A stretch of 64,000 bases of DNA. It comes from a bacterium (GTDB lineage Bacteria; Hinthialibacterota; Hinthialibacteria; Hinthialibacterales; Hinthialibacteraceae). A program made the position numbers and the translations under genes. How positions within the stretch are numbered: position 1 is the first letter of the stretch; each line of letters opens with the position of its first letter. Below are positions 1 through 64,000 of the stretch, in pieces. The notes under the pieces are model-generated. The model did no database searches. It had not been told where the DNA came from and was given only the letters and a program-made list of their open reading frames with translations. The stretch spans positions 128,001 through 192,000 of the forward strand of contig CAXXSM010000118.1 of the NCBI GenBank assembly GCA_963663405.2, read 5' to 3'.

Positions 1-309
1 GATCCATTCAGCCCAACGGATATAGAGAACAATCCCGGCGCGGCGGACCGGTTTTTTCCTCTCCGGCTCTATCAATACCGCAACATCCGGGAAGATCTAA
101 AATATGGCTACCAGGATGATCCAGATCCAAGAGGAGAATGGGTCTCCCGCACATGCGGCCCCGATGGATGGTTCATTTCCTCACCGTCCCGTCTGTACAG
201 GGATATGGCGTATTCCTCATCCAATGGTGTGCTGAGCGTAGGAGATATCATTGTATCCAATTTAGGGATTCTGGGAGAATCGTACCAAGGGAGAGATGGA
301 ACTCTATAA
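1..309 (+). CDS. Partial CDS (3' end): C-terminus of a GspG-like pseudopilin family protein
   Basis: Not in the ORF track. Frame +1 is open from base 1 to TAA 307-309 and reads DPF...YQYRN...WVSRTCGPDG...AYSSSNGVLSVGDII. This matches the C-terminal motifs of the pseudopilins at 45346-45936 (SVGPD..YNPSNGIRSAGDI) and 53910-54476 (GMGPS..YNPSNGTSSEGAI). Confidence 0.75.
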   Translation, partial: DPFSPTDIENNPGAADRFFPLRLYQYRNIREDLKYGYQDDPDPRGEWVSRTCGPDGWFISSPSRLYRDMAYSSSNGVLSVGDIIVSNLGILGESYQGRDGTL

Positions 310-450
310 GTGTTTACACTGATAAATGATAACTAACGGTATAAAAGATCAACAGAATCGAATAGACTCTATTATTCATGGGGATCAACGTATAGAAAAC
401 ACCATGCGTCATACAATTAATCAGCAAAGAGTAGAAAGAAGGAAAAGCGA

Positions 451-1668
451 ATGGACAAAACAGTTTCACGCCGGCAAGCGTTAAAAACCATGAGCCTTTG
501 CGCAATGAGCGCAGCGGTTCCACAATGGAGTTGGGGACAAGACATGGGAAAGAAGGAATTCTTCGTATTTTTTGGAACGTACACTTCGGGGGAGAGTGAA
601 GGAATTTATGTCTACCGTATGGACACAACCTCTGGCGCGCTGCAATATGTGACAAAAGCGGCGGGTGTTGTCAATCCATCGTATTTGGCGATCAGCGGCT
701 GTCACCGTTACCTTTATGCAGTAAATGAAATCTCACGGTTTGAAGGCCAATCAAGCGGAGCGGTCAGCGCCTTTTCCATTGATCAAAAAACTGGAGAACT
801 TACCTTTTTAAATCAGCAACCTTCACACGGCGCGTCTCCTTGTTATGTGACCGTTGATCGTACAAACAAATGGGTGTTAATCGCAAATTACACAGGAGGG
901 AATGTCTGTGCGCTGCCGATCGAGGAGGGGGGACGGCTAGGCGCCGCATCAGATATCGTTCAACACCAGGGAAAAAGCGTCAACCGGAGAAGGCAGAATG
1001 AACCGCATGCCCACTGCATCATCCTTGATTCCACAAACCGGTATGCGTTCGCCGCCGATCTGGGAATTGATAAGATCATGATTTATCAATTTGACGTGGA
1101 AACCGGTAAACTGAAGCCGAACGATCCTCCCTTCGCACAGATTCAAGCAGGGGCGGGACCACGCCATTTCACGTTTCATCCCACTGGCCCATACGCGTTC
1201 TCCATCCAAGAGATCAATTCAACCATCACGTCGTTCCAGTACGATCAAACCAAAGGTTCCCTGAATGAAATCCAGACGCTTTCCACGCTGCCGGAGGATT
1301 ACACAGGGGAAACGTATTGCGCGGACATTCATGTCTCCCCCTGCGGGCAATACCTCTATGGCTCCAACCGGGGACACGACAGTATTGCGATCTTCAAGAT
1401 CGATACCGACACTGGAAAATTAACGCCATTGGGTCATGAATCCACCCAAGGTGAAACACCCAGGAATTTCGCGATCGATCCAACAGGAACGTACCTACTC
1501 GCCGCGAATCAAAAAAGCAATACGATTGTCTCATTTAAAATCGATAAAGAGACCGGACAACTGACCGCCACCGGAGATGTGACCAACGTTCCAACGCCTG
1601 TTTGTATCAAGTTTATGCCGCTTTCAGAAAAATCAATCAGTTCATTCTATCTTGGAGCCAAGATTTAG
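451..1668 (+). CDS. pgl: 6-phosphogluconolactonase / lactonase family beta-propeller, Tat-exported
   Basis: Motifs FGTYT, NPSYLA, ANYTGG, PHAH, ADLGID, GAGPRH, SNRGHDSIA, PRNFAID; twin-arginine leader SRRQALK. Confidence 0.9.
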   Translation: MDKTVSRRQALKTMSLCAMSAAVPQWSWGQDMGKKEFFVFFGTYTSGESEGIYVYRMDTTSGALQYVTKAAGVVNPSYLAISGCHRYLYAVNEISRFEGQSSGAVSAFSIDQKTGELTFLNQQPSHGASPCYVTVDRTNKWVLIANYTGGNVCALPIEEGGRLGAASDIVQHQGKSVNRRRQNEPHAHCIILDSTNRYAFAADLGIDKIMIYQFDVETGKLKPNDPPFAQIQAGAGPRHFTFHPTGPYAFSIQEINSTITSFQYDQTKGSLNEIQTLSTLPEDYTGETYCADIHVSPCGQYLYGSNRGHDSIAIFKIDTDTGKLTPLGHESTQGETPRNFAIDPTGTYLLAANQKSNTIVSFKIDKETGQLTATGDVTNVPTPVCIKFMPLSEKSISSFYLGAKI

Positions 1669-1813
1669 GCTGAAAAAGCGCATATTTGTTATTTTAATCC
1701 ATTGAAGCCGTCTTGATGAACCACTTTAAGAGGATTAACAACCCTTGTAGTTATGTATTGATTGTGATGAGAATTATTTTGAATGCAACGCAAACAAGGG
1801 TTAAAATGAAAAT

Positions 1814-2089
1814 ATGATTCAATCATTTCGGTGTAAAGAAACAGAAAAAATATGGAACGGTTTATACTCATCAAAGTTACCAAGCGACATTCAGAATCGA
1901 GCCTTACGTAAATTGCGTCAGATTGACGCTGCACAAAACCTTAATGATCTACGTATACCACCGGGAAATCATTTAGAATTATTAAAAAGTGAAGAATCAA
2001 TGAGTATACGAATCAACAACCAATGGCGCATATGTTTTGTCTGGAAAGAAACAGACGCTTACAATGTCGAGATTGTAGATTATCACTAA
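1814..2089 (+). CDS. higB: HigB (RelE-like) toxin
   Basis: MIQSFRCKETEKIW...DLRIPPGNHLE...SIRINNQWRICFVW...VEIVDYH is typical of the plasmid-maintenance killer family. Confidence 0.9.
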   Translation: MIQSFRCKETEKIWNGLYSSKLPSDIQNRALRKLRQIDAAQNLNDLRIPPGNHLELLKSEESMSIRINNQWRICFVWKETDAYNVEIVDYH

Positions 2090-2100
2090 AAGAGGTTCTT

Positions 2101-2400
2101 ATGAATAATTTTTTAAAGAATCCACATCCAGGTGAAATATTGCTAAGAGATTTCCTAGAGCCTTTGGGTATGTCTCAAAGCGCCCTGGCAAAAGAAATCG
2201 GGATCCCTGCAAACAGGGTGGATGAGATTGTTCAGGCCCGGCGTAATATTACAGCGGATACTGATTTACGCCTATCACGTTTTTTTGGATTGACTGATGG
2301 TTACTGGCTGCGGCTTCAAAACGCCTATGATATTATGGAAGCGCGCCGCATATCTGGTGATGAGATCCAGAATATTAAAACTCGAAAAGTGTGTGTTTAG
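2101..2400 (+). CDS. higA: HigA antitoxin (XRE HTH)
   Basis: HPGEILLRDFLEPLGMSQSALA...ITADTDLRLSRFFG...YWLRLQNAYD; ATG 2101 with GAGG RBS, directly after higB. Confidence 0.92.
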   Translation: MNNFLKNPHPGEILLRDFLEPLGMSQSALAKEIGIPANRVDEIVQARRNITADTDLRLSRFFGLTDGYWLRLQNAYDIMEARRISGDEIQNIKTRKVCV

Positions 2401-2563
2401 AGTATAAAACACCTTCCCGAGTTCTTTGATATAAAGGTCTTAATCGTCAAAATAGCGCCGCATTGGAATCAATCTGTATACAAGACTCTTCTCCAATTAT
2501 AAGTGTGGGGGCAACTGATCAGGATGTATAATAAGGCGGCGCTAAATCGACACGATTTTTTAA

Positions 2564-2947
2564 TCATATTTGCTGCCGGTTTATATCAGTTTTTTGAACC
2601 TCAAGGCGCTTGCGTACTTGTTCGATAGAATCCGAAACACGGGCCTTGGTTTTGGCGATTTCATGCTCGATGTTCATTTCCTGCCCGAAAACTGCACCGA
2701 TGATAATATATTCATCAAAGCGGTTATAAACGGCAAAATGATTTTTCCCGGCTGGCTGCATGCTGAAAGGATTAGATCGCTCGGTGCGGGCATCGTCTCG
2801 GTTTGGGGTATCAGCAGCCTTTTGAAAGCCCTTATAAATATCCGCCATATATTTTTTGGTGTTGGCTTCACCAAAATTTTCAAGTGATCTTTTTTCGATT
2901 TTCTCAAGCTGACTATACGCTTCGTTGGTGAGCAGATATTTTGCCAT
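2564..2947 (-). CDS. ParE/RelE-family toxin
   Basis: MAKYLLTNEAYSQLEKI...FGEANTKKY...HFAVY...IIIGAVFGQEMN; immediately downstream of an RHH antitoxin. Confidence 0.7.
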   Translation of the reverse strand: MAKYLLTNEAYSQLEKIEKRSLENFGEANTKKYMADIYKGFQKAADTPNRDDARTERSNPFSMQPAGKNHFAVYNRFDEYIIIGAVFGQEMNIEHEIAKTKARVSDSIEQVRKRLEVQKTDINRQQI

Positions 2948-2948
2948 T

Positions 2949-3224
2949 TTATTTCCAGCCGTTCTTGCGTTTTTCCTCGAACAGTTTTCTATCTTCGTAA
3001 AAATCGCCGGTGGATTCAATAACACGCCCATTTACAATATCATCATGGCTGCGCAAGATGCTTTCTGTCATTTGATCGGCTATCGAAGGATTGGTGAGCA
3101 TATCATGCCGGATCAGGTCGCGCACATATTCACTTTGATTGCTGTATAGGCCCTGATTTATAACACTTTCTACATGGTCAAGCATAGCGCCCTCAATGCG
3201 GACATTTAAGCGGGTTTCAGACAT
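2949..3224 (-). CDS. ParD-like ribbon-helix-helix antitoxin
   Basis: RLNVRI...HVESVINQGLYSNQSEYVRDLIRHD; AAGGAG RBS before ATG 3224. Confidence 0.8.
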   Translation of the reverse strand: MSETRLNVRIEGAMLDHVESVINQGLYSNQSEYVRDLIRHDMLTNPSIADQMTESILRSHDDIVNGRVIESTGDFYEDRKLFEEKRKNGWK

Positions 3225-3349
3225 GATAAAACTCCTTTTTAGGTTAAACTTCATATTTATAATTGTAAGTCATGTCTCCAAAAATATCAATAAGAATGTT
3301 GTTTTGTCTGACAACAGGCCGCACAGCGCCTCATGCTTTTATATACTCT

Positions 3350-3623
3350 CATATCCTGGCGAAATATTGTTTAAAGAATTTTGAGCTTGGGTATGTCTCA
3401 AAGCGCCTTGGCAAAAGAAATCGGGATCCCTGCAAACAGGGTGGATGAGATTGTTCAGGCCCGGCGTAATATTACAGCGGATACTGATTTACGCCTATCA
3501 CGTTTTTTTGGATTAACTGATGGTTACTGGCTGCGGCTTCAAAACGCCTATGATATTATGGAAGCGCGCCGCAAATCTGGTGATGAGATCCAGAATATTA
3601 AAACTCGGAAGATGTGTGTTTAG
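3350..3623 (+). pseudogene. higA: Second higA copy with degenerate, frameshifted 5' end
   Basis: 3387-3623 differs from 2164-2400 at 6 of 237 nt. The upstream part reads YPGEILFKEF-stop, out of frame with the rest. Confidence 0.85.
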
Positions 3624-3720
3624 AGTAAAAAAACACCGTTCCGAGTTCTTTCTATGAAGGTTTTTATCGACAAAATAGCGATGGGTTGGAATTACAAGAC
3701 TCTTTTCTTCACTTAATCAC

Positions 3721-5004
3721 TCAAAGATACCACTCTCCTCTACCCGGTCGAAAGAGCATACGGTTCGCCTCATCATCATTCTTGACGATTTCTTTTACAG
3801 GATCCCATTCGAGTTTCCGGCCGAGGATATATGAAATATTCCCCAAAATGCAGAGATTCGCGACGCGAACGCCCGCTTCGATATGCATAAGCGGTTTCTC
3901 ACGGGTTCGAATACAATCCAGCCAATTCTGGAAGTGACCTGGACTTTTAAAGACTTCTACGCCACCACCGGGAACTTGGTATTTCATCGCCTTCTCTTCA
4001 GTTCCACATCCTCCATCCCCGCCGGTGACGATGAGGGTGTCTTTGTCACCCCAGTATTTCGCGCCGAAAGGCGCGTCGAGGAGTTTCTCTCCCGGCTGGG
4101 TCCAAGTCATTGTCCAATCAGGATCTTTAAACTCATATATCACGTTCATCGTACAAGGACAATCCCAGACTCCTTTGTATGGCGGCTCACCAGTAGCTTC
4201 TACGCTGACAGGGCCTGTGTGATCCGCGTTCATCAACCACAACGCGACGCTCATCACGTGGGCGCCCCGGTCACGGATCTGACCGCCTCCAAAATCCAGA
4301 AGCCAGCGAAAATTAAAATGAACTTTTTGCGAATTATACGGCATAGAACGAGCCGGTCCGAGCCACTTATCCCAATCCAGGCTAGGCGGGGAAGTGGAGT
4401 TTGGAGTAGTTCCATCGTCTTTCGGATTCTCATAATGCCAGCACGTCACTTTACGAATGGTTCCAAGATTCCCGTTCCGGATATATTGACAGGCGTGATA
4501 AGCGGCGTCGGTCGACCGGCCTTGAGATCCCACTTGAACCACGCGTGCATACAGATTCGCGGCTTCGACCATCGCCTGCCCTTCTTCGATGGTTTTACAC
4601 GCTGGTTTTTCGACATACACATCCTTTCCGGCTTCACAGGCGTGGACCGTCATGATTCCATGCCAATGATCGGGCGTGCCGATAGTCACCGCGTCGATAT
4701 CCTTTCGATCGAGTAGATCGCGGTAATCTTTATAGAGTCCGGGATTTCCCCGCACACGCTCCGCCGCTCGTTTGAGATGATCATCATCCACATCACAGAT
4801 CGCGGCGGTCATGCCAGGACGGAGAAAAGCGCTTCCCCTCCCTCCTACACCGATATTGCCAAGGACAATTTGATCACTCGGCGCCGCCTCATCCTGCCGG
4901 CCGAGAACACGGCTGGGAACAAACTGAAACGCGGCCACACCTCCCGCCGCCGCCGTGGTCCGCGCGAGAAAAACGCGTCTGGTTGTTTTTCGCTGAATCG
5001 TCAT
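3721..5004 (-). CDS. Gfo/Idh/MocA oxidoreductase, Tat-exported
   Basis: TTRRVFL leader; IGVGGRG, TPDHWH, DVYVEKP, QVGSQGRS. Confidence 0.9.
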   Translation of the reverse strand: MTIQRKTTRRVFLARTTAAAGGVAAFQFVPSRVLGRQDEAAPSDQIVLGNIGVGGRGSAFLRPGMTAAICDVDDDHLKRAAERVRGNPGLYKDYRDLLDRKDIDAVTIGTPDHWHGIMTVHACEAGKDVYVEKPACKTIEEGQAMVEAANLYARVVQVGSQGRSTDAAYHACQYIRNGNLGTIRKVTCWHYENPKDDGTTPNSTSPPSLDWDKWLGPARSMPYNSQKVHFNFRWLLDFGGGQIRDRGAHVMSVALWLMNADHTGPVSVEATGEPPYKGVWDCPCTMNVIYEFKDPDWTMTWTQPGEKLLDAPFGAKYWGDKDTLIVTGGDGGCGTEEKAMKYQVPGGGVEVFKSPGHFQNWLDCIRTREKPLMHIEAGVRVANLCILGNISYILGRKLEWDPVKEIVKNDDEANRMLFRPGRGEWYL

Positions 5005-5130
5005 GCGGATAGTCTCCAATCTATTGAATTCCGTAAAAAACGGAGGTCATAAGCACTGATTCATAGTACACGATTTTGAGTAGGTGATCGAGACTTGTTT
5101 CCAGGAAAAAAGAAATCAGTTCTTTTTTAT

Positions 5131-5188
5131 ATGAAAATGAGTCTTGATGATTTCCTCATTCGAGTTTTTTATCCCGACTCATTTTCAT
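5131..5188. repeat. 13-bp perfect inverted repeat between divergent genes
   Basis: ATGAAAATGAGTC (5131-5143) and GACTCATTTTCAT (5176-5188). Confidence 0.7.
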
Positions 5189-5339
5189 TTGCACGTTGTG
5201 ATCTCAAATCACAATGGTTTTTCTGAATCCGTTATACGATTGCATTTGATAAAAAAAGCGCCTGCGTCACTTTCGCTTGCAACCAGAAAAAAAAGGCGGT
5301 ATAATAAACAATAATAAATCGAAATGGTGAGGTTAGATT

Positions 5340-5774
5340 ATGGTATCCGGTCCCGTTCCTCCAACCTACACACAACCGGTCGCGGCGCCACAAGCCCCTG
5401 CGATTCAACCAGCGCCACAGCAACAACCAGCGCCTCCTCAGCAGACCCCCCCCCCGCCGCAAACAGAAACGATGGCGATTGAGCAGACAAACGGGATGGA
5501 CCGCGCGCAGTTCAGTCAACAAGCGGTCAGCGCGGCGAACAATCGTCCTCAACAGGCTGCTTTAGGCCAATTACGCCCGACAACAACCGCAGGGAACATT
5601 GGCGGACCGTCCTCCCCCACGGCGCCTGGCGTACGTCCTAATGTACAAGGCGGTCCTGAAGCGGTATCAATGAACATAGATACCCCAGCGGCGCCAGCCC
5701 GGAACCAGGGGATCACTCCTCTTTCGCCAACAGAAGATTTGGCTCCGGGTCAACGAATCGATCTTACTGCGTAA
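5340..5774 (+). CDS. Pro/Gln-rich hypothetical protein ending in PGQRIDLTA
   Basis: GAGG RBS; GC-rich ORF in AT-rich flanks; low-complexity body. Confidence 0.7.
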   Translation: MVSGPVPPTYTQPVAAPQAPAIQPAPQQQPAPPQQTPPPPQTETMAIEQTNGMDRAQFSQQAVSAANNRPQQAALGQLRPTTTAGNIGGPSSPTAPGVRPNVQGGPEAVSMNIDTPAAPARNQGITPLSPTEDLAPGQRIDLTA

Positions 5775-6145
5775 AAGTCCTCCCATGGATTCCCTGCCAA
5801 TCAAATACAGATCGTTTTTTATTTCTTTTGGTATTGTTGTTACGATTTAAAGTAGTATAATGATATCACATTTCGCGTCGTAAAAAAAGAATATCCGTCA
5901 CGCGAAACTTTATCACCATATCTATATGCATCTTTTAGTGATAAACATTCAATCTACTTTACATTTTACTTATTTATATGTCCATTGAAGAATCGATTAA
6001 TAAAAGATAAACGAATAAAAAGATATAGTTGGTTTTTAAAATTCCTCTTTATTAAAATCATATATTGACGTATAATTAATAATGTATAGAGGATCATTTA
6101 TGTAATATAAATTGTTTATTCGTAATATCAACAGGATGATTACTG

Positions 6146-6184
6146 ATCCAAATCAGGATTGATAATCAATCCATTGATTTGGAT
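6146..6184. repeat. Imperfect hairpin in a long AT-rich intergenic region
   Basis: ATCCAAATCA-GGATTGAT-A-ATCAATCC-AT-TGATTTGGAT. Confidence 0.55.
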
Positions 6185-6429
6185 TATACAAACGTATTCT
6201 TTCTTTACAAAAGATTATATAACCTGAGTGAATAGGATTTTAATTAGAGTGTAATTTGCAGAAATGATCAATCGTCAGCTGAATCATGGAAACCGGTTAC
6301 AATGAAAGCGGCCATCCTTGTTCAAGGGCGCGACACTCCCCTTTCCTCGATTGATTCGGCTATTATTTTAATAGCGAAACCGCTGATTATTAGGTTTGGT
6401 TTTATGATCATCGCATCATAATATTCTTA

Positions 6430-7104
6430 TTGAATGACAATACTAAAATTATGATTGCTACTTACGATATCAAAGGAATCATTCTCGCAAGTGAATCCCC
6501 CCGCCGGAAACGTTTGCTGGAAAAGATGAATGTCTCGTTCGAAATCATTCCAAGCGGGATTGATGAAATCCAGGTAATGGATGATCTCCCAAACACCTAC
6601 GCAGCGCGGATGGCCTTGCAGAAAGCGTCCAAGGTCGCGGAACAGCGTCCAGACCACTTGGTCATCGGTTCAGATACAGTTGTGGCGATCGAGGACCGGA
6701 TACTTGAGAAACCGAATAACGAAAGAGAAGCGTTTCTTATGCTCAATTTACTATCCGGTCAATGGCACGATGTCTGGACGGGACTCTGCGTCATCTGCCG
6801 AAAATACAATATTGAGATTCTTGAAACCGTGCGATCATCCGTTCTTTTCCGCGATCTGCGAAAAAAGGAGATCGAAACGTATATAAAAACCGGCGAACCG
6901 ATGGATAAAGCCGGTTCTTATGGCATTCAAGGGAAAGCTAGATTTTTCGTGAGAGCGGTTAAAGGATCCTATGACAACATCGTCGGCCTGCCGACGTTTG
7001 AATTGGGCAAGATTTTTTATGAACTGGGAATTGGAGATGGAATTGTCGATCAAAACAAGGTCCAGTCGATCGTCCCATTTAATTCTGCTCCGCAAAACCG
7101 TTGA
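6430..7104 (+). CDS. maf: Maf/YhdE nucleoside triphosphate pyrophosphatase
   Basis: IILASESPRRK, IGSDTVV, ILEKP, GEPMDKAGSYGIQG, NIVGLP. Confidence 0.93.
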   Translation: MNDNTKIMIATYDIKGIILASESPRRKRLLEKMNVSFEIIPSGIDEIQVMDDLPNTYAARMALQKASKVAEQRPDHLVIGSDTVVAIEDRILEKPNNEREAFLMLNLLSGQWHDVWTGLCVICRKYNIEILETVRSSVLFRDLRKKEIETYIKTGEPMDKAGSYGIQGKARFFVRAVKGSYDNIVGLPTFELGKIFYELGIGDGIVDQNKVQSIVPFNSAPQNR

Positions 7105-7523
7105 TTCCCCTTCAAAAGAATATAGTTTGATACACCTGTCGAAATCACAAGTAACTATCCCAAAACCATGAGTGATTAAATACCGATCTTCATGATCCAT
7201 TCAAACAAGCCTGGATTACGATAGATCTATATTACGACATCGCAAACAGAACCGTCGAAGGGATCATCCAAGGGGAAGGAATCACGATCGGATGATAGAA
7301 TTTCTTTTGTTTTCATTATTTCGCTATCCCGTGAAGAACAAACAGCTGGATTTTTCCAAGTTCGCAGTCACAATAATAATAGACGCGGCGGTAGAAATGT
7401 TCTTGGAAGACATCATTTCAAGGAACCTTGATCGGCGCCCTTTCTTGGGGAGGAGAATTCACGTTTCGACTATCAGTCGTTTCGTGATACAAGGCTCATA
7501 CGCCATAGGGTAAACCGTTTATC

Positions 7524-7919
7524 ATGATTGAAATGGAATTTTGTGAATTACGATTGGACGAAACCGGGGCGGATCAGATTGTGATCCTCAAAGAGAAAGA
7601 CGGCGCGCGCATGATGCCCATTATGATTGGGTATTACGAAGCCCATTCGATCCATTTGGCATTGAATGAAATCAAAATTCAACGGCCCCTCACCCACGAT
7701 CTAACGACTCAGATTATTCAATCTCTCGGCGCTAAAATGGAACGGGTGGTGATTAACGATCTGCGAGATTCCACCTTTTTCGCCCGGATTTATTTTGAGA
7801 CCGATTCTGGAATCGTAGACGTCGATTCGCGTCCCAGCGACGCGATCGCTCTCGCAGTAAGGAATGGCGCGTCCATCTACGTCGAACCGGAAGTGCTCGA
7901 ACAAGTCGCGCGGGAATAA
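7524..7919 (+). CDS. Bifunctional nuclease family protein (DUF151)
   Basis: PIMIGYYEA, RPLTHDL, TFFARI, DSRPSDAIALA. Confidence 0.92.
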   Translation: MIEMEFCELRLDETGADQIVILKEKDGARMMPIMIGYYEAHSIHLALNEIKIQRPLTHDLTTQIIQSLGAKMERVVINDLRDSTFFARIYFETDSGIVDVDSRPSDAIALAVRNGASIYVEPEVLEQVARE

Positions 7920-8141
7920 CGCCTTTTACACAATTTACGATTTTCCACGCTCAAAATCAACAATTCTCAGCCGCATTTCCCAACTCTATCGCCATTCCCT
8001 CAATTCATGTGATTTCAAGTTTTTTCTTTTTTTTCTTGCAATCACGCCGGGATGAAATAAACTTCTAATTAGTGAATGAAAAAAATAGGAGGCCGTGGAC
8101 TTATTACTACATCGCTTTGGTAGAAAGGATGTGTTGCTTTC

Positions 8142-8459
8142 ATGATAACCAATCATTTTGAAGACCGAATACGCGTACAAGTGACAAAACGCCTCTCCAA
8201 GCGGGACATCCTGAGTATTGTCGAGGATTTTGCCCGGCAAGGCCTTACTTTCGCCGTCTCCCGGCTGAAATCCGACTATGAAGTATGGCGGGAAATTTTG
8301 CCCGGTGACCAACCCCGGATCAAAAATCGGAAAGACGGGATGTCCTTTGCCGGTGTCATCGCGGAAGATAAAAACGATTTGGAACAACGAAATTTTATCT
8401 GCATCTGGGATCACGGTAATTTGGTGCATGGAGATCCAACCGAATTTAAATTAAAATAG
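8142..8459 (+). CDS. Hypothetical protein
   Basis: 105-aa ORF with AAGGA RBS, followed by an intrinsic terminator. Confidence 0.6.
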   Translation: MITNHFEDRIRVQVTKRLSKRDILSIVEDFARQGLTFAVSRLKSDYEVWREILPGDQPRIKNRKDGMSFAGVIAEDKNDLEQRNFICIWDHGNLVHGDPTEFKLK

Positions 8460-8491
8460 AAGAAGATCGGCGTCACACAACATATTCATAT

Positions 8492-8523
8492 AACGGCCTT
8501 CCCGCCAAGGGGGGCCGTTTTTA
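8492..8523 (+). terminator. Rho-independent terminator
   Basis: AACGGCCTTCCC-loop-GGGGGGCCGTT followed by a T run. Confidence 0.75.
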
Positions 8524-8668
8524 ATTGTTTAACAAGAACAATTGCATAGAAACATTATTCTGGTTAGTGAAATGACATTGAATATCAAACAAATCCGTAA
8601 ATAATACGTAGATCCTTATTCTCATTCACCGTTAGTAATTTAGATTTTTTCCAATCGATGTATGAACA

Positions 8669-9841
8669 ATGAAAATACTATTTGTGACCCCATGTGTTCC
8701 GACAAAAACCGATGGACGGCGGCCGTACAATTTTATCAAGTATCTCTCGAAGCAACACAAAATACATCTCGCGGCCCTAATTTTACCAAACCAACAACCC
8801 TCCGATATCCGGCGGATTCAAAATTTGGGAGTCCAAGTCACTTCGATTGAGGTCGCGCCTTCACGCTCCATGCTGAATTGTCTTTTCGGTTTACCCCTAG
8901 CGCGTCCGCTGCGGGTTTCCTGGTGCCAATATCAAGATATGCGCAACGCAATCGAAATGATCCTCGAAAAAGACCATTATGACATCATTCATGTCGACCG
9001 GATGCGTATGGGACAATATGCGCGGGGCTTGCAACCCAAAAAAGTGATCGATTTCACCGATTCCCTGCTCCTTTATTTGGAACGCTCCCGGCCTGTCCGC
9101 CGCCGCTGTGGGGAACGCTGTGTGGACTGGTGGGAATCTCGTGTCATTCCCGCTTACGAACGGAAATTATTGCGGTACGCGGACGCTTCAATCGTCTGTT
9201 CAGACGTGGACGCTCAGATTTTTCACCAAACCCACCCCGGCTCATCTTTTGAGGTTGTGGAAAACGGTGTCGACCTCACACAATTCACTCCCAAAACCCA
9301 CGATCCCAATCACTTTCCCCGCTGTATTATCACCGGCACACTCTTTTATTTCCCGAATATCGACAGTGTGCTGTATTATACGGAAAAATGTCTGCCTTGT
9401 ATCCGCAAAACCTATCCGGAAATGGAAACTCTCGTGCTGGGCACGCGCCCTTCCCGTGAAATTCAAAAACTCGATGGGAAGATGGGCGTACAGGTCTATC
9501 CTGATATCCCACGCATGGAAGATTGGCTCTATTCCGACGATATTTATCTCTGTCCACTGCGCGTAGGGGCGGGAGTGCGTAATAAACTCATGGAGGCGAT
9601 GGCGGTGGGGATGCCTATCGTAACTACTCCCCTTGGTCCAGAAGGAATGAACGTAAAACATGAAAAAGAAATGCTCTTCGCCGAAACACCTGAAGAATTC
9701 GAACAGCAGATTACACGGTTGATAGAATCCCCCGATTTACGCCGCTCACTCAGTGAAAACGCCCTAAATTACGTACGCGACCACCATGATTTAGAAATCG
9801 TTGGCGCAAAATTGGAACGCCTTTATGAAAGTCTGCTATAG
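8669..9841 (+). CDS. Glycosyltransferase family 4
   Basis: MKILFVTP, VENGVD, GAGVRNKLMEAMAVGMPIVTT. Confidence 0.9.
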   Translation: MKILFVTPCVPTKTDGRRPYNFIKYLSKQHKIHLAALILPNQQPSDIRRIQNLGVQVTSIEVAPSRSMLNCLFGLPLARPLRVSWCQYQDMRNAIEMILEKDHYDIIHVDRMRMGQYARGLQPKKVIDFTDSLLLYLERSRPVRRRCGERCVDWWESRVIPAYERKLLRYADASIVCSDVDAQIFHQTHPGSSFEVVENGVDLTQFTPKTHDPNHFPRCIITGTLFYFPNIDSVLYYTEKCLPCIRKTYPEMETLVLGTRPSREIQKLDGKMGVQVYPDIPRMEDWLYSDDIYLCPLRVGAGVRNKLMEAMAVGMPIVTTPLGPEGMNVKHEKEMLFAETPEEFEQQITRLIESPDLRRSLSENALNYVRDHHDLEIVGAKLERLYESLL

Positions 9842-9851
9842 TATCTTCCAG

Positions 9852-10238
9852 TTACTCTTGAATCAACGCGATCGCGTCCATCTCCACAGCGACATCTTTC
9901 GGCAACCGGGAAACTTCGACCGTCGCCCGCGCAGGTTTGCTTTCAGAGAAATATTCAGAATAAATCGCGTTAAGTTCTTCGAATTTTGTTAAATCCGCCA
10001 GATAGATTGTCACTTTGACAGTATCTTCCAGGCTGGAGCCTCCCGCTTCGATCACGCTTTTCAAATTCTCCAATGACTGACGCGCCTGCGCTTCAAACGA
10101 TCCCGCAACCAGGTTTCCCGTAGTGGGATTTAGAGGAATTTGTCCCGATACAAATAAAAAACCATTTGCGGCGACAGCGGGTGAATAGGGGCCTACAGGA
10201 GGAGGCCCGTCACTAGGGGTGATTAATTTTTTAGGCAT
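9852..10238 (-). CDS. ridA: RidA/YjgF reactive imine deaminase
   Basis: GPYSPAV, FVSGQIP, VKVTIYL, PARATVEVSRLP, VEMDAIA. Confidence 0.93.
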   Translation of the reverse strand: MPKKLITPSDGPPPVGPYSPAVAANGFLFVSGQIPLNPTTGNLVAGSFEAQARQSLENLKSVIEAGGSSLEDTVKVTIYLADLTKFEELNAIYSEYFSESKPARATVEVSRLPKDVAVEMDAIALIQE

Positions 10239-10254
10239 CGAATCTCTCCTTTCT

Positions 10255-11211
10255 TTATTGACCAAATCGGACTTTATGCATGGCTTCTTCTTTCCCTGTC
10301 GATTGACAGAGAGGATCGTACAGATCGGGCCGCCGCGCTTTCAACCATCGTCTTCCAGTACAGTTATCCAATAGGGAGGGATCCAGATCGGCGGTGATTA
10401 CATCATCTCCCGCCTTCCATGTTTCCTTGAGAACGCGTCCGTAGGGATCAAGAATCATGGCGTTTCCTGTGCGTATTTCATCGTCGTCCACACCGACGCC
10501 GTTGCTGAAAACGAGAAACATCCCATTATCATGCGCTCTCGATGGCAGCCAGCGCATTAACCATCCCCGCCCCTTTGTACCACGGAATTCCTCTTCAATC
10601 GCAGCTGGATTCTGATGGCGGTTTTCCCAAAGCGCTGGATCAACAGCGCCCATCGCATGAGGGCTTCTCGAACGGCACCCACCGGTTTGATGAGGGGCGA
10701 GCAACAGATCCGTTCCCCGCAGCGCCAGCATCCGGGCGTTTTCAATAATATTATTATCGTAACAAATCAGCACGCCACAACGCCATCCAAGCGGAGTATC
10801 GAATACGGTTAATTCATTTCCACAGGCGAGTTCTGGATTGATAAACATATGGATTTTACGGTGGCAGTGAACGGTTCCATCGGGAAGAGCCACGAGGTAT
10901 GAATTATATAAGGTGTCATTTTCATCGATCTCGATGAATCCCGCGCCAACGATCATATTGTGACTCGCCGCCATTTCTTGGATCGCTTGACACATGGATC
11001 CATTGGACGCAGGTTCCGCCAACTGCATGAGTTCCGCGCGGGATAACTTGCGCAGGAACCAATACCCCGTGACACAGCATTCTGGAAACACAATCAGATC
11101 AGCCTGTTCCTCCGCTGCTTGTTTCACGAAAGATCGCATAATCTCCAAATTGGCTTCCTTATCCCCCGCAATAGATTCAAATTGAACGGATGCTACTCGG
11201 ATTGTACGCAT
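10255..11211 (-). CDS. Nitrilase / carbon-nitrogen hydrolase
   Basis: E-K-C triad motifs FPEC, HRKIH, LICYD. Confidence 0.9.
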   Translation of the reverse strand: MRTIRVASVQFESIAGDKEANLEIMRSFVKQAAEEQADLIVFPECCVTGYWFLRKLSRAELMQLAEPASNGSMCQAIQEMAASHNMIVGAGFIEIDENDTLYNSYLVALPDGTVHCHRKIHMFINPELACGNELTVFDTPLGWRCGVLICYDNNIIENARMLALRGTDLLLAPHQTGGCRSRSPHAMGAVDPALWENRHQNPAAIEEEFRGTKGRGWLMRWLPSRAHDNGMFLVFSNGVGVDDDEIRTGNAMILDPYGRVLKETWKAGDDVITADLDPSLLDNCTGRRWLKARRPDLYDPLCQSTGKEEAMHKVRFGQ

Positions 11212-11290
11212 TGGTTTTTCCTTTAGGATAAAAATTTGACTCATCCGGTAATTGAGTACAATAATAATTTTGGCAAATTGCGATCTTTGT

Positions 11291-11407
11291 TCAGGATGGC
11301 TTAATCGTCTGAACCATGATTCTAAGGATTATAGGATTACCATGATTTAAAAATCAAGAAAATCAAGCGAATCAAGTAAATCAAGGTTCAGACAATAAGG
11401 ATCCTGA
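11291..11407. repeat. Palindromic miniature element with 9-bp periodic arms (GTCTGAA..TTCAGAC family)
   Basis: Outer TCAGGAT/ATCCTGA, inner GTCTGAACC/GGTTCAGAC, AATCAAGnn x4; related element at 58517-58664. Confidence 0.75.
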
Positions 11408-11526
11408 CATAGCAGCGCTGGTCTTCAAAATTTCCCGTAAAAAGTGAATGGATTGTTGAGAAACGTACTCACTTGCCGGAAGAGCCAAAAATTTAGTAAT
11501 TGGTCAGCCATCTAAAATATGAAATT

Positions 11527-11611
11527 CCTTCCCCAAGCCTGGGGGAGGTAAGAGAGTTGATCCAACGATGCTCAATCCCCCCTCCGGCGCAAGCGCCGGT
11601 ACTTGGGGGGA
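11527..11611. repeat. REP-like GC-rich hairpin pair
   Basis: CCTTCCCCAAGCCTGGGGGAGG and CCCCC..CCGGCGCAAGCGCCGG..GGGGG. Confidence 0.55.
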
Positions 11612-11825
11612 GAATTCGCTCAATGATATCTTGTCTATTGATTATTGTTTCCATAGCGCTTCATGTGGCTGACATGATACAAAATATAAAATACTATGAT
11701 CTTCCCAACTCAAATTTCAAGCAAGACTCATAAAAAAACTGTATCAATTATGAATCCTTCCTTTTTTTAATTTTCTCCTCCTCAATTTACTACCGGGAAG
11801 GCGTTACAATGAATAGATTATTGAT

Positions 11826-13082
11826 TTGGCGAATGGTAAAAGCTACATGATCGAGACATCGAATGTTGGAAAATGCTACCGGCGATATCGCAATCCCTTC
11901 CACCGGATTTATGAACTTTGTGGATGGGGAAGCGAATGGCATGAAAAATTCTGGGCGTTAAAAAATGTATATCTGGATATAAACCGTGGATCCAGTTTTG
12001 GAATCATCGGTCCCAATGGCGCGGGAAAATCAACTTTATTAAAATTGCTTTCCGGCATCACTCAACCAACAGAAGGAAGTCTGAAGGTGGATGGATCGGT
12101 CGCATCGATTCTAGAACTGGGCACGGGATTCCATCCAGAATTTTCCGGACGCAGCAACGTCTATTTGAACTGCGCTTTACAAGGATATACCCGTGAAGAA
12201 ACGGACAATCTTCTTCCCCGGATCATTGAATTCTCTGAATTAGAAGATTTCATCGATCAACCAGTACGCACCTATTCCACCGGGATGTACCTTCGCTTGG
12301 CTTTCGCCGTCGCGACAACGGTTGATCCTGATGTATTGATTGTAGACGAAGCGCTGGCAGTCGGCGACGAGCGGTTCCGAAATAAATGCCTCGATAAGAT
12401 GAACGAATTCAAAGCCGCTGGAAAGACAATCCTATTCGTTTCTCACGACCTGGCGACGGTTCGTCATTTTTGCTCCCATGTCGCATTGCTTGACAAGGGA
12501 CAGATTCTCGCGCGCGGCGCGCCGGATGAAGTGCTGGATCAATATCTGGAAATGACGCATCGGGATAAAATACAGAAATCCGGCGCTGAGAGTTCTGGAT
12601 CAAACGCGCCTCGATGGGGATCGGCGGAAATCCAAATCGAACGGGTATTCATGAAAGACGCTCAAGGCCGCCAGACGGCCTTATTCGACACTCATTCCCC
12701 CGTCACGATTGAAGCGGAATTTCAAGTCAAAGCGCCGGTTCGCGGAGTGGTCTTTGGGTACCAGTTCTTCCGTTCCGACGGCGCTTACGTTCATGGTTCC
12801 AACCATTTTTGGCACAAAGAACCGGTCGCGTATGACTTTTTGAAATCCGGCGAGCGAGGGATCACGCGTTGTATCATCCCCGATCTGCCATTACTTCCTG
12901 GACAATATTATTTAACCCACTGCTGTTATAACAATTTTGACGGATTCCCAAAAGCCGTCGATCATTGGGAACGGGTCATCAATTTCACCATCAGTCAACG
13001 ATCGACCGATCAACACGGAATCTTCGCGATGGACACCGATTGGACGCTCGAACGAATCGAAATGGATGATAGAAATGAATGA
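11826..13082 (+). CDS. wzt: Polysaccharide ABC exporter ATPase with C-terminal Wzt_C domain
   Basis: FWALKNV, GPNGAGKST, LELGTGFHPE, TYSTGMYLRLAFA, DEALAVGD, VSHD; C-terminal LPLLPGQY Ig-like domain. Confidence 0.92.
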   Translation: MANGKSYMIETSNVGKCYRRYRNPFHRIYELCGWGSEWHEKFWALKNVYLDINRGSSFGIIGPNGAGKSTLLKLLSGITQPTEGSLKVDGSVASILELGTGFHPEFSGRSNVYLNCALQGYTREETDNLLPRIIEFSELEDFIDQPVRTYSTGMYLRLAFAVATTVDPDVLIVDEALAVGDERFRNKCLDKMNEFKAAGKTILFVSHDLATVRHFCSHVALLDKGQILARGAPDEVLDQYLEMTHRDKIQKSGAESSGSNAPRWGSAEIQIERVFMKDAQGRQTALFDTHSPVTIEAEFQVKAPVRGVVFGYQFFRSDGAYVHGSNHFWHKEPVAYDFLKSGERGITRCIIPDLPLLPGQYYLTHCCYNNFDGFPKAVDHWERVINFTISQRSTDQHGIFAMDTDWTLERIEMDDRNE

Positions 13083-16000
13083 AAACACAAACACATTATC
13101 CAGTCATCCGCTGGACCGGCTGTATGACCGGGGATACTTTCATGGAGAAGGAAGCGGTTATAATTCAGAAGGCTATCAAAATGAACATGCGGACTGGTCC
13201 GCGTTATTGAATTTGATGCGCGAAGAAAGCGCCGGTTCAATCCGCTGGCTGGATATTGGCTGCGCGTTCGGATACCTTATCGAACAGGCCGAACAGCGTG
13301 ATATTGAAGCATATGGCGTCGATATCAGTTCATACGCCCTGCGCCAATCCTCCAAGGCGCAAGGGAAATTGAGTATGACAAACGCGGAGGCGCTGCCATT
13401 TCCAGACGATTCATTCGACGTTGTCTCTTGTTTCGATCTTGTTGAACATCTCTCCAATCCAGCGCTGGTGATCGAGGAAGCCCAGCGTGTTTTAAAACCC
13501 TACGGAATTCTTTTGATTTCCACTCCTGATCCGATTCATTTCAACCGGGAGGAACCGACACATGTTCATGAACGCCCCCCATCCTACTGGGTGCATCTAT
13601 TGGAACGGATGGGATTCGACGCCGCTCTCCGGTTTGGCGGCCGCCCCTACGAGATAGAACTACTCGCGGCTAATGAAGGGAACGAACGCTGGGAATCCCT
13701 ATCCCGGAAATTCCGGCGTCTACCAACGCCTGACGCTGAATGGATCGTTTCTGATAATGAACGCCTTTTCTTTGCGCCTCGAAATCCGCATTTCGATCGG
13801 AAAATTGAAAAACGATTCGCTTCTCTATTTCCTGAATCCTTCCAATACGCCACTGCGCCTTACGATCTCCATGCGAATATCAGATGAAAGTCACCCCAAC
13901 CTTTATCTAGAAGATCGAAAGATCCAATATCAAGGAAAAACACAAGAAGACGGCGTTTTCGTACATCAATGGTGTGAATTCACACTTCTACCAGGAGGCC
14001 GGGATCTATCTATCCGCCTTGAAAGCGATCCACTCATCATTGACCGTATTGAATTATCAGCGCGTCCATCTGACCGGGAAACCTGTTTGATGGATTTCGC
14101 ATTCGATCATTACCAACGTTACCAACTTGTTTCAGAAATCATTGACGCAATCTCCTGTAAACGGTTGTCCGTGCTGGATGTAGGGGGGGCGCGCGGGATG
14201 CTTTCTCTCTTTGCGCCGCAACATGAAGTCACTCAACTGGACTTGGTTTGGGAAGACACTCCCGGCGCGGTGAAATACGATGGCGGCGCGTTTCCATATA
14301 AGGACCGTTCGTTTGATATTGTTGTCGCGGCCGATACATTGGAACACGTTCCAAAAGAGCGGCGGGAAGCGCTGTTGGATGAACTGATCCGTGTATCGGA
14401 TCAGGCGGTGGTTTTATGTGGACCATACGATGAGCCCAATGTTTGTGACGCGGAAAACGTGATCCGTACATTTATCGGCGCGCAGTTGGGTAGAACCGAT
14501 CGGTTTTTAGAAGAACATGCGCTGTATGGACTTCCCGACCGTCAAACCGTTCGAAGATATCTAGCGAGAACCGGTATGACCGTAACGGAAATCCCAAACG
14601 GTTATTTATCCCGCTGGCTATCAATGCAGCTGGCCTCATACGCGCTGGGTGTCGCGCCGGAACTCGAAGAAGGCAAAGCCCGGTTCAACGCCATCTATAA
14701 TTCGAACTATTACCGCAGCGACAACCGATTTCCTTCTTACCGCATCGCCGCAGTCGCAACCCGCACGAAGCCTTCCTCCGAATTGGAACGCGCGCTGCAC
14801 AATTTAATCGGCGCCGATGGGAAACATGAAGATTTCGTCATGTGGAACGTCGCCTCACTAATCGTTGGGATTTCCAATTATGGATTAATTCGTGAGAAAG
14901 AGACCACGGCGGGAAAACAGATCGAGCGAATCGGCGCGCTTTTAGATCATTCGAGACATCTAGAGCATGATTTAAGAGAATTGCTGAGCCATATTACAAA
15001 CCTCGAAAGCGAGATTAAAGAAGAAGGCGCGCTGCGTAAAAAACTGGTCGAACACACCGATAATATTGACGAAATCCTGGGAAAACAAAAGAATCATTTT
15101 GAATCGGTCGAAGGTCATATTAAGAATTTAGACACTCTCTTATTTGAACAGCAAAAGCACACCTCCAATTCGCACACCCTTAATGAAGAGTTGCAAAAAC
15201 AATTCAGAGGTCTTCAAGATCATATTAAAAACCTGGACAAGCAGATCGCCGAACGTGACGAAACCTATGCGCAATCGCACAAACACATCCAGAATCTAGA
15301 TCAACACAATCAAAACCGAGACCAATTTCTTGCCAGTCTTCAAGATCACCTCCAGAATCTTGACACCCGTGATAATGAACTGCAGGAACGATTGGCGCAA
15401 ATCCAACAGCATGCGGACAACCTTTCCACGATTATCCAAGAAAAAGACTCTGCGCTCGAAAATACGCTGCAACACGCGTCCAACCTGGAAGCGATTATCA
15501 GCGAACTTAAAACCCATATCCAACAACTTGACACTCACAATAAAAACCTAGAAACCAATAGACAAGAACAAGCCAAAATGCAGGCGGATCTTCTCTCCTC
15601 GTCACAAACACATGGCAAAAATCTGGAAACGCTGCTTTCCCACTCGCAGGCCCACGCAAATAATCTTGAAGATCAGCTGCGGAATCAGAATGAAAATTGG
15701 AGAGTTCAACTCGCCGCTTCACAAGATCACGCAAATAACTTAGAACACTTGTTGAGCGATCTAAACGAAAGACTCGCTGGTCAGCAGGCGCACGCGAAAA
15801 ACTTGGAAACAATGCTCCAGGAAAAAGAACAGCAATACCAGAAAGTACATGAATCCCTAACAGAAACACAAAGTAAACTGGATACAGTCAATACTGAGAA
15901 TCAATTCTTAAGAGAGACACTAAAACAAATGACGCCCAAAATGAATCAATTGGCGGGAGAGATGGAACAGATTACAGCGGGCGCTAATAAGTTCGATCTT

Positions 16001-16186
16001 CGGTCCGCGGAAACGTTCTCTCCCGAAATCGCCGATCTATTGGAGGCATTAAATCAAGGGATTCATCGTTTGAATACAAAACGGAAACAGTGGGATCAAG
16101 CCTGCGCCTCGATGGAATCTTCGTTTGGCTATAAACTCTTCGCTCATCTCGGATGGATCCCGCGTTTGGAGGAACCGGCGGACTGA
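13075..16186 (+). CDS. Dual SAM-methyltransferase plus long coiled-coil protein (WbdD-like), split by an apparent +1 frameshift near 13800
   Basis: ORF 13075-13887 (LDIGCAFG, LPFPDDSFD) overlaps ORF 13673-16186 (LDVGGARG, SFDIVVAADTLEH, coiled coil). The second ORF lacks a convincing start. ATGAATGA overlap with wzt. Confidence 0.75.
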
Positions 16187-17985
16187 TGAAAATCTTACAA
16201 GTGATTCACGACTTTTTGCCCAATCATCAGGCTGGTTCTGAACTCTATTGCTATCATTTGAGCAAATCGCTTCAGTCTCTTGGTCATGACGCGCGGCTTC
16301 TATTCACGGAAATCGATCATAACCGGCGGCAATACGAGACGCGCGAAGGAACCTATGACGGATTACCGTTTTATGAAATCGTCAACAATCATTCCTATTC
16401 CAGTGTCGCTGAAACCTACAACAATCCAGCCATCGAAGAAATATTCACACAATCTATTCAAGAATTTCAACCCGATGTAGCGCATTTCCATCACCTTCTC
16501 GGACTCTCCTATGGCTGTGTTCGAATTTGCAAGGAAAACGGGATCCCCGTTTTTTTTACCCTGCATGATTATTGGTTGACGTGTCTCCGGGGGGGTGGAC
16601 AGCGTTTCCGCGCTGATTGTGATGTCTGTCACGATGTGGATACAAGCCTCTGCGCCGAGTGTGTCTCCCAATTCTCGTTTTCCGGACGCTTAGGCAATCG
16701 TTTTGTAAAGAAAGTACTGAATTCGTTTGAACGAAACGTGGATTTTTCTCTCATCCCCGCTATGCGGCAAGGCCGGATTAAAACAGATCATCGCGATTTC
16801 GTCTCCTTTGGACGCTGTGAGATCGATGGCGATTCCCGCGATGTAGTTTTCGCGCATCCGTTTTCACGTATTACATTCCACCGGAACGTCCCGGAAGACG
16901 CCTCCCTGACATTTGCTATCGCAATGGCGCCTTCCACCTACGATAAAAGCGGAGATGGCGTGTCGTTCCAAATCACCTGTAATGGAGAATCTATTTACGA
17001 ATGTTTTTTGAACGCCAAAGAAAATCCAGAGGATCGCGGTTGGCGTCAGGTCACACTCCCGCTTAAAGCTTTCGCAGGCAAAAAACGAGAATTTGTCTTT
17101 GAAACGAATGCTCAACCTACTGGCCGGCCTGATTACTGCGCAGCCTGCTGGGCGGAACCAAAAATCCTGCCTACCAGCGGACAGCGTTATCAGCCCAGTT
17201 TACTCGACCGATTCCGGCGTGGGACCGAACTTATTCTGTCAAGATTACAGAAACGATCATTAAAGCGGGAAGCTGATCTTCGCAAGGAGGCTACACGGCG
17301 CTTATTCGAACAGGTCGATCTCTTTATCGCGCCCTCGCCCTTTCTACGATCCAAGTTCATCGAATTCGGCGTCAATCCCAAGACAATCGCCTTTTCTGAT
17401 TATGGGATCGCTCCAATCCAGATCCCCAGTGATCCACGCCCACCCCGGCGCCCTATACGATTTACTTTCGTCGGCACATTGGTGAAGCACAAAGGGCTTC
17501 ATGTTCTCATTGAAGCGTTCAACGGCCTGCCACATGACGCGGCGATTTTAAATGTATACGGATCTTTAGATGAATTCGAAGGTTACGTCGCGCGTGTCAA
17601 AGCCGCGATCGCCCATCCAGGAATCGCGCTTCGAGGACGCGTTGAAAATCAGGATATCCCCACCATCCTCGCGGAGACTGACGCTCTGATCGTGCCTTCA
17701 ATCTGGTTCGAAAATTCACCGATTACGATTCATGAAGCGTTTTTGGCCCGTGTCCCCGTCATTACCGCGCGATTCGGAGGGATGGCCGATTTAGTAAAAG
17801 ATGAGGTGAATGGATTATTATTCGAAGTTGGGAATCCAGATGATTTATGGCGTGTTTTAACACGATGCGTCAATAAGCCTGAATTGCTCGAAACGCTTCG
17901 CCCCGATCCTAAATCCGTCAAATCGCTGGAGGCGGACGCCGAATGGATGCAAGATCAATACAGCCAATTCATTAAAAAAATATAA
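16186..17985 (+). CDS. Glycosyltransferase family 4 with an inserted beta-sandwich domain
   Basis: MKILQVIHDFLP, TLHDYW, HKGLHVL, PSIWFENSPITIHEA; TGATG coupling to the upstream gene. Confidence 0.88.
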   Translation: MKILQVIHDFLPNHQAGSELYCYHLSKSLQSLGHDARLLFTEIDHNRRQYETREGTYDGLPFYEIVNNHSYSSVAETYNNPAIEEIFTQSIQEFQPDVAHFHHLLGLSYGCVRICKENGIPVFFTLHDYWLTCLRGGGQRFRADCDVCHDVDTSLCAECVSQFSFSGRLGNRFVKKVLNSFERNVDFSLIPAMRQGRIKTDHRDFVSFGRCEIDGDSRDVVFAHPFSRITFHRNVPEDASLTFAIAMAPSTYDKSGDGVSFQITCNGESIYECFLNAKENPEDRGWRQVTLPLKAFAGKKREFVFETNAQPTGRPDYCAACWAEPKILPTSGQRYQPSLLDRFRRGTELILSRLQKRSLKREADLRKEATRRLFEQVDLFIAPSPFLRSKFIEFGVNPKTIAFSDYGIAPIQIPSDPRPPRRPIRFTFVGTLVKHKGLHVLIEAFNGLPHDAAILNVYGSLDEFEGYVARVKAAIAHPGIALRGRVENQDIPTILAETDALIVPSIWFENSPITIHEAFLARVPVITARFGGMADLVKDEVNGLLFEVGNPDDLWRVLTRCVNKPELLETLRPDPKSVKSLEADAEWMQDQYSQFIKKI

Positions 17986-18236
17986 AACCGAATCGGATTG
18001 TACGATCTGGGAGTTTGATTCTATTACACAGGGGATACAATACTTAATAGAGATTTCCACGAGCAAACTTACGATAATTCAACTCTTTTCGAATAGAATA
18101 CGCTGTTGATTTCATCCGGAAGGCCCCTGGCGGCCTTTCTTGTTGTGATGAGTGGATCTGCGTGGGCTGTGATTATAAAGTACATCCTTATCAATATACT
18201 ATATACTATGCGCCATTCTATGAAAGGAAATCACCG

Positions 18237-19640
18237 ATGAAAGTCCTTGTTCTGAATTGTGGGAGTTCGTCCGTTAAGTTTCAATTGATCGAGACCGATA
18301 CGGAAACGGCTCTGTTACGTGGATTGGTCGAGAAGATCGGTTCTTCGTCCGGCGTGCTGTCGTTCCGGGCGGAAGGGGATCGTGATTTTCGTGAAGTTCG
18401 TGAGGTTGTCGATCATGAGGAGGCCGTCAGTCTTGTTCTCTCCATCCTCTCCCACCCGGATCAAGGAGTGGTCTCCTCCCTGGAAGAGATCAGCGCCGTC
18501 GGTCACCGTGTCGTCCATGGGGGGCAGTCTTTTTCAGAATCCGTCATCATTACCGATGAAGTGATTAAAGAGATCGAATACTGCTGCCAATTCGCGCCGC
18601 TTCACAATCCGCACAACCTTAGAGGAATCGAAGCGGTTAAAAAACCGTTGCCTTCGATTTTCCAAGTCGCGGTATTTGATACAGCGTTCCATCAACATAT
18701 GCCTGCAAAAGCCTTCTTATACGGCCTGCCCTATGGTTTATACGAAAAACGAGGCATCCGGAAATACGGTTTCCATGGAACCTCGCACCGGTTCGTCGCG
18801 CAACGAGCGGCGGAAATCCTCGGCAAACCACTTAACGAGATTCGGATCGTCACATGCCATCTGGGCAATGGTTCCAGCATCGCGGCGGTGAAGGATGGAT
18901 CATCGGTCGACACGTCAATGGGATTCACGCCACTGGAAGGCTTGATCATGGGAACGCGATGCGGTGATATCGATCCCGCCATTGTGCCGTATCTGATGGA
19001 AGTGGAAAAACTGTCCAGCAAGAAAATCGATTCCCTGATGAATAAATCCAGCGGTCTAATAGGCTTGACGGAAACCTCGAACGACATGCGTGAGATCGAA
19101 CAGGAAGCGTCCGCCGGCAGTGAACGCCATCAACTGGCCCTCGAAATGGTCGCTTATCGCATCCGCAAGTATCTTGGCGCCTACGCCTTTGTTCTCGGCG
19201 GTCTCGACGCGGTGGTCTTTACGGGTGGCATTGGAGAGAACTCCCGCGCCGTGAGAAAACTGGTTCTCAAAGGGCTGGATTTCGCGGGATTAAAATTGGA
19301 TGAGGAAAAGAATGAGCAAAACGCTGAGAACATCAGCTCCGGCCCCGTCAAAGCCCTAATCATTCCAACAAATGAAGAACTTGCGATCGCGCGGGACACA
19401 GCGGCGTTATACGAATCCATGAGCAAGCAATCCGAATCCGCCGCCAGCGAAACCCCGGCTTTAACAGCGGATGAAAAACGCGAATTGGTGCTCCTCTGGG
19501 CCAACAATCCTAACATGAATCAATTTGAGCTCGTGACATTGTTCAATCAAAAATCCGGGAAGAGCTATTCCGTAGATACATTAAGCGCGGAATTGAAATC
19601 GTTAGGTTTGGACTCCTCTTCTGCGAAAATCAGAGCGTAA
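18237..19640 (+). CDS. ackA: Acetate kinase with C-terminal HTH-like extension
   Basis: VLNCGSSS, GHRVVHGG, APLHNP, FDTAFH, YGFHGTSH, CHLGNG, DTSMGFTPLEG, FTGGIGEN and PTNEE all intact; about 75 extra residues follow. Confidence 0.93.
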   Translation: MKVLVLNCGSSSVKFQLIETDTETALLRGLVEKIGSSSGVLSFRAEGDRDFREVREVVDHEEAVSLVLSILSHPDQGVVSSLEEISAVGHRVVHGGQSFSESVIITDEVIKEIEYCCQFAPLHNPHNLRGIEAVKKPLPSIFQVAVFDTAFHQHMPAKAFLYGLPYGLYEKRGIRKYGFHGTSHRFVAQRAAEILGKPLNEIRIVTCHLGNGSSIAAVKDGSSVDTSMGFTPLEGLIMGTRCGDIDPAIVPYLMEVEKLSSKKIDSLMNKSSGLIGLTETSNDMREIEQEASAGSERHQLALEMVAYRIRKYLGAYAFVLGGLDAVVFTGGIGENSRAVRKLVLKGLDFAGLKLDEEKNEQNAENISSGPVKALIIPTNEELAIARDTAALYESMSKQSESAASETPALTADEKRELVLLWANNPNMNQFELVTLFNQKSGKSYSVDTLSAELKSLGLDSSSAKIRA

Positions 19641-19664
19641 GCGTAACACAAAGGAGCGAACAAA

Positions 19665-20168
19665 GTGAAAACTCTCAATACAGAACGCAGTGGTTGGTTG
19701 TTGGCTCGGGTATGGCTGAATTCGCTGGAAGAGACCGCCCGGGATTTTCATGGCACATATCCTAAACCTTTTCTCTCACGAGCGTATGAACACGCGACGG
19801 GAGCCTGGCTCAGTATCCTGCAGGATGAATATGGATTGGAAATCAAAAAATGCCATGGAATTAAGGAAGCGATTGAGCGGTATATCGAAATCGGTGTAAA
19901 GGGTGGATTATTCCAAGACGCCAGTTACTTCCAGATCAAAGAAATCAATCCGAACAAAGTGGAAGTGAATATTCTTGTCTGCCCTTACGCGAAAAATTGG
20001 CGGGATTCGGTTGGGCAGGGATTTTCCAAACGGGATATTTCGAACGCGCGCATCGGTTGTTTCGCCGCAGCCGTGAAGATTTTAGCGGATATCCCCTGCA
20101 CCTATGAAGTCACCAGTGTCGATAACGAGGCGGAAGGCGCCTATCGCGGCTATATCGAACGCATGTAG
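19665..20168 (+). CDS. V4R / methanogen-output-domain-like small protein
   Basis: Helical N-terminal half, then VEVNILVCPY...RIGCF...CTYEV...YRGYI; AAGGAG RBS and GTG start. Confidence 0.5.
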   Translation: MKTLNTERSGWLLARVWLNSLEETARDFHGTYPKPFLSRAYEHATGAWLSILQDEYGLEIKKCHGIKEAIERYIEIGVKGGLFQDASYFQIKEINPNKVEVNILVCPYAKNWRDSVGQGFSKRDISNARIGCFAAAVKILADIPCTYEVTSVDNEAEGAYRGYIERM

Positions 20169-20191
20169 CGAAACGGAGAGATTCGGTAACC

Positions 20192-22051
20192 ATGACTACT
20201 CTCGATCAATCTATCAGTCTATTAAAATCCTCTTCCTATTGGAAAGAACGGCGGGAAGCCGCTTTAGTATTAGGAAGAAGCAAAGAGTCGCGAGCCAATG
20301 AGGCGCTCGTTGAAGCGTTGAACGATCCAGACGATGATGTTCTTCAGGCCGTGATCCTCTCGCTGGGCGCTACGGGAGACAATAATGTAGTGGAGAAAAT
20401 GCTCCTGCCCCGATATTTGAATCATCCCGATTCACGCATCCGCTGGGCGACCTTAAAAACGATTGGCAAAATCGGCCGCTCCTTCGTTGTCACCAACGTC
20501 GCCGAGCTCATGAATGATGAAGAATGGGTTGTCCGGAACGAAGTGGAGAAACTCCTTCACAAGCAAGTGAAATCCGTCTTGGCCGAATGTTCGGACGAAT
20601 CCGCCCAGCGAATGATGGGACTATTGATTACAGATAATGAGGATCTGCGTGATATTCTGATTGAAGCTTTCCTTCAAATCGGTCCCCGAATCATGCCGTT
20701 GCTTCGTGATTCGGTCCGGGTCGGTGGGCAAAAGATCCAAACGGCGATGGCGTATGTGCTGGGGAAACTGAAAGACGCGGATTCTGTGCCCATTCTAATC
20801 GAATTGCTTGATTCGTCGGATAAAACGATTCGCAAAAGCGCGGTGGACGCATTGGGTCAAATCGCGGACGAATCCTCCATCCCAGCCATGATCGAGAAAT
20901 TTGCGGATTCTTCCAAAGAAGTCCAGCAAAGCGCCGTCGAAGCGCTCGCATTAATTGGTAAACCAGCGGTTGAGCCACTTCACGAAAAGCTTCGCTATTC
21001 ATCCCGCAAAATTATCCAGAAAAACGTGTTGCTGACCTTGGGCATGATCAAGGATCCTTCCTCAATTCCCTATTTCATCGAATATATGGCCAGCACATAT
21101 TTCATCGTCCGTCGCGTCGCGGTGAATGGTCTCGTTCACTATGGAGAGAAAGGCGCGCAAGCGGTTCTCGATGTCATCCGCAATGTCAAATTGCCGATGG
21201 TAGATGATCTTCTCAAGAAATCAGAACACGGCGCGACAATTGGAATCCGGGTACGCGCGATCCGGGCGCTCGGAGCCCTCGCAGATCACCGAGCCGTCCA
21301 TTTGTTGAAACGATTGGCCGCAAGCGAAGAACCATTGATTCAAAAAGCGTCTCTTGAATCCTTAGCGCAAATCGGTTGTTCCTGCTGGCAACGGTCCGGC
21401 GCTTTGGCTGTCTTGCGAGAACTCCGGCTGGCGCCGGATGTGGATCTAATCGTTGAACAATTGGATGATGATTCCGAAAACGTTCGATTCCGGACGGTTC
21501 AAGTCCTGGCGCGTTGCGAAAATCCACGAGCGGTTCCTGCGTTGCTTCAGACCGTTGCGATCGATGGGAATCCAATTATGCGCTATGAAGCGCTTCGAGC
21601 GGCGGATATCTTGGAACCAGGCAATCCCCGAATCGTCGAAACGGCCAACCGCGCGTTGGAAGATCCTGCGCCCCAAGTCCAAGCGGAAGCGGCCCGTGTT
21701 ATTGGCCGTTCTCCCAGCGCCGATCATCTTCCCCTCTTGCTCGAGTGCCTGAAAAACCCGAGTTGGGAAGTCCGCCGGAACACAGCGTTGGCTTTGGGTA
21801 ATATCGGTGTGGCGGCGCTTCCATATTTATTGGAACGGTTAGAAAAGGGTAATGAGACAGAGGTGGAATCAGTGATCCGCGCCATAGGAAATATCGGGGA
21901 TCCGGAAGCGATGTCTAAAGTAGATGCAATACTCGATAATTATCCCAAGAATTCACCGGTCCAATACGCCGCGGTTAAAGCTTTCGCAGAAATTCGAAAA
22001 AGAGAAGAAGAAAAAGAGAAACACGAAGGATTTTCGACCCTTCCATCCTGA
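20192..22051 (+). CDS. HEAT/PBS-lyase repeat protein
   Basis: Repeated D.d..vR..A..aLG units over 619 aa. Confidence 0.9.
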   Translation: MTTLDQSISLLKSSSYWKERREAALVLGRSKESRANEALVEALNDPDDDVLQAVILSLGATGDNNVVEKMLLPRYLNHPDSRIRWATLKTIGKIGRSFVVTNVAELMNDEEWVVRNEVEKLLHKQVKSVLAECSDESAQRMMGLLITDNEDLRDILIEAFLQIGPRIMPLLRDSVRVGGQKIQTAMAYVLGKLKDADSVPILIELLDSSDKTIRKSAVDALGQIADESSIPAMIEKFADSSKEVQQSAVEALALIGKPAVEPLHEKLRYSSRKIIQKNVLLTLGMIKDPSSIPYFIEYMASTYFIVRRVAVNGLVHYGEKGAQAVLDVIRNVKLPMVDDLLKKSEHGATIGIRVRAIRALGALADHRAVHLLKRLAASEEPLIQKASLESLAQIGCSCWQRSGALAVLRELRLAPDVDLIVEQLDDDSENVRFRTVQVLARCENPRAVPALLQTVAIDGNPIMRYEALRAADILEPGNPRIVETANRALEDPAPQVQAEAARVIGRSPSADHLPLLLECLKNPSWEVRRNTALALGNIGVAALPYLLERLEKGNETEVESVIRAIGNIGDPEAMSKVDAILDNYPKNSPVQYAAVKAFAEIRKREEEKEKHEGFSTLPS

Positions 22052-22084
22052 CCCCGCCTGGATGAAGAGAATTCAATAATTCAA

Positions 22085-22972
22085 TCAAAGAAGCGCCGTA
22101 CTGAAATAACGCTCTGCCCGGTCGGGCAGGACTGTCGCGACATTCCCTGCCCCTTTCGAGGCGAGTTGACGCGCGGCCCAAATATTCGCGCCGGATGATA
22201 TCCCCACTAGTAAGCCATGATCTCTCCCCAGTTGCCGGGTCGTTTCCACCGCTTGTTCATCCGTCACCTCTATCACTTCATCGATCAACGAAACATCAAG
22301 AACGGCCGGGATAAATCCATCCCCGATTCCCTGAATCTGGTGAAGGCCGGGTTCATGACCAAGCAGGGCGGACACGTTCTTCGGTTCAACGGCGGCAAGT
22401 TTTACATCGGGTTTACGTTCTTTCAGAAATTTCCCGATTCCCTGCAAGGTTCCTCCGCTTCCTACGCCAGCTACGAAGCAGTCGATTTCTCCATTCATCT
22501 GCCGCCATAATTCATGAGCCGTCTCTTCATAATGAACGCGGGGATTGTCGGGATTCTCGAATTGCTGTGGAACAAAGACATTAGGATCTTCTTTCTGCAT
22601 TTGACGAACCCGTTCAACCGCGCCGCCGATACTTTCTTTCGCCGGTGTGAGAACCAGTTCGGCGCCAAGGACTCGTATCAGTTTTTTTCGTTCTTCACTC
22701 ATGTTCTCCGGCATGACGATCCGCACTTTATACCCTTTGAGGCGTCCCACCAGCGCGACGCCGATCCCCGTATTGCCGGAAGTCGGCTCAACGATGATTG
22801 AGCCGGGATGAAGCCGTTTATCCCGTTCCGCGCCTTCGATCATCGAGAGCGCCACCCGGTCTTTTACGCTTCCTCCAGGATTCAAAAATTCCGCTTTCGC
22901 GTAAATGGGTTGATCTTTCAAGCGGATTAAAGGGGTGTTTCCAATTAGATTTAAAATATTATCCGTCAGCAT
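22085..22972 (-). CDS. cysK: Cysteine synthase A
   Basis: IGNTPL, NPGGSVKDR, EPTSGNTG, QQFENPDN, GVGSGGT, HQIQGIG, GISSGA. Confidence 0.95.
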   Translation of the reverse strand: MLTDNILNLIGNTPLIRLKDQPIYAKAEFLNPGGSVKDRVALSMIEGAERDKRLHPGSIIVEPTSGNTGIGVALVGRLKGYKVRIVMPENMSEERKKLIRVLGAELVLTPAKESIGGAVERVRQMQKEDPNVFVPQQFENPDNPRVHYEETAHELWRQMNGEIDCFVAGVGSGGTLQGIGKFLKERKPDVKLAAVEPKNVSALLGHEPGLHQIQGIGDGFIPAVLDVSLIDEVIEVTDEQAVETTRQLGRDHGLLVGISSGANIWAARQLASKGAGNVATVLPDRAERYFSTALL

Positions 22973-23034
22973 TCATTCATCTCAATAACATAAGAATTAA
23001 GGAGCAGGTGTCAATAGTATATTAATTTGACAGC

Positions 23035-23310
23035 CTAGCAAACAATTGTAAGCCAAAAGAAAAGGAAGCCAGCCGCAGAGCTAAGAAGCGCGCCGGCAAT
23101 CGCGTATTTCTTAGGAGTATCCGTAATGAGCCCCATTAGACTCAAGAAAAATCCCATAGGAGTTCCGATTACAAATGCGATACCGCCAAGGTACCGAATC
23201 GGCGATCCTCACCCAGGGCGCAGAATAAACATTGCCAGCATAGCGAACCAAGGCATGCATGAGTACAACAAGCCTTTCCCCCCATACCGGACATTTTCAT
23301 CTTCATACAT
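23035..23310 (-). pseudogene. Small 3-TM membrane protein interrupted by an in-frame TGA
   Basis: Not in the ORF track. GGAG RBS, then MYEDENVRYGGKGLLYSCMPWFAMLAMFILRPG*GSPIRYLGGIAFVIGTPMGFFLSLMGLITDTPKKYAIAGALLSSAAGFLFFWLTIVC. TGA at 23209-23211. Confidence 0.6.
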
Positions 23311-23501
23311 TTTTGCTTTCTCCAACGTCAACAAGCCAAACATACAAAGGAATGATTATTGTATCCCACTTTAAACCTATATCAATCCCAGATTACGCGT
23401 AGCCGCCTAATGACAATATACATCCTGGGCGATATCTATATTTCAATCGCTGTTCAAAGTAGTATACTTGTATAAACGTTCATCCAAGGAGGTCCTCATT
23501 C

Positions 23502-25166
23502 GTGTATAGGCGTTGTATCAAAGTAGGAATCTATATACTTACCTTTATCCTTCTTAAATCATCAATCGGTCAAGCGCAGTTCTGTTTTGTTGAAAACGCG
23601 AAGGATCGGGGAATCGACTTCGTTCAAGTGAATGGATCGAAGGAGAAAGAATATATTGTTGAGGCGAAAGGGGCGGGTGTCGCCGCCGTTGATGTAAATG
23701 GCGATGGTTGGGAGGATGTGTACTTAGTAAATGGAACCTCCATACACGGAGACGCGCCCTCGCCAGCTCCTGTCAATCGATTGTATTTAAATCAAGGCGA
23801 CGGCACATTTAAAGATGGTACCCAAGAAAGCGGTTTAGGAGATCCAGGCTTTGGCACGGGCGCGTATTTCGCTGATATTGACAACGATGGCGACCTCGAT
23901 TGCTATCTGACCAATTTTGGCCCGAATTCGCTCTACCTGAATGATGGAAAAGGCCATTTTACCCTCGTTCCCGGCGCCGGTGGGGCTCAGAATGATGGAT
24001 GGAGCACGGGTGTAGCCTTCGCGGATATCAATGGCGATGATTTTCTTGATCTATATGTTGGTCAATACGCTGAATTCAGTACGGAAATTGCAAACAAAAA
24101 AGGAAAACTTGGCCCTTATTATGGATTTAAAGCGTTTATCGGCCCCTCATCATTCCAACCGGCGCAAGATAATCTCTTTCTCAACAACGGAGATGGAACC
24201 TTCATAGACGAAACAAAAAAGCGGGGAATCAATTCATTCGACCGTGGGCGCGCCTTCTCTGTTTTCTTCACAGATCTTGACTTGGACGGTGATCTCGATC
24301 TTTACGTCGCGAACGACTCAACCTACAACCAACTCTACGAAAATAACGGAAAGGGATTTTATGAAGATATTTCCCTTCTAGCGGGAATCGGTCTCAGCCA
24401 AGACGGTCGAGAGCAGGGCAGCATGGGATTGGCCATCGGTGACTCAGACGGCGATCTCGATCTAGATATTTTCGTAAACAACTACGACAGTGAATACAAT
24501 ATACTCTACCGGAACGACGGAGATCTCCAATTCACCGATTCCACCTATCCCAGCCATATCGGTCAAGGAACAATGAAAAAAGTTAGTTTTGGCTTATTGT
24601 TGGAAGATTTCGATAACGATGGCTGGCCTGATCTCCACGTCTGCAATGGCCATGTCTATCCTGTCGCTGATAAAGTTCCGACTTTAGATGGTTACGAACA
24701 AGCGGATTTATTCTTCCATAATTTGGGAAAGGGAAATTATAAAAATGTATCGGACCTTGTGGGGCCGGCGTCGAAACTGAAGGGTGTGTCGAGAGGAAGC
24801 GCCACTGCTGATTTCGACCACGATGGCGATCTGGATATCGTAATCAACAACCTCGACCGCGCTCCGTTTTTTTTGGAGAATAAGAGTTCTGTTGGAAATT
24901 GGATACAAATCGCCGCGCAAAACGAACGTGGAATGCCCGCCTATGGCGCGCGTTTAATCGTTGAAAGCAATCTGCGATCCCAAATCGCGGAACTTCACTC
25001 CGGCGCCAGTTTCCTATCCCAAAGCAGCCCCGTCATGCATTTTGGACTGGGCAAAGACATGACTGTCAAAAAAATCACCGTCCGTTGGCCGGATGGAACT
25101 ACGAGTGAATTATCCACCGTCAAAGCCAATCAACGAATGATTATACGGAAAAAGAGCGAGAGGTAA
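23502..25166 (+). CDS. CRTAC1/ASPIC-UnbV family FG-GAP repeat protein
   Basis: Repeated DxDxDGDLD motifs; C-terminal GASFLSQSSPVMHFGLG...VRWPDG; signal peptide. Confidence 0.92.
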   Translation: MYRRCIKVGIYILTFILLKSSIGQAQFCFVENAKDRGIDFVQVNGSKEKEYIVEAKGAGVAAVDVNGDGWEDVYLVNGTSIHGDAPSPAPVNRLYLNQGDGTFKDGTQESGLGDPGFGTGAYFADIDNDGDLDCYLTNFGPNSLYLNDGKGHFTLVPGAGGAQNDGWSTGVAFADINGDDFLDLYVGQYAEFSTEIANKKGKLGPYYGFKAFIGPSSFQPAQDNLFLNNGDGTFIDETKKRGINSFDRGRAFSVFFTDLDLDGDLDLYVANDSTYNQLYENNGKGFYEDISLLAGIGLSQDGREQGSMGLAIGDSDGDLDLDIFVNNYDSEYNILYRNDGDLQFTDSTYPSHIGQGTMKKVSFGLLLEDFDNDGWPDLHVCNGHVYPVADKVPTLDGYEQADLFFHNLGKGNYKNVSDLVGPASKLKGVSRGSATADFDHDGDLDIVINNLDRAPFFLENKSSVGNWIQIAAQNERGMPAYGARLIVESNLRSQIAELHSGASFLSQSSPVMHFGLGKDMTVKKITVRWPDGTTSELSTVKANQRMIIRKKSER

Positions 25167-25172
25167 AATCAA

Positions 25173-25204
25173 CGAACCCGCCGTATCTTCCTACGGCGGG
25201 TTCG
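25173..25204. terminator. Hairpin between convergent genes (probable terminator)
   Basis: CGAACCCGCCGTA / TACGGCGGGTTCG 13-bp perfect stem. Confidence 0.75.
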
Positions 25205-25261
25205 AATTCATTTGTTTTATATGTTTCCCTATCCAATCACAATACGGATAGAGTGCGATTC

Positions 25262-26194
25262 CTACTGCAATAGTTCCCAACTCGGCGCCGAGGATGATTG
25301 CAATTTGGTTAACGTAAATGGACCCGTGTAGGAGAGGGGTTCACGATCAACAAGAGCTTGGGGCCGCATTCCTGCCGGTTCTTCCTCCTCGTTTTCATCT
25401 TGCCGCTCGATGGAAATGGTGAAAGTTCCGGTGATCTCGGTCCGATCTTCATTGATCTGTCCGCTTCCACTAACTGTAAACGTAAAGACTCCAACGTTCT
25501 TGATCTCCGCCGTTGTGGAATAGGAGAATTCAAACTCACTGGGATCAACTATCGTAAAGAGACCCGCAACAGGGATATCGGCCAGACGGCCTTCCTCTCT
25601 CAGCATCCCAAGAATCGTTCCTTCGGCGCCCAATTCAATAACGCCTTCCCAATTAATAATAAGAGAATCGTCATTAATATCCAATTGCCATTCGCCTTCA
25701 AGCAGTTTTCCGCCTAACGCCGGTGTGGATCCCTCACGGGTCATGATGAAAGCGACTGGAGTGGCGCTGTACGTATCGACTGGACTGATGAGTTGAGTGT
25801 AGGCTTGCGATTCTTTCCAAATACCGATTAACAGATTGTTATCTTCAGTTCCCATTCCCGTCGCGACGATTTCGGACGCGACCGCCATCTGTTTGGATTC
25901 GGCGGCGACACCAGCGCCAGCGCCAATGTATAATAACTGACGGGTTTCGGTAAATTCCGCTTTTCCACGGTGAACGGTATTGAAATTATATTCCGTATCG
26001 CCAATGGAATGAACAATCGATTCTGTAAAACTCACATTCCCTTCCGCGTCAAACGTCAGAACGCTGAATTCCGATCCAGGCACTTTGGTTTGCAGCGTCC
26101 ACGTTCCTTTCAAAGCGTCTTCCTGCGCATGAGCAAGACTCACGGCGAACAGCGAACAGACGAGACCAGCGTACAACCACTTTTTCATTCCCAT
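25262..26194 (-). CDS. Secreted beta-rich protein ending in SSAPSWELLQ
   Basis: AGGAGG RBS; signal peptide ending AHA-Q; two LxGxWxL lipocalin-like repeats. Confidence 0.8.
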   Translation of the reverse strand: MGMKKWLYAGLVCSLFAVSLAHAQEDALKGTWTLQTKVPGSEFSVLTFDAEGNVSFTESIVHSIGDTEYNFNTVHRGKAEFTETRQLLYIGAGAGVAAESKQMAVASEIVATGMGTEDNNLLIGIWKESQAYTQLISPVDTYSATPVAFIMTREGSTPALGGKLLEGEWQLDINDDSLIINWEGVIELGAEGTILGMLREEGRLADIPVAGLFTIVDPSEFEFSYSTTAEIKNVGVFTFTVSGSGQINEDRTEITGTFTISIERQDENEEEEPAGMRPQALVDREPLSYTGPFTLTKLQSSSAPSWELLQ

Positions 26195-26442
26195 GTTGTA
26201 ATTCCTCCTGTGAAGCAAAAAAAGAATATAGCCCAACCACTTGACCACCTATACATGATGGACAAGATGAGCTCAAAAGACATAATAAATTATTGCATTA
26301 ATACAATTATTGTCAATCATAATTAGGAAAATAAATTACATATAGTAAAATATAAATCTCATCCGCATCTCGCTTTATAAAAAATTAGATATTTAATGTT
26401 TCGGATTTAATCTGTAGTTTGGACAGGGAACCTTGAAGAGAA

Positions 26443-26525
26443 GAAAAAATGAGGGAGAATCAAAGAAAGGGACGCAGGCTTGTTCGTCTCTTGGAAGAGT
26501 ACTCTTCCAACATGATTCTCCCCCC
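26443..26525 (-). ncRNA. Candidate structured small RNA or cis-regulatory element
   Basis: Closing stem GGGAGAATCA/TGATTCTCCC encloses a perfect 20-bp palindrome (26491-26510) and a GAGACG/CGTCCC stem; followed by a U-tract on the minus strand. Confidence 0.4.
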
Positions 26526-27135
26526 AGCGTGTTGAGTGTTTCATATCTAAAAATCAGATAACTTTTTTTTGTCCTTATCCTTTATTTCTAAATTCATACA
26601 CAATATATTTACTGAGATATATTTCAAAAATTTCTGTACAAAAAACATGATTCTGTAACATTCCATTTCAATCCAATGAATAGAAAATCGGGAAGAAATT
26701 CAATATAATAATGAAATGTATCCTGATTAACTTTACTATTTCAGGTAAATACTTTAAAAATGATTCTATTTCACATTAATTTAGGGTATAATTGAGAATA
26801 AAAGAAAAACAAAGAAAAATCTTGTCCACAATAATAGATAAAACAATTCAAATTACAATCTTTTAATTCTTTTTGGAAAATTATTTTCCATTACTTATAT
26901 GAGTAAATATTCAAATCAAGATTTTGTCAAGAAAATTTTTCTATTTTTTTAAATTACCTAAATTAAAGGTTTTTATTTCTTTGTGATGGGGATAAGATAG
27001 ATTGAATTTTGATAGATTCTTTTATGGAGAATTCGCATAATTGATTCGAGTGTTTAATCATGGAAGACAGGATTTGTTTTTAGATTTCGTTTTATGTGTC
27101 TTCTCGGATAGACAACAACAAGGAGTCGAACGATC

Positions 27136-28329
27136 TTGAAATTGTTTGGCGAATTATTACGGAACTTCCGGCGGTCTCGAAATATGACCCAGCAGGAGAT
27201 GGCCGATCGTCTTCATCTCTCTTCACCGTATATCGCTCAGATGGAGAGTGGATTTAAACCTCCTCCCCCCCAAGCGATCGTGGATAATATGGCCACGATC
27301 ATGCGTCTTGGAATCGACGAGAAAAAACAATTCACCCAGGCGGCGGAAACAGAACGCGAATTACAGAGTTTGGTGAAAGCCACTCGAAAAGTCGGGTACG
27401 TTTTGGCGGGGAACAAAGTCTGTGTGCCACAGAATTCCATCATTGAACGCGCGCAGAATGAAGTGGAGGAATTGGTCGAGTCTATCCCAAAAGATGCGGA
27501 TTTTTGTATCGATTTGGCGCCGTCGGACCGGAGAAAATGGCATCCAGGAAAGACATCCGTATCGATTTCGCGTCATGGTGAAATGCGATCGTGGATGATT
27601 GCGGAGCTAGGAAACCAACCCGGGGTTCTATTAGTTTTTTTAGGGAATCTTTATGAAGTTCTTTTACTAACACCGGATGAAAGGCTTCTCTGCCGGCATC
27701 CATCCGAACGCCGGATGGCGATTACTGAAAATGGGGATGACATCAATGAGTTCTTCCAACGGGTAAACGGCGCGATAAAAAAAGCCATCTCTTTGGCCGA
27801 AGAGCAGAGACTGCCGGAAGTGATCGCGCCGCACGTGGCTTGGAGAGACATTGATGAAATGCTCGGCGCCAGCCAGGCAAGCGAGACCGGCCAACAAACA
27901 CACGAACTGCGGGCTGGCTCGGATTCGATCCGTAACATCCCTGTTCTCTACATTGTTGAAGCCGGATCGGAAGAATTGGAAGAACGGCCGGGATTGGGCA
28001 GCATCGGACTTCCGCACAATTGGTTCGATTCAACGAGAAAATATGAAGCCTGCAAGATCCAAACCGACGCGTATATATCAATCGGCGTTTGGCCAGGATG
28101 TAAAACGATCTATGAATTGAGCAATGACGCTGAAAATGAAGACCTCGTGATCGTGAAACTTGGCAACCGGATTTGCTTCCGTCGCTATTTTGATTTCGGC
28201 GATCAGATTCTCTTGCAAGGGGGGCCTTTGGCGAAACCGATCCGTGTATTGAAGGGAGAGTCGTCGATCCGTTTTGTGGGGGTTGTGCGAGAATTGGTAT
28301 CCCGGTTTAGGGATATTCAGTATTCATAA
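27136..28329 (+). CDS. XRE-HTH regulator with a central domain and a degenerate S24 (LexA/CI-like) C-terminal domain
   Basis: FGELLRNFRRSRNMTQQEMA...YIAQMESG; C-terminal IPVLYIVEAG...KIQTDAY...DLVIVK...FRRY...IRFVGVV. Confidence 0.8.
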   Translation: MKLFGELLRNFRRSRNMTQQEMADRLHLSSPYIAQMESGFKPPPPQAIVDNMATIMRLGIDEKKQFTQAAETERELQSLVKATRKVGYVLAGNKVCVPQNSIIERAQNEVEELVESIPKDADFCIDLAPSDRRKWHPGKTSVSISRHGEMRSWMIAELGNQPGVLLVFLGNLYEVLLLTPDERLLCRHPSERRMAITENGDDINEFFQRVNGAIKKAISLAEEQRLPEVIAPHVAWRDIDEMLGASQASETGQQTHELRAGSDSIRNIPVLYIVEAGSEELEERPGLGSIGLPHNWFDSTRKYEACKIQTDAYISIGVWPGCKTIYELSNDAENEDLVIVKLGNRICFRRYFDFGDQILLQGGPLAKPIRVLKGESSIRFVGVVRELVSRFRDIQYS

Positions 28330-28391
28330 TTGTATTGTGGATCAAACCAAAAAGCCGCCGCGATCCATTCGGGCGTGAGAAGGGATTCGTC

Positions 28392-29093
28392 ATGGGAGAA
28401 CCATCTGCCACTCAATGGGCGTCATGGGATGTATGGATTATTGTCATACAATTGACCTTGCTTGCGATCATGCTGATTGTAGGATTTTTCATCTGGCGGT
28501 ACCGCCGGATCACACCGGCCCGTGGTAAGCGCGCAAGCGCCTCCAAGACAATTTTCCGTAAGCAGAATCAAAAATTACAGACACTCGTCGATAATACATA
28601 TTCGAGTGATGACACAGCGCCAAAAATGATTCAATTGGAAGAAGGCGTTTATTCAACTGAAGAGGGATTACATGTCAGTTGGCCGGTTCAAATCCAAGGA
28701 AAGGGAGCGGCCGAAACGGAAATCATCTCCAAGAAAGATAAACCAGCCATCCGCTTGAACGGGGCTAAAAATTGTTCAATCCAGGATGTCAAAATTGTTG
28801 GAGCGATTCAGTGTTCCAGCAGCGAATTACTGGTTGAAAACTGCCATATTGTCGCTAATGAAGAAGGGATCTGCATTGAGGCCTACGATCATTCCGAAGT
28901 TACCTTCAGCGGAGTGATCAGTGGGAATGGAGGAATCGCAATTCGCGCAAATGGAGAATCGAAAGTCTATCTAAGGCCTCCCTATCAGGTCTCCGAAGAT
29001 GAATACGTTATCGCCGATCCTAAAAGTCACATCACAATAGAAATTGATCCAGATGAAGAGGATGAACCATCGGGATCAACGGAAACCGACTAA
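28392..29093 (+). CDS. Single-TM protein with a beta-helix-like domain
   Basis: One TM segment; PAIRLNGAKNCSIQDVKI / LLVENCHI repeats. Confidence 0.65.
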   Translation: MGEPSATQWASWDVWIIVIQLTLLAIMLIVGFFIWRYRRITPARGKRASASKTIFRKQNQKLQTLVDNTYSSDDTAPKMIQLEEGVYSTEEGLHVSWPVQIQGKGAAETEIISKKDKPAIRLNGAKNCSIQDVKIVGAIQCSSSELLVENCHIVANEEGICIEAYDHSEVTFSGVISGNGGIAIRANGESKVYLRPPYQVSEDEYVIADPKSHITIEIDPDEEDEPSGSTETD

Positions 29094-29477
29094 CTTTTTC
29101 CTCCGCAATATTCTTTGTCCTACAAAATTAATCCAGCCAAATCATCATCCACCAAAAAATCTCTTGCTCAATTCGAATTGTACAAATAAACGTTTTTCAG
29201 TTCTTTTCGTTAATCATTAATGCAGTCATTCGCTCATTGGAATTTTTATTCCTTTACACTTAATACAACCGGAAAAATGACAGAAAAAAAGGGATATAGA
29301 ATAACCTGATTTATAACAATTTACTTTCACAACGGTAGTATATGATGTAATAAATTCCGTAACCGCCGTCACAATGAATTTATCGGAATGATGAAACTTT
29401 TAGAAGAAGAACCAACTGCCTTGGAACATTATAATGAAATCCACATTGCGTGATGGATTGATGATTGGAATTCAATA

Positions 29478-32204
29478 ATGAGAAGAACCGCTCTAGTATT
29501 CATCTTTTTACTTATTATTGTCTTCTTGCTTGTACTTGTTATTAATCAATCAGAAAATCGCGATCCAAAGCAATCTGATGTGAAAATTACTTATGGTCCT
29601 CCGCCTTCTCAAGATAAGATTATTCAATTCACAATTGAAGCCGATGAAACCGGGCAATCTGCGCCTACAGTTAAATCAGAGAATCGAGTTACCGATTCGA
29701 CTCCGGTTGAAACAACGTATCATCAAGCAGAAAGATGTTTGCTGATTCAAGATGCCATAGGTCAAGGGATTCAACATGGGAAGATTTCTTTGGCCACGGA
29801 GGCGTATGATTTTTGGGAAGGGCGTTTTGGCCTTCCGGTTTTGTTAGGGGGAGAAATACTCGTCACGGTTAAAGCGGAAGGTTATTTTTCCACTAGTTAT
29901 CCAATCAATTTCGATCAACAATCATTCGAACCTATCATTCTTGAATACAAATCTGCTTTTACGATTCTTGTTTTGAATCATAACGGATTACCATGCGGCA
30001 ATGCGGCCGTTCGTTTGATGAAGGTTTCATCTCCCATTCGACCAACCATAGTAGAATCATCTATCGCCACTAGCCGCGGATATTTGCCTTCAATTAATGT
30101 TGTGAATCGAAAAGAAGGTGATTGTGTTGTTGCCAGCGCCAACCGTTTAATCCATAAAAATAATACGGTCATTCTTCCTTATGGACAAACCAAGCCGAAA
30201 TTAGGGGATCAACTCATCTCCGTTGGTAATTGTTCATGGAATTCTTCCATATCCCCCTTCTACTTCACTCAGAAAATTGCTTGGTTTAACTATGTTTATT
30301 TTCCAATTATTACAGAAAAATCTTCCATGCTCCGGATGTGGGATACATTAACTTACTCAAAGGCAAGCGCAGAAGGATATTGTTGTACGGCAAAAGAATA
30401 TTGCGAAATTAGAAGGAATGGAGAACGCGGTTTTTATTTTCTTTCCTTTCCTGACTGTATGCCAAATCCATCCATCGTGAAAGAGGCAAAAACGAATGTG
30501 AAAGGTGAATGCCAATTTATCGATCTATATCCTGCCTTATATTATGTCCAAGCATTTAACGGAAATAGTCACAGTGATTTGGTACCGCTGCATCCTTCCT
30601 GTTCGGGTACGCAATTGACACTTGTCGATTCGAGCGAGGTTTTTGTGCGAGTAAAAAGGAGTGGAATCAAATCAAATAATCAAGCGTATCATGTTGTAGA
30701 AGATATTCCTGTAATTCTAAAATCGTTAGAAGGGAAAGGCATTTTCTCAACCAATACAGATTTTGATGGATTCTCCTGTTTTCAAAACGTACCTTTTGGA
30801 GATTATGAACTCGTTGTAAGTACACCGAATGAGATTGTTAATGAAAAAGTCATAATTGATACGCTGGAAGAAAAATTTACCATCCAATTAAAAAGCTGGG
30901 AACGATACACCGTTTCGGGTACAGTAATTGATAAAGAAACGAATCTCCCTGTCACTGGATTTGAATTATCTCTTTGTTATGAAGCGCGTTTTGAGATGAA
31001 AGGTGAGCATTCTACCACAATCTCCGATTCTGTGGGGAGATTTATGTTCGAGGATGTAATACCCGGTACTTATTCAATAGGTGGTAAAATACCTGCGAAT
31101 ACTGACAAAATGTCCTCTCTTGAAACAATACAATACTTATCTAAATTTGAAAGTTCTATGTTAGAAAGTTTTTTAATGGCTTCTGATACCTATGGATCAA
31201 GAAAACAAATCGCTGTTAGTAACGATAATATTGAGAATTTAGTTATTCCTGTAGAGAAAGTGATACAAACTCATTTGGCTGGGAAAGTAATCTATAAAAA
31301 TGGAATTCCCGCAGAGGAAATACCCATAACAATAACCGCAAAGTATCCAACACGGATGCAAGCATCTTCTTTTCTAGCAACTGTACCTAATGAACCTAAG
31401 ACTGACACTAAAGGCCATTTCGAATTCACAATCATTAGTGATACATTTCAGACTGACAAACCGATAGAATTACGACTTACCGCAACAAAAGGACAAATAA
31501 TTCCAAGTTATTGGGAACAAAAGGAGGATGATTCCTATGAATTTATTGAGTCAAAGACCATCCCCTATTTTTTGGGTAGCACGAATGTTAGTGGATTTCC
31601 CGGCGATACATTTGACGATATTGTCATTGTTTTATCTGCAGTAGAGAATAAAATAATAGGCGGTAAATTACTTTCTGAAGAAAATGACTACTCACAACTA
31701 ACAATATACGCTTATCAAAATAATCAAAATCTGCCTATACAAATCAATTCGATGGGAGAATTCAATATCCATAATGTTGAATCAGGAATAGTCAATATTT
31801 TGCTTCACCCACGCTATTATACATTTATTGATACTTCATTTGGAAAACAGAGGTCTATAAAATACATATTACAAAATATTCTTATTAATGTGCCGGAAAA
31901 CGAACAATATGTGAATGCTGATATTTCACTGTCACCCGCAGGCTATTTTTGGGGAGTCGTCTTAAATGCACAAGCGCAGCCAGTTCCTGGAGTATTAGTA
32001 ATATTAAGACGATATTCAGACAACAAGAGAATCTATAGTGATTTCACTAGCGAAGATGGATTTTACTTTATTAACGAGCATAATGTAAACATGGATGATG
32101 TTTATTATCTTTCCTGTTATTACACAAATAACTTTGACAATCCCGTTTGCCGTTCTTCACCAATGAAGCCAAATCAAGAAAATATTCAACTTGTTATCCA
32201 TTAA
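29478..32204 (+). CDS. Large membrane-anchored protein with carboxypeptidase-regulatory-like (transthyretin-like) repeats
   Basis: N-terminal TM; repeated VSGTV.D...P...TD..G.F.F..v.PG.Y; AT-rich. Confidence 0.8.
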   Translation: MRRTALVFIFLLIIVFLLVLVINQSENRDPKQSDVKITYGPPPSQDKIIQFTIEADETGQSAPTVKSENRVTDSTPVETTYHQAERCLLIQDAIGQGIQHGKISLATEAYDFWEGRFGLPVLLGGEILVTVKAEGYFSTSYPINFDQQSFEPIILEYKSAFTILVLNHNGLPCGNAAVRLMKVSSPIRPTIVESSIATSRGYLPSINVVNRKEGDCVVASANRLIHKNNTVILPYGQTKPKLGDQLISVGNCSWNSSISPFYFTQKIAWFNYVYFPIITEKSSMLRMWDTLTYSKASAEGYCCTAKEYCEIRRNGERGFYFLSFPDCMPNPSIVKEAKTNVKGECQFIDLYPALYYVQAFNGNSHSDLVPLHPSCSGTQLTLVDSSEVFVRVKRSGIKSNNQAYHVVEDIPVILKSLEGKGIFSTNTDFDGFSCFQNVPFGDYELVVSTPNEIVNEKVIIDTLEEKFTIQLKSWERYTVSGTVIDKETNLPVTGFELSLCYEARFEMKGEHSTTISDSVGRFMFEDVIPGTYSIGGKIPANTDKMSSLETIQYLSKFESSMLESFLMASDTYGSRKQIAVSNDNIENLVIPVEKVIQTHLAGKVIYKNGIPAEEIPITITAKYPTRMQASSFLATVPNEPKTDTKGHFEFTIISDTFQTDKPIELRLTATKGQIIPSYWEQKEDDSYEFIESKTIPYFLGSTNVSGFPGDTFDDIVIVLSAVENKIIGGKLLSEENDYSQLTIYAYQNNQNLPIQINSMGEFNIHNVESGIVNILLHPRYYTFIDTSFGKQRSIKYILQNILINVPENEQYVNADISLSPAGYFWGVVLNAQAQPVPGVLVILRRYSDNKRIYSDFTSEDGFYFINEHNVNMDDVYYLSCYYTNNFDNPVCRSSPMKPNQENIQLVIH

Positions 32205-32398
32205 ATGGAATGTATTGAAAAATACTTGTTTTTTTATATTATATTTGACACACAGGGAAATATCATGCAATATTTAAACAATAGAATATTATCAATCATG
32301 CTTTTTGTGTTTTGCCGTTTTCAAAGGACTCTGTTTACATAAATTTCACAAGAAGAAATTTAGAGAAAAATTAAATCAACATTTAATGAAGAGATAAT

Positions 32399-35098
32399 AT
32401 GATGAGCAAGGTATCTTCCACGAAATTACTGTTCACCTTTTCGATTATTCTATTTATCATCACTCTAATATTTCTCGGACTTATTTCCAATCATTTTTTT
32501 CATCCAAAACGAATCTCATCAGATCATCCAGTACTGGTCACTCCGGAGCCATACGAAGAAGATAATAATCAAGGAAATCCAACGGCGGAGGAATGTTCTC
32601 TCGTTCGTGTAAGGGGGACTGTAGTCGATGAAAATGACGCTGGATTCAACAATGTATCAATACAAGCCGAATCAGAATTGACCAATACCATAACATATAG
32701 TCTTTCTACGGATACGTATGGAAGATTTTTATTAAAAATGGAACCAGGATCGTATCTGTTTACGATATCTTCGGAGGATGCGATTGTTTCTTCATCACGA
32801 ACGGTTCAGATTGTTTCTTCAGTCAGCCTGCATTTTTCACTTCCCCGGAAAAATCGTATTACTGGGCGGATTGTAAATGAAAGTGGGGAACCAATAGAAG
32901 GCGCTCAGCTTTCGATATCGGCTATCCGAAATCCAAACCGGTTGAAGGTTGAAGCGGCGGCGGCTTCTGTGAGTAATTGCACGTATTCAACTCAGAGCGG
33001 GCCATCCGGTCAGTTCGATTTCTTTCCTATTTGGCCAGGTCAATACGCGTTGACAGCGCAAGCGCCGGGCTTCCTTCCGTACGAAGAATTCGATGTGAGA
33101 ACCGGGAATGAGAAACAGATTATCGTTTTAAAAACCAAAACGGATTTGCAGATCACTGTGGTAGATAATAAGGAGGAGCCTATCTTTCTTGCTGTTGTGA
33201 CTTTGAAGGCAATCTCCTCAACGGGTGTCTTTATTGATGAACAAGAAACGGCGCAAAACGGGGAATGCTCTTTCAAGAATCTCTTGCCAGGCACATATTC
33301 TCTCCATGCGAGTCATCATAAATATGTTTCGACGCCTCGAAGCCAAATGGAAGTTACTTTAGGCAGCCGGAATCATTACCGTTTGTATTTACAGCGGTCC
33401 GGTCATACTGTTTCCGGTGTAGTCTTGGAAGAAGAGAGTCGAAAACCAGTTCCGAATTTTTATATGCAACTCAAACCGGAGAGTTGGAGTATGGTTGGGG
33501 CACCTGCGATCGCTTCCGCTTCCAGTAATCAACAAGGTGAATTTGAATTGCTTCTCATTCCTGAAGGCCGTTACTGACTGGTTGAAAAAGGGGACGCTAA
33601 TTATAAACACTCTCATTCGTCTTTCTGGATATCGGACGAAACCTATATTCCAACGATTACAGTGACAGACACGGATGTGAAGGACATTATCTTTTGGGTG
33701 GCACCCAAAGCCCCTATATCAGGCCATGTGCTTTCACAGGAACGTCAGCCGATTTCAAGAGCGTTTGTCGCCTTGGATTTAGGAGGATTATGGAGAACGA
33801 TTCATTCCTCGCCAGAAGGTTATTATCAGATGAATACTCTTCCTTTGCTGCCAAAAAACGAAAAGCGGATAGCCCAACTTTCGGCGTATCATAAACAATA
33901 CGGATTCGGTAAAACCCATCCTTTTACGTATACGTCAGGAGAGCGATTGACGAATGTTGATATCACTTTAACGAAAGGTTTCCTATTGTCCGGAAGAGTG
34001 ACACAACCAGATAACGCGCCAATCGAAGGCGTGGTTGTTCAGTTCTTGGATAGTAAAGAAGGAACGGGTCTTTCGTGGCAGGCTCTCACGGATAGCGATG
34101 GAGAATACTGTTTTGAAGAAGCGTTACCCAATTGGGAAGGCGCCTTGATCGCAAAAGCTCTCGGTTATGATCCAAAGAAAAAAAATCTATCGATTTCCGC
34201 GGGGAAAAATGAAGAACGAATTGATTTTGTTTTGATCCCGAATGGCAAAGAAGCGGTGATCACAGGGATTGTTGTAGACCGGAATGGACGCCCGCTAGAA
34301 AGAGTACGTTTGTTGATTCAAGAATCCGGTTCGAACCAGGGAATGCGGTATACCGAACAAATCACGTCAAGTGATGGGCACTTTGAAATTACAGATCTCT
34401 ATCCAAACGGAGCGTACAATATCAGCGCGGCCATGCTCACGTATTCATTTTTAGAAACAACTGTTTTTGGGATTCCAGCCAACAGTGAAAATATTGTCAT
34501 TACTCTTTGGTTTGAGCCAGTAAAGGTTTCTATAAGCCTGGATGACTCAGCGCTATCAGAAGAGGTAAAAAACGGTATTTTATTTGTTTATCCTGAAACA
34601 TCAGAATTTATTCAGCAAGATACGTATCCGATATCAAGTCAACAATCTGCGGTAGTTTTACTCAAGGAGCCGGGGCAATTCAATTTCGAAGTGAAAAATC
34701 CTCTCTTCCGGGGATTCGAATCTATGATAATAACGGAAGAGAGCCTAAAGCAAATCAATCTCACAATCCATCTTAAACCAGCGGATTCATTCATTGTTTA
34801 TTTTTTTGCTAAATATCACAACGGTCAGCTTTACGATCAACCATATCGCGCTCGTTTGCGTTTACAAACACAAGAAGGCCAACAACCATATGAAAATGCC
34901 CGGCACGTTCAACCCTTGGATAATAATGATCCAGAACTGATGGGAGTGGCGGATTTTCTCGTTTATGAGGAAGGCGTCTATGAATTGACCGTCTGGGATC
35001 AATGGAACAATACAATCGAAAGAACAATATTATCACTCGATCCTTTAATGGGAAAAGATCATGGATTTGTACGATTCCCTGATGTTGTTTTTCCATAG
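32399..35098 (+). pseudogene. Second carboxypeptidase-regulatory-like repeat protein (899 codons) split by one in-frame TGA
   Basis: ORFs 32399-33577 and 33662-35098 share a frame and the gap is open: PEGRY*LVEKGDANYKHSHSSFWISDETYIPTITVTD. Confidence 0.8.
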
Positions 35099-35334
35099 TT
35101 AAATAGCAAAATCAACACAGAACTTACCCCCTGATGTATCCAATTGCCTTGCAAGGATTAAATCGCCATTTTCATGAAATAAATCGAATAACTTTATCTC
35201 TCCAATCCATTTCATTCCAAAGCGCAATATCCACGTGTGGTTGGATAATCTTTCCAAGTCTATCAATCGTTACTAGAATACAGTTGATGTCAGAGAACAT
35301 AATACCGCTTTACACGTGGAGGAGATTGCTATAG

Positions 35335-36432
35335 ATGGACATTTCCGCGCTTTTAAAAACATTGACGGTGGAAGGGGCTTCTGATTTATATTTGAAAGTC
35401 GGTCTTCCTCCCTCCATTCGAGTGCATGGCAATGTAATGAGAATGGACGCGGCCGCCGTGACGGACGCAGATATGGACGCAGTAATCAAGCTATTATTGA
35501 CGGACCACCAGTTGCGAATCTTTCAAGAACGGCCCGATTTGGACTTCGCTCACGCGCTGGATTCAGGAAATCGGTTCCGGATCAACCTATTTCGTCAGCA
35601 GGGACATATCGGTCTTGTGGCCCGCGCCATACACGACGCCGATTTGTCGTTCATTAAACTACATCTGCCACCTGTCGTGCGGGAGATGGCGGAACTGCCG
35701 CGCGGTTTGGTGTTAATTACCGGCGCGACGGGCAGCGGCAAATCGACGTCGCTGGCGGCGATGATCACGCATATTAATAAAAATTTCTCCCGGCACATCG
35801 TCACGGTGGAAGATCCAATCGAATTCATTCATACGGATCAGAAATCAGTGATCAACCAACGGGAGGTAGGCTTTGACACACACAGTTTCGGAGACGCCCT
35901 GCGGCATGTCGTGCGGCAAAGCCCGGACGTGATTCTCATCGGTGAGATGCGCGACAACGAAACGATGATGACGGCGATCGCCGCCGCCGAAACAGGGCAC
36001 CTGGTTTTAACGACTCTGCATACAGCGGATGTCTCCCATACATTGGACCGGATCATTAACTATTTCCCCGACCATCTAAAGAATCAGGTGCGGCAGGAAC
36101 TAGCGTTATCGCTGGAGGGAATTCTCTGCATGCGTTTGGTACGGCGCGCCGATGGAAAAGGACGGATTCCCGCTTTGGAGATCCTGCGCACGACTTCAAG
36201 TGTAAAACAAGCGTTACTGGATGGGGAGTTGTGGCGTTTGAAAGAATTGATGCAGAAAGGGCGTGAATTCGGGATGCAGACGTTCAATCAGTCTTTGCTG
36301 GATCTCCATCAGCAGGAAATTGTCACGTTTGAAGAAGCGATGCGCGCATCCACGAATCCGGAAGAGTTCAAATTGAACGCGCAAGGGATGTTTACCGGTA
36401 CGGATTCGGTCGCTCTCTACAATCAGGAATAG
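35335..36432 (+). CDS. pilT: PilT/PilU type IV pilus retraction ATPase
   Basis: ASDLYLKVG, RFRINLF, TGATGSGKST, TVEDPIE, QREVG, PDVILIGEMRD, AETGHLVLTTLH, GMQTF. Confidence 0.9.
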   Translation: MDISALLKTLTVEGASDLYLKVGLPPSIRVHGNVMRMDAAAVTDADMDAVIKLLLTDHQLRIFQERPDLDFAHALDSGNRFRINLFRQQGHIGLVARAIHDADLSFIKLHLPPVVREMAELPRGLVLITGATGSGKSTSLAAMITHINKNFSRHIVTVEDPIEFIHTDQKSVINQREVGFDTHSFGDALRHVVRQSPDVILIGEMRDNETMMTAIAAAETGHLVLTTLHTADVSHTLDRIINYFPDHLKNQVRQELALSLEGILCMRLVRRADGKGRIPALEILRTTSSVKQALLDGELWRLKELMQKGREFGMQTFNQSLLDLHQQEIVTFEEAMRASTNPEEFKLNAQGMFTGTDSVALYNQE

Positions 36433-36546
36433 ACTGAATTCAATTTTACCAATCTTGATATGTTCCGTACAGATTTCATTCCTCTGCGGATTTGATCGAT
36501 ACTCTATCACCTTCCTTTCTTATTTCGTTACAGGAGAATATGCAGA

Positions 36547-37695
36547 ATGCCGCGTAACTGTATGTGGATTGGGTTATCTCTATTATTTGTATGGCCTGTT
36601 TTGGCGGAAGAGCGAACAGTTATTCATTCTCTATCTGATTATTCACCACCGAAAATCGAATTGGAATGGACTGTTCCCGGTCCGGTTTCAGAAGCGACCT
36701 GCGCGCTCTTTTGGGATCATGTGAAGAGCGGTGAACTGGTTGTATGGAAGCCGGTTCCTGGATGGATCCCGTCTCCGGCTACATCAACGACTTTTCAAGG
36801 ATCGCATAGGGAAGAATATCAATTTCGAATTGCAAAAACATCCCCCCCCGGACGTGAAATGATGACGCTCGTCGATTACGAACGAAAAAGCGATATGCGC
36901 CGATTTACCTATTTCGGTTACCAGGTCGGGATCAATGGTGGATTTGAATTCGAGACGGAGAATCCAATTGAAGGAAAGCGAAGCATGACGATGTATTTCC
37001 AGCGCGGGAAAAAGGAATACAAAGATTTAGCGCCGGACATCCAGATCGGTTTTCCCTATATTGATACTGAAATTGAGCGGGATTGGTCATCGTTCCAGTA
37101 TTTAGAATTCCTGTATTGGCTTGACGCGCCAAGTGATATGAATCTATTTATCCGGTCGGCGTCGAAAGAATGGACCGCGCCGGTTCTTTCATTTTCTGAA
37201 ACAGGAGACGCATTGCGGCAATGGCATTCGATCGTTGTGGATTTAGATAAAGAGTTCGGCTCTCCCGAAGAGAGAACGCTGATCAAGAGTCTTGCGTTTT
37301 TAATTCCTGAAAAAAAGGTGGATCAAAAACAAGGCCATTCATTCAAACTGGACACTCTCAGGCTCTGGGCCTCACGGGATTTTTACCCCACCCAAATCGA
37401 CGCCACACCTCCTCCACTACCTCGAAATATCGAATATCAAATCCAAAACGGAAAAATCGAATGGACCTGGGACGCGCCGGAAGAAGATCTTTCTGAGATC
37501 AAGGGATACACCTGCGATTTTGTGCGAAACCGGAATATGGCGATGCCGGATCAGATTCTTACAACGGAGACACAGATATCCTTTCCATTCCAGAAACCAC
37601 CCTATTACGCCGTCTTTTATTTCCGGATCAGGGCGCAGAATACGGCTGGAGTTTGGTCGGATGTTGTTACGAAAAGCGTTGTTTGTAAACCATGA
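36547..37695 (+). CDS. Secreted protein with a CBM-like domain and a C-terminal FN3-like domain
   Basis: Signal peptide; DWSSFQYLEF..W; DATPP..P...WTW...FRIRAQNTAGVWS. Confidence 0.65.
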   Translation: MPRNCMWIGLSLLFVWPVLAEERTVIHSLSDYSPPKIELEWTVPGPVSEATCALFWDHVKSGELVVWKPVPGWIPSPATSTTFQGSHREEYQFRIAKTSPPGREMMTLVDYERKSDMRRFTYFGYQVGINGGFEFETENPIEGKRSMTMYFQRGKKEYKDLAPDIQIGFPYIDTEIERDWSSFQYLEFLYWLDAPSDMNLFIRSASKEWTAPVLSFSETGDALRQWHSIVVDLDKEFGSPEERTLIKSLAFLIPEKKVDQKQGHSFKLDTLRLWASRDFYPTQIDATPPPLPRNIEYQIQNGKIEWTWDAPEEDLSEIKGYTCDFVRNRNMAMPDQILTTETQISFPFQKPPYYAVFYFRIRAQNTAGVWSDVVTKSVVCKP

Positions 37696-37755
37696 TAGTG
37701 AACGTTTCTGTGATATAATTACAGTCAAACATTTAAATTATCCAGGAGGCAGGAA

Positions 37756-38220
37756 ATGCGTCTTTATCTCGCGCAACATGGGGAAGCGGAGCCGAAAAAA
37801 AACAATCCGGACCGGCCATTAACCGTGAAAGGATCGTTCGACGTTAGGAAGATCGCTGTATTTCTCGAAAGCGCCGGTGTTCGTGTCACCGATATCTGGC
37901 ACAGTGGAAAAATTCGCGCGCGGCAGACCGCTGAAATTCTGGCGCAGGCTTTGAAGGCTAACGGGAATGTTAAACAACGCGAAGGTTTGGCGCCGAATGA
38001 TCCAGTGGATGAGATCAAAGCGAAAATTGACAATCGAAAAGAAGATTTGTTGATTGTGGGGCATTTACCCTTCTTGGCGAAGTTGGCTTCCTTGTTGATT
38101 ACAGATGATGAGACGAGGAATGTGGTAATATTCCAGACGGGATGCGTTCTTTGTCTTGAACGCGATGAGGATAGTGGATGGTCTGTGTGTTGGATGGCGC
38201 CTCCGGATTTACTCACATAA
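37756..38220 (+). CDS. sixA: Phosphohistidine phosphatase SixA
   Basis: LYLAQHGEA, RPLT, HSGKIRARQTA, VGHLP. Confidence 0.9.
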   Translation: MRLYLAQHGEAEPKKNNPDRPLTVKGSFDVRKIAVFLESAGVRVTDIWHSGKIRARQTAEILAQALKANGNVKQREGLAPNDPVDEIKAKIDNRKEDLLIVGHLPFLAKLASLLITDDETRNVVIFQTGCVLCLERDEDSGWSVCWMAPPDLLT

Positions 38221-38256
38221 ATTTTTTACGTTTTGATTGAGCCACTACATCAATTC

Positions 38257-39771
38257 TCATATCAACCATTTATCAATAGCATTTCTCATCCCTTTCTTTA
38301 TGATATCTTCAAGACTTCGGCTAACCGCATCACACAAACCATCAATCAATGTTAAATCTTGCCCCCATAATTCCTCGTTGGATATGATGTTTTTAACGAG
38401 CGTAGACACGTCGTTATCTTTTTCATACGTTTCCCACTGCGTATTAATAAATTGTATTGAATCCATCTCGTCCTGAATGGGGTATTCTTCCCCGCCTCGC
38501 TGTCCCAAACTTCCATCTTTAGTCGTTCGCGCGCTGCGGTAGAAGAAAAGCAACACAGCGAGAGAGGAGGATAGGAGCGGCGGTATTCTTTGTTTGATTC
38601 GGATGTACTCAAGGATAGATGGGAGGATGCGAACTTTCCATTTTTGAATCGAGTGGACGGAAATGGTCAGGAGTTCGTGATGGATGAATGGATTCTTGAA
38701 TCGTTCCAAAACCGATTCCGCATACGGCTTCTTCTCCCTTTCATCAATCGGGAGAACGGGAAGAATTTCTTCGAATATGACTGCGCGAAGGTATTTCGAA
38801 AACAATTCTTCTTCCATCATTTCCCTGACTGTATTTAATCCTGCGATGTACGCTGCCAGTACGGAGGCGGTATGCGAACCATTCAGGACTCGTATTTTCC
38901 GGTTGCGATAGGCGGAGAGATCGTTCGTCCAGATCACATTTAATCCCGCTTCGTAAAACGGGATCTCTTCCGCGAGATGTTGAGGGCCTTCGATCACCCA
39001 TAGATGAAAGACCTCACCCATTGTCAATAGGGTGTCTTGATAACCGAGTTCCTGGAAGAGTGTTGGAGCGTCATCGTGGGGATAGCCGGGAACGATCCGG
39101 TCAACAAGAGTATTGACGAAATAGCAACCATGTTCGATCCATACTCTGAAATCATCTTCGAATCCCCATTCTTCTGATAGTTGAATAATAATGGATCGAA
39201 GGATGTCTCCATTTTGTTCGATCAATTCACATGGAATGACAATAACGCCTTTCGACACATCGCCTTGGAAATATTGATATCGCTCATGCAAAAAGGCCGT
39301 GACTTTTCCGGGGAAAGAGTGCGGGCATTGATCTGTTCTAAATGATTCCTGTTGATACGTAATGCCCATCTCTGTTGTATTGGAAAACAGGAATCGGAGA
39401 TCGGGATTTCGGGCGCATTCTAAAACAGCCCACCATTCTTGATAGGGATTGATTCCCTTTTGAATCACGGTGATGAGATGCCGTTCATCGATGATCTCAC
39501 CCTGTTCGATTCCACGAAGAACGGCTGTATAGAGACCATCCTGTTCGTTAATCTCTACAATACGCCCTTCTTCAATCGGTTGAACGACGATGACTTTTCC
39601 GTTCCATAAACCTTTACGATTCAATTCATCCAGCATCCAATCCATGAAGGTTCGGAGAAAGTTCCCTTCCCCGAACTGAATCGCGCGGACGGGAAAATCA
39701 TCGAGTGGACCGACGGTTAAATTTTGCGTGTCGCTGATTTGCGAGAGCATCTTCTTGGATAGGCGTTCCAT
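38257..39771 (-). CDS. uxaB: Tagaturonate (altronate) oxidoreductase
   Basis: IQFGEGNFLR, SNTTEMGI, SFPGK, PCELI, TLVDRIVPG, RVLNGSHT, ERFKNPFIHH. Confidence 0.92.
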   Translation of the reverse strand: MERLSKKMLSQISDTQNLTVGPLDDFPVRAIQFGEGNFLRTFMDWMLDELNRKGLWNGKVIVVQPIEEGRIVEINEQDGLYTAVLRGIEQGEIIDERHLITVIQKGINPYQEWWAVLECARNPDLRFLFSNTTEMGITYQQESFRTDQCPHSFPGKVTAFLHERYQYFQGDVSKGVIVIPCELIEQNGDILRSIIIQLSEEWGFEDDFRVWIEHGCYFVNTLVDRIVPGYPHDDAPTLFQELGYQDTLLTMGEVFHLWVIEGPQHLAEEIPFYEAGLNVIWTNDLSAYRNRKIRVLNGSHTASVLAAYIAGLNTVREMMEEELFSKYLRAVIFEEILPVLPIDEREKKPYAESVLERFKNPFIHHELLTISVHSIQKWKVRILPSILEYIRIKQRIPPLLSSSLAVLLFFYRSARTTKDGSLGQRGGEEYPIQDEMDSIQFINTQWETYEKDNDVSTLVKNIISNEELWGQDLTLIDGLCDAVSRSLEDIIKKGMRNAIDKWLI

Positions 39772-39950
39772 AATAACTATCCATTTCTTTTTATTTTGAT
39801 TTTTTTTATACCAAACGGGATAGCGATTATTGTACTGTCAGAATGCGGTATTGAACAATGAAAGCGCAGAAAAACATAAAGGCTCCGGCGCAAGGGCCTA
39901 TGTTTGCTCTTGGCGCCCATTCTGGTACAAGCGCCGACCTTAAGCCTTTT

Positions 39951-40217
39951 CTACTTGGGCTTTTTGTAAATTGCCTTCAGTAGTGAATAGATTCCTGCGT
40001 ATTGATAGCGGCTGTCTACGTAATTTTCGAGTACGTAAAATAAGAAATAATAAAACCTTGCTGATGACCATATGACCATTATGAGCAAGAACAATGTTTC
40101 GAAATCAAAATGTTTTACTATGAGTATTCCTGATGACGCTGCTAAGAGGAAAAGAAATAGGAAGCCTTTGAAGATAATGAGATTTTTATTTTTTATATCT
40201 TTACTCTTCATATTCAC
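39951..40217 (-). CDS. Small membrane protein
   Basis: Hydrophobic segments; KGFLFL...WSSARFYYFLFYVLENYVD. Confidence 0.65.
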   Translation of the reverse strand: MNMKSKDIKNKNLIIFKGFLFLFLLAASSGILIVKHFDFETLFLLIMVIWSSARFYYFLFYVLENYVDSRYQYAGIYSLLKAIYKKPK

Positions 40218-40289
40218 TATTTCGAGTTCAGCCAGATCTTTTTAGAATTGGATAGAATTTGGCATTTTCATGGGACTGAATTCAGTTGT

Positions 40290-41438
40290 TTAGACTGTTG
40301 TTGTACTACTCTCTAACAATTCTTGAGGTAAGACGGTTAGGGGATCGATTGGGCGGCCGTTTTGGTGGATTTCAAGTTGTAGATGAGGGCCGGTGGAAAT
40401 ACCGGTGTTTCCGGAAAGGCCGATGCGGTCGGTTGCCTCCACATGCTCTCCAGTTTGATAATTTCGTTGTGAAAGATGGCCGTAAAGAGACTGGGTTCCA
40501 TCACCGTGATCGATTTCGATCGTTTCCCCGTATCCTCTCAAGGTTCCCGAAAATACGACTGTTCCCGCTTTAACAGGATTAATGGGTGTGCCTGTTTCCA
40601 AAGCAAGATCAATTCCATTATGGAAGCGTTGATTACCAAAGATAGGATGTACGCGCATACCAAAACCGGAAGTAATCCGTCCCGTAGCGGGTACCTGGAA
40701 ATCATCTAGTATTAAGTTTGATTCCACCTGGGCGACAGACGCTTTACTTTTAGTGGAAATAATGGATGACAGATCGATTGTCTGCCCCACTCGGATATAA
40801 TCTGGATTTTGGATACCGTTTCGATTGGCAACCTGTGTGACCAATCGGTAGATATCCGCTGTCCGGAAAGGGATATTTTGCGATCGCAGTTCAGAGGCAA
40901 CAATCTCGGATAGGGTATCTCCCCGTTTCACTTTGTATAAGGAAGTCTCTTCAACTGCTTTAGTATCTGTTTGGTTTGATTCCACCACTGCAATTTTGGG
41001 GGAGGAAGCGGAATCCGTTTTGGACTTGGAATCGGACGAATCGACCGGTTTTGAATCCATTGGAACCGCGGTAAAGGGAACCTTTAAAAGTTCCATTAAG
41101 TTTTGTTTCGTAACCTTCTGATTTTCAATATGTTGAGAAACATCTTTATTTGATTGTTTTGGTTCAGATTCAGTAATTTCAGAGGAAACAGGATTGGACG
41201 CTGATTTGTTGTCCTTGGATTGTGATGACCCAGCCTTTGGCGTGACGGATAAGGCGTTCAAACTGAGTGATTCCGCTGTCAAAACGGGAGTTGGTTTTTG
41301 CCGGGTTTGTTCCGCCAACACATCTTCAAACGCTTTCGACGGATTGGGATTACTGGAGATCCGCCTTCGCTCTGTGGAAGATACGCTGGATTTATGTATT
41401 GGTTCGACGTCTAGAGGATCGATAAAAGGTTCGACCAT
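40290..41438 (-). CDS. LysM plus M23 peptidase-family protein (HxH motif degenerate)
   Basis: YKVKRGDTLSEI...NGIQNPDYIRVGQ; ITSGFGMR.HP, FHNGIDL, YGHL, GNTGISTGPHLQ. Confidence 0.85.
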   Translation of the reverse strand: MVEPFIDPLDVEPIHKSSVSSTERRRISSNPNPSKAFEDVLAEQTRQKPTPVLTAESLSLNALSVTPKAGSSQSKDNKSASNPVSSEITESEPKQSNKDVSQHIENQKVTKQNLMELLKVPFTAVPMDSKPVDSSDSKSKTDSASSPKIAVVESNQTDTKAVEETSLYKVKRGDTLSEIVASELRSQNIPFRTADIYRLVTQVANRNGIQNPDYIRVGQTIDLSSIISTKSKASVAQVESNLILDDFQVPATGRITSGFGMRVHPIFGNQRFHNGIDLALETGTPINPVKAGTVVFSGTLRGYGETIEIDHGDGTQSLYGHLSQRNYQTGEHVEATDRIGLSGNTGISTGPHLQLEIHQNGRPIDPLTVLPQELLESSTTTV

Positions 41439-41468
41439 CGTTCCACTCCTGCCCAATAAACGCGGCGA

Positions 41469-42567
41469 TTAGACCGAAAACCGAAACGTGATAACATCGC
41501 CGTCTTGTACGATATATTCTTTGCCTTCCAGCCGGAACTTACCCGCTTTTTTGACCGCGTCTTCCGATCCGTACTCTTTCATTTCATCAAACGCGATCAC
41601 TTCCGCCCTGATAAATCCCCGTTCGATATCACTGTGAATCTTTCCTGCGGCCTTTTGGGCGTGAATACCGATCGGGATTGTCCACGCGCGGACCTCATCC
41701 GGCCCATAGGTGAGAAACGATTGCTGACGGAGAATCCGATACGATTCTTGAATGACCTGCCCAGCGGCGGGACCTTCCAATCCAGACGCTTCAAAATAAT
41801 CCGCCCATTCCTCTTCAGGAAATTCAAGCAAATCGCATTCCAAATTTGCGTTCATCACTACGGTTGACAATCCCCAGCGTTCACAGGTTTTTTCCAACTG
41901 ATCCAGCCATTCCCGCTCTCCATCATGGGTCAGGTCGGAGACATTTGGCGCTACGAGCATCTGCTTGCCAGAGAGGAGGCCGTAAGGGCGAATATAACGG
42001 CCAATTTCTTCATCTGTGGGAGAGACGGTGAAAATCGGCTGGTTTTCTTCAAGCGCTTTGAGAAAACGTTCAAGGGATTCTTTTTCCGCATCAAGTTCTT
42101 TCCGTTTATCCATCTGTTTATTCCACGCGTCGCCGATGCGAGGGAGGCGTTTTTCAATGACGCTCATATCCGCTAAGATGAGTTCGGTCAGGATCGTATC
42201 CAAGTCTCTGGCAGGATCGATCGTCCCCTTCTGGATGGGGAACCGAATCGGAATGAAAGACACGAACAGTGATAAGCAAGGCTTCCATATCGCGGAGATG
42301 CCCTAAAAATTCAGCGCTGAAACCGCCCTTTTCCCCCGCTCCCTTCGTGAGTCCCGCCACGTCCGTAAATTCGGCGGTGGCGTAGGTGATCTTTTTTGGT
42401 TTGTAGATTTCCGCCAGCGCGTCCACACGCGCATCGGGCACACGAGCGACTCCCCGGTTGGCGTTTTTCCGCGTACCGGCGATGGAAGTGTCCGCGTGGC
42501 CGTGTGTCAACGCGTTGAAAACGGTGGTTTTTCCTGAAGTGGGTAATCCAATAATTCCTATTTGCAT
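41469..42567 (-). CDS. ychF: YchF/Ola1 ATPase, split by a +1 frameshift in a G4 run (42225-42228)
   Basis: N part GLPTSGKTT, DVAGL, FLGHLR; C part EVRAWTI, AAGKIHSDIERGFIRAE, EGKEYIVQDGD. Removing one G restores VPHPEGTIDPARDL. Confidence 0.9.
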
Positions 42568-42950
42568 TGTACTATCAGCCCTTTAGATTAAATGTCAACA
42601 AATCGGCAATAAATTCATGAACTTTGTTTATTATAGGCAAAAAATTCCATCCTTGAATGCGAGGATTCGATTTTTAGGTTGAAGATAAAAGCTTCGGCAT
42701 AAGCGCTGGTTGATTTTGTTACATTCAAATGTCCAGTAGAGATTAAGAGAGTGGGTATGCGGAAATTGTGAATCATCTTATTGTACATATTGACAAAAAA
42801 AAATGAACGGAAAACACGTAGACACATTAAATTATTCTTGACTTTTAATCAAGCGTATCATAAATTCTTGAAACCATTGAATATTTTAATCGTATGACAA
42901 TCACTAATTGACAACACATAACACAGAATCTGAAAAGAAAGGAAGCGACG

Positions 42951-45257
42951 ATGCGAGCAGGTGAACGACCACTCAAGAGCAAGAACGTACACCGATGTTT
43001 TATGACAGGTAGAACGTGTATTCACGAGCAGGAGATTTCGAAGCGACAAGAAGATATTGAGAAAAAAGTAGGAGGAGATAGTGCTTTCGTCGTCATGCCG
43101 TTTACTCCCGACCTTGATGCCATCTACGCTTGGCAAATCAAACCATTCCTAGAAAGAGGTGGTGACAACAAGAGGCAAACTTACTCTTGTCAGGTGCAGC
43201 GTGCAGATGATGTCTGGCAAGTCGGTTTTATCATCTGCACGAAGATCTGCAAACAGATTCAGATGGCGAATCTTGTGGTTGTTGATCTCACATATAATAA
43301 TCCTAACGTTTTCTACGAGTTTGGGATAAGCGCAGCTTTACGAAAACGGATTCTACCAATTGCAATGGGGAGAGAACTCGACAAGAACAACCGCTCAGAG
43401 TACCTGAAACGGTCTTTTGGTATCGAAGGAACATTTTCATCTGGAGATAGTTCTCACTGTAAAGTGATTTCGTATCCCGACTTTGGATACATGGTGGGTG
43501 ACATTAGTGAATCGGAGTATAACACATCCGGACTCCCTGAAAGTGCGAATGGTGATCAAGTTCTTATTATTCATGAATCAGACTTTAAAATAGAAATACC
43601 TAATAAGCATGGTTATGGCGATCCTCCTTCTTCAGAATATTCGTTCGGCAAGATTTGCAATACGGCAACGTCGACAGCTATAAGATCTATTTTCTATCCT
43701 ACTAACTCAGAAACAAGTACTAAAGCGGACGAGATAGGAAAACTGACCGATACGAAGAGGAGATATAGAGACAAGATCGCGAAACGATTTCAGGGATCAT
43801 CAGATGAATTATCGGAAATGGATTTCGTTAAGAACATGGTTGTTGAGATGGACCTATCGAAGACTAACTTCAGTGACATCTCCAAAGCTATTGTACAGTC
43901 TGGGTGTGTCATCATAGACATCCGCAATCACGATCCACGAGCGTTCTTCTGGCTGGGATACCTTCATGCAATCGGAGCACACGTCATACCAGTTAATGTC
44001 TCACCAATAACCTTAGAAGGGGACGGTAGGCAGCAGAGCACAATGGCCTTCGACATCGCTGGACTCTGGTACGCTCAGTTTAATGCGAAAGAGCCCCTTG
44101 TCTTTGAAACAACACTATGTGATATCCTTGGATACATTTATGATGAGAAGGCGAAGCAACTTCAGAAGGATGCCTTCTGGCAGAAGATCCTCTCCGATAG
44201 ACCTGTTTCTGTCTTCCTCGGGACTGTCAGTGAGGAAAAACTTGGTAGAAATAGTCTCGGAGATTGGGACTATAGATCAGCAGCGGAAATCACGAGTTTC
44301 CTTTCCCAGAAATCCCACAAGGTCGTTCTTGAGAATCCGATCATCAAACCAACCAATCCAGATAGTGTACGACCGATGGAAGAAGGGGCTGATTACCTTC
44401 AAAGACTTCGAGGACACTTGACGAGAAAAAACTGCATTATTATTGGGAGTTCCGATATCAACGAACTCACAGAAGTAGTCTGGGCAACCATACACGGACA
44501 CAAACCATTTACCTCTATTCCGGTTGAAGAGACAACTAATTCTAACAAAGATGATATAAACTGCTTCATAGCATTTAAGCAATACAAAGGATTGGAAAGC
44601 GAGGACAAGAAGCGGCTATTCGGGTACGGTTCGCAAGGGATGTCTTCGTTTATCCTTGAAGATGCGAAGGAGAATGCTAAAGAAAAGAGAGGATTTATAT
44701 TTAGAGAAGGAAATGCTACACAGGCGGAAATACTCCAGGAATTCATCTCGCATCAATCAGTTGAAGCGGGAAATCCTGTATTAAGGAAACTCTATGGGCA
44801 GCTTATTGTCTGTCGAAATCCCTGGTACAGCGACAACTGGATTGTTATCATTAACGGAACAAGTGGTCCCGCAACTCTTGGCATCACGCAAATTCTTACT
44901 GGATGTCAGTACAAAGACTTCACAATGCGATCTGACGCTGTCCCTCGAGAAGTGAAAGAACAGATGTTTCGTGAATGGTCAAAAGGAACACCAGAATCAA
45001 TTCATCAAGGTGAAATGCCAAGCTATAATGAACTGTCGGAGAACCTACTTACTGAGTGCTTAAAATTCTTTGAAGGTGAAATGTCAGGATTCGAAGCGAT
45101 GATCGAGGTAGGCGTGTACTACCCGTCTGAAGAACTTCTGAATGATGAAAGAAAAGTAGTTGGATGGAGATTCACAAATGTGGAGAAAAAAACGAGTGGC
45201 GTGAAACTGACAAATCCGCGAAAAAGGGATTGGTTGTTTGAATCCACAAGTGAATAG
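42951..45257 (+). CDS. 768-aa protein with two TIR / nucleoside-2-deoxyribosyltransferase-like domains and a C-terminal alpha/beta domain
   Basis: AFVVMPF...RADD...ICKQIQMANLVVVDLTYNNPNVFYEFG; second copy VIIDI...RAFFWLGYLHAIG...AFDIAG; C-terminal IIIGSSDINELT...IINGTSGPATLG. Confidence 0.7.
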   Translation: MRAGERPLKSKNVHRCFMTGRTCIHEQEISKRQEDIEKKVGGDSAFVVMPFTPDLDAIYAWQIKPFLERGGDNKRQTYSCQVQRADDVWQVGFIICTKICKQIQMANLVVVDLTYNNPNVFYEFGISAALRKRILPIAMGRELDKNNRSEYLKRSFGIEGTFSSGDSSHCKVISYPDFGYMVGDISESEYNTSGLPESANGDQVLIIHESDFKIEIPNKHGYGDPPSSEYSFGKICNTATSTAIRSIFYPTNSETSTKADEIGKLTDTKRRYRDKIAKRFQGSSDELSEMDFVKNMVVEMDLSKTNFSDISKAIVQSGCVIIDIRNHDPRAFFWLGYLHAIGAHVIPVNVSPITLEGDGRQQSTMAFDIAGLWYAQFNAKEPLVFETTLCDILGYIYDEKAKQLQKDAFWQKILSDRPVSVFLGTVSEEKLGRNSLGDWDYRSAAEITSFLSQKSHKVVLENPIIKPTNPDSVRPMEEGADYLQRLRGHLTRKNCIIIGSSDINELTEVVWATIHGHKPFTSIPVEETTNSNKDDINCFIAFKQYKGLESEDKKRLFGYGSQGMSSFILEDAKENAKEKRGFIFREGNATQAEILQEFISHQSVEAGNPVLRKLYGQLIVCRNPWYSDNWIVIINGTSGPATLGITQILTGCQYKDFTMRSDAVPREVKEQMFREWSKGTPESIHQGEMPSYNELSENLLTECLKFFEGEMSGFEAMIEVGVYYPSEELLNDERKVVGWRFTNVEKKTSGVKLTNPRKRDWLFESTSE

Positions 45258-45345
45258 GGAAGTAACAAGAGAACAAAACCTTTTACATGGCGGCATGGAT
45301 TTCAAAAATAAGATTTAAATTCTATGTGCAGATAAATTGTATTTT

Positions 45346-45936
45346 TTAATTTTTTAACGAGGTAATCCCTATATCCCCCGCGCTGCGTATGCCGTTACTT
45401 GGATTGTATGTCGCGCGAGAGAGTAAATGGGGAGTGCGGTAGGCGATTCCCAATCCCGAATCCTTTGCGTCAGGACCGACGCTGACCAATGCGAAAGCGC
45501 GTAACGGCTTCCAGGGGGGGACGTGATAGCGCCTATAATCGAAATAGGTATATCCAACCACATCGGGGATATTCAGATCAAGCGCCACCGATTGTTTGAT
45601 CTCGATCATGGTTTCCCGGCTGAAATCGTCTTCCAATAGAGAACAATCGTTGGGGATGTAGACCCCTAAGAGAGGCTGCAACGCGACGCAAGCGTCAAAG
45701 TCACTCCACAACGAGGGAATAGGCGTCGTCGATCCAACCGGGTAGCAACCAATGTCGGCGGCGTAGGATTCAAGCCCGTTTCGTATAACGTTAAGGTTGT
45801 TTTTCGTTGCCGCAATCCGCGACCGAATCAGCGCATTTTGAACCAGTGGAGCGGTCAATAGAGTGAGAATCGACAACACCGCCAATGTTACGGTCAGTTC
45901 GAGGAGCGTGAAAGCTTTTCGAGACCTATTTATCAT
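45346..45936 (-). CDS. GspG-like pseudopilin
   Basis: RKA|FTLLELTV N-methylation motif; LESYAAD...YP; SVGPD; YNPSNGIRSAGDI. Confidence 0.85.
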   Translation of the reverse strand: MINRSRKAFTLLELTVTLAVLSILTLLTAPLVQNALIRSRIAATKNNLNVIRNGLESYAADIGCYPVGSTTPIPSLWSDFDACVALQPLLGVYIPNDCSLLEDDFSRETMIEIKQSVALDLNIPDVVGYTYFDYRRYHVPPWKPLRAFALVSVGPDAKDSGLGIAYRTPHLLSRATYNPSNGIRSAGDIGITSLKN

Positions 45937-46083
45937 GATGATTTACGATTTAACGAGATTTTGATTCCCCAATTATAATCATATATCGCCAATTTCCCAC
46001 TCATCTTTCAAATAAATGAAAAATTTCTGTAAACTGTTTACTTATTTTCAGCATTCTTTTTATCACATTCGGAATTCAAAGGA

Positions 46084-46752
46084 TTGAGCACTGACGAGAC
46101 AGCAAACAGTTATATGGCGGATACAGAAGCGCAACATATTCAACAGGATCGAATTGATTTTATCATCCTAAGGGTGCAAAACGGTGACCGGGAAGCGTTT
46201 ATGGAATTGGTCGACCGTTTTAGCGGTATGGCATATTCTACGGCATACACCATTCTCCGGAACAAGGAAGACGCCGAAGACGCCGTTCAAGAAGCTTTCA
46301 TTCGCGCTCATAAATACTTGCATACGCTAAGCGATCCTCGCCGCTTCGGAGGATGGCTGCGTTCAATCGTCCACCAGGAGTGTTGCAATCTCATTCGGTT
46401 TTGGAAGCGGAAAAAGAAAGGATTGGACGAGGTTCAAACTGAATTGCTGGAACGGCTGTCGTCTTTGTTCCGCAATGGGCCGTCGTCAAAGGCTTATCGA
46501 AACGAAATCTGGGAGCGGAGCCTGTCAGTTTTAAGTCAGCGAGCGCGGGAGATTGTACTCCTATATTATATGGAAGGTTATACTTACGCTCAAATAGGCA
46601 ATCTGCTGCAACTGACGGAAGGGGCCGTAAAAAGCCATCTCCACAAGGCGCGTAACAAAATTGGACGACGATTAAGTAAATTAGGTGTCACTTCACTGGT
46701 TGGCATGGGGTGTTTAGTTATTTCAATGTGCAATATTATAATGCCGGGTTGA
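46084..46752 (+). CDS. ECF sigma-70 factor
   Basis: GDREAF, DAEDAVQEAFIRA, FGGWL, YTYAQIG...EGAVKSHLHKAR. Confidence 0.92.
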   Translation: MSTDETANSYMADTEAQHIQQDRIDFIILRVQNGDREAFMELVDRFSGMAYSTAYTILRNKEDAEDAVQEAFIRAHKYLHTLSDPRRFGGWLRSIVHQECCNLIRFWKRKKKGLDEVQTELLERLSSLFRNGPSSKAYRNEIWERSLSVLSQRAREIVLLYYMEGYTYAQIGNLLQLTEGAVKSHLHKARNKIGRRLSKLGVTSLVGMGCLVISMCNIIMPG

Positions 46753-46816
46753 TAGCGAACGGCAATGTTGGTGATGTCAAAAAACCATTAAACCGCCGAT
46801 AGTGTGAGAGTGAGAA

Positions 46817-47674
46817 TTGATCATGCCGAAGAACGTATCTAATCAAGAAAACAATCGATCCGCCCCTGAGACCGATGATTTTATGCGGATAATCGCCGAT
46901 TCAGTTCGACCGGACAAACAAGCGATTCGCAAAGGCGTCGAACGGCGTTTGCGAGACAGGATGTTGCGGAATAATGTCTTATTTAAAACCAACGCGCCGT
47001 CATCCTCGTTTGCCTACCGGCGATGGGCCTCCGTTTGTATTGTATTTCTTGCGTTTCTATTGGCAGTTTATTGGTTGTTTGATTTGACCACCGCCAAAAA
47101 CGGCCACTATATCATTTTACCCGCCGGGCAAGTCCAACTGAGAGACGCGGGAAAAACGCTTACTAAAGTCAGTTCTATCGATGCGGAGGGAGAAACCATT
47201 AAAACTTTGAACGGCGGAGGAGCGTCACTCTACCAAGTGAATGGATACTGTGTCCGAATCGCGCCGCTATCATCCCTGCGCGTAACCGATGAAGATTGCG
47301 TTGAATTAAAGAACGGATCTTTGTTCGCTGAAGTGAAAAAACGCTCCGATACAGCAAAATCGTTTTCCGTCAACGCGGGGGATATTAAGGTTTATGTCTT
47401 GGGAACAGAATTCTCGGTCGAGAAAAATAACGGACGCATTGAAGTCGCCGTTCGAAAGGGGCGTGTACGAGTGGTTGCGGTGGAGAATAATAAAGAATTG
47501 ATACTGAATGCGGGTGAAAGCGTCGCATTTCACCAGGGAAAGATCGATGAACCAAGCAAAATCGCTTTGGAACGTATCGCCCCCTGGCGACAAACGTTAA
47601 TCCTAGCAGAGAAAAATAATCCACTTCTACGTGATTTAATGGAAAAATACTTCAAAAGTCGAACTTTGAAATAA
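46817..47674 (+). CDS. FecR-family anti-sigma factor / transducer
   Basis: Single TM; LKNGSLFAEV, VYVLGTEFSV, VAVRKGRVRV, LNAGE. Confidence 0.85.
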   Translation: MIMPKNVSNQENNRSAPETDDFMRIIADSVRPDKQAIRKGVERRLRDRMLRNNVLFKTNAPSSSFAYRRWASVCIVFLAFLLAVYWLFDLTTAKNGHYIILPAGQVQLRDAGKTLTKVSSIDAEGETIKTLNGGGASLYQVNGYCVRIAPLSSLRVTDEDCVELKNGSLFAEVKKRSDTAKSFSVNAGDIKVYVLGTEFSVEKNNGRIEVAVRKGRVRVVAVENNKELILNAGESVAFHQGKIDEPSKIALERIAPWRQTLILAEKNNPLLRDLMEKYFKSRTLK

Positions 47675-47898
47675 TTTTTTAATCTATGGAAACACGAGCG
47701 CTAAATAAGAAATGTTATTATTTATTGATTCACATGTATAAGGATGGCAAAACTCTGATCACTCGCTGGCCCGAAGAGATCGTATGATTTTTGCGTATTA
47801 AGGAGGAATCTAACCGGCTTGGTAGGAGTAATCCTCTCCTGCTTATCAAAATGATATGACTTTGTGAGCGCCCGTTCAAACTACTTGAGGTTGAATCA

Positions 47899-49578
47899 AT
47901 GGATCTTTTATTCTCCCTTTTCTTGATGATCGGCGCTTCTCAACCTTCCATTGACGAGGCAGCCGCTCCATCCACTCCATCATCGGCGTATGATTACAGT
48001 TCAGAAATCCTATATCAAACCTACGGATTTCTCAGTGGAATAACTACAGACAGATTGGGGATCGTTGTTTGCAACCACCAAGGGAACCAAGTGATTCGGT
48101 TGACTTGGCAGGGAGAAGTTGAAACGATCGCCGATACTCCCGGTTCGCCTGTTGATGTAGAGTATGTTGATGGCGAATATTGGATTCTACTCAATGATCC
48201 GCCGGTGCTGATGGCGTGGAATCCCATTTCCCAGGAGCGAAGGATTCTTTTTATTGATTTTGAAAGAGAATCCAACCTTACCGCTTTTGCGGTCGCCTCG
48301 CGGGATATTGTATACGCCGCCGATTTCGGTGGAACCATCTATCGGATTGACCTGGTTGCGCAAACGAACACGATCGCTTATGACGGTCTCGATAATCCCG
48401 CTGACATCGCCATCCTTTCAGAAGGAGAGATCGCCGTCACAGAGCAAGTGGGATCCGACGCCCAAAACGGCCGGATTCGTTTTTTCCTCCCAAACGGACA
48501 AGATAAGATGCGGGAACTTATCTCCTACGAACTTATCGATCCAACTGGTTTGGCCGCCGGCCCGGATGGCAGCGTATACGTTTCAGTTTTTTTTAATAAC
48601 AGCGTAGACAGCAATGATCCAGATCAAATACCCGTTGACAATCCAGATTCGCCTGCAATTCCAGATTTAGATACAGATGAATATTATGGAAGAACGATTG
48701 GCGGGATTTATCGTTTTTCCTCCTGGACTTCGCAACCGCAAATCGTCGCCCGCGGATTACGCGGTCCAACCAGTTTGGCAATAACTCCTGAAGGAACGAT
48801 TGTTGTGATTGAGGAACCGAGTAACTCTATCCTTTCGGTCAGTGTGGATGGAACGCTCGATACACTCTTCCGCGGGACATGGAAGCCCCTGGCGATGAAA
48901 ATATTCGTCGACGGTGTAACCGCATATCTAACAACCAACGAACAGAACGTTTACCTAGAGTTTGCCGTGGGTGAATCGAGAGCCAATGTTTGGACGTTCA
49001 CCCATTCGGATGTATCTGTTCCACAAATCGAACTGGGCGGCGACGGCCTGTTGTACGTGTACGATCCCCAATTTTCGGAAATCCTTCTTTTTCAATCAAA
49101 TGGGAGATTAACGCAATCCTATACCATCTTTTTGGGGGATGGAGAGGTTCCCTATTTAATGACCGATCCCACGGGGGGAATTGCGCTGTTTGCTTGGATA
49201 TCCGGCGTTCTACACGTTCAAAAGGTCAATCGAGATTCAATGGGCGATGTCGTTGAGTATGATGACGACTTTTCTTCGTTGATTTATCTTGACGAAGAAG
49301 GAACAATACAAGACGCTAAGAGAAAAAATTCCCTTGGTGACGATGTGCTTTCCCATTCAACCATCGCTGTCGATGCGAATGGTGATATATGGTATATAGA
49401 CGACAGCGGCGACGTCTATCGGGTCAGCGGCAATCAGACAGAGCGTATCGCCGAAAATCTAGGAAGCGTTCGAGGTGTTTCACCGGATGGAGACGACGGA
49501 TTGAACGTTACCTTGGAGAATGGCCGCGTCATTCATCTATATCCATCCACACCGGTTTCCCGTTGGTGTCTCTTTTAA
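47899..49578 (+). CDS. Secreted acidic NHL/beta-propeller protein ending in STPVSRWCLF
   Basis: GLDNPADIA, LIDPTGLAAGPDGSVYV and GLRGPTSLAITPEG repeats. Confidence 0.75.
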   Translation: MDLLFSLFLMIGASQPSIDEAAAPSTPSSAYDYSSEILYQTYGFLSGITTDRLGIVVCNHQGNQVIRLTWQGEVETIADTPGSPVDVEYVDGEYWILLNDPPVLMAWNPISQERRILFIDFERESNLTAFAVASRDIVYAADFGGTIYRIDLVAQTNTIAYDGLDNPADIAILSEGEIAVTEQVGSDAQNGRIRFFLPNGQDKMRELISYELIDPTGLAAGPDGSVYVSVFFNNSVDSNDPDQIPVDNPDSPAIPDLDTDEYYGRTIGGIYRFSSWTSQPQIVARGLRGPTSLAITPEGTIVVIEEPSNSILSVSVDGTLDTLFRGTWKPLAMKIFVDGVTAYLTTNEQNVYLEFAVGESRANVWTFTHSDVSVPQIELGGDGLLYVYDPQFSEILLFQSNGRLTQSYTIFLGDGEVPYLMTDPTGGIALFAWISGVLHVQKVNRDSMGDVVEYDDDFSSLIYLDEEGTIQDAKRKNSLGDDVLSHSTIAVDANGDIWYIDDSGDVYRVSGNQTERIAENLGSVRGVSPDGDDGLNVTLENGRVIHLYPSTPVSRWCLF

Positions 49579-49782
49579 ATTCGCACCGAACGAAAAAAAG
49601 TAAACATTTTGTCCCCTTTTTCCATTCTTTACAGTGATTCGTTGAATGCGGCCGCGGATTAACGAAACAATTTAAAATAACAATTTGTCGTTATGACACA
49701 TGTTCTGATCCTTGTATTATCATCCGATTGAACTCAGAGCGATGTAAATCCATAACGATACTCTCTTGAAAGGAGAGAACTG

Positions 49783-50451
49783 ATGAAGAAATTACAAACA
49801 CTTGCCGTACTCGCTTTGTTGGTCTTTTGCGCAATCTCGTATTCTCACGCTCAGATCACGGTGATTGGAACGGATTCCGCAATCGAACCGGCCCCGGTAG
49901 AGAAAGACGAACCGATTCGAAGTGAAGAGATTGAAATATCAGAGGAGTGCTGGAATCCAGAAGCGTATTTCGCCGAGCTGCGGATCTTGACGTTGGATCA
50001 GTACGCGGATCGAATCGCCGAGAATCTGCTGACCATGCTGGAATCCAGTGGCAGCAAATTACTTGATTCGGTGGAGGAATACGAACTTCCAACAGTGGAT
50101 GATATCAAGGCGAATTTCTACGCTCAGGCCGCATCATTCGAGATCGAAGGCGCTGGACCTGACACTGTGTTGGGTGAATTCTGCGATCAGATCGCTCAGA
50201 CCTTGGCAGCCAAAATCGCCTCCTTGAATGGCGCCGAACGCCGCCTTCTTGGTATTTACTTTAATGAATCCAATGAAGATATGGTTAAGAACCTTTCCCA
50301 AAATGTCATTTGGACGTTGGAATCGATGACCGTACAGAAATTCTACGATGAGTTCTATTCTATTCTGCATCAGTACATCCGAGATCCCTTCATCAACAAT
50401 GGCGACGAGCCCCTCAATGCGGATGGAAGTCTTATCAGAGACGACAAATAA
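49783..50451 (+). CDS. Secreted acidic hypothetical protein
   Basis: AAGGAG RBS; signal peptide ending SHA-Q; terminator follows. Confidence 0.75.
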   Translation: MKKLQTLAVLALLVFCAISYSHAQITVIGTDSAIEPAPVEKDEPIRSEEIEISEECWNPEAYFAELRILTLDQYADRIAENLLTMLESSGSKLLDSVEEYELPTVDDIKANFYAQAASFEIEGAGPDTVLGEFCDQIAQTLAAKIASLNGAERRLLGIYFNESNEDMVKNLSQNVIWTLESMTVQKFYDEFYSILHQYIRDPFINNGDEPLNADGSLIRDDK

Positions 50452-50480
50452 TCAGTACTACTTTTTTCTGCTTCACCGAA

Positions 50481-50512
50481 GCGGGCGCCGGGAAACCGGC
50501 GCTCGTCTTTTT
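50481..50512 (+). terminator. Rho-independent terminator
   Basis: GCGGGCGCCGG-GAAA-CCGGCGCTCGT-CTTTTT. Confidence 0.85.
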
Positions 50513-50773
50513 CATTCCAAACTGTCATATACATGTGATTTTGTTTCTCTCACCGGCTCTTCATTCAACACTTTTACGATCCATGATTTACCTGGACTCG
50601 ATCATATCCGCCAAAATGCGTTTGCCAATTAAGCCGCTGCTAAAAAAGGTTATTTCTTTGATGATAGGTGGACGGAAAGAGATAATATTATATAGACGCC
50701 GCAAAGAAAACGCGTCTAAAATCGACAGCCGATAAATTCTTTAATCAGGGAATTTTATGCTGTATTGCCTTTA

Positions 50774-51307
50774 TCATGTAGAAGGAGTGTCTGCGATGGG
50801 GAAGACGGTCCAGGAGCCGTCTTTCTTAAGGACGCATAGTTTTGTTGATGAGATTTTTAATACTGTATCCCTGTAGGAGAATTCAACCTGTCCTGTGATG
50901 AGGAATCCGTCTTGCATGGTTTCTTGATCGGTATGTTGAAGCGCGAGTTCTTTGGCGGATTTGATGGTGTACCCATAAACCGCTGGAATCGCGCGTTCGG
51001 ACATGTCGATGGGTTCATCTTTAAAATCCAATGGATCGAGATCGACGTAAACCGGCGCAATATGTATCGCATACATATTACTATCGATCTGTCCGGGATC
51101 GTCCGCTTTGGATAATTCACTGATCGCCCGCTCGATGGCTCCTTCCGCGAGCCAATTCGCTTGTTTCAGCGTTAACACCCGGTGGGTTTGACTGGCGAGA
51201 AACAAGGTGCGGGCGGTGTAAGCGATCATCAGCGTCCCCGCTACGAATGTAAAGATCAATATCGCCGGGAGACTGACCATCCCTTTTTGTTTCGATCGTT
51301 CGTTCAT
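50774..51307 (-). CDS. GspK/PilX-like minor pseudopilin
   Basis: QKG|MVSLPAILIF (no E5); ANWLAEGAIERAI. Confidence 0.75.
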   Translation of the reverse strand: MNERSKQKGMVSLPAILIFTFVAGTLMIAYTARTLFLASQTHRVLTLKQANWLAEGAIERAISELSKADDPGQIDSNMYAIHIAPVYVDLDPLDFKDEPIDMSERAIPAVYGYTIKSAKELALQHTDQETMQDGFLITGQVEFSYRDTVLKISSTKLCVLKKDGSWTVFPIADTPST

Positions 51308-51798
51308 GGATGTAACTGACTCCCTTTCACAAACGTAATCAAGCGTTTTGGTCTCACGTCCAACGGGCGGCCTTTCGCTTCTTCAAACCATTCCATGCGG
51401 ATGGCGCCATCGGATGTCTTTTCCAACAGGAATTGCGCGTTCCCCAAGTTCGCGATTTTCATGGAAAGATCGTTCTTTCCTTCTTCATTCTGGTTCCGGA
51501 TTAATTCTCCGTTTTCAAGAGTATAGGTTATTTTTTTTACGGCGCCGTCCGCCGAAAGTTGAGTAAGGAGTAATAACGCGCTCTCGGATTGACTTACTTG
51601 AAATGAGTGGTTGATATCTTTTTCAATCCGGCTGAGCACCGTCTGCGCTTTGATGGAGAACATAACGTTATCGGTCGAAACCTTCGCCATTCTTTCAACT
51701 CGAAGCCACATTACACCCACAACTCCCGCCATTACATTCAACATAAGAACCACGATCATCAATTCGATCATTGTAAAAGCGCGTAAGTTTTTTTTCAT
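51304..51798 (-). CDS. GspJ/PilW-like minor pseudopilin
   Basis: LRA|FTMIELMIVV; LSRIEKDI; ITYTLENGELIR. Confidence 0.8.
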   Translation of the reverse strand: MKKNLRAFTMIELMIVVLMLNVMAGVVGVMWLRVERMAKVSTDNVMFSIKAQTVLSRIEKDINHSFQVSQSESALLLLTQLSADGAVKKITYTLENGELIRNQNEEGKNDLSMKIANLGNAQFLLEKTSDGAIRMEWFEEAKGRPLDVRPKRLITFVKGSQLHP

Positions 51799-52805
51799 TG
51801 ACTATCCTCCTTGCAATGGCGAAAGCCAACTAAACGGTAGCAACGGTTGAATTCAGAGCCTACTCCTGCATCATGTTCAAGAAGGATGGTAATTTTCAAG
51901 AGATTAGAATCTTCGGTTTTCATTACGTAATACTTGCCGGAAACCGGGACGTGTAGTTTGAATTCAGTCAGTGGAATCGGTAATTCATATGATTTATTCG
52001 AGGGAGCGAACACGGTATCCGCCGCCATGATAAAATGCATCTGGGAATCTAGAATCTCCCCCATTTGCACGCGGAGAGCGAGTTCTTTTTGACAGCGGAT
52101 ACAATAACTCCAGCTGTGAACCATTCCATAACTTAAAATCCCCAAAACAGCGACTGCGATCAAGATTTCAATCAGGGTAAAACCATCATTAGAGAAGGAA
52201 TCGGATGGATCCGAAACTCTACCTGAGAAGGGGAATAGATACCGGCGGATTTCAAGATTGCGTGGGAAATACGCGCAAGACGCAATGAAACAACCAAGAA
52301 AAATATATGTTAATGGATTGGTCATAATCCCTTGAATGCCTGAACCATTGCCTATTAAAACGGATAAACAGATTATAAATAAAATCAATCCACCAATACT
52401 GCAAATAACTACTCCAATCATCAAACCTGGAAGCCGATTGAAACACCAGAAGAGAATGAGACCGACGGAGATGCCCGCCATGAAATTGCGGCAGAAGGCG
52501 CCGAACGGTAAATCGGAACTGCCTAAAACCGCTAAGAGTCCTATTAGGACCACAAAAAACAGGCAATAGGAGACGAGAAAGCGAATCGTTCTCTCTTTTC
52601 TCAAGAACGCGCAGAACCACAGCATTAAAGCGATTAGTATTGGCAGAGCGGTCATTAAGTTCTCAAAACTCTGGGAGTACGAAGCGCTGGTTGTGGAAAA
52701 GGAGAGACTAAACCAAGCGAAAAGAATGGCTATACCGAAAAAAACCATCAGCAAGACTCTCAGTACACTCATTGGAGTCAGACTTGATTCCTTTTCCCTT
52801 CTCAT
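51795..52805 (-). CDS. Polytopic membrane protein fused to an internal prepilin (GspI/PilV-like) domain
   Basis: About six hydrophobic segments, then DG|FTLIEILIAVAVLGIL at residues 208/209. Confidence 0.75.
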   Translation of the reverse strand: MRREKESSLTPMSVLRVLLMVFFGIAILFAWFSLSFSTTSASYSQSFENLMTALPILIALMLWFCAFLRKERTIRFLVSYCLFFVVLIGLLAVLGSSDLPFGAFCRNFMAGISVGLILFWCFNRLPGLMIGVVICSIGGLILFIICLSVLIGNGSGIQGIMTNPLTYIFLGCFIASCAYFPRNLEIRRYLFPFSGRVSDPSDSFSNDGFTLIEILIAVAVLGILSYGMVHSWSYCIRCQKELALRVQMGEILDSQMHFIMAADTVFAPSNKSYELPIPLTEFKLHVPVSGKYYVMKTEDSNLLKITILLEHDAGVGSEFNRCYRLVGFRHCKEDSQ

Positions 52806-52835
52806 GGTTTTTCCTTTTCTTCTTGCCCTGTACTT

Positions 52836-53900
52836 TTAAAAACGAACGGCTGAAAAAATATTGAAATAATTGAATAAAGGCAAATACAGAGCGACCATCG
52901 TGAATCCTCCCAATACCACTACGGCGAAAATGAGAAAAGGTTCGAGGATTTCTCGCACGATTGTGGTTAACGAATCCAGTTGCCGGCGATGGTATGACGC
53001 CATGTTTTGCAGGGTTTTGCCCAATGTTTCCGTATTCCCAGAACCGGCGGATTCGGCGATCATCCATAACGTTGTATGGGGGATAATTAGATTGTGATCG
53101 CCGCCCGAATAGGATTCACCCGCAGCGATGGCTGTATCGAGTTCCTCCATTGCGATGCGGAGCATGGGGCTGGAGACGGACTCCTTCGCCAATTGGATCG
53201 CCTCTTGTCCAGAATTGCCGGCTTCCATTAAGACACCAATCATCTCGCACACCTCGGCCGATTTAGCGTGCCGTTGAAGAAGCCCTAAAAAGGGAATAAA
53301 GGGGACATACAGTAAGATCCGGTCAACGAATCGAGCGGAGGCCGAACGGCCTTCTACATCCGTTCCGACCCATCCAATCAGAATCCAAGCGAAGTAAAAG
53401 AGAAGCCCATCACCGACGATTAAGATCGCCGGTCCTATCCCCATATATAATTGAGTCATCTCTGGTAATTGCGATCCATACATATTGATGAATTTAGGAA
53501 TCACCATATAGCCGAAGAGGATCATTTCCAGCAGTAGGATCGTCCAGATGAGGAAGGGATAAATCAGACATTTCTGTAATTTATGCTGGACCTCACGGGC
53601 GGACTGTAAATAGCCGCTGACGGAGACAAGCATGCGTGAAAGCGCTCCACCTTCCTCCCCCGCGCGAACCATTTTCCGCAGCATCCTAGGGAAGTACTTT
53701 GGATAATTATCCAAGGCGTCGGAGAGAGAAGAGCCCAGTTGCACCAATTCCGAGACATTGGCCTGCGCCTTCTTCCATCCCTTGTCAATCGCTTCGCGGC
53801 TCATGTTATGGATCGTCTTATCCATAGGCAGTTTCAACGCGAGCGCCGAAGAGAGCTGTTCGACAAATAAGATCAGATTATCCCATTTATATTTAGCCAT
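52836..53900 (-). CDS. GspF/PilC-family inner-membrane platform protein
   Basis: QLSSAL, GSSLSDAL...FPRM...AGEEGGAL, LIYP, VIPKF, LEPFLI...ALYLPLF. Confidence 0.88.
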   Translation of the reverse strand: MAKYKWDNLILFVEQLSSALALKLPMDKTIHNMSREAIDKGWKKAQANVSELVQLGSSLSDALDNYPKYFPRMLRKMVRAGEEGGALSRMLVSVSGYLQSAREVQHKLQKCLIYPFLIWTILLLEMILFGYMVIPKFINMYGSQLPEMTQLYMGIGPAILIVGDGLLFYFAWILIGWVGTDVEGRSASARFVDRILLYVPFIPFLGLLQRHAKSAEVCEMIGVLMEAGNSGQEAIQLAKESVSSPMLRIAMEELDTAIAAGESYSGGDHNLIIPHTTLWMIAESAGSGNTETLGKTLQNMASYHRRQLDSLTTIVREILEPFLIFAVVVLGGFTMVALYLPLFNYFNIFSAVRF

Positions 53901-53909
53901 ATTGTTACC

Positions 53910-54476
53910 TCATGGTCCGAAAAACGTGATGGCTCCTTCCGATGAAGTGCCATTACTTGGATTGTATGTCACCAGCGTATTGAGATTAGATGGATCGAAC
54001 TTGTTTATATAAGAGGGGCCCATTCCGTATACGAGGTAATTGGCGCTTCCCCCCGCGCGTCCAAACTTTGATAATGGCACACGCGCGCCTTCGCTTTGAA
54101 TAAAATTAATATAAAAGTACCCTTTATTGTTATCGCGTTCGTTTTTTATGAACTCCCACTTATCGAAATCTCCCGGCGCGAGGAATACATCATCCGGTAA
54201 TTCAGAAACATAGGGGATAGGACATGTGATCGGATTTAAATCGCCTATGGACATCTTTCCACTTTCTTGATTCAGTGGATAATCGTCCATATCCACGCAG
54301 TACATTTCCAACGCCCAAACGAGCATGCACTGTTCGGCTTCAGATCGGGCGACTTTCGCGCGAATGGAGGCGTTCAAAAAATTGGGAACCGCGATTGCGC
54401 ATAAAAGAGAAATAATAGTGATGACGGCCATCAATTCAATCAGCGTAAAACCAGGGGACATGCGTCTTATGATCAT
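53910..54476 (-). CDS. GspG-like pseudopilin
   Basis: G|FTLIELMAVITIISLLCAIAVPNFLNASIRAKVAR; ALEMYCVD..YP; ITCPIPYV...DVF; YNPSNG. Confidence 0.88.
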   Translation of the reverse strand: MIIRRMSPGFTLIELMAVITIISLLCAIAVPNFLNASIRAKVARSEAEQCMLVWALEMYCVDMDDYPLNQESGKMSIGDLNPITCPIPYVSELPDDVFLAPGDFDKWEFIKNERDNNKGYFYINFIQSEGARVPLSKFGRAGGSANYLVYGMGPSYINKFDPSNLNTLVTYNPSNGTSSEGAITFFGP

Positions 54477-54761
54477 GGCAAAACTCCAGTAATTTACAGA
54501 ATCCCTCTTCAAGATTGAGTAAACCGTTCAATGCGCTTTTAATTCATAACGGCTGATCCGTTACAATTTCTTAGTTTTCCTATGACGATTCTTTAGGGAG
54601 GTCTGCAGAAATACCCCGATCCAGGAGTATATCCAATATATTTTTTCAATCTCTTTAATTGATAAAATCATAAATGGGGATAAATAAAGGACATTCATTC
54701 TCCGCCCAAAGCAGGCAGGCCATAATTATTGAACAAATCCAATAAAAAAACAGCCGTTCTC

Positions 54762-55262
54762 TTATCGATCGGCGCACTTGGTATTTTTCTTGGGGGTTGG
54801 TTCCAAGAGAATTCCTTCCTCCCGGTAAATTTGAAGGGTTTCATCGTTGTAGATATTGGATAAAACCGATTCTTCAACCGGCTTTTTAACCTTTTTCGAT
54901 TGAACGGAATGCTGCAATTGCTCAAAACCCGTGACAAGCCCCCCCGTGACAAGCGCAAATACGCAGGCGGCGCCAGCGACCCAGCCAGCCAACCGGCTAA
55001 AGGTCTTACGCGGACTTTCTTCTTCTTCTAGAATAATTTCCCGTTTCACGGTCGCGAGCAGTTCGGGAGGCGCGTCAAAAATCCCCTCGGACGCTCCCAG
55101 GCCATCCAACCGGGTCAAAAGATCCTTCCATCGCGCCTCTTCCGCCCGGCAGAACTCACATTCCAACAGATGGCGGATGAATAGATTGAGCTCGCGCTCA
55201 TCTAATTCGCGATAGAGGTACTCTGACCAACGGTTTTGAACGTCCTTGCAAGTAAATTTCAT
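54762..55262 (-). CDS. Zinc-finger (HxxxCxxC) anti-sigma factor with one TM
   Basis: CKDV...YLYREL...HLLECEFCR; overlaps the sigma stop codon. Confidence 0.85.
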   Translation of the reverse strand: MKFTCKDVQNRWSEYLYRELDERELNLFIRHLLECEFCRAEEARWKDLLTRLDGLGASEGIFDAPPELLATVKREIILEEEESPRKTFSRLAGWVAGAACVFALVTGGLVTGFEQLQHSVQSKKVKKPVEESVLSNIYNDETLQIYREEGILLEPTPKKNTKCADR

Positions 55263-55903
55263 TGATCGTTCGCGGCCTTTTTAGTCGATTGAGACGCATT
55301 CTGCGCCGCATTCAATTCGCCGATTTCTCTTTTCGAAAGGTTGGTTTCTCCCAAGCCTAGCAAACTCCGTAATTTAAGCAAGGTCTGATGCAACGTCGCT
55401 TTAACGGTGCCCACCGGAGCGCGAATCACATCCGCAATTTCACGGATTTTCAAGTTCTGGAAATGTCGGAGAACAAAGATGGAGCGCTGCCGGTCCGTCA
55501 ATTTTTCCAACGCATTTTTGATTTGGTTTAAATCCTCGGTTTGCTTCGCATATTCATGGGGCGTCACGCCTTTTTCAGGAAGAGACATTAGAATGATATT
55601 GTCAGACGTCGTTTGCGTTTCGTAATGGCGCCGCTGCCGCAATCGATCGATGCAGGTATTAACAATGACACGGTAAACCCAGCGATCAAGGGCGACATCC
55701 TTTTTCAGTTTCGGCCCAAAACGCCAGACCTTTAAAAACACTTCCTGGGCCACATCAAGGGCGTCTTCATGTTTGCTCACCATGCGCAACGCGGTGTAAT
55801 ACACCTGTTGCTGGAAGCGCCGGACGAAAATCTCGAAAACACCGGGATCTTTGTCCCTGATTCCCTGTATTAACTCTTTTTCAGATATCATTGTAACTAT
55901 CAA
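55259..55903 (-). CDS. ECF sigma-70 factor
   Basis: DALDVAQEVFLK, WVYRVIVNTCID, LTDRQRSIFVL...EIA...PVGTVK. Confidence 0.92.
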   Translation of the reverse strand: MIVTMISEKELIQGIRDKDPGVFEIFVRRFQQQVYYTALRMVSKHEDALDVAQEVFLKVWRFGPKLKKDVALDRWVYRVIVNTCIDRLRQRRHYETQTTSDNIILMSLPEKGVTPHEYAKQTEDLNQIKNALEKLTDRQRSIFVLRHFQNLKIREIADVIRAPVGTVKATLHQTLLKLRSLLGLGETNLSKREIGELNAAQNASQSTKKAANDQ

Positions 55904-56170
55904 CCGTAATAAATAAGGATTCCTTAGAAGCGGCTGAATGTATTCACCTTAATAGTATAACGGAATTTTTTATATCCGTATTCAATATATGGTGATTTTC
56001 AACCAGCGCTTCATAATCGTTATAGAAAACGGTAACATAAACAGGATGGTTTAGTCCATTTTTTATTAGTTAAATCATTTTTATTCCAGCGAGATAAGAA
56101 AATAAAGTAGTATGCTCAAAATACTAAATTTAAGAATGATATATTAATTTTATTTCTATGGAGATGACCG

Positions 56171-57217
56171 TTATTTATTTGGCTCAAGGACAGCTTTGAT
56201 AAGGCGGGATTCGTGCATGGCTTCGAAACCTTCCTGCCATCGATCTATGGGCAGTTTCATCAAAGTCATTGGGGTTACATCTAAATCACCAGTAGAAAGC
56301 ATCGTCAGCACTCGTTCCCACATGTCCCAATTATGGCTGAAAACACCTTGGAGTGAGACGGCTTTATGGACAAGCGGATCGAGTGAGAAATTATACGCGC
56401 CCGGTCCCCAACCTACTCGTAAAATCTGACCCGCGGGACGGACAATATCAATAGCGTCTTTGAGTGATTTATTGCTTCCCGATGTGTCAATCACCACATC
56501 GATTCCCGTCCCGTCTCCAATGGAGGCCACGATTCCACGCAGGTTTTCCTCATCGACCACAATCGTCCGGGTCGCTCCAAAGGTAATCCCCATATCCAAC
56601 CGGATTTTGTCGTTTTTCAATCCCGTGAGAAGAATCGGATTTCCCCCGCGAAGTTTTGCGATTTGAGTGCAAATCAAACCGATCGAGCCGCATCCAAGAA
56701 CGGCGACGCTTTTCGCAGGCCGGATTCTCGCGGAATGGGCGGCGGCGTGATAGGCGATACAACACGGTTCACACAATGCCGCTTGCAGCATCGGCAGGTT
56801 CTTAGGAACTAGATGCAAACATCGTTCAGGCACATTTACATATTGGGTCATGCCTCCATCAACTCCGCTGCCGAAACCTTTCCGGTGGCGGCATAGATTA
56901 TACCGGCCGATCCGGCAAAAGCGGCATTCCCCACAGATAACCGCCGCTGTTTCACTTACAATCCGGTCGCCGGGCGCGAAATTTTTCACTCCTCTTCCCA
57001 CGTCTTGTACGATCCCGCTGAATTCGTGCCCCATAATGACGGGAACATTCACAGGCCAGCTATGCTCGTTTAAATACTGGTGCACATCTGTGCCACAGAT
57101 CCCTACTGCGCTCACTTTCACCAACACGTGATCGCGAGTTGGTTTGGGAATGGGAACTTCCCGCAACTCAACCGCCCGTTCCTTCAGCGCATATTGAACG
57201 ACCGCCGGCTGCTTCAC
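56171..57217 (-). CDS. Zn-dependent alcohol/polyol dehydrogenase (MDR)
   Basis: GICGTD, GHEFSG, CGECRFC..G.YNLC, EP, GCGSIG. Confidence 0.9.
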   Translation of the reverse strand: MKQPAVVQYALKERAVELREVPIPKPTRDHVLVKVSAVGICGTDVHQYLNEHSWPVNVPVIMGHEFSGIVQDVGRGVKNFAPGDRIVSETAAVICGECRFCRIGRYNLCRHRKGFGSGVDGGMTQYVNVPERCLHLVPKNLPMLQAALCEPCCIAYHAAAHSARIRPAKSVAVLGCGSIGLICTQIAKLRGGNPILLTGLKNDKIRLDMGITFGATRTIVVDEENLRGIVASIGDGTGIDVVIDTSGSNKSLKDAIDIVRPAGQILRVGWGPGAYNFSLDPLVHKAVSLQGVFSHNWDMWERVLTMLSTGDLDVTPMTLMKLPIDRWQEGFEAMHESRLIKAVLEPNK

Positions 57218-57445
57218 AATGTGTCTCCTTCTTTAATCGTTATGATATGGTTCAAGTATTATTTATACATCATTATCCTTCAAGGTTAAGGATTGACCCA
57301 CGTCTCCTTTTTTTCAGGTACAAGGCTATTACAATCTGGGTGGTACCCGATTTATCACAAATATCCGGACAAATGCGCGTAGTAACTTTACACACTTCTA
57401 TAGAATAAACTTGTAATCATAGAGTTCCGCTCTATAATTACAAAT

Positions 57446-57847
57446 ATGTTAAACCGCTGTCTTACAGATTCCCTACTTGATTACCTAAAGCAATTCCCGG
57501 CTGTCTGCCTGCTCGATATCCCATAGTTGGAATGAGTTGGGAAGGATATGTCTTAGAGAACCTGTTGCGCGTGGCGCCTGAGCGCATCAAGGCGAGTTTT
57601 TATCGCACCCATACGGGGCGCGTTGAAATCGACTTGGTTCTGGAACTGCCGGGAAACCGCCTTTGGGCCATCGAGATCAAACGTACGACGGCGCCGAAGA
57701 TGGAAACGAGGATTTCGGCAGGCCCTTGAGGACATCAAACCGGATCGGACTTTCATCGTCTATGGTGGAAAGGAACGCTACCCAAAGTCTGAGGGAGTGG
57801 AAGTGATTAGCTTATATGATATGGCCCAGGAATTGGCTGGTTATTGA
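57446..57847 (+). pseudogene. Remnant of an AAA_14/DUF4143 ATPase gene (large internal deletion plus frameshift)
   Basis: MLNRCLTDSLLDYLKQFPAVCLL is joined, with no P-loop, to SWEGYVLENL...FYRT...EIDLVLE...AIEIK...RGFRQALEDI...FIVYGGKERYP. Confidence 0.75.
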
Positions 57848-57956
57848 GATTTCCTGGTAGCGACGCTCCTATTGGGCTAAGATGTCTAAGAAGCGGTTTA
57901 TTGAAAAAACACATACCAATCCATCTTTGCTGCTAACACCTATTAAACGAAAACTT

Positions 57957-58193
57957 CTATTCAAATCCAAAAACTTTAGCTTCTTCACCAGTCAACGGCG
58001 CGTCAAAATCATCGGCCAATTCAATTTGACCCGCCATTGCGCCAATGCGGTCGCTTACTTTTTCCTTCCTCTGTGTTGGAACAAGTTTCGCAATAACCTC
58101 TCCGCTTTCTTCAAACAAAATTTCCTCACCCGCTTTTGCTTTATTGATTAACATGATGATCTTTGTCTGTACTTCCTGAACATCAACATGCAT
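57957..58193 (-). CDS. Phd/YefM-type antitoxin, apparently orphan
   Basis: LINKAKAGEEIL...VIAKLVP...GAMAGQIELADDFDAPL. Confidence 0.8.
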   Translation of the reverse strand: MHVDVQEVQTKIIMLINKAKAGEEILFEESGEVIAKLVPTQRKEKVSDRIGAMAGQIELADDFDAPLTGEEAKVFGFE

Positions 58194-58429
58194 GATTTTT
58201 CACCTTATTCCTGTCTTCTCTATATTATGATAGAAATCTTTAATTTCACAATGAAAAAGTGTTCCATGTATCTTCATTGTTAATCTTGGTACAATCCTGA
58301 ATCGTTCTTCTCCCCCGAAGCCACTTAGATCAAATCAGTCATCATTCAACCGATTATTCAAAAGGAAAAACCTTTTTGATTTGAAGGTCTCCCTATACGT
58401 GTAGGCGCTGGGTCATGATATACTTACAA

Positions 58430-58805
58430 CTCAATGATGGAGATCTGTTCCCGGTGGGTCGGTAAAGCGTGACCCACCCTACGTTTCTGATGTTACGCAA
58501 CTTCATTGATTGAGATTTTTTGTCTGAATCCGGATAGCCAGGACAACCAGGATAGACAGGATAGGTATTATCAGAGTGATATTGATCATCGAATAGTAAA
58601 ATTCGTATTCAAAGTTTTTTATCCTGGTTATCCTTTTCATCTTGGGTATCCAGATTCAGACAAAAGCGGATTCAGAGAAGAACTTCAATCTATTGGTTTG
58701 CGTAACATCAGTGATTAAGATTTGTTCCTACGTTTCTCAATGATGAAGATCTCATTCTGGTGGGTCGATAAAGCGTGACCCACCCTGCGTTTCTCAATGA
58801 TGATG
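58430..58805. repeat. REP-like direct repeats flanking a nested palindromic element
   Basis: GGTGGGTC-N10-GACCCACCCT[A/G]C at 58453 and 58759, each within a ~60-bp CTCAATGATG..CGTTTCT unit. Confidence 0.8.
58487..58711. mobile_element. MITE-like non-autonomous element
   Basis: 14-bp perfect terminal IRs CTGATGTTACGCAA / TTGCGTAACATCAG; inner TTTTGTCTGAATC / GATTCAGACAAAA with 9-bp periodic CAGGA[TC] units. Confidence 0.6.
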
Positions 58806-58872
58806 ATTGGGAAGTCCATATAAACAAGATAGAAAATGAAATTTCTATTCAAATCACTTAAATGAAAGAATT

Positions 58873-59979
58873 ATGAACGATCAAAAAAAATATACGGAAA
58901 TGACGGTTGGGCTGGGAGAGCGGAGTTATCCGATACTCGCCGGTCCAAATTTGTTGGATTTAATTGGGGAACATGCGAAAGAGATGGGATTACTTTCTCC
59001 CATTGCAATAATTACGGATAGCAATGTTAAATCGCTCTATGCGGAGCGAGTTCTTCAATCGCTTGAAAATTCTGGTTTTACGGCGCGTATTCTCGATTTT
59101 CCAGCAGGGGAGTCTTCAAAACATTTACAGACCGTATCTGCGCTTTACGATGGAATGGTTTCCTTAGGTCCGGAACGAAAAAGCGGTGTTATCGCGCTGG
59201 GGGGTGGCGTGCCGGGTGATATCGCCGGTTTTGTGGCCGCGACCTACCTGCGTGGAATGCGGTTCATCCAAGTTCCAACGACGCTTCTCGCCCAAGTTGA
59301 TTCCGCCGTGGGGGGAAAAGTCGGCGTCGATCACGCAGGGGGGAAAAATCTGATCGGCGCGTTTCATCAACCCTGCCGTGTGACGATCGACACACGGACG
59401 CTCCAAACGTTGGACCGGCGTCAGATCAAGGCGGGTTTGGCGGAGATTATCAAGCATGGCGTAATCGCCGACGAGGCGCTGTTCCAGCGTATCTGTGATA
59501 TACTCGATCGTCTTCTGGCGGTGGATGACGCGATTTATCAGGAAATCATCCCCTGGAATTGCCGGATCAAAGCCAACGTGGTCGAACAAGATGAAAAAGA
59601 GAGCGGATTGCGGGCGATTCTCAATTTCGGCCATACTATCGGTCATGCGCTGGAAACGTTGACGGGATACGAACACTATCTGCATGGAGAAGCGGTGGCG
59701 ATTGGGATGTTGGTGGAAGCGCAGTTGGGAGAACGGCTTGGAATAACGCCTCTGGCCGTGGTGGAAGCGCTTGCTTCCCTGCTCCGAAAAGCCGATTATC
59801 CTTTAGAAAAACCGGATATAAGCGCGGACCGGCTGTTGGATTCCATGTTCCGTGACAAAAAGGTCGAACGCGGACGGCTCCGGTTTATCTTCCCTGCGAA
59901 AATGGGAGATGTTACGATTCAAGACGTTGAAGATCTAGACTTGATTCGAGACACTTGGGATCAGTACATGCAACCTTGA
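58873..59979 (+). CDS. aroB: 3-dehydroquinate synthase
   Basis: GESSK, ALGGGV.GDIAGF, PTTLLAQVDSAVGGK, KNLIGAFHQP, EIIKHG, LNFGHTIGHA, HGEAVAIG. Confidence 0.96.
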   Translation: MNDQKKYTEMTVGLGERSYPILAGPNLLDLIGEHAKEMGLLSPIAIITDSNVKSLYAERVLQSLENSGFTARILDFPAGESSKHLQTVSALYDGMVSLGPERKSGVIALGGGVPGDIAGFVAATYLRGMRFIQVPTTLLAQVDSAVGGKVGVDHAGGKNLIGAFHQPCRVTIDTRTLQTLDRRQIKAGLAEIIKHGVIADEALFQRICDILDRLLAVDDAIYQEIIPWNCRIKANVVEQDEKESGLRAILNFGHTIGHALETLTGYEHYLHGEAVAIGMLVEAQLGERLGITPLAVVEALASLLRKADYPLEKPDISADRLLDSMFRDKKVERGRLRFIFPAKMGDVTIQDVEDLDLIRDTWDQYMQP

Positions 59980-60060
59980 ATTTAAAATAATAAGGGAAAG
60001 TAAGATAGTAAGAAATCGAGAATGTACAGACATTGTTCTTTATGCATCTTTTTGGTGTGG

Positions 60061-60106
60061 CAGGTAATTAAGCAAGGGCAGAAAAAAGCCTTGCCCTTGC
60101 CACCCA
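60061..60106. repeat. Dispersed hairpin repeat, copy 1
   Basis: CAGGTA..GCAAGGGCAGA..CCTTGCCCTTGCCACCCA; second copy at 62152-62197. Confidence 0.8.
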
Positions 60107-60206
60107 CCGTTTGGTGTCAATCCTGAATCCGTACAACATAGGACAAACGAACGGAAAAAGAAAAAACCTGAAAATTCAGTTGACAGAAAGGATGGTCTCG
60201 GCTGTA

Positions 60207-60623
60207 ATGAATAAAGGAATCGGAGAGAAACATCATTTGATGTTTCCACAACTGATGGTTTATGCAGTAACTCTTGTCTTTCTTTTTTTGGTTGAGGGAT
60301 GCTATACGACGGTAGTGCGCGTTGAGACCACGCCTCCTGGGGCGGCCGTCCATTATGATTTTGAACCCCAAGGCGTCACGCCAGCGGAGTTTAATGTCGA
60401 TTGGTATGGTAAACATAAAGTGACTCTGGATCATCCGGAGCTTGGTCGGCGCGTGGAATATGTGGATTTAAGGGCGCCAGCGTACATGTGGTTCCCCCTG
60501 GATTTTTTCGTCGCGATCCTCCCCTTCAAAATCACCGATCGGCAAGAGTTCTCATTCGATCTGACGGAAACGCCAGAATCAAGCGTAAAGGATGAGAACG
60601 ATGAGGAAAAAGACTCGCAGTAG
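60207..60623 (+). CDS. PEGA-domain lipoprotein
   Basis: Lipobox-like VEGC; ETTPPGAAV...GVTP...WYGKHKVTL; start codon uncertain. Confidence 0.7.
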   Translation: MNKGIGEKHHLMFPQLMVYAVTLVFLFLVEGCYTTVVRVETTPPGAAVHYDFEPQGVTPAEFNVDWYGKHKVTLDHPELGRRVEYVDLRAPAYMWFPLDFFVAILPFKITDRQEFSFDLTETPESSVKDENDEEKDSQ

Positions 60624-61011
60624 CGGCGGCGGTTATGAACCGACAGGCGGCGGCAATGTGTTATTCACATTGGGATTAATCAGCGTGGTAGTGCTGTTGG
60701 TCGTCGGGTTTGTGATGACCCAAGGCAACCTAGGAACCCTAGCGGCGCGAGGTAATAATAATACCTATCGGATCGCGATTGATCCCACGCCCAAACCAGT
60801 CACTCAAAACACAAGTATTATTTCGAAGCCTGATTCCAGTTCCATAACCGTTACAGCGCTGCAAGAGGAACTGAAACTGGAACGCCAGAAACGGATCGAA
60901 GCGGAGCAAAAGGCGGCTCAATTGCAAAAGAATTTCGACGCTCAGATTAATAATATGCAAATCAAACTCCTCAATTTGGAGGATGAACTTAAACGGCTGC
61001 GGGAGAAGTAG
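60601..61011 (+). CDS. Single-TM coiled-coil hypothetical protein
   Basis: One TM and a C-terminal heptad pattern; tightly packed with its neighbours. Confidence 0.7.
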   Translation: MRKKTRSSGGGYEPTGGGNVLFTLGLISVVVLLVVGFVMTQGNLGTLAARGNNNTYRIAIDPTPKPVTQNTSIISKPDSSSITVTALQEELKLERQKRIEAEQKAAQLQKNFDAQINNMQIKLLNLEDELKRLREK

Positions 61012-61013
61012 GC

Positions 61014-62039
61014 ATGGCCTACGCTTTTGGAGTAGATGGCGGCGCGTCAAAAAGCCGGGCGGTTCTGATTAGTGAGAACGGACAAGTCGTCCATCTCGCG
61101 AAAGGGCCCGGTGTCAATTATCACGAAATCGGCGCGAGCAAAGTATCCGGCACAATCGCCCGTCTCTATCAAGAATGCGTTGAAGGAGCCCGCGCTCGCA
61201 GCGAAGAATGCCGGAGCGTATGTCTTGGACTCGCCGGAGTAGGCCGCAACGCGGACCGGGAAATCCTTAAACCTCTCTTTGACGAACAATTTGGTAAAGA
61301 ATGTTATCTCCTCACGAGCGACGCGGATATCTCCCTGCTGAGCGGTTCGTTATCCGATAGTGGGATTATTGTCCTCGGTGGAACGGGATCGATGCTCTTC
61401 GGGCGCAATGAAAGCCAGCGGGAAGCGCGGATCGGCGGTCATGGGCCTCTGTTGAGCGATGGTGGAAGCGGGTACCGCATCGCGCTGCAAGCGCTTCGCG
61501 CGATCACCGCCGCGCACGATGGGATCGGATTTAAAACCTCCTTGCAAGATGTGATTCTTGAATATCTAAAACTGAAATCGATCGAAGAATTGGTCAGTTG
61601 GATCTATACTCCCACCGCCACACGGGAACGGATCGCGTCAATCGCCTCGATCGTGATTCAAGCCGCGGATAATGAAGATCCCATCGCCGACGCGATTCTG
61701 AATGACGAAGCGGACTCTCTTGCGATCGGTGTAGAGACGCTGCACAAAAAATTGGGATTATCCAGCGGCGTGGATGTTGTGTTAAGCGGTGGATTGTTCA
61801 GCGGCGCCTCTTGTTACAATCGAATTTTGAAGCAGAAAATCCGCTATCTGCTGCCCGGCGTGAACGTAATACCACCCAAACTCGATCCTGTGCTTGGCGC
61901 TGGATTGTATGCGATGAATCAGATGGGCGTCGCAATTGACAACGATGTGATCGACACGATCCGGAATTCTTACCGGGAATTTCTGAAAACTCAATCTTAC
62001 CCCGCCATCGTTTTGGAAGAAGATTCTACTGAAAAGTAA
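61014..62039 (+). CDS. BadF/BadG-family N-acetylglucosamine-type sugar kinase
   Basis: GVDGGASKS, LGLAG, SDADI, GGTGS, IGGHG.LLSDGGSGY, LSGGLF. Confidence 0.85.
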   Translation: MAYAFGVDGGASKSRAVLISENGQVVHLAKGPGVNYHEIGASKVSGTIARLYQECVEGARARSEECRSVCLGLAGVGRNADREILKPLFDEQFGKECYLLTSDADISLLSGSLSDSGIIVLGGTGSMLFGRNESQREARIGGHGPLLSDGGSGYRIALQALRAITAAHDGIGFKTSLQDVILEYLKLKSIEELVSWIYTPTATRERIASIASIVIQAADNEDPIADAILNDEADSLAIGVETLHKKLGLSSGVDVVLSGGLFSGASCYNRILKQKIRYLLPGVNVIPPKLDPVLGAGLYAMNQMGVAIDNDVIDTIRNSYREFLKTQSYPAIVLEEDSTEK

Positions 62040-62151
62040 TTCCGGTTAATCCGGAAAGTAAGTACTCGTTACGTTCTCTCATTAATGATCGATTACACCG
62101 GTTGTTAATAAATTTAGATGAATATGGTTTAACGTGCCGTTCGAATGTTGA

Positions 62152-62197
62152 CAGGTATTATGCAAGGGCAGATGAAAAACCTTGCCCTTGCCACCCA
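62152..62197. repeat. Dispersed hairpin repeat, copy 2
   Basis: CAGGTATTATGCAAGGGCAGATGAAAAACCTTGCCCTTGCCACCCA. Confidence 0.8.
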
Positions 62198-62275
62198 TGC
62201 TGATTAATATGCGTTAGAAAGTGTATTGTCTATTGACATGTACTCACTTACTGGATCGAACCAAAAGTACTATAT

Positions 62276-64000
62276 TTATCGAAAACCGTAGTAAAGATTA
62301 TCTCCCTGTTTCACGAGAAGACATGTCTTTTTACTTTCTACGTTTGGGTAATAATGCTGCGCGAGGAAATCGGGCCCAGTGGCGACAAAGCCCATTGGGG
62401 GAAGCAGCGTTTGCCCGAAGAGATAATCCTCCGGCCCATAGTTTACTATGACAGACCAATCCTGGCCGAATTTCGATCGCTCGACGGAACAATCGTCTTT
62501 TAAATATTGGTGATCCGTCATCGATTGATCCGCGACGCCTTCGGCGAAGGGGGAAAGAAACGAGTATGTGTTTTTAATGAAACGTTCGCGTGGATGTCTA
62601 TTTTCTCCCCATCCCCCTTCGCCTCGCACAAAACAAAAATCTGGGTTGGATAGATCCGGTTCCTCGATATCCTTCTCCCAGTAGCGATGCGGTTCAATGT
62701 AGTAGAGAGGCATGGCGCCCCGCGCTAGATGCCGGAGGATCAAACGGGCGTCTCCAAGATTGGCCCGGTCACTTTGATGAGTGAACGCGACCACGCAGTC
62801 ATGATAGACCAGTGAAAATAATGGAATGGGGATTGTCCCCGGCTCCTGGGATTCGGCCAAACGGTAGTAAAACTCCCTGCTCATGATCCCTTCGAAATAA
62901 TGCGCGGAAGGGACGCCGAATTCCACACCGAGTTCTGAACCAAACACCCCGAATAGGTCCGCCGCGTATTGGCTCAGATTTTCTTTATAGAGCATATCGT
63001 CTTCCAATGCGAGGGGATTCGCAGGATCGTAAGACTGATATAAAGGAGCGGCGAACGTCGTATCGATAAAGTACGCGTTGGGGGAATAGCGTTCCATGAC
63101 TTGCGGAAGATTACGCTTTGCCAATTCGAGACCATGATTGGACGCGATCAACCACGCCTGTCCCCCTGCCCAGACGCCGCCTTTCCGGCGGCTTCCATCG
63201 GGATTCATCATCAGGATGAATTCATTCCATGATGGAGCGTCCTCATAGAGATCCTGGTAATTATCATGAAGGCCAAACAAATAATCATACGACCGGGCCA
63301 GTCTGGATATGCGTTGTACCCCTTCATCCCCTCCAATTTCAGGGGCGGCGGGAAAGATATCAGGATGCTGGTTGTCGTAACCCCGGTAAATCCAACCAGC
63401 AAGTACAAATAAGGCTTTGGGAATCTCCAAGACATTATGGAGCCGCCGCAGCAAAGCGAGACAATCCTCTTCCGTGTAATCACTGCGGACGGTCTCGTTT
63501 AATTCGCCATCTTCACTTTTCCTCATCCACCGTATACAGACGAATGGTTTGAACTCCGCTGCGCCGAAAAGTTTTTTGACTTCTGGATTCCGGCGCAGTT
63601 TCTGTTTCAAGGTGACAAGGTTTTTTTGTTTCTTCGCCTGTTCGCGGTATGCCTTCGCGAGTTTGACATAGGAGGCGCTGCGGATACATTCCAGCCGGAA
63701 CGACCGCGCATTTTTGGAGCCGAGTAGGCCGATTGAGACTTCTTGACTTCCGGGCCATGAAGGACCGGGATTCACACGGGAACGAACATTTAGAGTTGTC
63801 CCTACATCATCCCATGTTAGCAGCGCCGCGTCTTTTTGACGTAGAATTCCCGCCATTCGCATGTTGGCGCCATTTACACCGCTGTATGTTTGATACCCTT
63901 TCAACATTTCATAGCCGCTGTCCGCTTTGAAATAGAGACCCAACAGCCGGGGAATTACGGCTCCGCCTCCCAGTGAGTCTGTTGTCCATAGGAATGAATC
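62276..64000 (-). CDS. Partial glycoside hydrolase (GH129/GH101/DUF5696-like TIM barrel)
   Basis: GWIYRGYDNQHPD, LHDNYQD, YFIDT, GSE, PLFSLVYHDC; frame is open to the window edge. Confidence 0.7.
   Translation of the reverse strand, partial: DSFLWTTDSLGGGAVIPRLLGLYFKADSGYEMLKGYQTYSGVNGANMRMAGILRQKDAALLTWDDVGTTLNVRSRVNPGPSWPGSQEVSIGLLGSKNARSFRLECIRSASYVKLAKAYREQAKKQKNLVTLKQKLRRNPEVKKLFGAAEFKPFVCIRWMRKSEDGELNETVRSDYTEEDCLALLRRLHNVLEIPKALFVLAGWIYRGYDNQHPDIFPAAPEIGGDEGVQRISRLARSYDYLFGLHDNYQDLYEDAPSWNEFILMMNPDGSRRKGGVWAGGQAWLIASNHGLELAKRNLPQVMERYSPNAYFIDTTFAAPLYQSYDPANPLALEDDMLYKENLSQYAADLFGVFGSELGVEFGVPSAHYFEGIMSREFYYRLAESQEPGTIPIPLFSLVYHDCVVAFTHQSDRANLGDARLILRHLARGAMPLYYIEPHRYWEKDIEEPDLSNPDFCFVRGEGGWGENRHPRERFIKNTYSFLSPFAEGVADQSMTDHQYLKDDCSVERSKFGQDWSVIVNYGPEDYLFGQTLLPPMGFVATGPDFLAQHYYPNVESKKTCLLVKQGDNLYYGFR

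Follow-up and report, generated by a model that had tools for sequence, protein, structure and literature searches.

An acetate kinase with a C-terminal HTH-type domain recurs beside an unnamed protein family and a HEAT-repeat protein in many uncultured anaerobes

The window considered here is a bacterial DNA stretch of 64,000 nucleotides. Three plus-strand genes, at 18237-19640, 19665-20168 and 20192-22051, make up one tight operon in it. They encode an acetate kinase with a C-terminal extension (AckA-ext, 467 aa before the stop), a 167-aa protein (p167) that begins with a GTG after AAAGGAG, and a 619-aa HEAT protein. The genes have their own ribosome-binding sites, another sign of operon structure, and are separated by 24 and 23 nt, in agreement with the initial annotation, which had proposed gaps of about 24. 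A terminator-like hairpin at 18118..18139 of the plus strand (8-pair stem with 5 GC, then a T-run; TTGTTGTGAT) closes the upstream glycosyltransferase gene and sets the 5' limit of the operon. The AckA-ext ATG is preceded by a Shine-Dalgarno-like GAAAGGAA (18222..18229, plus strand), invariant in 6/6 aligned upstream regions; the leader that contains it is the only upstream stretch kept among the five close relatives aligned, and we found no conserved operator-like element upstream of ackA in this set. Downstream, cysK (PALP; 22085-22972, minus strand) converges on the operon as first described; its adjacency is incidental, since it occurs in none of the 80 p167 loci that we surveyed elsewhere.

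The acetate kinase core (18237..19415, plus strand, residues 1-393) scores far above the family cut-offs, with 514.1 bits against PF00871 (Acetate_kinase, cut-off 22, residues 2-386) and 522.2 bits against TIGR00016 (cut-off 293.4). It aligns with M. thermophila AckA (1g99) at 466.8 bits and without gaps to about residue 365. V93, L122, F179 and P232 of the acetate pocket are identical between the two enzymes, as are S10-S12, K14, H123, D148 and N211 among the catalytic residues. The same holds for N7, R91, H180, R241 and the Glu of PTNEE, whose roles in acetate kinase are named in an excerpt of PMC11717252. The claim that catalytic motifs are intact in a chain running on past PTNEE is thus borne out residue by residue, and AckA-ext, judged by these residues, is an orthodox acetate kinase predicted to be catalytically competent.

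It is probably also the principal acetate kinase of the cell. In three genomes (two complete chromosomes and the closest relative) AckA-ext is the sole AckA-family match, and the further paralogue present in the source genome, 40% identical, is substituted at R91, D148 and N211. The reported lack of pta applies to the neighbourhood in the window but not to the genome, where pta lies on a separate contig (414 bits); in three close relatives it stands directly upstream of ackA. AckA-ext therefore resembles the canonical enzymes (M. thermophila 1G99/1TUY, T. maritima 2IIR) in its full-length core, its identical catalytic and pocket residues and the presence of pta in the genome. It differs in that the chain of the solved canonical enzymes stops 10-15 residues past PTNEE, whereas AckA-ext continues with a linker and HTH-type domain totalling 74 residues, and in being encoded with p167 and the HEAT protein.

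Within this extension, the linker (19416..19457, plus strand, residues 394-407) differs in length and sequence among 41 relatives and is modelled with pLDDT below 50 (model residues 24-31). The domain that follows (19458..19619, plus strand, residues 408-461) has 54 residues in three helices, at 37-49, 55-66 and 72-81 in model numbering, with pLDDT about 85. It coincides with the peptide previously picked out as HTH-like and placed at about 19461-19610. The domain, of the form LxxLWAxNP...ELxxLGL, is present in all 74 relatives whose tails were readable, so the extension is not a chance one; the suspicion that it might have neither fold nor conservation can be set aside.

This domain is remotely related to PF01498 (HTH_Tnp_Tc3_2), the family of the second HTH ('RED') in Tc1/mariner/IS630 transposases. 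The window tail reaches 17.8 bits (E 0.0041), under the gathering cut-off of 31.5 bits, and 25 of 41 tails match at E<=1 (best 2.7e-7). A profile of the tails finds the Sleeping Beauty RED domain (5unk) at E 0.026 and a true transposase at E 3.7e-6; it also retrieves HTH-repeat proteins with scores over the Pfam cut-off, and this recovery of true PF01498 proteins provides reciprocal support. A three-helix pattern, LSxxxxxxLVxxxxxNPxxSxxELxxxLxxxxGxxVSxxTVxRxL, appears collinear between the two. In a Foldseek search with the tail model 5unk ranks second (E 1.4, TMt 0.53), and in fold comparison the top matches are the DNA-binding domains of ArgR/AhrC and sigma-54, at Z 6.3-6.8, all tail scores lying below the Z of 8 under which the tool's own scale speaks of a 'common arrangement'. 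We conclude that the tail is a conserved HTH-type domain, related at a sub-threshold level to the HTH of Tc1/mariner transposases. Unlike the PF01498 transposases, it is joined to a metabolic enzyme, comes with no transposase, and is neutral to acidic (median net charge 0, range -4 to +4; pI 4.7 for the window copy). The basic residues of helix 1 are replaced by hydrophobic ones, LVRKVQ of Sleeping Beauty RED corresponding to LVlLWa.

An AckA extension has been described in Treponema vincentii and T. pallidum. These enzymes are active and carry a helical C-terminal extension of ~50 aa with three helical elements and no known function (9DV8/9DV9), and the authors state that such extensions also occur outside spirochetes (PMC11717252, in excerpt). 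AckA-ext is likewise predicted to be an active AckA with a helical C-terminal extension. However, the Treponema extension lies against the surface of the enzyme, whereas that of AckA-ext is modelled as a disordered linker followed by an autonomous domain; partner genes are not mentioned in the PMC11717252 excerpt, while AckA-ext has p167 and the HEAT protein. 9dv8 was listed neither by our tail profiles A3 (E<=10) and A2 (E<=1) nor in the fold searches, from which a short helical domain could escape.

The second gene (19665..20168, plus strand) encodes a protein that matches nothing in Pfam or NCBIfam at E<=0.01. Its AF2 model (pLDDT 91.3) shows N-terminal helices against a four-stranded sheet, an alpha/beta arrangement as in H-NOX, V4R and Bet3. 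The best fold matches are TRAPP/Bet3 chains (Z 9.3 for 7b6d_F, and 8.7) and H-NOX domains (Z 8.6 and 8.5; 4u99 at 8.6, 134 aligned residues, rmsd 3.8), followed by V4R (2oso, Z 7.1, 102 aligned, rmsd 3.2), DmpR (6iy8, Z 7.0) and PoxR (5fru, Z 6.5). Altogether they span Z 6.5-9.3 over 102-146 residues, which are moderate values. Foldseek links the model to H-NOX at E 3.8e-4. When 25 homologues were scanned against Pfam at E<=10, PF14196 (ATC_hydrolase) was the only family to appear, with collinear sub-threshold matches in 10 (best E 3.9e-4; 21.7 bits, the cut-off being 28.1); the window copy has no such match, and neither it nor the 25 homologues reach the cut-offs of V4R (PF02830), HNOB (PF07700), MetOD1 (PF18546) or PF14196. 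For one homologue, P0066, the language-model neighbours (0.94) are clusters that carry ATC hydrolase as an automatic name. Galperin et al. 2018 place MetOD1 in the ATC_hydrolase/V4R/H-NOX superfamily (PMC5847659, in excerpt), and the earlier description of p167 as V4R/MetOD1-like is in keeping with these results. We assign p167 to an unnamed family that has the H-NOX/V4R/Bet3 fold, set apart from the known families as a stand-alone 165-aa protein tied to the AckA operon with its own invariant N-terminal motif, GWxxxxxWxxxLEExARDFHG, and no sign of a haem ligand.

A set of polar residues (E22, R26, D27, R39, Y41, H43 and Y108) is invariant in the family, with R129 nearly so, and seven Cys columns are each kept in 79-98 of 103 homologues. 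These cysteines form a putative cluster; V4R, ATC hydrolase and MetOD1 proteins have a cysteine cluster, which is the Zn site in PoxR/MopR-type V4R domains (PMC5847659, in excerpt). Going by the cysteines carried in most lineages, p167 is likely to bind a metal or a small ligand. The window copy, however, retains C106, C132 and C145 and lacks the other four cysteines, and has a unique two-residue insertion, so a metal-dependent function may be absent in the source organism. About 10% of the homologues similarly lack most cysteines and still keep the operon.

The third gene (20192..22051, plus strand) does encode the HEAT protein that had been announced, with HEAT_2 (PF13646) at 256 bits over seven stretches, HEAT at 116.5 bits and HEAT_PBS (PF03130) at 112.5. 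The GCSCWQR motif (21374..21394, plus strand), previously taken for an atypical insert, turns out to be the opposite: it is the most conserved motif of the family, with signature IGCaaWgRc, and W399 and R401 are invariant across 35 aligned HEAT proteins. The best NCBIfam rows come from the phycobilin lyase and NblB models (NF045915, NF058502, NF058515). Membership in these families is not supported, as the scores (136.9 bits for NblB, 91 for CpcE and 65.9 for CpcF) stay under the respective cut-offs of 300, 330 and 220 and reflect generic HEAT repeats.

Is the trio conserved beyond the window? Around 80 loci found via p167, under about a dozen phylum-level labels, p167 is directly preceded by AckA in 77 and directly followed by HEAT in 78 (all genomes are MAGs, and loci from related organisms are non-independent observations), so that the three genes are far from unlinked elsewhere. 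Of the five misses, three (L046, L078, L077) fall at contig ends and two (L080, L076) are genuine, while the other flanking genes vary between lineages. In a control set, p167 and HEAT lie within 5 kb of only 1/72 tail-less AckA loci; tail-bearing loci in the same set have p167 in 7/8, the eighth stopping at a contig edge. The exception, L095, has p167 and HEAT adjoining a 400-aa AckA without the tail, which indicates that the association does not strictly require the tail. Of 35 genomes in the phylum of the source organism, 11 have the tail, and precisely these 11 have p167 (11/11 against 0/24); in the 17 other genomes with AckA the main AckA is tail-less and p167 is lacking. Five further genomes with tail-less AckA were also devoid of p167.

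On a tree of AckA cores, all 79 tail-bearing rows fall within one clade of 82 (support 99), and the tail changes state 3 times, against 49.5 in shuffles (0/500 as low). The tail-bearing AckAs thus have, on this core phylogeny, a single origin. In one diverged lineage AckA, tail and p167 are fused into single 646-aa proteins, of which there are three versions, 88-89% identical. They also share one open frame at L085, L086, L088 and L092 (L087 is partial), and HEAT begins 4 nt downstream of the fusion in the four complete cases.

In many uncultured anaerobes, then, acetate kinase, the main ATP-making fermentation enzyme, carries an extra HTH domain and travels with two uncharacterised partners, a system for which our literature search returned no published description. 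The recurrent trio points to an undescribed complex that would control or position acetate kinase. The earlier suggestion that it senses acetate or acetyl-phosphate gains no support from these results. The reading we prefer, whose chances we would call even, is that the three genes are one functional unit, an accessory complex that would act on the main acetate kinase. It would be a hetero-oligomer built around a catalytically competent AckA dimer. The C-terminal three-helix domain, a domesticated transposase-type HTH, would act as a protein adaptor joining AckA to p167; p167 would be seated on the 600-aa HEAT solenoid, and, in response to a ligand or redox signal, the two would gate or position the activity of acetate kinase. 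The neutral tail, the change from basic to hydrophobic residues and the lack of a conserved upstream operator argue for an adaptor rather than a DNA binder, and we consider DNA binding by the tail less likely. Against an adaptor stand the homology of the tail to a DNA-binding domain and alignment columns 35, 43, 44 and 48, where basic residues are moderately conserved. Its retention in the covalent AckA-p167 fusions would be unexpected if tethering p167 were its only role.

This last point, together with the kinship to Tc1/mariner HTHs and the ArgR/AhrC and sigma-54 matches, would suit a trigger enzyme, with AckA-ext both enzyme and transcription factor: the dimer would offer two HTHs to DNA, expression would follow acetate, acetyl-phosphate or ATP occupancy, and p167 and HEAT would be co-regulators. 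V4R domains, whose fold p167 matches, are indeed the sensors of DmpR/PoxR-type regulators (PMC5847659, in excerpt). We find this unlikely, given the charge and helix 1 of the tail, fold scores within the common-arrangement range and an upstream region where only the ribosome-binding leader is conserved; moreover, ackA directly follows a hydrogenase gene in about 22 loci, without a promoter region of its own, and one would not expect a simple repressor to be so strictly coupled to a 600-aa HEAT protein. Alternatively, p167 could be an ATC-hydrolase-like or thiol enzyme and HEAT a CpcE/F- or NblB-like lyase or chaperone, the pair covalently modifying AckA or another target, for example by moving an acyl or phosphoryl group from acetyl-phosphate onto a Cys. 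Bet3, whose chains top the p167 fold matches, self-acylates, and the PF14196 matches, the neighbours of P0066, the invariant polar set with its conserved Cys and the identity of the best NCBIfam rows all lean this way. However, no PF14196 score attains the cut-off, the lyase scores fall far short of theirs, and the operon is kept where most cysteines are gone; we think it improbable.

The genomic context raises a further possibility, that p167 and HEAT belong primarily to a cytoplasmic Mvh-type hydrogenase/Hdr electron-bifurcating machinery, for assembly or electron relay, with AckA attached secondarily. In the Aminicenantes-labelled lineage the trio sits inside an Mvh hydrogenase/Hdr operon: a NiFe hydrogenase large subunit directly precedes ackA in 22 loci, HdrC/HdrB-type genes follow HEAT in about 29, and L030 has HdrA-like and MvhD-type genes annotated further downstream. 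At L080 p167 and HEAT come directly after the hydrogenase gene and AckA is missing (that MAG carries AckA-tail and p167 elsewhere, at L076), and a Cys-rich p167 could hold an Fe-S cluster. Yet such a context is confined to related loci, most of them with an Aminicenantes label, and the flanking genes are unrelated to it in the window, in its close relatives and in the other phyla. Moreover, p167 tracks the AckA tail and not hydrogenase, and the fusions join p167 to AckA, which leaves this reading quite improbable. Finally, the three genes could be mere neighbours without shared function and the tail a neutral appendage, as might be said of the Treponema extension, for which no function is known either (PMC11717252, in excerpt). 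Recurrence across about a dozen phylum labels despite varying flanks, the exact phyletic match and fusions recurring in a diverged lineage already make this very unlikely.

Among systems with comparable parts, the Che7 system of Myxococcus xanthus reportedly uses a large PBS-lyase-type HEAT protein, Cpc7, as signalling partner with CheY7; the trio loci differ, with no CheR, CheY or other receiver gene among their annotated neighbours. In ROK repressors (NagC/Mlc) and in other enzyme-HTH fusions such as BirA and PutA, a single chain holds an HTH together with an enzyme domain, of ASKHA fold or another. In ROK repressors the HTH is winged and N-terminal and kinase activity is usually lost, whereas the HTH of AckA-ext is C-terminal and of transposase type, its enzyme residues are intact and it has two dedicated partner proteins.

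The genes for an acetate kinase with a C-terminal extension (AckA-ext, 18237-19640, 467 aa), a 167-residue protein (p167, 19665-20168) and a 619-residue HEAT-repeat protein (20192-22051) are ORFs on the plus strand, with intergenic gaps of 24 and 23 nt and a Shine-Dalgarno-like motif ahead of each. At 18118-18139, a terminator-like hairpin and its T-run mark the end of the upstream glycosyltransferase gene, and a cysK-like gene of the PALP family (22085-22972, minus strand) converges on the trio. We rejected a longer AckA reading frame starting at GTG 18162, because the alignment to solved acetate kinases begins at the M of MKVLV and the leader GCGCCATCCGATGAAAGGAA precedes that ATG. This leader is the sole upstream stretch conserved among five close relatives. 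No sigma-70-like promoter was found on the plus strand, and two upstream palindromes (18084-18097 and 18196-18209) are not conserved in relatives. Scanning 17000-27500 against Rfam at E<=1 gave a chance miRNA row only, and no riboswitch or leader RNA was detected.

Residues 1-393 of AckA-ext score 514 bits against PF00871 and 522 bits against TIGR00016, exceeding both cut-offs, and the core aligns to Methanosarcina thermophila AckA (1g99) with 466.8 bits, ungapped for about 365 residues. The two proteins are identical at N7, S10-S12, K14, R91, H123, D148, H180, N211, R241 and the glutamate of PTNEE, and likewise at the pocket residues V93, L122, F179 and P232. We take S10-S12, K14, H123, D148, N211 and the four pocket residues to have the roles usually assigned to them; those of N7, R91, H180, R241 and the glutamate are given in excerpts of PMC11717252. 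A second AckA-family gene lies on another contig of the same genome (G000 C113, L004:1495-2679), next to a PRPP synthetase gene; its 395-aa product is 40% identical and substituted at the positions of R91, D148 and N211. Since this paralogue is divergent and lacks key residues, AckA-ext is, by its sequence, the orthodox acetate kinase of the genome. It is also the sole AckA-family match in two complete module-bearing chromosomes and in the closest relative. Most AckA-bearing genomes of the phylum likewise contain paralogues with lower scores (about 350-410 bits). The initial annotation described the operon as lacking pta, which is true of the locus; however, pta is present elsewhere in the genome (414 bits), and in three close relatives (L008, L011, L012) it immediately precedes ackA, so that its absence is only local. 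All five other genomes checked also have pta.

Past PTNEELAIARDT, AckA-ext continues through a variable, low-confidence linker into a 54-residue domain (19458-19619), hereafter the tail. The pattern LxxxxkaxLVLLWAxNPxxsxxxLxxxLxxxxGkxvsxxxVxxELxxLGL is shared by all 74 tails read among 80 loci, the six loci left out having a broken AckA ORF (L014, L051), a frameshift (L038) or no AckA (L046, L078, L080). An AlphaFold model built with 41 tail sequences has three helices (pLDDT about 85). The HTH-like pattern first noted in the extension from its sequence is borne out. HTH_Tnp_Tc3_2 (PF01498) matches 25 of 41 tails at E<=1 (best 2.7e-7), the window's own tail scoring 17.8 bits, under the 31.5-bit cut-off. 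Against solved structures, the tail profile found the RED subdomain of the Sleeping Beauty transposase (5unk) at E 0.38 and E 0.026. Fold searches returned HTH or winged-helix domains only (ArgR, Z 6.8; AhrC, 6.7; sigma-54, 6.3) and Foldseek gave E 1.4 or worse, neither being decisive; a protein search with residues 405-467 returned the window's own protein alone.

Against 1.84 billion representative proteins, the tail profile had 84 matches at E<=0.001. The 15 inspected comprise seven AckA C-terminal pieces, one whole AckA-tail-p167 fusion, two tail-only fragments, an odd 151-aa ORF, three repetitive proteins and a transposase. The transposase scores 104 bits against HTH_Tnp_Tc3_2 and carries DDE_3 (Pfam), and two of the repeat proteins (65 and 79 bits) are true PF01498 members. 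The tail is thus a remote relative of the HTH of Tc1/mariner/IS630 elements, from which it was probably domesticated. Some top matches of the profile (P0123 and P0146, 493 aa each, and P0107-P0110) consist of the same HTH_Tnp_Tc3_2-like helix pair repeated in 4-28 tandem copies, with no transposase domain.

The window's p167 has no Pfam or NCBIfam match. A protein search gave 104 matches including itself, nearly all of 164-179 aa; the named ones are all called hypothetical, and none of the matches has a precomputed Pfam domain. Its structural model (pLDDT 91.3, pTM 0.87) matches the H-NOX/V4R/Bet3 fold: TRAPP subunits 7b6d_F and 3cue_B (Z 9.3 and 8.7), H-NOX proteins 4u99 and 1xbn (Z 8.6 and 8.5; H-NOX by Foldseek, E 3.8e-4), the V4R protein 2oso (Z 7.1), DmpR (Z 7.0) and PoxR (Z 6.5). 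Collinear sub-threshold matches to ATC_hydrolase (PF14196) occur in 10 of 25 homologues, the window copy not among them. The language-model neighbours of one homologue (P0066) fall in clusters automatically named ATC hydrolase, which is a lead only; the ESM Atlas held no entry for the window's p167 or for the homologue P0040. As far as excerpts of Galperin et al. (PMC5847659) go, MetOD1, HNOB, V4R and ATC hydrolase are grouped together and a shared Cys cluster is noted. Taken with the fold and the weak ATC_hydrolase matches, this grouping makes the initial label of p167, 'V4R/MetOD1-like', right at superfamily level, but not as family membership. Across 103 homologues, E22, R26, D27, R39, Y41, H43 and Y108 form an invariant polar set, and seven Cys columns are each kept in 79-98 sequences. 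The window's copy is atypical, with four of the seven cysteines lost (L37, W112, N127, Y160) and a two-residue insertion present in no other sequence of the alignment.

The HEAT protein comprises seven HEAT_2 stretches (256 bits) and scores far under the cut-offs of the NblB, CpcE and CpcF equivalogs. Its GCSCWQR, initially read as an atypical insert, turned out to lie in IGCaaWgRc, the motif that is conserved best across the family; an alignment of 35 relatives has W399 and R401 invariant.

How far do the three genes travel together? A p167-based search gave 80 loci from species-representative genomes, all MAGs, whose labels include Omnitrophota, Aminicenantes, KSB1, Zixibacteria, Raymondbacteria, Neomarinimicrobiota, Fermentibacteria, Gemmatimonadota, Acidobacteriota/Thermoanaerobaculia, Verrucomicrobiota, Bacteroidota and Bacillota; these labels are the depositors', some automatic, and may be unreliable. 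The three-gene neighbourhood is conserved: AckA lies directly upstream of p167 in 77 of the 80 loci, two misses being contig ends (L046, L078) and L080 a true exception, and HEAT lies directly downstream in 78, with one contig end (L077) and one true exception (L076). The convergent cysK, seen in the window, is adjacent to the trio in none of the 80 loci, nor is the upstream glycosyltransferase, and we discarded both as parts of the module.

A second set of 80 loci, retrieved with a fusion-protein query, served as control. Eight are tail-bearing, of which seven have p167 and the eighth stops at a contig edge; among the 72 tail-less AckA loci, p167 and HEAT occur in L095 alone. In 35 genomes of the window's own phylum, tail and p167 are found in exactly the same 11, adjoining each other, whereas 17 further genomes lack both and carry a tail-less AckA with a high score. 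p167 was also absent genome-wide from five more genomes with tail-less AckA (one complete chromosome, the rest MAGs). In the phylum (G011-G044), the main AckA comes, within one family, in two mutually exclusive versions, with a 1155-nt core match when tail-bearing and a 1230-nt match when tail-less, the difference amounting to some 25 additional residues in the core of the latter.

AckA, tail and p167 also occur as a single 646-aa protein, in three versions that are 88-89% identical without gaps. Five loci of the control set encode proteins 69-72% identical to these, in one open frame in L085, L086, L088 and L092, where HEAT begins 4 nt downstream, and partially in L087. An apparent 651-aa AckA-p167 fusion in a long-read MAG (L038:4543-6498) was rejected as an artefact, the frame shifting inside the tail domain; the HEAT gene is broken there too, and the breaks are probably assembly indels.

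We built a FastTree of 148 AckA cores (79 with tail, 69 without), omitting incomplete cores and the duplicate L098 and excluding the tail columns; it is rooted on the long branch of the window genome's divergent paralogue. All 79 tail-bearing sequences fall in one clade of 82 (support 99), together with three tail-less ones (L089, L091, L095). Tail presence requires 3 changes on the tree, against 49.5 in shuffles, none of 500 being as low. This quick tree fits a single gain of the tail, a few losses and spread across phyla. One of the nested sequences is the 400-aa AckA of L095 (L095:4992-8446, a Bacillota-labelled MAG), which ends right after the core and is followed by p167 and a 586-aa HEAT protein. 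Together, these genomic comparisons show the trio to be one inherited unit, predicted to be co-transcribed and sometimes fused, built on the main acetate kinase.

Beyond the trio, flanking genes vary, and the annotated neighbours include no CheR or CheY. One large group, mostly labelled Aminicenantes, is an exception to this variation. The order there is MvhG-type, NiFe large subunit, AckA-ext, p167, HEAT, HdrC, HdrB, HdrA-like and MvhD. Hydrogenase genes lie directly upstream of the trio in 22 loci and HdrC/B downstream in about 29. About a quarter to a third of loci place the trio between MvhG/MvhA-type NiFe hydrogenase and HdrC-HdrB-HdrA-like-MvhD genes on one strand, as in L030:2131-12132; loci with this context are L015-L034, L045, L047, L056, L060, L062, L066, L071, L072, L074, L080, L081 and L084. 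One MAG splits the module: at L080:4493-8338 p167 and HEAT come immediately after a hydrogenase large subunit, with no AckA, and at L076:4551-6486 AckA-tail is followed by a second p167 copy, with no HEAT and with racemase and epimerase genes next. This division suggests that p167 is the hub of the module.

Is the tail a protein adaptor or a DNA-binding domain? We infer that the three products may bind one another in a complex, where the tail would act as adaptor. DNA binding is what the descent of the tail from a DNA-binding family would suggest, and two further facts speak against an adaptor: the tail is kept in covalent AckA-p167 fusions, and L095 manages without it. However, the tail is neutral (median net charge 0, median pI 6.8, window pI 4.7), its helix 1 reads LVlLWa against LVRKVQ in the Sleeping Beauty RED subdomain, and no upstream operator is conserved in the five close relatives, all of which argues for a protein adaptor over DNA binding. 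p167, which combines a ligand-binding fold with a polar patch that is invariant and, in most cases, a Cys cluster, is the natural candidate for a sensor or catalytic subunit. A more ambitious version of the adaptor complex, which we consider rather unlikely, is a three-protein holoenzyme in a dozen uncultivated anaerobic phyla, in which a signal received by p167 would switch the sole acetate kinase on or off. The Cys-cluster H-NOX/V4R-fold subunit would sense a redox, metal or small-molecule signal, tied in some lineages to the Mvh hydrogenase/Hdr bifurcation module, and the switch would act through the domesticated transposase HTH domain and the HEAT scaffold. With such a holoenzyme, both the class of enzyme-regulatory complex and the use of a transposase DNA-binding domain as protein adaptor would be new.

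Most fermentations obtain their ATP through acetate kinase, which also determines how much acetyl-phosphate, a global donor of phosphoryl and acetyl groups, is present. To our knowledge, textbooks treat substrate-level phosphorylation by this enzyme as having no dedicated protein regulators. What we describe is a widely conserved accessory module, as yet undescribed, that accompanies an enzyme known in itself. If dedicated, strictly co-inherited partners act on the principal AckA, they would control fermentative energy conservation at an additional level, one not seen in model organisms, and this would concern many sediment and subsurface lineages; module-bearing labels include Aminicenantes, KSB1, Zixibacteria, Marinimicrobia, Gemmatimonadota, Fermentibacteria and Raymondbacteria, besides the window's own phylum. 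The module would also open a first route to the function of two large 'hypothetical' families, that of the 165-aa p167 and that of the 610-aa HEAT protein with IGCaaWgRC, and would clearly exemplify how a metabolic enzyme can take over an HTH domain from a transposase. Experiments can address it directly: the proteins are soluble, their small size permits expression, and the natural fusions indicate which parts to combine.

The closest published parallel to the tail is the roughly 50-aa helical C-terminal extension of Treponema AckA, unexplained in excerpts of PMC11717252; profile and fold searches detected no similarity between the two. Those excerpts name no partner genes for the Treponema enzyme, whereas AckA-ext is encoded with p167 and HEAT. 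In literature searches, with subscription journals outside their scope, no module of the AckA-HTH, AckA-V4R or AckA-HEAT kind was found described, and the sole paper containing both 'acetate kinase' and 'HEAT repeat' in a full-text search is unrelated.

Other features of the window were seen around the trio. In an 837-aa protein (13673-16186, plus strand), a central methyltransferase domain (about residues 146-252) is combined with a long coiled coil at the C-terminal end, in which an HxxNL(D/E)-type motif recurs many times. The 610-aa GT4 glycosyltransferase encoded next (16153-17985, plus strand) has an insert of about 220 residues between its two lobes, opening with the Cys-rich stretch CDVCHDVDTSLCAECV. 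Further downstream, between a minus-strand gene (25262-26248) and a plus-strand gene at 27136, lies a very AT-rich stretch of about 880 bp (26250-27130; GC about 0.24-0.39, against about 0.48 in its surroundings), with no ORF of at least 60 aa past about 26330.

Follow-up and report, generated by a model that had tools for sequence, protein, structure and literature searches.

The main finding of this work is a conserved gene that joins, in one reading frame, a membrane domain of six predicted helices to a GspI-like minor pseudopilin, with the prepilin cleavage site lying between the two. The fused gene is genuine and conserved, and no artefact; the first-pass annotation, made from the letters of this DNA, had described a pilin with a six-helix membrane leader, and that observation is confirmed. 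In the window, the whole stretch of 64,000 nucleotides that was analysed, the gene and its parts are located as follows (a slash within a motif marks the cleavage site).

51795..52805, minus strand: fused gene of 336 aa plus stop, encoding a six-helix membrane domain, a linker and a GspI-like pseudopilin (ORF listing)
52806..52819, minus strand: RBS-like AAGGA, 6 nt 5' of the fused-gene ATG and 30 nt past the GspF stop (read from the sequence)
52269..52775, minus strand: N-domain, residues 11-179, with six predicted transmembrane helices (AF2, hydropathy)
52233..52274, minus strand: best-conserved N-domain motif YFPRNLEIRRYLFP, residues 178-191, membrane-adjacent and on the predicted cytoplasmic side (alignment)
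52182..52259, minus strand: leader-like linker, residues 183-208, with G208 as its last residue (AF2, alignment)
52119..52184, minus strand: class III (prepilin) site G/FTLIE and hydrophobic alpha1N helix, residues 208-229 (PF07963, TIGR02532)
51798..52181, minus strand: predicted mature GspI-like minor pseudopilin, residues 209-336, 128 aa (AF2, structure comparison)

Prepilin site and linker

The canonical G/FTLIE that had been placed at residue 208 was recovered above cut-off by both PF07963 (N_methyl; residues 207-228, E 2.5e-6, 27.3 bits against a cut-off of 21.2) and TIGR02532 (residues 208-225, E 1.2e-6, 28.1 bits against a cut-off of 16.3). The window protein carries the residues of a class III site, namely G208 at position -1, F209 at +1 and E213 at +5, and among the 35 distinct long members of the family position -1 is Gly in 28, Ala in six and Ser in one, position +1 is Phe in 30 and position +5 is Glu in all 35. 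The stretch before the site had also been called acidic, which is true of the window protein (net charge -2 over positions -15 to -1) but is no trait of the family, since the charge in the 35 long members ranges from -4 to +5 and mostly lies between 0 and +5.

In place of a short hydrophilic leader at the N-terminus, the site is preceded by 207 residues with six hydrophobic helices, the last ~27 of these residues being leader-like. The six hydrophobic segments given by hydropathy and the six helices predicted by AF2 bear out the first-pass annotation, in which about 200 residues of transmembrane segments stood ahead of the site. The linker between the membrane domain and the prepilin site measures 27 residues in the window protein and is disordered (AF2 pLDDT <50 at residues 183-186 and 192-209), and its sequence is variable. 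Of the 41 distinct sequences, 21 have 27 residues from an invariant Pro to position -1, and across the core family this distance is 23-30; the length of the linker is constrained although its sequence varies.

Conservation of the fusion

An uninterrupted fused frame of 336-392 aa was found in 16 further genomes (one cut by a contig end), at 27-38% identity, and the family profile detected the gene in 17 of the 35 genomes of the phylum with E < 1e-60. The profile of the N-domain alone matched the same 17 of the 35 genomes, once in each and always within the fused gene, and no stand-alone N-domain gene was found in the 35 phylum genomes or in a word-indexed search of 5.8 billion proteins; a word-indexed search from P0035, a distant eight-helix relative, returned that protein alone. 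When the full protein was searched among 1.84 billion representative proteins, 35 matches were obtained, 26 of them 316-413 aa in length. Homologues occurring as two separate genes would have told against a fusion, as had been pointed out beforehand, and what was found instead is one fused gene in the 16 further genomes and in most of the database relatives too.

A lost stop codon had likewise been raised as something to be checked in the reads. Independent contigs of runs X1 and X2, which carry strain variants and come from two other studies, show substitutions alone, with no indels or stops: the four changes in the X1 contigs are all synonymous, and the X2 contigs carry nine changes, with no stop or indel among them. 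Overall, the gene is covered by contigs from three studies, with no indel.

The six-helix N-domain

The helices predicted by AF2 span residues 11-37, 41-65, 71-94, 100-124, 127-151 and 164-179 (pLDDT about 65-83). A crude hydropathy scan of the window protein also gives six hydrophobic segments before the site, with nine Lys and Arg residues on loops 0, 2, 4 and 6 against one on loops 1, 3 and 5, and both the N-terminus and the C-terminus of the domain are predicted to lie inside. By hydropathy, 12 of 18 family members have six segments ahead of the site, Lys and Arg being concentrated on the even-numbered loops, and the helix counts in 30 database representatives were six (14 proteins), eight (four), four (two) and two (one); the odd counts obtained for the remaining nine we take to be segmentation errors, all topology calls having been made by this crude scan and not by a validated predictor. 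Since the helix count is mostly even, the prepilin site is predicted to face the cytoplasm, in agreement with what the first-pass annotation expected of it: an even count together with a positive-inside charge pattern was found in 12 of the 18 family members, and an even count by the crude scan in 21 of the 30 representatives.

The conserved residues of the N-domain lie nearly all in predicted cytoplasmic loops, and the conserved motifs of this predicted face are NER, NxLP and PRxxExKRY. P181 and R182 are invariant in 24 sequences, and they are the sole invariant columns of the N-domain alignment; R188 and Y189 are conserved in at least 90%. In the closest pair, dN/dS was 0.21 for the N-domain (201 codons) and 0.06 for the pilin part, and the former value indicates that the N-domain is translated and under purifying selection.

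None of 16 members showed a Pfam relation of the N-domain at E < 0.1, a sequence-profile search of the PDB gave merely weak transporter matches (E 0.004), and VIA-align returned generic helical bundles with Z up to 9.7, which is under the level that is meaningful for helical proteins. With no recognisable family or fold, any role given to the N-domain is a guess. The predicted complex of the N-domain (residues 1-207) with the neighbouring GspF had a score of 0.00, which weighs neither for nor against a contact.

Two relationships to prepilin peptidases were considered and rejected. As a candidate peptidase A24, the N-domain has no PF01478 match, hhalign against the PilD of the same genome gave a probability of 0.4%, and the sequence up to helix 6 reads with one Asp and no GxGD motif. 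Over 12 columns, the FPRxLE..Y motif resembles the C-terminal tail of PilD; this was attributed to chance, given that the Arg is not kept in five of five PilD orthologues.

The pilin part has a predicted GspI-type fold

AF2 models the pilin part as a helix at residues 211-261 followed by four strands, with pLDDT mostly >90, that is, as an alpha1N helix with a globular beta domain. The reading of this part as a minor pilin therefore stands, and structure comparison sharpens it to the GspI type. VIA-align superposed residues 238-331 on XcpV (5bw0_B) with Z 9.2 and an rmsd of 2.4 over 85 of 89 residues, on GspI (3ci0_I, Z 7.9) and on EpsI (2ret_A, Z 7.8), nearly the whole target being covered each time. 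Foldseek aligned the pilin part with 9a1f_R at a TM of 0.72. A long alpha1 helix and a small beta-sheet within about 120 aa, as in the GspI fold, are both present in the model.

The likeness to GspI, XcpV and EpsI thus comprises the predicted fold, the mature size of about 128 aa and the G/FTLIE site with its Glu5. It extends to the gene order, the fused gene standing directly ahead of a gene for a protein of GspJ-like fold and then of a gene for a K-like pilin that has no Glu5, an arrangement kept in 11 of 11 loci. GspI, GspJ and GspK form the tip complex that starts pseudopilus assembly. Unlike GspI, the fused protein has an N-terminal extension of 207 residues and six helices for a short leader, and its sequence scores far under the cut-off of the GspI equivalog TIGR01707 (18.4 bits against 44.35, E 0.0022); the fused gene also differs from the GspI gene of a type II secretion system (T2SS) in that its module, G-F-I-J-K, is a satellite one from which H, E, D, L, M and C are absent.

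Two broader searches returned other pilins. The ESM Atlas gave generic small pilin clusters alone, at 0.87, and a search for loci with a generic pilin-helix pattern gave six unrelated pilins from other phyla.

Operon and genome context

The genes that surround the fused gene in the window are listed below.

55259..55903, minus strand: ECF-type sigma-70 factor (PF04542, PF08281)
54762..55262, minus strand: anti-sigma factor with a zf-HC2 domain and one TM helix (PF13490, E 4.1e-7)
53910..54512, minus strand: GspG-like major pseudopilin (N_methyl, TIGR01710)
52836..53900, minus strand: GspF/PilC-type platform protein of 354 aa, directly upstream of the fused gene (PF00482, E 2.8e-30)
51304..51798, minus strand: GspJ-like minor pseudopilin of 164 aa with leader MKKNLRA/FTMIE (AF2 pLDDT 84, Foldseek)
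50774..51307, minus strand: GspK-like cap pseudopilin of 177 aa with leader MNERSKQKG/MVSLP and no Glu at +5 (weak NF037980 match, E 0.05)

The fused gene (I*) is the third in a conserved five-gene module, G-F-I*-J-K, whose last three genes are coupled by 4-nt overlaps: the start of the GspJ-like gene overlaps the stop of the fused gene (ATGA), and the GspK-like gene overlaps the J-like gene by 4 nt. The platform protein also matches the GspF model TIGR02120 (E 9.4e-43, under the cut-off), and in 11 of 11 loci an orthologue of it, with 43-56% identity, is the neighbour of the fused gene. The other three pilins of the module (G, J and K) have ordinary short leaders. For the GspG-like protein the start is likely the ATG 12 codons into the frame, which gives the leader MIIRRMSPG/FTLIE, and its orthologues have short leaders. 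The best Foldseek matches of the GspJ-like protein were XcpW, GspJ and EpsJ (5bw0_A at E 2.4e-3, 3nje, 3ci0_J and 2ret_B), and in eight of 12 orthologues this short-leader pilin has Ala at position -1. In the GspK-like protein, Glu5 is missing in 12 of 12 orthologues.

The ECF sigma/anti-sigma pair adjoins the module in the window and in the loci of nine of 11 relatives, and it is not adjacent in the two closest, G012 and G009. The suggestion of the first-pass annotation that the released membrane domain signals to the anti-sigma factor gained no supporting result. When 12 loci were compared for a common promoter motif ahead of the G gene, no 6-mer was present in more than eight and nothing convincing emerged.

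No ATPase or secretin gene and no E, D, L, M or C gene was found in the operon (sigma, anti-sigma, G, F, I*, J, K), which is thus not a full T2SS cluster with E, D, L, M and C; ATPases and secretins are encoded elsewhere in the genome, and the canonical T2SS cluster of the genome has short-leader pseudopilins of its own. The genome also encodes a CpaA-type peptidase, and its PilD is intact, being 273 aa long and having the two Asp motifs.

Proposed mechanism and alternative explanations

Taking the evidence jointly, the explanation that we favour, and that we consider moderately probable, is a genuine and conserved GspI-type precursor with a six-helix leader of ~207 residues, which PilD cuts after G208 and whose membrane domain is left behind. 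With six helices, the N-terminus would lie on the cytoplasmic face and so would the class III site, where PilD would cut after G208 as in any prepilin. The freed pseudopilin, a normal one of 128 residues, would then be able to exit the membrane and seed the tip complex, and the six-helix domain would remain as a membrane protein of its own, made 1:1 with the subunit that primes assembly. The final ~27 residues before the site would act as an ordinary long leader to which the membrane domain is an N-terminal addition, this domain probably serving as a pro-domain that holds or targets the precursor, or else assisting the assembly platform.

In support of cleavage, position -1 is Gly, Ala or Ser in 35 of 35 members, as for a peptidase substrate, and it is hard to explain without a peptidase why positions -1 and +1 are kept while the surrounding linker varies. 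Leaders are described as ending in Gly or Ala, and tip complexes as being capped by a subunit that has no Glu5 and as starting assembly (both as given in PMC10191384); the K-like cap, lacking Glu5 throughout its 12 orthologues, fits such a subunit. Against cleavage, Ala or Ser replaces Gly at -1 in seven of the 35 members, and the pre-site stretch of the window protein is acidic, unlike that of most members.

Could the fusion be a mere error, a lost stop or a frameshift having joined two genes in a metagenome-assembled genome? The genome is a draft of 170 contigs with 82% completeness, and the canonical GspF on the same contig is split over several frames, but the fusion is shared by 16 other genomes and by about 25 more of the database representatives, the contigs of three studies are free of indels and the N-domain is under purifying selection; we grant an artefact of assembly or annotation practically no credence and regard it as refuted. 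It is very improbable, too, that the frame yields two products, a pilin made from an internal start with a short leader and an upstream membrane protein that merely lost its stop. In some members an in-frame start does occur 5-25 codons ahead of the site (ATG at -8 in L002, at -11 in L013 and at -5 and -2 in L018; Met at -13 in P0002), and P0012 is called as a protein of 148 aa from MRYFFPY. In the window protein, however, the closest in-frame ATG, GTG or TTG is M161, 47 codons upstream, which agrees with the absence of Met from the preceding ~45 codons noted at first pass. A start within 25 codons of the site is absent in six of 17 family members, no alignment column of starts is conserved, and the frame stays uninterrupted in 17 genomes with identity at about 30%. 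The use of an internal start, which had been named as fatal to the idea of a fusion, is not borne out. The whole genome has 145 ORFs with a prepilin motif and 143 of them have an in-frame start <25 codons from the site, which makes the absence of one here exceptional; another of the 145, a frame of 96 aa with its motif at residue 3, lacks any upstream start, and the fused ORF is alone in having its nearest start 47 codons off and at least two hydrophobic segments upstream.

Rather more weight, although still well short of an even chance, is given to the possibility that the protein is not cleaved and that the GspI-like pilin stays tied to a six-helix anchor, where it would nucleate assembly from a fixed point, act as a stopper or form a base for J and K. 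Such obligate covalent linkage would explain why neither the 35 phylum genomes nor the 5.8 billion word-indexed proteins yielded an N-domain detached from the pilin, and position -1 is not strictly Gly (six Ala and one Ser among 35). The acidic pre-site stretch of the window protein points the same way, and PilD may not accept the fused substrate given that the known leaders, as PMC4471445 presents them, are short and hydrophilic. Set against this, -1 is small in 35 of 35 members and +1 is Phe in 30 of 35 despite the variable linker, and Ala is nothing unusual at -1, being normal there in the operon's J-like pilin with its short leader. Filaments are moreover assembled from tip to base, as described in PMC10191384, and this requires the tip subunit to leave the membrane, which a six-helix anchor would prevent. 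There is also a short-leader relative, P0028 (133 aa, leader MNHSSRQTG/M), whose existence shows that an ordinary leader is enough for the pilin part to function. We consider it less likely again, and rather doubtful, that the class III site is the internal processing site of a membrane polyprotein from which PilD frees the assembly-priming pseudopilin and the six-helix protein together, the latter then helping assembly in stoichiometric amounts or signalling, for example, to the ECF anti-sigma factor; if this were true, the prepilin peptidase would be a regulatory protease.

Comparison with known prepilins and significance

Textbook prepilin leaders are short and hydrophilic and stand at a free N-terminus, and the tools used to search for pilins assume so. 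We know of no prepilin peptidase substrate with membrane helices in its leader, and in the open-access full-text literature neither a membrane-spanning or polytopic prepilin leader nor such an architecture among non-pilin substrates of PilD was found described. Known leaders are given as 6-26 hydrophilic residues in PMC4471445, and the pilins of Streptococcus sanguinis are said in PMC10191384 to have 'very long leader peptides'. As far as these accounts go, the fused protein resembles the long-leader prepilins (type IVb pilins, Flp and the major pilins of S. sanguinis) in that its 23-30 pre-site residues are likewise hydrophilic and variable and end in Gly or Ala; it differs from them in having six helices ahead of this stretch, whereas the known leaders form a free N-terminus without membrane helices. 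In the modular type IV pilins PilB and PilC of S. sanguinis an extra module is joined to the pilin, as in the fused protein, but that module, as described in PMC10191384, is C-terminal, exported and kept on the mature pilin. In the fused protein the module is an integral membrane domain ahead of the cleavage site, and processing would detach it from the pilin.

The fused gene therefore represents a conserved family with a membrane domain of six helices (eight or two in some members) ahead of a prepilin site. If the site is cleaved, the family widens the range of prepilin peptidase substrates, and a filament-priming subunit would come from the same translation product as a polytopic membrane protein, at a fixed 1:1 ratio; if it is not, the protein would be a membrane-tethered tip pseudopilin, which bears on how complexes of minor pilins start filaments. 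The finding also defines a compact and separately regulated G-F-I-J-K module in a little-known phylum.

A fused pilin gene and its predicted products

The gene studied here is a single open reading frame of the window:
51795..52805, minus strand, fused gene, ORF of 336 residues

An AAGGA box lies 6 nt 5' of its ATG, 30 nt past the stop codon of a GspF gene. The predicted prepilin peptidase site, ...SFSNDG208|F209TLIE213, is preceded by about 200 residues; residues 207-228 match Pfam N_methyl (E 2.5e-6, above the cut-off) and residues 208-225 match TIGR02532. A hydropathy scan found six hydrophobic segments before the site, and an AlphaFold2 model, for which a 24-sequence alignment was the input, folds this N-domain into six long helices (11-37, 41-65, 71-94, 100-124, 127-151 and 164-179; pLDDT about 65-83). 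Together, the scan, the model and the profile matches bear out the first-pass annotation, which had described a membrane domain of about six segments ahead of G|FTLIE. The acidic stretch that it had seen before the site holds for the window protein (net charge -2); its relatives are mostly neutral to +5, so this is a peculiarity of the one genome.

Behind the site, the model has one long helix at residues 211-261 together with four strands, mostly with pLDDT above 90. This part superposes on XcpV (5bw0_B; Z 9.2, rmsd 2.4, 85 of 89 residues), GspI (3ci0_I; Z 7.9) and EpsI (2ret_A; Z 7.8), and the best Foldseek match was a 116-residue chain of an Xcp pseudopilus model (TM 0.72, E 0.011). Its sequence score falls far under the GspI equivalog cut-off. 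The minor pilin proposed earlier can thus be specified by predicted fold: as modelled, the protein is a GspI-type minor pseudopilin and would work like one in an I-J-K set.

Conservation of the fusion

A six-frame search of 61 genomes (the source genome and 60 relatives) showed that 16 further genomes have full-length, stop-free matches (27-38% identity), with fused frames of 336-392 aa, one of them cut by a contig end. Among 35 genomes of the phylum, the family profile matched 17 at E < 1e-60, namely 15 of the 20 genomes from the window's own family and one of two and one of four in two sister families, with no match at this threshold in three further families. An N-domain-only profile found the same 17 genomes, once each and always within the fused frame; no stand-alone N-domain gene was detected in the 35. 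Homologues split into two genes, which the first-pass annotation had regarded as fatal to its reading, were therefore not what these genomes contain.

Among 1.84 billion representative proteins, phmmer retrieved 35 at E <= 1e-3, of which 26 are 316-413 aa long. Four of the nine shorter ones are fragments, since their first residue falls within the N-domain and is not Met; two more are pieces of the pilin part. P0012 begins MRYFFPY within a conserved motif, and P0034 has two helices ahead of the site; P0028 (133 aa), whose leader reads MNHSSRQTG|M, is a genuine free-standing pilin. A word-indexed N-domain profile search of limited sensitivity over 5.8 billion proteins gave four matches, all fused.

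The possibility of a lost stop codon, also raised earlier, found no support in contigs from public sequencing runs of three studies that cover the gene. One spans it whole with four changes, all synonymous; the second carries nine changes and no stop or indel, and the three changes that alter an amino acid all lie outside the N-domain; the third is identical and possibly derives from the source sample itself. Between the two closest genomes, of the same genus, the N-domain has a dN/dS of 0.21 (201 codons) and the pilin part one of 0.06; therefore, the N-domain is translated in this frame and is under selection. Five more distant pairs share 26-39% identity in the N-domain versus 44-57% in the pilin part; the N-domain diverges faster. 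The fused gene is not an artefact; it is real, conserved and unusual.

Absence of an internal start

The first-pass annotation had pointed to the lack of a start near the site and had named an internal start as the other finding that would overturn its reading. In the window, 47 codons separate the site from the closest in-frame ATG, GTG or TTG on its 5' side. As a control, prepilin-motif ORFs were scanned in the whole 8.44-Mb source genome: in 143 of 145, an in-frame start precedes the site by fewer than 25 codons. One lacks any upstream start, and the fused gene is the only ORF with the 47-codon gap and the only one with two or more hydrophobic segments upstream of the motif. Among 17 family members, six lack an ATG, GTG or TTG in the 25 codons ahead of the site, and the starts of the others share no common alignment column.

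The N-domain and its topology

None of 16 members matched Pfam with the N-domain at E < 0.1, comparison with PDB sequence profiles gave weak transporter matches only, and structure searches returned generic helical bundles only. A relationship to the prepilin peptidase PilD was rejected (hhalign probability 0.4%). No conserved polar residue was found inside the helices. Three helices are followed by conserved motifs, helix 2 by N-E-R, helix 4 by N-x-L-P and helix 6, directly, by P181-R182...R188-Y189, and all three motifs are predicted, from the positive-inside pattern, to lie in cytoplasmic loops.

In the window protein, loops 0, 2, 4 and 6 carry nine K+R versus one on loops 1, 3 and 5, and six segments with the same bias occur in 12 of 18 family members. 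Segment counts among 30 database representatives were six (14), eight (4), four (2), two (1) and odd (9), the odd counts being attributed to errors of the crude segmentation method. Longer members (399-413 aa) have two extra helices, not one, and the distant relative P0035 alternates cleanly (K+R 2,0,2,0,3,0,2,0,10). An even number of helices keeps the site on the cytoplasmic face, the side proposed for it earlier and predicted here from even counts and K+R bias by a crude hydropathy method. Prepilin peptidases cut on this face, according to two reviews (PMC4471445, PMC10191384).

The module and its genomic setting

The fused gene is preceded by genes for a GspF-type platform protein and a GspG-like major pseudopilin, which in turn follow those for an ECF sigma factor and an anti-sigma factor (zf-HC2). 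The next gene downstream (164 aa) has a fold like XcpW, GspJ and EpsJ; the second (177 aa) is a pilin lacking Glu5 in 12 of 12 orthologues, which fits a capping K-type subunit as characterized in PMC10191384. The fused, J-like and K-like genes overlap by 4 nt each. The order G, F, fused gene, J, K is kept in 11 of 11 relatives' loci, and the sigma/anti-sigma pair adjoins it in nine. In five genomes without the fused gene, the best match to the module's F is 24-29% identical versus 43-56% in carriers, and no orthologue of F was found; since both are absent together, the module is present or absent as a unit. The G, J and K pilins have ordinary leaders of about 5-14 residues, Ala-final for the J-like pilin in 8 of 12 orthologues.

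The module GspF (52836-53900) and its orthologues in loci L029-L040 are uniformly short, about 349 aa, begin M-A/S-K-Y/F-K-W-D-N-L and align from about position 63 of the 401-position GspF model, the usual first ~60 residues missing. Locus L039, from another family of the class (G026:C134:1-14000, ~7600-9700), has two tandem F-like genes and a more divergent pilin; in the open frame of this pilin, about four hydrophobic segments precede the site, and ATGs also occur in frame at -5 and -2.

Other features of the source genome, in window coordinates unless contig C118 is named, are:
C118:113-125 kb, canonical T2SS cluster (E, G, H, I candidate, J, K, secretin)
35335-36432, T2SSE-family ATPase, 365 aa, PilT-like size, standing alone ~15 kb from the module
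45346-45936, minus strand, N_methyl protein
46084-46752, plus strand, ECF sigma factor
46817-47674, plus strand, FecR-type anti-sigma factor
47899-49578, plus strand, NHL-repeat protein

The last four form a second regulatory/pilin-like group (45346-49578). The canonical cluster, ~55 kb off on the same contig, encodes a separate set of pseudopilins, among them an I candidate with a short leader. Its GspF (G000:C118:122391-123641, ~4.4-5.6 kb before the window's first base) is apparently broken: its T2SSF matches are spread over three separate open frames (141-168 aa), perhaps through decay into a pseudogene or through faulty assembly. The F of the satellite module is intact. The genome also encodes additional type IV filament systems, a CpaA-type peptidase and an intact PilD of 273 aa that has a zinc finger and both Asp motifs. 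Its 145 prepilin-motif ORFs are a very large pilin-like repertoire; same-order relatives have at least about 57-61 matches each to a pilin-containing profile.

Cleaved or tethered

Position -1 is G in 28, A in 6 and S in 1 of 35 members, +1 is Phe in 30, and Glu5 is invariant; the linker is disordered in the AlphaFold2 model and variable in sequence, and yet its length is constrained: 21 of 41 distinct sequences have a linker of exactly 27 residues, and the core family spans 23-30. These site features are best explained by prepilin peptidase recognition. Tolerance at position -1 was reportedly described by Strom and Lory in 1991, and priming by the I-J-K complex is said to have been described by Cisneros et al. 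in 2012.

We therefore hypothesize, with the site features suited to the peptidase in its favor, that the housekeeping PilD probably cuts the window protein after G208, which would yield a normal GspI-like subunit and would also leave a free six-helix protein. The main rival, which we consider rather unlikely, is that the pilin stays uncleaved and tethered to the membrane domain. Tethering would account for the two parts never being found apart, but the six-helix anchor would keep a tip-complex subunit from leaving the membrane, as it must in a filament that grows from tip to base (PMC10191384), and this also favors cleavage. The membrane domain may serve as a holding or targeting pro-domain, as a platform accessory or as a signal.

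Prepilin leaders are given as 6-26 residues ending in Gly in one review (PMC4471445), and as ending in Gly or Ala, with very long ones in S. sanguinis, in another (PMC10191384). In known modular pilins, the extra modules are at the C-terminal end, whereas here the module precedes the site, and no description of a membrane-spanning prepilin leader was found in the full main text of open-access papers. In architecture this is a GspI-type pseudopilin whose pro-domain is polytopic. Its occurrence is so far limited to a single small uncultured phylum, apart from a few divergent relatives in the databases, in which two or eight helices come ahead of the site. By sequence the window protein fits the definition of a class III signal peptide in all but one defining feature, the short hydrophilic N-terminal leader, which it lacks.
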